A stretch of DNA of 64,000 bases. Source: Eledone cirrhosa (lineage: Eukaryota). Shown here in pieces: positions 1 to 64,000 of this stretch (position 1 is the first letter of the stretch; every line of letters starts with the position of its first letter). The notes under the pieces were generated by a model. It made no database searches. It worked only from the letters and a program-made list of their open reading frames with translations, and was not told the origin of the DNA. The stretch lies in NCBI GenBank assembly GCA_964016885.1, contig OZ024741.1, positions 91,264,001 through 91,328,000 of the forward strand, given 5' to 3'. A program made the translations under genes and the position numbers.

Positions 1-171
1 CACTGGGAATCAGATTCATGTTTTAGTCGATCATATTGACTCCAGTATTCATTTCTCCCTGTTAGCTATATCATCAGTCTAGTTTCATAAATGACATCCT
101 AATCATATCAAATCAGATTTCAATTATAGAATCTGTTTTGTATGAATCTCTAGTCCAATTAGGAGCTACAT

Positions 172-400
172 TGTATGGCTTTGTTCTTATGGGGTTCGGT
201 TCGTGATCGTAAAATCGTGAGTTCCTGGTCTAACGGCGCATTTAATCCTTAAGCAAGGCATTTGCCAATGTATCGCGCTGACTCTCCCTGATAATTGCGT
301 TATCTTAGGAATACTCACCCACTTGTACATTAATTTCATGATCAAGCAGTTCTGTTATTCAAACAACTGGAACACTCGTCGTCAATATCGACGGAGGTTC
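172..400 (+). mobile_element. tRNA-derived SINE family B, degenerate copy
   Basis: Similar to the copies at 10586 and 21826: A/B-box-like head, CCTTxAGCAAG and TTAATTTCAxG body motifs. Confidence 0.6.
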
Positions 401-2028
401 AATACATGATGCAGATAATTAGAAGTAGCGCAACTCACCGTGTTGAAATCTCGTATTTCGTATACTATCTTTAGAACTATCAGCACATTTTTGACATCCT
501 CAGATATTTACGACATCATTTATCGAAATACCAAGAGAATTTTCGAGTCGTAAACTGACATGGCTTTTGACGTTGTTATTTATTTGGTTTTCTACTTGTG
601 TTGGTTCTCACTAATTTTACTCTCTACCCCGTTCATTCCTACATAATGTCATCAACGAATGTATGAAGCTTGACGACTGTATAACTAGTATTAAATATAA
701 AAAAAATTTACGATCGTCACTCGAAATCCAATATGACTTGATAGTATGTACTATGCAGACATATGATTTGATAGTATGTACCGAGCAGACACAGACACCC
801 TCTCGACTCTCGGTGGCCGCAGTTCAAATACTGTGACTAGTAAAAGTATTAACCCTTTTAAAACGAAACCGCCTGAAAACACCAATTGTCTTACAACGGA
901 AAGCTGTTTGTTTTAACGTATTTATATTTATCTAAATATTTCCCAACATAAATTTATGCAAGAACCTTTATTAAGTTATGTTCCTAACTCTACCTTAATA
1001 ATGGTAGAGTCAGTTATATTAATAAATCTTTCCAGATTCTTGATTATTTTAAAAATGATTTCAAATAATTGGTATCGACCATATCATTCCTTACCCCCAT
1101 CAATCGGTATCGGGTCCGTTTGTCAATTAATCGGTACTCGATAATCAGACAATTTTCTTATTTGTGCAACCCTAATCTTAATTCACTGCGTTGTTAAATT
1201 CACAGATGCAAACTGCAAACAAAATGATGAAAGATTTGGGTCAGTACAAAGAGTGATAAATACAAATACTACCATGCTTGACTACAATACGTATCGGTTA
1301 AACGTAGGTATAGAAGGCTCCCTAGCTCTTGAGAGGGTCGTAAGGGCGCCGTATTGACATACAGCGTTTCTAGTGCATTTTAAAGCCTGACAGAGCCCAT
1401 TTCCTCTCTAGGTCTGAATACAACATATTTCTTCCAAAGGACAGAGAGTGAGAGAACGGAATGGATGAAAGGCAAAGTTGACCTCGGTGGGATTTGAATT
1501 CAGAGAGCAGAGAGCCGAAACGAATACCGCAAACCATTTTATTCCACGTTCTAATGACTGCCTATTCACCACCTACACCAGTTAAGTATTCAGTAGCAAA
1601 CTAATGTTATCGGAAAAAATAATTCATAAAATTAAAAGGCATTGGGGGCTGCAACAGTTTTTACATTGCAAACCTTTAGTCTCTAACTATGTGAATTGAA
1701 TTAAAGGGAAGGCTCTTAATTCCCGATGGAGTCGTAGTGACGCCATCCGGATACATGAGGTGTCATGGACATTTAAAATCTGACGGAGCCCATCCTTCTC
1801 CAGGTTGGACAGAACACAGCCGATTTCTTCCAACGAGAGAAAAAGGGATGGGTTTGGGAGTATTGATTCCAGTACTGGACTGGTACTTTATCAAAATCGA
1901 AAGGATGAAAGGTAAAGTTGATCTTGGTGGGATTTGAACTTAGGCCCAATGAGCAGTAACAAATATCTAGGTATTTCTTATCCGACATCTCAACAAACCC
2001 AATTAGCTGCCTCGTTAACCATCTAGAA

Positions 2029-2348
2029 CACAGGTTCTCACCCACCCCCCATCATGGCCACGCAATACTCTCAGCACCCCAACCCTATTACCAGAGAGAT
2101 CTGCCTACATGCAAATTGTAAATAATATATAATAGATAAAATCGCTAATTTATATATGATAAATAATATATATACTATGTATAAATAAATATATTTTATT
2201 TTACTATATTTATATATAATATGTACCATTTGATATTTAATATACTATTATATTATCCCTATTGCCCTCCCCCCCTTAGGCTCCAGCGCGCCCCTCGATC
2301 TCTCAACGCACACCCCAGGGTCGGTAGCGCCCACTTTGAGAACCTTTA
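2029..2348. mobile_element. hAT (Charlie/MER5-like) MITE
   Basis: Imperfect TIRs CACAGGTTCTCA / TGAGAACCTTTA, flanked by an exact 8-bp TSD ATCTAGAA (2021-2028 and 2349-2356). Confidence 0.8.
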
Positions 2349-4844
2349 ATCTAGAAGTGACAAAGAATAAATGTTTCGGGGCCTATTTCACATTTAATTG
2401 ATGTAACATTAGCTAAAAATCACCCAGTTCAATGAAAATTTATTGACCTGATCACAGAAACACTCGGTGCACAAATGGCCTGTTATGAACCATCCATCAG
2501 CCTGTTGACAATCTACTCTAATATTGACGTGACTACGACTCACGATAATATACAATCAAAGAATTTTTAACTCTTAGTTTTAATCCTATATCACAGTTCT
2601 GTTCCTATCTGGAATGCTTTATATCAATATTAAATCGACTACACTACGCAAATTCGCAGGATTTGAACTTATAAATTAAAGGTCATTGCTAAAACACTGC
2701 AAGATATTTTGTTCGATGCTCTAACAATTCTGCCAAAGAACCGTCTCTTTTCTGGAAATAAAAAACAATTCCCATTCTACACAGTACACAATGTACTTTT
2801 ATCAACTTCTCAAGTCAATGTTTAACCTAGTAACACTGAAAAACAGCCGTTCTAATAATTTCAAACAAACCATACCTGAGAAGATTTTACTGAATTAAAA
2901 ATTTCCAGTTTTTATCCTTAAAATAAATCGCTTCTCTCCTTCTGTCCCTCCTCTCCTGTTCACCTCTACCTCTTCTAAAATGTGTGACCTTGCACCGATG
3001 TTAGGAATTATTATGAACATTACAACATGCGCTTGAGATGACACAGAACAATGGATTCGGCAAGACAACATAAAAGAAAATGTTTTGTGTTTTTCTTTCA
3101 GAAATGATATTTATAAGTAGGGGAGTATGAAACAATATGTTTGGAACGTTATATTAATTATGTCTTAACACAGAACTTTTATTAAAAAAACATGGTAACC
3201 TATATAGATAAACGATGAGAATCATGTCACGCGTTTGTCAGTTACAGTCAACTCATAACTCGGTTGTTTTTATTACGTAATTCTGTTAAGAGAAGCAACG
3301 CTAACAGATGCCAGAAAGTGTGATCTGTAACCCCCATTTCACTATAAGCATTACAATTTCTGTTGAGGAAAATAAGGTACTATCGTTACTATTAAAAAAA
3401 AAGTTACAATCATTCTTAAGAGGGCAGTAGATGGTAGATTTGAATGAAGACCAAACAAAAAACGTTGCAGTATTTGACGGTATCTATTTATGTTTTGATT
3501 TCAATCCCCACCGTTGAAATAATTAAGTGCTGGTGAAGTGATGCAAGGTTTATTTTAAGGAAATTTTAGAACTGCACGAATCTTTGAAGCAGGTGCTATG
3601 ATCTAGTGCTTGATATTCTCCGAGTCTGAAAATCATTTGTAATGGTTAGTTTTAACATTTTCCGAGTGTGTTCAATCTTTTAACCATCATTAACCATGAA
3701 AGTGCATGTTTAATACAAAATGTAAACTTACTACACACATTTACATTTGTAAAATTACTACACAAGCAGAGCTCAAATACATGTAAAAATAATAATTGAA
3801 GTAATGAGGATAAAACAATTGACTATTCTCTCCATCCACATGTATGACATTTTGCCTATGTTAGAAATTTGTAGCATTACCGAAAACTTTTCTTTTTTAT
3901 TTGTTTAACCGTGGACACAACATAACCGAATAGTTAAGAAGTTCGCTTGGCAATAATTAGGCCTCACTTTCGATCTCACTACGTGATATTTCAGTCAAGC
4001 ATCATTTACAATAGCCTTGTGAGTGAAACAGAGTAAACGGAAAATATTTGGAAGCCCGTCGAATGGACTGTATCTGTAATTGAAAAAAGTCAGTCACACT
4101 CTGTAACAGTGAATCTTCTTAAGAATTAAGTTAAGGGTACACACGTATGTAGAATGCTCAGATACTTACACGTTAATTTCATGAGCAAGCAGTTCCGTTG
4201 ATCGATCAGCTTTCTATTTATGGTTACAACATCAATTAATTCTCCTTGCAGTTTTCCACATAACATTGTGTGGGGTAAAAGAAGAGTGTTCTTCTAATGA
4301 AAGAAGGTGTAATACAAGAAAAAAGGTACACAAGAAAAACGAAATTAGTCTCTGGTACTATTTGTTCCAATGTAAATATTACCAGCCTGAAAGAAAGGAC
4401 ATCAAAAGGCTTGTATTTAAAAAAATACTGATCTACCAATTATAAACATGATCTTTCGGTAATGGATGCTACGAAAAATTCACCACTTGCTTTATAGTTG
4501 TTTATGTTTTTCAACGCTTTTTCTTATTTATGCTTTTTTACTTCTTGTTTTCCTTCTCATTCTTTTCTTTTTCTCTCTGTCTCGATTTTTTTCCTTAATC
4601 CTAAAAGGTATTAAATCCCTCTCTTAGTCTGTTATAAATCATTAGCTCTATACGGACGTTTAAATTGATTAAATAAACAATGGTTTCAAATTTAGGCACA
4701 GTACTTAACTGACACAGAAGAATGAAAGTCAAAGTTAATCTCAACGGGATTTGAACTCTGAACGGAAACTAGATGCCACAAAACATTTTATCCGACACTC
4801 TAACAATTCTGCCAATCCACCACCCTAATTAAATAAACTATAAT

Positions 4845-5062
4845 AGTTTCTGATTTAGGCACAAGGCCAACAATTTCTGGGGAGAGGAAAGTCGATTAAA
4901 TTTACCCCATTGCATTACTGAGGCTTTAATTATATCGACCTGTAAGGATGAAAGGAAAAGCTAATCTTAGCGGGATTTGAACTTTAGAACGTACAGAGCC
5001 ATAACTACATGCCACAAAGCATTTTATTCGACGCGCTAACGATTCTGCCACAATACCACCAT
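4845..5062 (-). mobile_element. tRNA-derived SINE family A (about 20 further copies in the window, e.g. 1440, 1855, 4680, 6480, 7255, 7480, 25310, 26010, 26417, 30575, 33030, 49425, 52545, 63520)
   Basis: Recurrent core GAGTTCAAATCCC (B box)-GAGGTYAACTTTGCCTTTCATCCTT-GGGGTCGATAAAATAAAGTACCAG-GCTGGCCTTGTGCC. Confidence 0.8.
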
Positions 5063-6167
5063 AATTAAAGGAATAAATATATAGATCTCGGAATGCAAGC
5101 GAACGTGCCGAAAGTTCAAAATGGGGTAGTGTGCTGAGGAACAAACCTAAAGGTTCGGTTCACACCGGAGAAATAGGGACAAGAAACTAGTGTTTGAGTG
5201 TTTCATTAAATTTGAAATTGATGATAGACAACACTTCCACTATTTATAGTGGTGTGCTAAGGCAGTCGATTTAACAGAGTCATTACAGTGTTGGTTATTT
5301 GTTGCGGGCCTCTGTGTTTTGACTTCTAATTTCACCGTAGTCCTCTTCTACTTTGCCTTTTATCATTTCGATGTTGCTAATGAAAGTACCAGACTAGTGC
5401 TGGTACAGATCTCTTTCCTTTCAGCTATCACATCCTGATGTTCCGCTCGATCAAGAGGAAATGAGTTGAAAAGATGTCAGTGTCTGCTTGCGACTGCATG
5501 GGCATCTAGAACCATTAGGAAAAGCCTAGTATATGCTACTAATTCATTCTCGATTGCTTCTTTCATCGTGGTAGTTATTAACAGCTAAATTGACTGAATT
5601 TGCTATAGCAAAGTGTGTCGACCTTTGATACGACATAAGGCCAGTGATGACTTGACTGGTAGTTCAGACCTTAATCAACTAATCTGGATGTGAAACATGT
5701 TTCAATGTGGAATACTAATAACACGCGAATAAGAAAATATTTCGAACTGCTCCCCTTCTCCCCCGGCTCTATTCTATATCTGTGAACAATTTGGTTTGTC
5801 GAAAATTTTCTAAATTGTATTAGAAGTACACACGCATATATACTGCTGCTGGTGTAGATGATAATGATTGTGATGAGGATGGATCCTCCATCGGTTTCGA
5901 CAATCCATATTCAGTTGTTTGATCAACTGAACGTCCAGTTCATGAAATAACGTGCATTTTTAACGTAACTCCCAAGCCAAATCAATACGACACTCTATGT
6001 GACAAGGATGGATACATAAATTCTAGGTATATTCTACGCGACGAGGTTCCGTCAAGCCAATTTCACTCGTAAGGTTTAGGGCGATCCAAGGTTAAGCTAA
6101 AGACACAACCAAACTATCATGCATTGGGATTGAACAGAAGATCTTATACTTGTGAAGTTAACTTCTT

Positions 6168-6287
<120 letters not shown>

Positions 6288-7694
6288 TGAGGAAGCAGCA
6301 TCAGGATTTAACAAGATCGTATTTTATTAACTCTGGTGAGATTTAAATTCAGACCATTATTGAAAGTAATTACACGCTGGGGAAACATGTTTTATATTCT
6401 ACTGTCTCTGTCTTAACTGCTCAATCAGCTATTGCAATAATTTCTTATATGAACACAGGCTTGCACGTTTTTATTAACCAGTTAATTGGCTGAGTCGTTA
6501 GAACGTCGAATAGAATGCTTTACGGCATTCGTTCCGACACTGTGCTCCATGTTCAAATCCCATTGTCTTTCATTCTTCCGGGGTTGACAAAGTACCAGTT
6601 CAATTTTGGGTCTATTCGTTCACTATATCTCCTCAATATATCCTTTCTCTCTCTTTCTATATATATATACATTCTTTTTTTTTGTCTATCGTTATTTTCT
6701 TGTATGTTTAATTTGTGCCATCGGTCGGTTTTCTTGGTGTCACATTTTATAACTTAATGTTTGTTTCTAACTTTCAATCTATTGAGTGCTTTGTGATTGC
6801 CTTAAACAAATCGAATAGAACTTGCTGTACTGTAGCTAAAATTTGATTTACAAATATATATATCTATAAGCAAGTGAATAAATGAAGGAGTCGTTATCCG
6901 TTATAACAAATTATTTATACCATTCTTACATGATGTTTCATATATATATATATAGCAATATCCTTCTTCCCTCTATATACTTCTCCTGAAGAAATACGCT
7001 ATGTTCAGATTTGGTGAAGATGGGCTCGCCACGTTTATATGCTAAAGACACACCGTATGACCTCCTCCCCCCATGTATCAGAATTTCGGTCCCCTCAGTA
7101 ATCACGATTTTATATTCGATTGAATCAACCCTGGTACGCCTTTTATCGACTCGTAAATGTTGACCTTAAGCTCAGAATGTAGAAGTAGCTAATTGAATAC
7201 TACAATATTTAGATCGACCCTGTATCAATATATCTACTGTTGTAATGACTATAACAATTTTTGATTTAGATACAAGGCCAGCGATATGTAGGGTGTTGAG
7301 AGCCAATTCAATCTACTCCAGTACTTAACTAGTACTTTATTGTATCCTCGGAAGGATAAAAGGCAAAGTTGACCTCTGTGGGATTTGAACGTAAAGTGTC
7401 GTAACTAAGTGCCGCAAAGCATTTTATCCAACGTTCTACCGATGTTGCCAATCCACTACCAGTCCAATGACTACAATAATGGTTTCTAATATAGGCAAAA
7501 GGCCAGCAATATGGGGATGAGGGGAAATTCATTAAATCGACTCCAGTACGTAACTGGTAATTTATTTTATCGATCTCAGAAGGATGAAAGGCAAAGTTGG
7601 CATTGGCAGGATTTGAACTTAGAACATAAAAGTTGTTACTAAATACCGTAATTTTACTAGTCTTAACAATAATTATTTCTTTATTGGCCATAAT

Positions 7695-10527
7695 GATGTC
7701 TATGAATTTGTAAATGGGGGACATTTTAAAGTTTGGATGTTGGTTAGGTGTACAATTGGCGATATGTTCACTAAAAGCAATCTTTCTGTATTCCTGTATT
7801 TTGATTTGTGATCTATGGACGGTCATACGTTGTCGGAGGCTGTTTTTTGTCTGTCCTATGTAGTGCTCTTGACAATCTGAGCAGGTCAAAACATAGATTA
7901 GGTTTTCAGATGCACATGTAAAGTTGTGTTTAACTGTGAAATGTTGTCCTTGTTTAAAATGGAATTTTGAACCTTCTATTAGATTTATGTATATGCCACA
8001 GTTGGGCCTTCCGCATTTTTTTACTGTAGGGTTCATTGTGAGGGTTGGTTGGATTTTTGGCTTGTGTGAGGATGTTTTTTATGGATTTAGATTGTCTTTT
8101 GCTCTTTATGATGTTGTGTGTTTGGAGGATTTTGTTCATTCTTGGGTCTCTTTTTAGTAAAGGAATCTTCTGGAGAATGGTGTCGAGGGGATTGTGTTGA
8201 GGGGGTTGTGTGTGGAGATGTATGGTAGAGTTTTCTGTTGCAGTTCATTCTTGGGTTTGGGGTGTCTGAGTTCCTGGATGTTGAGTATTAGGGCACGTTG
8301 GAGTCCATTGTTGATTGGGGATGGTGGGTAGTTCCTGCTGATAAGTGTGTTCTTTAATTCTTCTAGTCGTGTGTAGCATGTGTATTTATCTGAAACTATT
8401 GTGCAGATCCTTCTGGCTAGGTTATAAGGAATTGCCATTTTGGTATGGCGAGGGTGGCACGAGTTAAATGGAAGATTTGTTTGGAGTCTGTGGGTTTGTA
8501 GTATATGTCTGTTTCTATTTTGTTGATTGTTTTCTTGATGAGGATGTCGAGGAAAGGGAGTTGTTCATGGCTGTAATTCATTGTAAATTGTAAGTTTGTG
8601 TTGAGTCCATTTAGAAGGGTTTTAAACTCAATCAGTCTTTCTATACTTTCATGCCAGAGGATGAAACAGTCGTCCAGATATCTCTTCCAGTTTTTTTCTG
8701 TGTAGGTAGAAGTGGTTACCGTATTTGTCTAGAACTTTGCGGGGGAGGGTGGTTTCCAAATATCTCATGACAAGGTTGGCGTATGAGGGGGCTACTTTCG
8801 TGTCTATGGCAGTTCCAGATTTCTGTCTGTAGTATTTGGCATCGAATTCGAAGAAGTTGTTTTCCAAGATGAATTTGAGTCCCTCCAACACAAATTCTTT
8901 AGGGATGCGCTGTGGAAGTTCACTAGGGGAATTTTCAAGCCAGAATTGTATTGCCTCTATATCTAGGCTGTGTGGGATATTGGAATATAGATTGATGACA
9001 TCAAAGGTTACTAGTAAGGTATGTTCATTATTAAGTGTTGTTGGGAGGTGGTTGAGCATGTCAAGGTCGTCCGTTATGAAGCTTTTTATGTGTTTTAGGA
9101 AAGGTTTAAGCAGAATATTTAGGAAGTTGCTTAGGCGGTGGGTTTCACATGTGGTACCTGCTATTATGGTCTTAATTTAAGGTCATCGGGAGGGGGTATA
9201 TTGATGTAAATGTCTGTGGCTTGCTTGCAGGCCCTGCCTATTACTTCGCTTTTGTGTGTTTTGGGGATACCGTAGAAGAGGCTGGTTCTGCTTTTGAAAT
9301 TGGTGATGTAGTTGTATTCCTTGTCGGTAAGGCCTTCTTTGTAAAGGGTTGTTAGGGATTTTAGGTTTCTTATTATTTTCTGTTGTGTGTAGTGTTGGGC
9401 CTTTTCGTAATATGTTTGGTTTTCTAGAGTTGAGAGTACTAGAGTCGTGTAGTAATATGTCCTCATAAGGGTTACTGCACTCCCTTTATCCGCCTCTTTG
9501 ATTGTTAGGGTTTTGTCATTCTTTAGACTGTTAAGACCATTCTATTCTTTTTTGCTTAGGTTTAGTTTTTGTTTATGTCTGTGTAGGTGGTGGTATGGGT
9601 AATTAGCAATGTGTTCGCAGAATTGATCGAGGAATTTGTTCTTGCCTTTTGGTGGGGTGTAGTTGCTTCTATTTCTGGCTATTGAGTCATCCCCATTGTA
9701 TTTGTCGTATAGTTGCTCGCTGAGTCTTAGTTTTCTACAGAATTCTGCAATATCTTGCTTCATTTCGGGGTAGTTTGGTCGTTGGGGAGTTGGTGTAAAT
9801 TTCAGACCTTTGGAGAGTAAGTTGATTTGGTCTATTGTTAATCCTTTAGAGGTTAAATTAACGATTTTTATTACATTTTGTGTCTCCTGTGTGTTTTGTG
9901 TTATCTTGTTACCCTGTCTGTGTGCTGTGTCTAAAAAATGACTGCGGGAGTTGTGGTGGTTGTTGAAGTTTGGATGTCTCTTATGGTTGTATTGGCCCCT
10001 GCTGTTGTTGTTAGAGGGTGTGTAGCTGTGGTGGTTGTTGAAGTTAGGTTGTATCGTGTGGTTGTATTGAGCCCTGCTGTTGTTGTTGTAGGGTGTGTAG
10101 ATTTGACGGACGTGGTTATAGGGTGTGTAGTTGTATCGTATGGTTGTATTGAGCCCTGCTGTTGTTGTAGGGTGTGTAGGCTTGGTGGTAGTTGTAGTAG
10201 GGTTGTCATATTGAGTCCTGTTGTTGCTGTTATATGGTGTGTAGCTATGGTGGTTGTAGTGGTTAGGGTGTCTCGTGTGGTTGTATTGTCCCCTGCTGGT
10301 GTTGTTGTAGTAGGATGTGGTTAGTGTAGGGGGGTAGATTAGGATTTCCTTATAGTTGGTGTGTGGTTGTGAGACCCTATGTGGCTTGTGTGGTAGTTGT
10401 GTGTTTTGCGTTCTATGTTGAAAGTAATGATGGTTGTGGGTTTATTGTGTGGGGATGTTAGGGGGGGTTGTAAGTGTGGGGTATTCTATGGTTTCTCCTG
10501 GTGGGAGAGAAGTTGTAGTGTCTATCT

Positions 10528-10530
<3 letters not shown>
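7695..10530 (-). mobile_element. Penelope-like retroelement (Neptune-like), degenerate RT + GIY-YIG endonuclease
   Basis: Fragmented minus-strand ORFs: LVTFDVINLYSNIPH, YRQKSGTAIDTKVAPSYANL, WKRYLDDCF (~8650-8690), Cys linker KKCGRPNC and GIY-YIG CASENLIYVLTCSDCQEHYIGQT..LRQRMTVH. Several frameshifts; 3' end cut off next to SINEs. Confidence 0.88.
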
Positions 10531-10563
<33 letters not shown>

Positions 10564-10585
10564 TCTGTGTGCGTTTGTGTGAAAC

Positions 10586-10836
10586 CGCGTGGCTTAATGG
10601 TTGGAGGTTTCAGGTGGCGATCTTAAGGACCTGAGTTTGATCCTGGCGGCGCGTTGTGTCATTGAGCAAAATACTTTATTTCATTTTGTTCTAGTTCAAG
10701 AGTGCTTGTTATTAAAAGGTCTGGCCTTGTTACACTCTGTTACGCTGAATCTCTCTGAGAATTATGTTAAAAGTACACGTGTATGTGGAATGCTCAGCTA
10801 CTTGCATGATAATTTCATGAGCGGGCTGTCCCATTG
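10586..10836 (+). mobile_element. tRNA-derived SINE family B
   Basis: GCGTGGCTTAATGGTT (A box), GAGTTTGATCC (B box), body shared with the copy at 21826. Confidence 0.75.
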
Positions 10837-10920
10837 TTTCAATATATATATTTACACACACACACACACATACATACATCATACATATATACAACGACGA
10901 GTGTATATATTGCATATACG

Positions 10921-11076
10921 CGGCGAATTGGTATATTCGTTACAACGTCGGATCGAATGCTTTACGGTATTCGTTCCGGCTCTCTGCTCTCCATGTTCAA
11001 CTCCCGCCAGTGTCAACTTGACCTTTCGTCTTTCGAGGTCGATAAAATATGTACCAGTCTAGTATTGGGGTCGATT
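10921..11076 (+). mobile_element. SINE family A
   Basis: GGCGAATTGG head, GTTCAACTCCCGCC, GGTCGATAAAAT..GTACCAG. Confidence 0.7.
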
Positions 11077-11780
11077 CTTCCTCTATATCTTTCTCATTTC
11101 TTCTCTCTCACTTTTTATCTTTCTCTAGAAGAAATCTGCTGTACTCAGTCGTAATATAAAAATGGCTTCTACAGGACTAGAACAGTTTCATCGAAATAAA
11201 TCATCCTGATGATTTCCTTCGAAATGTATGTATATGTATATATGTATGTATATATATAGTTATACTTGGGGAGGGTCATATTTGTGTAATATTGCCAGAA
11301 TTAATAACAGAACACACTCACTGTTTGGTTGGTTTTCGCTTCTCGCTGTCTTTTATATCTGCGATCTAACTTAATCGGTCCTCAATGTTGCCATTGACTG
11401 ACCGACGGTCAAAAATAATACAGATACAATATAGACACAAACACATATATATAGTTTACATAATTTACATAAATCTTTCGTTGCACATCTGCAACATCGT
11501 CAGTGGTGTTATATTTTTTCCTCCTGTTGTGTTGTATGTCTACGCCATCTTTTATTCAGTCTGTCTATATATTTATTTATTTATTTATTTGCTTGTTTGT
11601 TTATTTTATTTTGTCTTCTTTGCGCATGCGTTTGCGTGTGTGTATAGTGTTACGTTTGCTGTGTGACTAGTGTGTATAGTGTTGTGTCTGCTGGGTGACT
11701 AGTGTGTGTTTATGTGCTTGTTGTTATTGTGCTTGTGTATGTATTTATTTATCTTATTTTATTTTATTTTATTTACTTAT

Positions 11781-12840
11781 TTATACTTCTCTTAGGTTAG
11801 TGTTGTTTGTTTGGGTGTTGTTGTTGTTCCACTCATTCTTTCTGTTTAGCTTTGGTCTTCTAATTTCTATTTCACTGGCCTCTCTGATTTGCCTATCTGC
11901 TGGGTCATTCCTATGTTTAGATATTATTCTAATTTCTATGTTGTCTATGTTACCGTCATGTTGTTGTCTAGCATGTTCGTATAGTACTGACCCGTTTTTT
12001 CGTCCTTTTAGTTCCCCCCAGTGTTGGTCTATCCTTTCACCTATGCTACGAGCTGTTTCGCCTATGTATGTTGTTGTCATGTTTCTGCAAGTACCCTCTG
12101 TACATCTTATGCTATAGACTACGTTTCTAGTTTTACAGTTTATCCGGGGGTTCACCTTACATATGATACATTTCCTATTGGTACAGTGGGTTTTCTTAAA
12201 GGGGTAGGTTTTGCTGATCAGGGATTTTATGGTGGTTCCTGGCTTTTCTACTACCTTTATTTTTAAGTGGGTCTTTCACAGGGCCTTTCTACACTGGTTA
12301 GCTAATTTCCCTCCAGGGGTGGCGTCCACAAACATGACACTCTGATATCTCTGGTTGTCGTACCATGATGTGGCCTTCCCTATCTTATGTCTAGCCCTAT
12401 CTAAGCTATTCAATGATTTGCTCCTGTATAATGGGAAAATTCCTTTCATGTCCAGTTCTATGAGGGTCTTATACTTTTCCATGGCTCCTTTGTATACTCT
12501 GACTCTGTCTCTTTGGTTGTAGCCAGAGAACTGCATGCGGTTGATGAAGTGTTGGATGTGTCTTTCCATTTCTGTTGGGTCGCACATGCTGGACACATTC
12601 TTCATCACTCGTACCAAATCTGCGATCAGAATATTAAACTTAGCACTACTGGACATTGCTGAGTTTTTGAGTATCAGGTATTTAGAGGCCATGGGTTTAG
12701 CATAGTGTGAGTGGAGAATTTGGGCTCTCTCGTCTATAGTGTTAATCCAGAGTTCTGTGTCTAATACAGGTAGTCTATTGTTAGGATGTTTGGAAGGGAA
12801 GTCGATAGTTACAGTTATACTCTGGTGTATGGAATTAGCT
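11781..12840 (-). pseudogene. Inverted partial copy of the PLE thumb + GIY-YIG coding region
   Basis: ORFs 12276-12692 and 11781-12155 match the plus-strand copy; one in-frame TGA lies between them. Confidence 0.9.
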
Positions 12841-12950
12841 TGGGAGGAAACTTGGGAGGAAACCTGTAGAAGGCTTGGTTAGCCTCAAGCAGCGCACAAG
12901 GGATGGTGAGGTAGTGTGTCTACCCACAGATAAGTAAACCTGTAGAAGGC

Positions 12951-15112
12951 TTGGTTAGCCTCAAGCAGCGCACAAGGGATGGTGAGGTAGTGTGTCTACC
13001 CACAGATAAGTCTGGTAGGATGTCAATAGATAGCATGCCGAACTACATCGAGGCTATGCAACCCCACATCACCAACACAAGCGAAATTGCACAACAAACA
13101 CACGATGGGAGAGAAAAAATCCTCAACGCTCACATGATGATGTGGACTGACATCCTAAAGCCAAGCAGACACACTGCCAACAACTTCCAGGCGTCTAACA
13201 ATGGCATACCACCCTTGTATGGGCTCCGCAAAGACCACAAGATAGTCGACGACCCGACAACAGGACCACCAACAAGACCCGTATGCGGAGCTAATATAGC
13301 TAGCAGCTACAGGATCTCCTACTTCCTCTCGATGGTTATACGCCCCATAATCAAGATGTCCCCATCTGTATGTGAAAGTACAGAGGACCTCCTCAGCAGA
13401 ATCAGTGAGTGCAACAAAAACAGGAGCCTATCCAACTGCATAATAGGCAGCATGGATGTGGTGTCACTGTACCCATCCATTAACATTGATTTTGCTGTGA
13501 AAAGATGTGTGGAGATGATCATCGAGAGTGAGGTGGAGTTCTGCGACGTCGACACAGACGAACTGGGCCTCCTACTTAGACTTACCTACGACACTGACTA
13601 CCTAGACAGATGTTTCTGCCCTAGTAGACCTATAAGAGGTAGACCCCCACCATAACCTCAATGGCAAAAAAGACTCCCATGGGAAGGTGGATTGGGTGGA
13701 CCAAAGCTATACGAACCCCCCAAAACAATGATCAGGTAAGAAAAATGGTCGCACATGCAATAGGGGCTAGTATCAAAACTACCCTAAAGGGCCACATATT
13801 TAAGTTCAATGAGAAAATCTACACCCAAAATGAGGGAGCAGCCATCGGCGTCAGCATAGCTGGTGATGTTGCCAAACTTTTCATGGTATGGTGGGAAAGG
13901 AGACTTAAAGATCTCCTTAATGAAAGCTCCATAGACCTCATCATGTACTCTCGTTATGTAGACGATATCAATATAGTTATAAGAACACCCCCACTAGAGA
14001 GCACTAACAAGTTTGAATTAGAACGTAGCACGATGGAAAGCATCCAGCAGATAGCTAATTCCATACACCAGAGTATAACTGTAACTATCGACTTCCCTTC
14101 CAAACATCCTAACAATAGACTACCTGTATTAGACACAGAACTCTGGATTAACACTATAGACGAGAGAGCCCAAATTCTCCACTCACACTATGCTAAACCC
14201 ATGGCCTCTAAATACCTGATACTCAAAAACTCAGCAATGTCCAGTAGTGCTAAGTTTAATATTCTGATCGCAGATTTGGTACGAGTGATGAAGAATGTGT
14301 CCAACATGTGCGACCCAACAGAAATGGAAAGACACATCCAACACTTCATCAACCGCATGCAGTTCTCTGGCTACAACCAAAGAGACAGAGTCAGAGTATA
14401 CAAAGGAGCCATGGAAAAGTATAAGACCCTCATAGAACTGGACATGAAAGGAATTTGCCCATTATACAGGAGCAAATCATTGAATAGCTTAGATAGGGCT
14501 AGACATAAGATAAGGAAGGCCACATCATGGTACGACAACCAGAGATATCAGAGTGTCATGTTTGTGGACGCTACCCCTGGAGGGAAATTAGCTAACCAGT
14601 GTAGAAAGGCCCTGAGAAAGACCCACTTAAAAATAAAGGTGGTAGAAAAGCCAGGAACCACCATAAAATCCCTGATCAGCAAAACCTACCCCTTTAAGAA
14701 AACCCACTGTACCAATAGGAAATGTATCATATGTAAGGTGAACCCCCTGGATAAACTGTAAAACTAGAAACGTAGTCTATAGCATAAGATGTACAGAGGG
14801 TACTTGCAGAAACATGACAACAACATACATAGGCGAAACAGCTCGTAGCATAGGTGAAAGGATAGACCAACACTGGGGGAACTAAAAGGACGAAAAAACG
14901 GATCAGTACTATACGAACATGCTAGACAACAACATGACGGTAACATAGACAACATAGAAATTAGAATAATATCAAAACATAGGAATGACCCAGCAGATAG
15001 GCAAATCAGAGAGGCCAGTGAAATAGAAATTAGAAGACCAAAGCTAAACAGAAAGAATGAGTGGAACAACAACAACACCCAAACAAACAACACTAACCTA
15101 AGAGAAGTATAA
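12951..15112 (+). pseudogene. PLE reverse transcriptase + GIY-YIG endonuclease, 5'-truncated and frameshifted (~13650, ~14748, ~14880)
   Basis: PTDKSG, PPLYGLRKDHK, GSMDVVSLYPSI, QNEGAAIG, RYVDD, LPVLD, KPMAS, FSGY, CTNRKCIIC, NVVYSIRC..YIGETAR, LNRKNEW. Confidence 0.9.
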
Positions 15113-15380
15113 ATAAGTAAATAAAATAAAATAAAATAAGATAAATAAATACATACACAAGCACAATAACAACAAGCACATAAACACACACTAGTCACCC
15201 AGCAGACACAACACTATACACACTAGTCACACAGCAAACGTAACACTATACACACACGCAAACGCATGCGCAAAGAAGACAAAATAAAATAAACAAACAA
15301 GCAAATAAATAAATAAATAAATATATAGACAGACTGAATAAAAGATGGCGTAGACATACAACACAACAGGAGGAAAAAAT

Positions 15381-15455
15381 ATAACACCACTGACGATGTT
15401 GCAGATGTGCAACGAAAGATTTATGTAAATTATGTAAACTATATATATGTGTTTG
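15381..15455 (+). ncRNA. Putative hammerhead ribozyme in the PLE 3' region (mirror copy ~11440-11512 on minus)
   Basis: CTGACGA (15390-96), stem II GTTGCA-GATG-TGCAAC, GAAA (15414-17); stems I and III imperfect. Confidence 0.6.
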
Positions 15456-15695
15456 TGTCTATATTGTATCTGTATTATTTTTGACCGTCGGTCAGTCAAT
15501 GGCAACATTGAGGACCGAGTAAGCTAGATTACAGATATAAAAGACAGCGAGAAGCGAAAACCAGCCAAACAGTGAGTGTGTTCTGTTATTAATTCTGGCA
15601 ATATTACACAAATATGACCCTCCCCAAGTATAACAATATTTGTTTCGACACACAATTTCATATAAAAAACCTCGCTAAACTATATATATATATAT

Positions 15696-15890
15696 ATAGG
15701 AACCAGTAAGACCCCGACAGCTGAGCTCAAGCCGTTTCGACGGCTAATTCTGGACTCCAGAATTAGCCGTCGAAACGGCTTGAGCTCAGCTGTCGGGGTC
15801 TTACTGGTTCCTATTACCCACTCTACTACCTCAAGTATTGAGTACTTTGGTGCGTTATGGTCCACCTGGTTCCTTACCACATCTCATTCG

Positions 15891-15892
<2 letters not shown>
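15696..15892 (+). mobile_element. Fold-back (palindromic) PLE pLTR-like mini-element, family A copy 1
   Basis: Perfect 59-bp arms (15696-15754 / 15756-15814) plus a 78-bp tail, (TA)n on both sides, homologous to 57774-57967. Confidence 0.85.
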
Positions 15893-15929
<37 letters not shown>

Positions 15930-15934
15930 TGTAT

Positions 15935-16021
<87 letters not shown>

Positions 16022-16027
<6 letters not shown>

Positions 16028-16099
16028 AGTGTATTATGGTGGTTGCAATGCGAGGATAATATCCTCCTCACACTGCAACCACCATAATACACTTACATA
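16022..16099. repeat. Inverted repeat, 35-bp arms with 8-nt loop
   Basis: TATGTAAGTGTATTATGGTGGTTGCA...TGCAACCACCATAATACACTTACATA, 2 mismatches. Confidence 0.9.
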
Positions 16100-16882
16100 C
16101 CCGCTTAAAGTGCTTGTATTTCATGTAATGCCTTGCCACACAGTACTCATATATACATTTGCTTGTTCCATCCCTCTATATATAACTAACGCATATACTA
16201 TCTATTTAACTTGATTATTAGACTATTCTCCTGTAATATCTGTCGCATGTATTCCAACCTATGCCTTTAATCTTGTTTTTAAATTTAGATTTTAATCTTA
16301 ATTTGAATTACTGTACAAATATAGTATAATATAATATATGTCGCATCAACTCCACACTGTACATCAATATATATATATATGTATCTGTATGTCTCTTACG
16401 TTGAGTAGGAGGTAAATTATATATGTACAAACATTAATAATGCTCCGAGGACTCCAAGCCTAGTTTTGGAAGAAACAATTGTAAGTGAATAAATGTTTTG
16501 AACATAGCTTTGATTCTTGTGAATTCAATATTACTGCTCTGTAAAACAACTGATGTCCTTACATTGAGCTATTTATCTTACTGGTAATAAGGTAGTAATA
16601 AATTACTGACCTTCCCTGTTTATAGTTTAAAATATACATAACTATAAATAGTATTCTTAATATTATATATATATATATATTTAGCAATAACTTTGATCAA
16701 TACACAATAATATCAATCATATTGTCCGGTAATCGCTCAATGAGAAAATAGTTGTAAAAGAACCTAGTCAGGGCGTACGCATAGTTTGGCAGATAATAGA
16801 TATTACCGGGACAAACTTATCCAACACGATACGTAGACAAATAGATATAAATGGCATACAAGAAGCTGAATGGCAAGCCCCG

Positions 16883-16929
<47 letters not shown>

Positions 16930-16930
<1 letters not shown>

Positions 16931-16992
16931 AGTCTTAGACAGGAACAAAAACAGAGAGGCAGTACAAATATGAGTTTATTAGGTTCACGCTT
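16930..16992 (-). mobile_element. Solo 3'-terminal fragment of the Neptune-like pLTR family
   Basis: Reverse complement GCGTGAA..TAATAAAC..TTGTACTGCCTCTCTGTTTTTGTTCCTGT matches 40918-40967; abuts (TA)n. Confidence 0.75.
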
Positions 16993-17029
16993 GTGAATGT
17001 ACGTATGTGTGTGTGTTTTTCAAATCACA

Positions 17030-17436
17030 CTCTTCTTCTTCGCCTGCTTATTCCTGGGAGGGTCGTGGGGGCAGTGATCTCCTTCCAGCAGGTCTTATCA
17101 GAACCGTATCCAATCGATCCGACTGAATCTCTAAGCCTGGCCAGCCGAGCTCATGGATGTTATCCAGCCATCTATCCCTCGGTCACCTGTCGGGTCGGTT
17201 TCCCGTAAAATCTCTCCAGCGATACTTTCTTGAGACATTCAAACCACATGCCCATAACATCGGAGCTGTGATCTTGCAGTTCGAAGAAGTAGCGGATTTA
17301 CCTGGAACGATTCTTTGTTATCCGAGCTACGCACGCTATCGAGTAATGTTTCTCCAAAGATCCTTCGGAAGAACCCCATTTCGACAGCTTGTATTCTCGA
17401 TCGTATTCTTTCGGTCATTAAATTTCTCCACCGCAA
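17030..17436 (-). mobile_element. RTE-clade LINE 3' fragment with short (GAA)n tail
   Basis: RIQAVEMGFFRRI...RSQLRCYGHV motif; related fragments at ~23340-23750, 24140-24260 and 25090-25292. Confidence 0.75.
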
Positions 17437-19494
17437 ATACTAATAAACTAGAACTACGCATCATAACAAATTGTCCACAGAATATGCCCTCCGACCACCT
17501 GTGAGATCCACAGTGTATTGATGTAACAAGCTTCTACTACTGCAATCTCTGTCACTGTATGAAAAACGACCTCTAAGCAGACAGACATACATTTCAGAGC
17601 ACTACTGCAACATCCCCAAAATATTATCTCTCCTATTCAACTCGGACAAGTATGTATAAGTAACGAATACATACAAACATATTAGCATCAATAGTCTCAC
17701 TGGCTTGACACTTTGTGCTGAAATACACATCACAAATATCAAGGGTAGAAATGTAGCAATTGTCACATTCTGACAGAGTCCATCTTGTGAGTTTCCGCTC
17801 TGCCTACCCCCCAGAAGCTACGGATGTTGTAAAAAGAATGAAATGTATCCAGACTGTCACACTGTCCCCCATACAATTCACCATTCCATGCTGGAGTGTG
17901 CATTATGGTCCTTGGCTTGACGGAGACATGATAGACGGATCTGTGACTCTTTCCTCATCGTACGGCCAACTCAGTGATTAGGGTTGATTTGGGGCTACAA
18001 AACAAAAATGTTTAGACACTTGCCATGTTCAAAGAAACTAACGACCTCCCATGTTAAGCATAGGAAGGAGACTATACGCGGTGGCTCGACTCACTAGAGA
18101 TAACAGCCAAATCTCAGCTCACATTCTTCCCTCGAAAAAAAAAGGCGCGCATTGGATAATGTGGTTCTAGGGACACTGTGTTTGAAAAAGGATGAGATGG
18201 TCACTGCTTCAATGCCTTTTGATCGTAGGTCTGCTTGACCATAACTGAATTGGGGCTAAATGGCAATAATTCAAACGCCGCTTTCATATTTATGTGTCTA
18301 AGTACCTATATCTAATACTGACGTTCGAAGCAACCATATCACATATAGGCACCTACTTTCACCAAAGGAGAAGGCGTGTATGCTGTCGATCTAGAAATAG
18401 CAGTAACATTTCCTTCAAATCACACGGTACCATAAAAAGAAAAAACTACACGGACATATTGAATGACATAGTCCTAGATTCTCTATTCCGGCCCGTCGCC
18501 AGAGATAGCACTACGGCCTAACTTTTCAACAGTTGCACTCTGAGATTTAGAAAATTTACGGTGATATTCTTATTCAGAAACTTCGCTATAAAATTGCTAT
18601 GAGTTAGAGCACTACCCAGAATGGTCTGACCACACCCCCACCTTGAGCACTAAAGCTGCGTGAAAGACCTATTTTTATACCTAAAATCAAAACGGAGTAA
18701 GCATATATCGAATGCTTTTTACTATAGATCTGTCCAAGCAGAAATGCCTCGTAGTTCAACAAAAAAAAAAAGAAGCCATAACTCGAACATCCCTTTCATG
18801 ATTTGACAGCCATCCTAACCAATAACCTTAACGCCAACTTCATGTTTAAGACACACCCTCACAACGAAAAAGCCGAATACACAAACACCAGGTTTATGCC
18901 TTGATACGTGCATTAATCAAAATTTTAAAAGTATATCTAGTCATCTGTCCTTATCAAAGACCCAAACAATAGCTTTACCTCTCGACATCTAACTTAACAC
19001 AACAACAAAACACCAGCTTAATCAAATACCTCAGCATGACCGCCATACTGAAACAATCATTATAACCAAACACCCAAACATCAGCTTTATATTTAGATAC
19101 CTACTATAATTAAAGATAAAAAAAAGACCGTCATGCTGAAACAACCACCATTATAGAAGACCCAAACACCCAAACACTCAGACACATGAACAGCCAGACA
19201 CCCAAACACCAACTTTATGTCTAGAACCTTCCCTAATCAAAGACCCAGGCACAACCTTTATGTTGAGACAACTGACGTAACTAAAGTGCTGAACTTTACA
19301 CTCTTACGATATAAAGAATATATGAACCTTTCCTATTTACTTCTCATCAGTTGACATTTGTACTTTCACCCCTGACACTTTATTTAAATATCCATATACA
19401 CTTTATTTAAATATCCATATACTCAGTTGATACTTAGCAGTAGTACTAAATTAGCGTCATTAATAAGAGATCATTAATATCGTATATAGTGACA

Positions 19495-20692
19495 TCTATC
19501 TATATATATAAAACTGAGGTTGTCTGTCTGTCTATCGATTTTTGGCACACATCTCCTCTTAGAATCTCCCACGGAATTGCACCGAAATTGCTATACTTGT
19601 ACATTGAGCCCTAGCGAAGACATCGGGAAAAAAATATTTCAAATTGACCCGCCCTATCTGACGAAATCGAATATAATGTATCGATTTTTGAGCGTAAGTG
19701 ATCAGTTATTTCCCTTTGTTCTGTTTACATTGAGCGTCTTCTATATATATAAAACTGAGGTTGTCTGTCTATCGATTTTTGGCACACATCTCCTCTTAGA
19801 ATCTCTCACGGAATTGCACCGAAATTGCTATACTTGTACATTGAGCCCTAGCGAAGACATCGGGAAAAAAACATTTCAAATTGACCCGCCCTATCTGACG
19901 AAATCGAATATAATGTATCGATTTTTGAGCGTAAGTGATCAGTTATTTCCCTTTGTTCTGTTTACATTGAGCGTCTTACGTAAAAAATTACGCTGGCTTT
20001 CTCAGCGTTTAAAATGACATTAACACAATACACGAACAGTTGCTTCATTTCCATTTAAAAGCCTTTTAAAACAATATTTTTACTTGAAAACAAGTCTATT
20101 TAAAGACTACGTAAAACAAGCAAATATTTCGTAAAAAAAAGCAAAAATTATATAAGTTTATTTAAAATATATGTATCTGTAAATTTCGTTAGGCGTGCAG
20201 ACAGACAGTCGTGCAGACAGACAGTCGTGCAGACAGACAGTCGTGCAGAGAGGTGATATACGCGTGCAGACAGACAGTCGTGCAGAGAGGTGATATAGGC
20301 GTGCAGACAGACAGTCATGCAGAGAGGTGATATAGGCGTGCAGACAGATAGTCGTGCAGAGAGGTGATATAGGCGTGCAGACAGACATAACTGATAATTT
20401 GGTTACGCTAATGTTTTTCTCTGCGTTGCAGTGTTTACATTTTCGATCTTTGTTAATAAGTAACCAGTGCAGTTTTTATCCCCAGCATCCTCTTTTGTTA
20501 TAACATTCGAGTTATCGTTATGTTTTCTTAACTTCATAAGGCATATTGTTGGTTGAGGGAATATTAATCAAAAACACCACATGCAAGTCTGCACAGTAGA
20601 CACTACAGTTTTTAAGCCAAAAAAGAAACTTAACATTGTAACTTTAACACAGCTACTGAGCGACCCCGAGCAACGCCGGGCTTTACTGCTAG
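19495..20692 (+). mobile_element. Non-autonomous Helitron
   Basis: A|TC start (TCTATATATATAAAA), subterminal GC hairpin CCCG-AGCAACGC-CGGG, then CTAG|T end; internal GTGCAGACAGACAGTC minisatellite at 20193-20387. Confidence 0.82.
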
Positions 20693-20717
20693 TATACGAT
20701 ATATCTATGTATGATAA

Positions 20718-21069
20718 ACGGTAAATTTACAGAACTACACCCACTCCTGTTCTGTAGTAAATTTTGTCATAATTTTTTTTTTGTGTGTGTGTTTTCAACG
20801 AATCTGACCCCGCCTCTCAAATCCGTTGGAAACGACTCGTTTTTTTTAAAATATGAAAATGGAGAGTAGAGGGATGATTCTCGAAGTTTCGCACTTTTTT
20901 TGATGGGATTTTTCCCTTTTTTCTGTGTATTTTCAACGAATCTGGCCTCCAAATCCGTCGGAAACAAATTTGGATTTGGAGGTGATTTTCATTGAAAACA
21001 CACGGAAAAGCATAGGAAAAAAATTTTTCACCGAACGGGAGAGGGGTGGAGTGTAATAAACTTACCATA
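20718..21069. mobile_element. Possible degenerate TIR element
   Basis: Ends ACGGTAAATTTA..TACACCCAC and GTGGAGTGTAATAAACTTACCAT are roughly inverted. Confidence 0.35.
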
Positions 21070-21482
21070 CCTCCAGTGTATATGTCGCAAAAGACATCAC
21101 CTGACAAATTATTCTGCTTCTTAAGATATGTGATACAGAGATACGAATTAAGCCAGCTTAAAACTATGGACGAAGTCGAAAATATGATCGATATTTTCAA
21201 TGTTGAATAAGAATTCAGTCAGTAGACCACCTGCTTAGATATTTGTAGAATGCAGCATTAAAATTTAAATATGTACGTATATTGCGACACTGACAACAGT
21301 TAATTCCCCTGTACGGTTAAAAATAACTGAACGAGTAATTTCCCCTGAAAGAAATTGGAGACTACATGTTAAAAGTTTTATTTCGTGTATACATTATACA
21401 AATGAATTCACTGCACGTCATACAATAGAGAGTTTAGAATTTTTTCATAGAAATTTAGAAGCATTATTAATTCTTACAGCAA

Positions 21483-21692
21483 TGGTGATGGATTGGTAGA
21501 GTCGTTAGAATGACTGATGAAATGCTTTACTCTTTCGATTTTTTACGTTCTGAGTTCAAATCCCACCGAAATCAACATTGCCTTTTATCCTTCCGGGGTG
21601 GATAAAATAAATTACCAGTCAATTACTGAGGATTGATTGAACCGACTTACCCTTCCCATCAAAACTGCTGGCCTTCTGCCGAAATCATTATT
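21483..21692 (+). mobile_element. SINE family A
   Basis: Full head-to-tail match to the family core. Confidence 0.8.
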
Positions 21693-21825
21693 AATTCTTA
21701 CAGTTTCAAATCTAATAAAACAAACAAACACTATATTTTGATATAATAATATCAACTGAGACCATGAGGTCTATATATTGTGTAAAACCCGAGGTTTTGC
21801 ATATTATATAGACAGAACGAATGAG

Positions 21826-22103
21826 GGCACGTAGCATAGTGATTAAGGTATTCGACTAACGTTCGTAAAGTCGTGAGTTCGATTCTCGACGGTGCTTTGT
21901 GTCCTTAAGCAAGACACAATTTCATGTTGCTTCAGTTGCTTCTCTATTTCACGTTGCTCAGCTGGCAAAACTGAGCTGTACCTGTAATTCAAAGAAGTAG
22001 CATTGTCTCATTCTGTGTTCCGCTGAATCTCCCTGAGAACTACGTTAAGGGTACGCGTGTCTGTTAAATGCTCAGCATTTTGCCCGTTAATTCCACGGAG
22101 TGC
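21826..22103 (+). mobile_element. SINE family B
   Basis: tRNA-like head (GTAGCATAGTGATTA, GAGTTCGATTCTC), body GCTGAATCTCCCTGAGAACTACGTTAAGGGTAC. Confidence 0.8.
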
Positions 22104-22146
22104 TAGTTTTTTAAAAATAAACTGCAGATATAAACTAAACAACAAC

Positions 22147-22182
<36 letters not shown>

Positions 22183-22366
22183 TGTTTCTACTTTAGGCAC
22201 AAGGCCAGTAATTACCCAGTACATTACTGTTACTTTATTTTATCGACCCCGTAAGGATGAAAGGCAAAGTTAACCTCGGCGGGATTTGAACTCAGACCGT
22301 AAAGGGACGTAACTATGCTGGAAAGCATGGCGTCCGACCCTCTACCGATACTGCCAATCCACCGCC
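22147..22366 (-). mobile_element. SINE family A, young copy within (AAT)n
   Basis: Close match to 48652-48837 and 44862-45065. Confidence 0.85.
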
Positions 22367-22472
22367 AATAATAATAATACGTCCTGAATATCTGAGGCTG
22401 CAGGTAGCGGCTTGATATTCATTTCAACAAACTTTCCAGTTAAATAACATCAATGACTGAGACTCAAAGAAC

Positions 22473-22590
22473 AATAATAATAATGAAATTATTATGTACA
22501 GTGCTCAGGTGCACTACAACTCATCAAAAATGCCTGTATAGTATATTGAATAATGTACAAATGTCAAGAAAGTGAACAGTGTATTGAGGG
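22473..22590 (-). mobile_element. CR1 LINE 3'-end fragment
   Basis: Matches the CR1 3' end at 34973-35090 (GTACAGTGCTCAGGTGCACTACAACTCATC). Confidence 0.8.
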
Positions 22591-23755
22591 GAGAATTCTG
22601 AAGAAACGCCTCCAAAGAAAAAAAATACTAAAAGTGAGATTGGGAATGTCTACACTACAAACCAAGATAGAGTAATTATCGTTAGACTGCAGTCGCAGAT
22701 AACCACAGATCTTCTTTAGCCATGACAGTTTTTATAATCAGTTGTGGTCTCGTGGTCATCTGTGGGATTCAGAGTACAAAGTACCAGAATATACACCGCA
22801 AGGCACTTTGTCCCGACACTCTAACAATTTCGTCAATCTACTGCCATGAACTGGCACTATATTTATCGACCTAGACAGAATGAAAGGTAAATATGACTTT
22901 GACGGGATTTGAACTCTCAGCGCAATGAGCTGGAACAAGTACAAGATAATCTATCCAACGGCCAGCTAGTACATCATTCGCTTTCGGGGAGTAGTCAGCC
23001 ACTAATTACCTCCCTTACATTATAAACTAGGCTTATGATCGCTCAAATTTATTTTTATGTTTGTAGTTTTTTTCCAATTCGCACCGAGGCATATAGATAA
23101 AATAAATAAATAAATAAATGTGAGGTATACCTATATTATAAATTTCAGATTACTGTGAGTCCTCATCTTATGTGGTCAATTGATTCCGTATTCACCTGCT
23201 TTATTACAAAAACCGTGTATCTTCAAGACTCTTATGGAAGAGGTATAACGCTGAGTTTACTGGAGCCTGAGAAAACTCATGAAAATAATTATATCGGTAG
23301 GGGTTTAGAGTGATAGAAGGCAGGAGGCTGAATTAAATGTAATTATTGCTGGAGCTGGCGCAGTAATGCACTCAGTCATCTGAAGAAAGGAGATAGGTGT
23401 AAAAACCAAACTCTCTATCTTCAATTCCATGTTCATGCCAACTCTTACCTATGATCGCGACTATAAGCGGCCGAAACGGGTTTCCTCCGAAGGGCTGGTC
23501 TTTGTGAGCAGCGTTACTTGATAGGGTTTATAACTCGGAGATTAGAGAGTTGATCCAGGTAGAGCTGCTACTTCTCTGAATTGAGAGATCACATCTCTGA
23601 TATTACTGAGATGTGGTTAGAATATCTAACGAAAAAAAAATCACTGGACAGATTTTATGGGCAAAAGAACAGCCAACAGGAGACCAAGAGGTAGACCAGG
23701 AGCAAGATGGTTGGATAACATCCTTGAGTTCGATTAGTTTTGCTTGGGATCATTT

Positions 23756-24125
23756 CATCGTCATCATCATCATCACCGTTTTACGTCCATTCTTCCACGA
23801 TAGCATGGGTTAGACAGGTTGTCTTGTTGAGGGCAATGCCAGGTCGAGTGACCTTGTCTTGCTCGTACGGGAACTGATTTTGGCTTGATTTCTACAGCTG
23901 GATGCCCTTCTTAACACCAACCTCATTTACAGTGAGTACTGGGGGCTTTTTTTTACCGTGGTGCCTACACAATTTTACAGTGTGGACTGGGTGCTTTTTT
24001 GTTGTGACACTTCCACGACCACTTTGTAGTGGGGGGGGGGGGCATATTTTCTATATACTTCAGCTTCAGCTTGTACCCGTGGGAAGTCAGGTCTTCTGTA
24101 TTACTGCGTAATCACCTTTTATCAT
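23756..24125 (-). mobile_element. RTE 3'UTR-type repeat with (GAT)n tail
   Basis: Homologous to 27170-27530; further copies at 32743-32897, 47960-48305 and 51797-51982. Confidence 0.8.
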
Positions 24126-38715: not shown

Positions 38716-40529
38716 ACACCGCTCTCACCCGCGCCCGTGCTGTCCACCGCTCCACCACCCTCACCCCACGCCACCGCACACCCACCCACCGTCTCCCCTT
38801 CCCCATCACCTACCACCCCTTCACCTTACCCCTCCACCGCACCATCCGCCGCCTCTTCCGACGCCTCCAGTCCGACCCCTCCACATCCTACATCTTCCCA
38901 ACCTCACCACTCCCCTCCTTCAAACGCGCACGCAATCTCCGCACCCTCCTCGTCCACAGCTCCCTACCCCCAACCCACGCTCTGTTCCCCCCCCGATTCC
39001 TTTCCCTGTTCTAGGCCCCGCTGCAACACCTGTCCCCACATCACCAACACCACCACCTTCCAGGGTCCCAACGGCCACTCTCTCTCTGTCCGGCATGCCT
39101 TCCGCTGCACCTCCTCCAACCTAGTCTACGGACTTATGTCGGATAGACGGGACGTCGCCTGGCGGACCGATTCACTGAGCACCTCCGGGATATTCGTCTC
39201 GGTGGTAGTTCCCCCATCGCCCGCCACTTTGGTGGCCCTGGACATTCCGCACGCCATCTCACAGTCTGTGGCCTACTCCAATGCCACGGAACACCCGCCC
39301 ATCGCCTTAGAGTCGAACAAAGAACTATCTTCATCTTACAGACCCACACTCCCCCCGGCCTGAACTCCCCACCCTTATTCCTTTAGCCTTCGACCGCCCC
39401 CCTCCCCCCACACTTATCCCCCACTAACACCACTAACACACCCCTCCTTTTCACCGCCCACCCCACAACTAACAATACTAACACCTCCACTCCACCCCTC
39501 ATCCGACCACCCTTCCCCAACTAACATACTAACATCTCTCCCTTCTTCTCCCCCTCCTTATCACACGCACACACCCACCGGCACATATATACACGCGCTC
39601 ACACTAAACACACACCCTACTACCACCACTAACCCTCACCCCCACACCTCCATCCCACCACCCCGCAACTAACCTCACTAACACGCCCTGACCCCAAGCA
39701 CACGAACACACGCACCCACTTACACCACCCACCCCACACGCAACTAACATCACTAACACCCCCCAACCCCACGCACACGTACCCACAGACCCTCGTATAC
39801 CACCAACTCTACACACCCTACCACCACTAACCCCCACTCACACCTGCATTCAACCCTTTCCCCACCTCCCGTATACTAACACCCCCTTCATCAAACTACA
39901 CACACACCAGTACACCACACTCCCTCCATAGAACTACACACACCCTTCTCTCCCCGTTCCACCCACACCCTCGCTCCACACTCACTCATCCCACTAACAC
40001 CTCTACTAATACACACACACACCCTCCTCACTCCAACTTTCACACCTACCCATCCTCTCCCCTTTACCATTCCACCCGACTGCTGCTATGCCCTCTGACC
40101 ACCTCCCAGCACAAACAGACACACAGCACTCCCACCGCTTGACCACTTCCTGTTGCGCGCGCACCCCACATCTCTCCTCTTCCGACCATCTCTTCATGGA
40201 ATACTCATATGTGGAACTTGACCACCACGGAATCTACTAAACATCTTAGGAATTTACCAACATTTCAACCATCCTCTTACGGAATCACCTATATAACTCA
40301 CCCACCCACACACCAAAAAATTTTTTTTCTCCCACACGCCACCTACATCCACAACACGCTTAAACCCCACACACACATGCTTTCCACCACATATTTACAC
40401 CCTCAGCCTCCTGATTCCTCTCCCCCCACCCCTCTATCCACACACGCACAGACACTCTGACTTACAACCCCCCCCCACACACACCTCTTCCTGAACATGC
40501 AACCCCGTTCTTCCCCCAACCCTTACTTT

Positions 40530-40560
<31 letters not shown>

Positions 40561-40979
40561 GTACACCTACACACACACACCACCTTCAGCCCTCCCCGCT
40601 CGGACAACCCATCTCCCTCTCCCCACTCCACCCGCCACCACCCCTACACACCCACACCCTTCCACCACCTGTTTTACCCCTTTTTAATTTCAGTTTATTT
40701 TGATCATGCTTTTATATTTATTTTTATTTCATTCCTTTTCTTTTGATCATGCTTTATTTTTATTTTTATTTTTAATTTCATTCGCACCGTTTCCTTTCGC
40801 TATATGTCTCTCCACCACTCCCCTACACACCCTTTGAACTCTGTTCCCACACATTTCTCACCTGAGGAAGGGCTTATGCCCGAAACGTCGTTCCCCACCA
40901 CCACCCCACTTTCCAGAGCGTGAAATTAATAAACATTCGTTGTACTGCCTCTCTGTTTTGTTCCTGTTCAAATTTTTCC

Positions 40980-40981
<2 letters not shown>
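38713..40981 (+). mobile_element. Neptune-like PLE 3' portion (GIY-YIG, long C/A-rich 3'UTR, pLTR)
   Basis: FPCSRPRCNTC, FRCTSSNLVY, then frameshifted YVG*TGRRLADRFTEH..IARHF..GH..EQRTIF.L.T..PPGLN; flanked by (TA)n on both sides. Confidence 0.85.
40858..40893 (+). ncRNA. Minimal type I hammerhead ribozyme (PLE type)
   Basis: CTGAGGA-A-GGGC-TTAT-GCCC-GAAACGTC: intact core, stem II, palindromic ACGT mini stem III, GUC site; stem I only ~2 bp. Confidence 0.8.
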
Positions 40982-41018
<37 letters not shown>

Positions 41019-42202
41019 TATATATATATTAATAATAATAATAAAAATAATAATATATATATACTATTATATAAGATGTTTACCAACCAACACTCCAATC
41101 TGTAAACGATGATGCAATTAGATTTAAGCATCAATTATGTGTGTATCCTTCCAAATGCAATTTCCTAGTTCGTCACAAAGTATAAATGTGATAATGATCA
41201 TTGCAAAGGCCAAATTTAAGAAATTCATAACTCATTTTATTTAGAATCCATCATAATAAATTTCTGTGATGTTCATAATTACGCATTGTAGTAATCACGC
41301 AACAACCAGCATGACTTCATCAGACATCATCTTAAGTAATAAGGTTGTTATTAAAATATAGCTCCTTAACTGTTAAGTGCTTAATGATGTAAGTAGGAAG
41401 TGAAGACCATTACTATATCGGCAACCTTTAGATATCCCTACACCACGAGTACACTCAATCAATCTTCTTATGTGTGAACACCTATAATCAAATGGTTATT
41501 CGATAAACAGACCTTCATTTTTGGCTGGGGGATTAGAGAAACAAAATCAGTGTAAATCCCCTTGTCATCTTGTAAGAGTCATAGCTCTGACATAACCCCG
41601 TGACAAAATTTATTAATGGAACTTGAAACATCCCTACCACTCCCTCGTGCAACCCCACCATCAGGTCCTATACTCGTCTCATTGGAAAAATAGACCACTA
41701 GTAAATAAACTAAAATATACACAGAGTCCAGCTAAACCAGCATACTAATTGTTGAACACACCTCCATGGCAAATTTACTGTTGCTATACTAGGGCAATGG
41801 CAATAGTAGTGAGAAATCTTACTCGTTAAATCTAATGCATATTTCACACCTTATCAAAGTAATTGTTATCCTATAAATCTATCCTATACCCAGTGTGCTT
41901 ACATAACATCCTTCACTTACTGTGGGAGTTAGTAATATTTAACAATGTGACTTCATTATATTGTACACTCCCCTTGTCCATTGCACTACTGAGAAAATAT
42001 GCAACTTCAATTATATTCCCTATTAACTTTTATCAAATAGCAATGTTCATAATTAACCCTTTATAAACTTTACAAACTTCATCTAACAATTTTATATTCA
42101 TTCCTATAAATTTACCTTTATTTTTATTATTCATTTTTCATTTGTACTTTCTCCTTTTTGTATTTATCATATTTATACAAATATATTTAATTGTTAATTA
42201 CG

Positions 42203-44853
42203 GTGATGGGGTTTTCAGCGTAACTGGCTACAACTTGTTTCATAAAGACCGCATTAATCATGCTGGTGGTGGTGGTGTAAGGGTCTATGTTCGGTCAAAT
42301 TTTTCAGCAATATCTTGTGTTGATTTGAACCATTCGCAGCAAGAAGTATTATTCTGCGATATACATATGACCATATCAACACTGCTACTTGGAGTCGTTT
42401 ACCGACCCCAAAAATTACCATCAGGACACTCAACTTTGTGATATCCTCAGAGTTGCTGCCAGGAAAATAGCCACTTATGTTTTTATTGCAGAAGACCTCA
42501 ATCACCCTGAGATTGACTGGGAAACCTTTCATTGTCCACAAGTGCAAATGATTTCCTTGAGCTAGTGCTGGACTCAAACTGGTCTCAAGTAGTCACCTCC
42601 CCAACAAGAGGTGACAACACTTTGGATCTACTCTTCACCACTACTCCTGAAATGGTTATTAGTGTTACTACTGAGGAACCTTTAGGTGACTCTGATGCAC
42701 CGAGCTGCAACGTCCAAACTGGCTTGAGTTTTACGATTCTGAAGATGTCAACACTGTACTCCAGAACATCATGTGCAGCATCGGTGCCACATAAGCAGAA
42801 AAAACATCCCAAAAGTGCAATTTGGGAGACAGCAGCAGTCCGTCTTGCCAGGAAAGAACGTTGTAATGCTGAACGTGAGTACAAACTGCATAAATCAGAT
42901 ATCAATAGGAAAAAGCAAAATAAATCATCTAACCATCTTAAGCAGGTAACAAAAAAGACAGTGTTTGAATTTGAGCAGTGCATAACAACTACCCTGACAG
43001 TAATGTGTTCTGGAAGTATGTTCATTCAAAGCAGAGGCCTTACTCTCCAGTTGGTCCTCTTCGCAATCCCCGCACAAGCCAGGTTACTGACGATTCCAAG
43101 GAATGCGCAGAACTCATTGCTGAATGCTATGCAGGCATTTTCACTGTTGAAGACCAGAGTGTACCATCTCCACCACTTCTGACATCGCATTCTATTACAA
43201 CAATGGAATTTACACCTGCAATGCTGCAATGTCACCTTAAAAATAAACACAATGATGCCTCTCCTGGTCTTGATGGTCTTACGTACCTACTTCTCAAACG
43301 TGGTGGGTACTTCCTTCTGCACCAGTTATCACGCTTCTTCCAATTTTGTCTGAATAACGGTGCCCTGAGCACTGGAAAACTGCCAGTGTAATTCCTCTGT
43401 TCAAAAAGGGTGATCGCACATCACCTGTCAACTATTGTCCAGTCAGTCTTATTAGCTGCATTGCCAAACTGATGAAATCTTGTGTCAGAGAAACACTTTT
43501 AACTTCTGGAACTCTCACAGTCTTATCCAGCCCTAGCAATTTGGATTTATCCCTAACTCCAGCTGCTGTGATCAACTTATTGAGTTTCTTGAGGACATCA
43601 CCTGGATCACTGATGGCAGCTCATGGGTGGATGTTGTTTACCATGACTTGGCTAAAGCTTTCAATTCTGTGCCGCACAAAAGACTTATGGCAAAACTCTC
43701 TGCAGTGGGTGTGAAGGATGATCTTTTTAACTGGTTGAAGTCCTTCATTCTCAGTCGAAGAGAGGTAGTCACCGTTCTAGGACAGCATTCCTCACTGTAT
43801 GAGATGTCATATGGTGTACCACAGGGATCTATTCTTGGCCCCCTTTTGTTTGTGGCATATATTAATGACATAGATGCCAACTTAAAGAATGCCACAGTAC
43901 TGAAATATGCAGATGACATCAAGCTGTACCTTCAGATAAAAAGGACAGATCCTGAACACTATAGATCTTTTCTGCAATCTGACCTGGACACAATTCAACA
44001 ATGGATCATGGACTGGCAACTCAAGTTGGCTGTGAACAAGTGTACCACCATGCATTTTGGGAACAAAAACCCAGCGTCTACATACTCCTTCCACAACACT
44101 AATATCACGAAGTCTTCTTGTGAACGTAACCTGGGCATTATTGTCAGCAGCGATCTGCATTGGACAAAGCACGTCTCTAAAATTGTCACGAAGACCGAGG
44201 GTGTCTTAGCATCATTCATCACAAAGACCTTTGTCTGCCGCTCTCCAACTATCTATTTAAAGTTCTATATAGCTGTGGTGCAGCCACACTTAGAATTTGC
44301 ATCACCGGTCTGGAACCCCTATCTTGCTCAGAACATTGACCGCCTGGAAACTGTTCAGAGATGTGCAACCAAGCGAATACCTTCCATCTGGCATCTACCA
44401 TACCCCGAAAGCTTTGCTTCCTGGGAATGGATACATTGAAGCTCTGACGTCTGGCAACTGACTTCGTAAAGACCCACAAAATTATTAACCATCTTGCCAA
44501 CAACAACCCTGTGTGCCTTTTTGATTTCCATGCGTCTAACACACGTGGGCATGTCAACAAAGTAAAAAAACAGCACAGTTCTCATGACTTTTGGAAACAT
44601 TTTTTCACGCTCAGAGTTGCTGAAGCATGGAACAAACTATCTGCATCAGTTATTAGCTGTGGAGACACTGCATCCTTTAAAACTGCCATGCTTCCTGAGA
44701 TTCGCCAACACTATACCTGATACCCCACCTCCATACACACGCACACATGCATTTCATGACACTTGTACATTATTCTATGTACTATACATGCACCTTTGAT
44801 GAGTTGTAGTGCACCTGAGCACTGTACACAATAATTTCATCATTATTATTATT
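42203..44853 (+). mobile_element. CR1-clade LINE copy B, inverted relative to copy A
   Basis: ORF 43627-44439 has RT motifs (DLAKAFNSVPH, GVPQGSILGP, YADD); APE fragment at 42240-42700; same 3' end as copy A. Confidence 0.92.
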
Positions 44854-44861
44854 TAATAAAG

Positions 44862-45065
44862 GGCGGTGGATTGACAGTATCGGTAGAGAGTCGGACGCCA
44901 TGCTTTGCAATATAGAGTCCTTTAAGATCTGAGTTAAAATCCCGCCGAGGTTGAGGTTAACTTTGCCTTTCATCCTTACGGGGTCGATAAAATAAAGTAC
45001 CAGTCACGCTCTAGGGTCAATTTAATCGACTTTTCTCTCCCCCAAAGTTACTGGCCTAGTGCTTA
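44862..45065 (+). mobile_element. SINE family A
   Basis: GGCGGTGGATTG head and family core. Confidence 0.82.
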
Positions 45066-45297
45066 ATTAATAATGCATTAATTTCATGTAATAGTCCTTT
45101 GTACATACATCAATACCAGGTAGTACTGTATATATTTGAATATAAATTGATTCAAATATAATCTGCTCTTATTCTATGTCTGAGAAAGAGGCTAAAAATC
45201 CAAACCCTGTTTAAATGTTGCAGTTTTGATATTCTCATGCGTGGAGAATATATTTATGAAGTTTTAATATTTAAAATGTTTTAAATGTTGTTTAGAG

Positions 45298-45666
45298 CAG
45301 TGGTTGCCAACCGGTGGTCTAAGAAAATTTTTGTAATCCACAGAAAAATTTGGATATTATTTGCAATTTTCATGTTTTATTAATAATAAAACAAAAATAA
45401 TATTTGGTTAAAATATATTTTATGACACCCCAAAAAATGTTTCTCCTCAGTAAAGAACTAACATCCATGCAATAATTTTATACACATGCATCATCTATTG
45501 ACAATTTGCTACACGCACGCTTCAGTATTGTTTAATAAAATGGAAGTTCCCTGATCATTATTTTACAAATGTATTTATCTTTTTAAAAAAATTCATATTA
45601 GTGGTCTGCGTGTTTTAAAATTATGAATTTAGTGGTCCGTGAGGTCCGAAAGGTTGGTGACCACTG
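45298..45666. mobile_element. hAT-type MITE
   Basis: TIRs CAGTGGTTGCCAACC / GGTTGGTGACCACTG; degenerate 8-bp TSD GTTTAGAG / GCTTAAAG. Confidence 0.78.
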
Positions 45667-45820
45667 GCTTAAAGTATAGATTTTATTTCACAACTTCATT
45701 ACATAATCATTTTTTACCAATTTCTGACCATTTTGGAGGTCATATTTATTCAAAACACACCAAAAACCACGGGAAATATGAATTTCATGTCGAAAGTGAA
45801 ACCAATATATATACAGCTTC

Positions 45821-45989
45821 AAAGTGAAACCAGTGTAATATTCAGCCCCAAAGTGAAACCAGTGTAATATTCAGCCCCAAAGTGAAACCAGTGTAATATT
45901 CAGCCCCAAAGTGAAACCAGTGTAATATTCAGCCCCAAAGTGAAACCAGTGTAATATTCAGCCCCAAAGTGAAACCAGTGTAATATTCA
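45821..45989. repeat. 29-bp minisatellite, ~5.8 identical copies
   Basis: Unit AAAGTGAAACCAGTGTAATATTCAGCCCC. Confidence 0.95.
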
Positions 45990-46369
45990 CAAGCTTTTTG
46001 TCACATATTTCTTGGCTTATATACGAATTACAGTAATTGTTGAATGTGTACATAGGGGTGTTGATTTGTGTATGTACATATGCATGTGTACGAGCATATG
46101 TATATGCATTTGTGTACATGCGCCTGTGTGTGTGGAACTGATAATATGTCATACAGTTTCTCCATTCACACCACAATTTCTGCACTTATCACTTTCTACT
46201 GTGTGGTCTGTTATTATTTTTAAATGTTTATTTTTTAGTCTTCTTTATAAATATTTCTCTTACACAAAAAAAACACATGGTACCATCCTATACTGTCCTT
46301 ATTGTCCTCTTATTGTAAGCCCTGTGTGGATAATAAAGAAAATATTATACACATACCCACACTCACACC

Positions 46370-46414
<45 letters not shown>

Positions 46415-48503
46415 GCACATACACAAATATATACATGGGTGTGTTTATGTCCTGTCCAATCCTTGCAAACATGGAAAAAAATGGATGTAAAACCGTTAAT
46501 GATGAGGATGTATATTTATATAAATATATATGAAGTGTTCACAGTATTGAGACAGGGAAGACCTCAGAGCAGAGTAGTTGTCAATGTATGTTTTAATACA
46601 GAGTTGGTATAGTAATTAGTAAAAGTCCAGTGGTGGGCCCACACCATTTCAGCTTGCCAGAAAAATTACTGTCTTTGACTTGTTTATTCTTAAACAAAAT
46701 CCAAAGTGAGGCTAACCTTTTCAGGGGAGATAATAAATGTTTCAAATCAATTTTATAGTGTTTTGTTATTTGGGAATGTATGAGTGCCATGGTTACTGCA
46801 CTTTATGTTCAGTTTAACTAAGGGTGTGGCAACATTCTATTACAGAGGTGCTGGGATTATGGTAAAGGGTGTGTTAGCATCATAATATTGGAATCCTTCA
46901 AATTGATGGAGGAATCATTTGATGGAGGAATCAAAGCAAGGCTATGGTTTTATTGTGTGTTTGGATATTCATTAAAGTGCCCATAACTAGTTCAACCAGT
47001 TGTTGGGGTGCTAATCTAAAATGCTTGACTGTGTGTCCATCATGGCATTTCAATGGGTCTTAGGAATACTTGCCAATGCTTTTCTCCTTTCCAAGTGTCC
47101 AGTGCCTCACTATGTTTATTCTGCCAGGAGATTCAGTGAAAAGGGTGTAATTGAAAAATATCTTGGAATCAAAAGTAAGAGGCAGGTGAGAACCAGTGTA
47201 CCAGTCCATCATCATATGTCTGTTTAAATATGGTGACAATATGTTAGCTTAGATACACTGAATATACATGAACTAGTGTACATATACACAAGCACTCACA
47301 CATTCTCACATGCACTCACCTATACAAACATATATGCAACTCAAATACATGCACACATATACATTCCACATAAATATATATGTGTATAATTTTTTTGCGA
47401 ACATATGACATCTGAAAGTGTACACACATACACACACACACACACATGCGTGCACACACATTTTAATATTGCATATTAAACAAAATAATTTTGCTTCCCC
47501 AAACCCCTATCTGTCCTGTCTTATCCAATGTATATCTCTTGTTTATGGATAATAGTTGCCCGTCACAGATGAAGCACAGCAATAAAACAAGCAAATAAAC
47601 AAATAACAACTTAGTATTAAAATGCCACAGAGCTTATAGACTAATATCTATTTTTGTAACCAAAACTACATTATTTTTATCTCATTTCAAACCAAAAATA
47701 GTAATTTATCACTTTTCAAAAGACATATGACTCTATAATGATTTATTTCAAAATTTCATAGATTTTTTATCAATGGCATCGTTCCACTTGGGAAGTTTAT
47801 GTCGAGAAGTCTTTATGCATTTCTGGAATGGACCTCCATTGGTTCCAGTTGTTTGAACAATAGAACAATTTTGCTTGTGAAATTAACTGGCAAGTGGCTG
47901 AGCATTCTATAGACATGTGTACCAGTAACTTAATTTCTCATGGAGATGTATTGGTGACCCCCCAAAAAAGCACCCAGTCTACACTGTAAAGTGGTTGTGT
48001 AGTCGTCACAACAAAAAGCACCCAATCCACACTGTAAGGTAGTCGTGTAGTCATCACGACAAAAAGCACCTATTCCACACTGTCAATTGGTCATGTTGTC
48101 ATCATAACAAAAAGCACCCAGTAGTCACTGTAAATGAGGTTGACACTAGGAAGGACATCGAGCTGTAGAAACCAAGCCCAAATCAGTTCTGTATGTGCAG
48201 GACATGGTCACCTTACTCGGCATTGCTCACAATAGGATAACTTGTCTAACCCATGTCAGCGTGGAAAAAAAAATGTTAAACGGTGATGATGATGATGGTG
48301 ATGATCAGCAAAGGCTGGCCCTTTGTATTACCAGTACAGTCCATCTAATTTTGTCAATCAGTAGACAAAAATAAAACAAGTATTCTGTTTCTCATTTACT
48401 AAATTAGTAGTACTTATTTTTCTTTCAATTCTGGCACTTGTTTCATCTATCTCTTTTTTATGGGACATAAACTAACAGTATAAACACAGACATGAAAAAC
48501 ATA

Positions 48504-48935
48504 CACAGTATCCCCACAAAATGTATACACACTGTGATTATCTGTACAGGCAATATTTATAAGAATGCACAGCCTTTCCCAAAAGTAAAATAATCTACAG
48601 ATATAATTCCATTGTATGGAAACACCTCAAAATGTTTACATAATTTCAATAATTGTTTCTACTTTTGGCACAAGGCCAGCAATTACCTGTACATTAATGG
48701 TACTTTATTTTATCGATCCCGTAAGGATGGAAGGAAAAGTTAACCTCAACGGGATTTGAACTCAGTCCGTAAAGGGACGTAACTATGCTGGAAAGCATGG
48801 TGTCCGACCTTCTACTGATACTGCCAATTCACCGCCACATAATTTAAATAATGCATGAAATGCATATAAAACAGAATTTATTTTAATGCATTTTTTAAAG
48901 ATTTGTTTGTGTATATCTTTTTTGGGGACACTCTG
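48504..48935. mobile_element. Tc1/mariner-type MITE with a nested SINE A (48652-48837)
   Basis: TA-flanked TIRs similar to those of the 61896 element (..TCCCCA.AAAATGTATACAC / GTGTATATCTTTTTTGGGGACACTCTG). Confidence 0.65.
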
Positions 48936-49788
48936 TATATATGATGGGCTTCCACACAGTTTCTGTCTACAACATTTCATTCACAAGGTATTGGTTAAGT
49001 GAAGTTTGTAGCTATATGGTAGAAGATATTTGCCATAGGTGTCTCAATTAATTCCTTAAACATACAGCCATGTCTGCACCTGAAATCTTTAAATATCAAT
49101 ATTATATACCCAATTCTTAAATATCAATACTATATACCCAAGAGGTTCTAGAACAATCTTTAGTATATGAAAAACAGAATACTTGTTATTGTTTTTCATG
49201 TCTATTTGGAATAGATTTTATGTAAATTGAGTATGTTGCTAGAATTGAAGTAAAATTTGAAACTGGGTGGGGAAAACCTTCAGGAAATGTTGATAGAATC
49301 ATACTGTAATATTTTCATATTTTTCAAGTATCATCAAATCTGTATTCAGCTTAACATTTGTATCTTTTTATTTTTGTGGAGGCAGGGTGACATATTGTAT
49401 TTTGAAACCATTATATTGATCTCAGGCAGTCATTTGGCAGAGTCATTAGAATATCAGATAGAATGCTTTGCAGCATTCATTCCAGCTTTCTGCATTCTCT
49501 GTAATCAAATCCCAAGAGATCAACTTTGCTTTTCATCCTTTGAAGATCAATAAAAAAAATACAACACTGGGGTCAGTTCTTTACTATAGCTCTTTCTCAC
49601 TTCTTCTCTATCAGTCTCTCTCCTTCTCTGGCAGAAATCAGCTGTGTCCAGGCCTGCAGATATAGGCTCTGTCAAGTTTAAAATGCCCATGTCACTACAG
49701 TGCCCCTATGGCTTAACCAGGAGTTATGCCCATGTCATTACAGTGCCCCTATGGCTTAACCCATACATACATACATACATATATACAT

Positions 49789-51525
49789 TACCAGAAGGGC
49801 ATCTTTCAGGGTGATAGCTTGTCAGTGCTACTCTTCGTTCTCTCACTGAATCCACTATCTTACCACTCAAGGTGGACAAAGAAGTGGGCCTAGAAGTATC
49901 TCCCATCTTTTCTTTGTTGACGACCTGAAGTTGTATGGGCCAAATATCAATGACATCAAGAAACAATTGGACCTCATTACACAATTTTCAACCGACATCA
50001 AAATGAAATTTGGTGAGTCCAAGTGTGCATATTTGGCAGTAAAACGTGGAAGAGCTGTGCCCTCCTCTAGAAATCTAGAGATGAACGGCCTGACAATACA
50101 ACCTCTACAGTCAGGTGACAACTACAGATATCTTGGACAGGATGAGAATGTCAGATATGATGGACCCATAAATAAGGAGAGAACCAGAACTGAATACCTC
50201 AGAAGAGTAAAGAAAATATGGTCATCAGAACTGTCAGCGTACAACAAATACATTGCCCACAATACTTATGCTGTGCCAATTCTAACGCCAACATTTGGCC
50301 TGCTGAACTGGTCATTGCAAGAACTAAGTGAGATGGATGTTAGAACTCGCAAACTTCTCAGTGTTACTGGGAACTTTAACATCAATGGTGATGTGGATAG
50401 GCTATACTTCTCACGCAAGGAAGGTGGCCGGGGTCTAAAATCAATATTAACAACATATGAGACCCGGATAGTAACACTGAAGCAACACCTTCAACAGAGG
50501 AAAAAGGTTGGCAACCATCTTGCCCAAGTTTATGAGCATGAAAAAAAAATATCATTAGAATAGCGACTGATCTGGAGGAGAGATATGGAATAAAGCCTGA
50601 TATAAATCTTTCACCCAGAGAAATCGGAAGATCCTATTCAATGTTCAAACAAGATAAAAAAATTGACCAATTTACAGAAAAAGTTGTGCATGGATACTTG
50701 AGGCGTAAAACACAGACCATAGAGGGGATAAACCACTCAAAAAGCCTGGCATGGAGTTCCGACAAGTTTATGACATCACACCTTGAGGGATATCTCTATG
50801 CAATACAGGAACAAGAACTCCCTACCAAATATCTGCTGCACAAAAGAGGAGGGTCCAGCAGCTACCAATAAATGTAGGCTATGTAAAACAAAGATCGAGG
50901 ATGTAAGCCACATTGTTGCCAGCTGCGAAAGAATGTCATCTCGCTACTACCTCCCCATGAGACACGATGGGATAGCTAGAACCATCTGGAACGCACTTCG
51001 GAAAACAAAATTAACAACAAATGAGGAAGAATATATTGAGACAGATGGCACTAAGGAATACTGGTGGAACCTGAAAATAAAAACTGCCACCAAATTAAAG
51101 CACAACCGGCCTGATATTGTTGTTTGGGACCACACATTGAAAACCTGTTCTGTTGAGGAGATCAGCTGCCCACTTGATGTAAACGTTGTCAGAAAAATAC
51201 AGGAGAAGGAGGACATCTACGGACCATTGATGAGGAGTTTACAAATCCAGTATCCAAGATACACCTTTAGCTTCATAGCCATCATTATTGGAGCTACGGG
51301 TTATATACCAACCCGCTTGGATCAAAGTATGACTGAACTTGGATTTGCGGACAAAAAGCGCAGCTCCCTAATTCATAGTCTACAAATGGCTGCGATAGCT
51401 GGCATCTTCAAAATTTGCAAAACATTCTTGCGATTCAAGGGATGACAATTTCTTTTCTTTTACAATCTTGCCACCAGAAAGGTGGCCGGTCAAAAAAATA
51501 TACTCGAAATTAAGAGAAAGAGATA
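49789..51525 (+). mobile_element. R4/Dong-clade non-LTR retrotransposon, 5'-truncated (RT, CCHC, restriction-like endonuclease)
   Basis: GIFQGDSLS.LLF.L.LNPLS, HLFFVDDLKL, RKEGGRGL, CRLC..HIVASC, RHD, HNRPDIVVWD, EISCP. Confidence 0.9.

Positions 51526-64000: not shown

What the first reader, a model, noticed from the sequence alone, without database searches (positions are those of the whole stretch)
15696..15892. Perfect 119-bp DNA palindrome centred on stem II of a half hammerhead ribozyme, inserted in (TA)n
Seen: arms of 59 bp with no mismatch and a 1-nt loop, then a 78-bp unique tail, with (TA)n on both sides. Each strand reads GACGGCTAATT..AATTAGCCGTC (stem II)-GAAA-CGGCT-TGAGCTC-AGCTG-TC-GGGGTC. 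That gives the GAAA core, a stem III with a palindromic GAGCTC loop and a GUC site, while the CUGANGA half is replaced by the mirror image. Known: Penelope-like elements carry type I hammerheads in their pLTRs, often with a palindromic stem III loop. Inference: PLE cDNA ending in stem II folds back, self-primes second-strand synthesis and is joined to the TA tract through TAT microhomology. This would yield a class of ribozyme-derived hairpin mini-elements that I do not recognise as described.
Basis: partly seen in the sequence, partly recalled or inferred. Interest (0 to 1): 0.82.

Follow-up and report, generated by a model that had tools for sequence, protein, structure and literature searches.

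The report
Penelope stubs record RNA 5' ends
This 197-base mirror-image sequence is one of over 15,000 stub insertions of a Penelope-like jumping gene, and their centres sit at two fixed points, likely the start of the element's RNA and its predicted ribozyme cut, which suggests the enzyme copies one RNA twice, from both sides of a DNA break.

Summary
The palindrome is real. It is the smallest form of an insertion of a Penelope-like element (PLE) with Hydra-clade motifs. The parent is intact in this genome, with a 719-aa RT/GIY-YIG ORF. At least 15,464 such hairpins exist, and their centres vary.

The parent ribozyme has the U3-A8 core, not CUGANGA. The centre lies in loop II and is not the natural stem II.

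One arm carries the 78-nt tail and the other does not in 59 of 60 position-chosen copies. Only 1 of 120 arms passes -4 of an initiator-like A, and that A often has an extra G before it. About 290 more hairpins centre on the predicted ribozyme cut; both arms stop there in 37 of 47.

Best reading: both ends of a (TA)n break prime on one sense RNA at two fixed sites, both cDNAs run off its 5' end and are joined. Fold-back priming fits worse but is not excluded. No RNA data were available. Inverted, truncated, tailed PLE copies are known, and this scan noted such stubs on other DNA of this genome.

The parts
15681..15698 (.). Left (TA)n target tract; its last bases overlap the TAT at the end of the untailed arm
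15696..15754 (-). Untailed inverted arm, parent leader +3 to +61. On the minus strand it also matches +2 and +1 and is preceded by a G (15755-15757), overlapping the other arm by 2 nt
15755..15757 (.). Head-to-head junction at the +1 wall; 1-nt spacer, or 1-2 nt microhomology
15756..15814 (+). Tailed arm, parent leader +3 to +61: 3' half of the type I hammerhead (stem II 3' strand 15761-15771, GAAA 15772-15775, stem III, predicted cut 15794|15795, stem I 3' strand)
15815..15892 (+). 78-nt tail, parent leader +62 to +139; in the parent it runs on towards the ORF start at +232
15892..16024 (.). Right (TA)n/(CA)n tract
57773..57966 (-). Second stub of the same family (another subfamily, other centre), also one tailed and one untailed arm in (TA)n

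Best explanation
The sequence is a stub insertion of a Penelope-like retrotransposon with Hydra-clade motifs, likely made when both ends of a cut in (TA)n primed reverse transcription on one sense RNA at two fixed sites and both copies ran off that RNA's 5' end and were joined head to head. Shown by the sequences: (a) the parent element; (b) two fixed target junctions, at TAT +59-61 and TAT +139-141; (c) one tailed and one untailed arm; (d) a wall at +1; (e) a minor class centred at +42. Inferred: +1 is the capped transcription start (initiator-like context, extra G); +42 is the ribozyme-cut 5' end; the protein (a predicted dimer in the anole element) cuts both strands and primes twice; the two cDNA 3' ends are joined by template jumping or host end joining, and each then templates the other's second strand. 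Stubs would arise when the enzyme engages the two start sites in the 5' leader, 139 nt from the cap. Long insertions would arise when it engages a downstream, circular or jumped copy of the same sites. The stubs are likely dead-end products made anew at each locus, not a family that copies itself.
For: Parent: 3,118-nt unit, 719-aa ORF with YRDD, DKT, RWR, CxCx5C, GIY-YIG-type, CxxC and CxH motifs, matching the Hydra description (PMC8557442 section 11). Tail pairing: 59 of 60 short inverted pairs among 72 position-chosen loci have one tail (binomial p 1e-16), as do 12 of 13 long inverted insertions and 45 of 47 in the +42 class. Wall: 103 of 120 arms end at -4 to +8 and 1 goes beyond -4. All 15 listed joints in reads and contigs of other samples land at -3 to +7. 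Extra G: 5,420 G versus 890 A before +1, where the parent has T or C; in 26 of 43 read copies the G comes from neither parent nor partner arm. Control: before +42, 7 G, 17 A, 24 T and 4 C in 52 arms. +42 class: 290/294 strand hits; of 47 loci, 26 end at +42 on both arms with filler, 11 are blunt and 10 have an arm running past. Coupling: about 228 both-at-+42 loci against 5-9 expected if arms drew RNAs independently; mixed +42/+1 at most about 82 against about 520 expected. Independent birth: 51 junction types in 60 copies, and this window's junction recurs in different subfamilies. The anole PLE cuts and extends both strands and starts at two sites that bound the tail (PMC11167929).
Against: No transcript evidence: +1 as start site and +42 as cut site rest on DNA fossils, a recalled initiator consensus and the recalled cap-G rule. 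A partner arm could supply the G in 17 of 43 copies. The ribozyme fold has z 0.38, little covariation (1 of 19 pairs) and no Rfam hit. All 13 copies that run from +1 far into the ORF pass +1 upstream with no wall, so long copies need a circular, tandem or jumped template that I did not show. A few arm pairs differ at sites that vary between subfamilies (L181 by 3 nt, L161, L097/L103), which fits two RNAs or later conversion better than one RNA. One locus has two tails (L319). In the anole element the start sites were not homologous to the target, both strands used both sites, the ribozyme was dispensable in vitro and no RNA reads began at the cut. The mixed-class share (15 of 100) was counted by eye from the listing. 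Both samples come from one contig.
Confidence: 0.62

Rival explanations
1. Fold-back: one cDNA primed at +139 runs to the RNA 5' end, snaps back, copies itself, stops at +61 and is joined to the other (TA)n end through TAT.
For: It explains one tail per locus and both arms sharing one 5' end. Arms mostly agree at subfamily sites; 19 of 50 comparable pairs are identical. Self-priming was proposed for palindromic PLE junctions, though on an antisense template (PMC3846280).
Against: Centres with 0-1 nt between two complete ends leave no loop to fold (L103, L161, L187; 11 blunt and many single-base centres). Some loci have the extra G on both arms (L097, L208, L211). In L087, L160, L162 and L176 the tailed arm stops at +95 to +115, so it cannot have templated an untailed arm covering +1 to +61. 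Long insertions with arms of very unequal length still stop at +61. Discordant arms exist (L181).
Confidence: 0.17
2. Two separate RNAs from the same source locus, one per subunit of a dimer, with some asymmetry that sets one tail site and one internal site.
For: Discordant arms in L181, L161, L097/L103 and L305. Predicted dimer in the anole protein.
Against: Both arms share the rare +42 end about 30 times more often than independent draws predict. Strict tail/no-tail pairing needs an extra assumption. Bursts in which one RNA form dominated could mimic the coupling.
Confidence: 0.12
3. The geometry is as in the best explanation, but the +1 wall is an RT stall or a nuclease cut in loop II rather than a capped start.
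For: Ends scatter from -4 to +8. No RNA start was observed. An RT with terminal-transferase bias could add C.
Against: The G excess is at +1 and not at +42. Ends include the A and G of the AG, which also argues against a splice junction. Long cDNAs pass the site freely.
Confidence: 0.07
4. A MITE, or a hairpin element that amplifies as a fixed unit from a master copy.
For: The 40 best hits are 96-100% identical over all 197 nt.
Against: That set is selected by score. Unselected copies have varied centres. The termini are not inverted repeats of each other. The sequence is the leader of a PLE.
Confidence: 0.02

Closest known systems
Hydra-clade Penelope-like elements (Craig et al. 2021, PMC8557442; Hydra-1_Obim listed in its supplement)
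   Same: C-terminal endonuclease, DKT, RWK-like, CxCx5C, CxxC and CxH motifs, (TA)n target, hammerhead in the pLTR. The inverted 5'-truncated copy and one-sided tail are described in that paper for PLEs generally.
   Different: Unit 3.1 kb (most are under 3 kb), tail 78 nt (30-40 reported), U3-A8 core where Hydra-1_Obim has ctgaagag. In the parts read I saw no account of mass stubs ending at a start site or cut site.
Poseidon element PAc of the green anole (Frangieh et al. 2024, PMC11167929)
   Same: Two RT start sites bound the tail; both DNA strands are cut and extended; AT-rich target.
   Different: There the start sites are inside the ORF and not homologous to the target. Here both are in the 5' leader at TAT. 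There no RNA ends were found at the ribozyme cut; here about 290 insertions centre on it.
LINE-1 twin priming (recalled, Ostertag and Kazazian 2001)
   Same: The second target end primes internally on the same RNA and gives an inverted 5' segment.
   Different: Here the internal site is fixed and the two cDNAs usually overlap over +1 to +61. The non-overlapping form is the minority (L086, L087, L160, L162, L176).
Adineta Penelope inverted pLTRs with junction palindromes (Arkhipova et al. 2013, PMC3846280)
   Same: Head-to-head inverted pLTR, optional tail, TATA plus initiator-like motif in the pLTR.
   Different: That paper proposes self-priming on an antisense template. Ends at the sense-strand ribozyme cut point to a sense template here.
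U3-A8 hammerhead variant of Schistosoma Cercyon PLEs (Cervera and de la Pena 2014, PMC4209133)
   Same: Same core change; palindromic loop III.
   Different: Here stem III is about 5 bp and loop II is long and holds the likely start site.

Membership tests
Penelope-like element (EN+) | [quoted passage not shown] | tested here: met
   719-aa ORF read by eye for YRDD and a VIYQ...AYIG motif. 2,217 relatives, best about 39-54% identical, mostly unnamed. No Pfam or PDB hit, so the domain names rest on motifs.
Penelope-like element (EN+) | pLTR from a partial tandem, inverted 5'-truncated copy, one-sided tail | tested here: met
   L151 and L154 are partial tandems; 12 of 13 long and 59 of 60 short pairs have one tail.
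Hydra clade | DKT, RWK, CxCx5C linker, CxxC and CxH around the conserved E and N | tested here: met
   DKT, RWR (K to R), CNCPDRSIC, CNLC and CKH in the ORF against the description.
Hydra clade | Insertion into (TA)n | tested here: met
   30 of 30 best copies.
Hydra clade | [quoted passage not shown] | not tested
Type I hammerhead (parent) | Three-way junction with core boxes, G10.1-C11.1 and an NUH site | tested here: met
   The minimum-energy and alignment folds give stems I-III with a 7-nt box, GAAA and GUC; z 0.38; no Rfam hit.
Type I hammerhead (parent) | Canonical C3-G8 core (CUGANGA) | tested here: not met
   U3-A8 in 26 of 30 loci, C3 with A8 in 4. U3-A8 is a published PLE variant.
Type I hammerhead (parent) | Self-cleavage | not testable with these tools
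   Indirect only: insertions ending at G42.
Type I hammerhead (the stub itself) | Both core boxes present | tested here: not met
   The stub starts downstream of the first box.
MITE | Fixed length, terminal inverted repeats at both ends, transposase parent | tested here: not met
   Varied centres, asymmetric ends, retroelement parent. A target duplication cannot be read within (TA)n.
Non-LTR retrozyme | Tandem non-coding units, each with a complete hammerhead | tested here: not met
   Single stubs with half a ribozyme; definition from bioRxiv 10.64898/2026.07.22.740005.

The most novel reading that the evidence does not exclude
The inverted, one-tailed layout of Penelope-like insertions is made by programmed double priming: both ends of one break copy the same sense RNA from two fixed sites, and the cDNAs join at their 3' ends. 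This family's 15,000 stubs are a fossil 5'-end map that shows a capped start inside the ribozyme's loop II and in vivo cleavage by a U3-A8 hammerhead. Cut or jumped RNAs would supply the templates that rebuild the pseudo-LTR.
Probability: 0.5. Interest if true: 0.8.

Novelty: new variant of a known kind. Interest (0 to 1): 0.62.

Why it matters
How PLEs form inverted repeats, tails and pseudo-LTRs is called unresolved in the papers read (PMC8557442, PMC2377424, PMC11167929), and the role of their hammerheads is unclear. This family gives thousands of natural products whose ends separate the models: sense or antisense template, one RNA or two, double priming or fold-back. It also gives an intact ORF and a 139-nt template for a direct test. 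About 290 insertions centred on the predicted cut would be evidence of cleavage in the living germ line, which was sought and not found for the anole element. More than 15,000 short palindromes in (TA)n are also a large potential source of cruciform DNA and double-stranded RNA (inference).

Tried and rejected
CUGANGA-parent searches: hits were hairpin centres, decayed mirror arms or chance neighbours; none seen was an intact parent. Rfam on the stub region gave only miRNA-like hairpin matches below the gathering score, and on the parent ribozyme nothing relevant. Pfam and PDB sequence searches of the ORF found nothing. Sequencing-run search: no RNA holder listed. RAD reads could not bridge this copy's centre; the read ends at 15749 and 15761 coincide with AATT, likely restriction sites, and are not RNA ends. 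G before -4: 209 matches, no control count, left uninterpreted. The tail folds into a hairpin but no better than shuffles (z 0.66). A splice acceptor at the wall was considered and set aside because arms keep the AG. First tabulations mis-called ends or crashed and were replaced. L148 was dropped from the long-insertion count because its two hits belong to separate insertions. L092, L100, L108 and L111 were dropped as repeats of a counted locus or junction, and the tandem copies in L191 were counted once. L085 and L158 are one locus. PMC13000458 passages did not bear on the cap-G rule.

Full report
Observation. The palindrome is as described: 59-nt arms at 15696-15754 and 15756-15814, fully complementary, 1 nt apart, then a 78-nt tail and (TA)n on both sides. 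The window lies in a 3.0-Gb genome; no call named the host. A DNA search scored 40 of 1,604 candidates, all 96-100% identical over the whole length, and the 30 fetched all sit in (TA)n. A 35-nt half site has 39,772 exact matches, and a centre pattern finds 15,464 hairpins, a lower bound. A second copy lies in this window at 57773-57966.

Parent. Searches for a CUGANGA parent failed. Copies chosen by position showed the answer: some are not mirrored and continue upstream into a pLTR and, further on, an ORF. L151 holds a partial tandem with a 3,118-nt unit and an intact 719-aa ORF starting at +232. I number from the A at which most arms stop. The ORF has DKT, RWR, CxCx5C, CxxC and CxH, the marks given for Hydra-clade PLEs, which target (TA)n (PMC8557442 section 11); I built no tree. 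The first ribozyme box is UUGANAA in 26 of 30 loci and CUGANAA in 4, and 4,160 matches carry that intact 5' half. The region folds into a type I three-way junction with the cut predicted after C41, though z is 0.38, only 1 of 19 pairs covaries and Rfam gives no hit. U3-A8 is a published PLE variant (PMC4209133). Position +1 lies in the long loop II, so the stub holds only the 3' half, and its left arm is a mirror of that half, not the parent's stem II 5' strand.

Layout. Copies meet (TA)n at two fixed sites, TAT at +59-61 and TAT at +139-141; the tail is the leader between them. Of 72 loci taken in order along contig C1, 60 are short inverted pairs, 9 are long and 3 are solo (L090 moved to long by eye). 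In 59 of the 60 exactly one arm has the tail. Twelve of 13 long inverted insertions, chosen for opposite-strand hits and not for tails, show the same; L150 is the exception and lies inside a larger inverted duplication. The stub is thus the short end of a continuum. An inverted 5'-truncated copy and a one-sided tail are known PLE features, and the anole PLE starts reverse transcription at two sites that bound its tail and extends both strands (PMC11167929). There are 51 junction types among the 60 copies, and this window's junction recurs in different subfamilies, so stubs were made independently.

The +1 wall. 103 of 120 arms end between -4 and +8, with a mode at +1/+2; one goes further upstream, and the rest are shorter. 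The focal arm was required to cover +11 to +45, which under-counts short arms but does not create the upstream wall. In raw reads of two other samples and contigs of one, all 15 listed joints land at -3 to +7. The context matches the initiator consensus and has an AT-rich box near -29 in some subfamilies (consensus recalled). A pLTR promoter with an initiator is shown for Drosophila Penelope (PMC2377424). The parent has T or C at -1, yet 5,420 arms have G there and 890 have A. In 26 of 43 such arms the G comes from neither parent nor partner arm; in 17 the partner could supply it. An extra G is what reverse transcription of a cap leaves (recalled; no paper read here states it).

The +42 class. 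Two of the copies that jump to internal sequence do so exactly at +42 (L263, L264), which prompted a search. About 290 hairpins are centred near there. Of all 47 on C1, 26 have both arms ending at G42 with a filler, 11 are blunt (ambiguous by one base) and 10 have an arm running past; 45 have one tail, 1 a partial tail and 1 two tails. The base before G42 is T 24, A 17, G 7 and C 4, so the G excess belongs to +1. A stall would be expected on entering stem I, not on leaving it (inference), so cleavage is the simpler reading, and it places the template on the sense strand, against the antisense self-priming idea (PMC3846280). Loci with one arm at +42 and one at +1 are few: at most 15 of 100 listed, by eye, among 545 matches. 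Independent draws would give 5-9 double-+42 loci and about 520 mixed; about 228 and at most about 82 are seen. The two arms therefore share one RNA end.

Mechanism. One RNA primed twice explains the strict tail pairing, the shared ends and the fixed stop at +61. Fold-back also gives shared ends but needs a loop, and many centres have 0-1 nt between two complete ends. It also cannot make L087, L160, L162 or L176, where the tailed arm stops before the region the other arm covers. Some fillers repeat nearby sequence (L170, L208, L224), as polymerase-theta joining does (recalled). Against the one-RNA model: L181 differs between arms at three adjacent subfamily sites, and L161, L097/L103 and L305 at one. 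Only 19 of 50 pairs are identical, many differences being single transitions. All 13 copies that run from +1 far into the ORF, out of 26 leader-ORF junctions, pass +1 upstream, so long insertions need a circular, tandem or jumped template; L246, L255 and L256 show jumps from +2 or +4 to internal sites. No RNA was examined.

Literature. Read: PMC11167929 parts 1-2 of 4; PMC8557442 passages, section 11 and a supplement search; bioRxiv 10.64898/2026.07.22.740005 part 1 of 5; PMC2377424 passages and discussion; PMC4209133, PMC3846280 and PMC13000458 passages. Searches for Penelope with twin priming, head-to-head, pLTR mechanism, promoter and octopus palindromes listed no paper that, by title, abstract start or the passages read, describes stubs ending at a start site and a ribozyme cut; most subscription papers are not covered. 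Earlier notes of this scan describe Hydra-clade stubs, two fixed ends and copying onto both ends of a break on other DNA of this genome. My double-priming reading was written before that look-up, and no note held all the words on start site and cap.

Verdict. A real feature and a new variant of a known kind. PLE origin about 0.97, run-off at RNA 5' ends about 0.8, the whole mechanism 0.62. Interest 0.62.

Noticed in passing
window 11254-15639: Another PLE family (RT and C-terminal GIY-YIG-type ORF in pieces, 12915-15100) with an inverted copy of its 3' part, 94-99% identical; the same layout at kilobase scale, ending just left of the stub.
   Followed up: partly
window 16023-16097: A 75-nt imperfect hairpin starting at the end of the right (TA)n tract; possibly a stub of another family. 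No other copy among the fetched loci.
   Followed up: partly
window 7329-10441: A third PLE-like ORF in pieces on the minus strand, with an N/T-rich repeat segment at 9952-10310.
   Followed up: no
window 34976-37698 and 42232-44853: Large inverted repeat of a broken RT-bearing LINE-like element, 89-100% identical arms.
   Followed up: no
L012 1721-1981; L019 1032-1171; L024 1103-1321: Other repeats between TA tracts carry CUGANGA...GAAA hammerhead-like motifs.
   Followed up: no
L116, L126, L127, L136: Four parent copies have C3 with A8, a mismatched core pair that may be less active.
   Followed up: no
L246, L255, L256, L263, L264, L269: Template jumps from +2, +4, +42 or about -27 to internal leader or ORF positions; candidates for the step that rebuilds the pseudo-LTR.
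   Followed up: partly
run X5 (organism B) on L202:250-480: Contigs of a second organism label hold the same family, including parent pLTR sequence upstream of +1.
   Followed up: no
window 27653-28880: 1.2-kb GTG/GTA-rich tandem array with open low-complexity frames.
   Followed up: no
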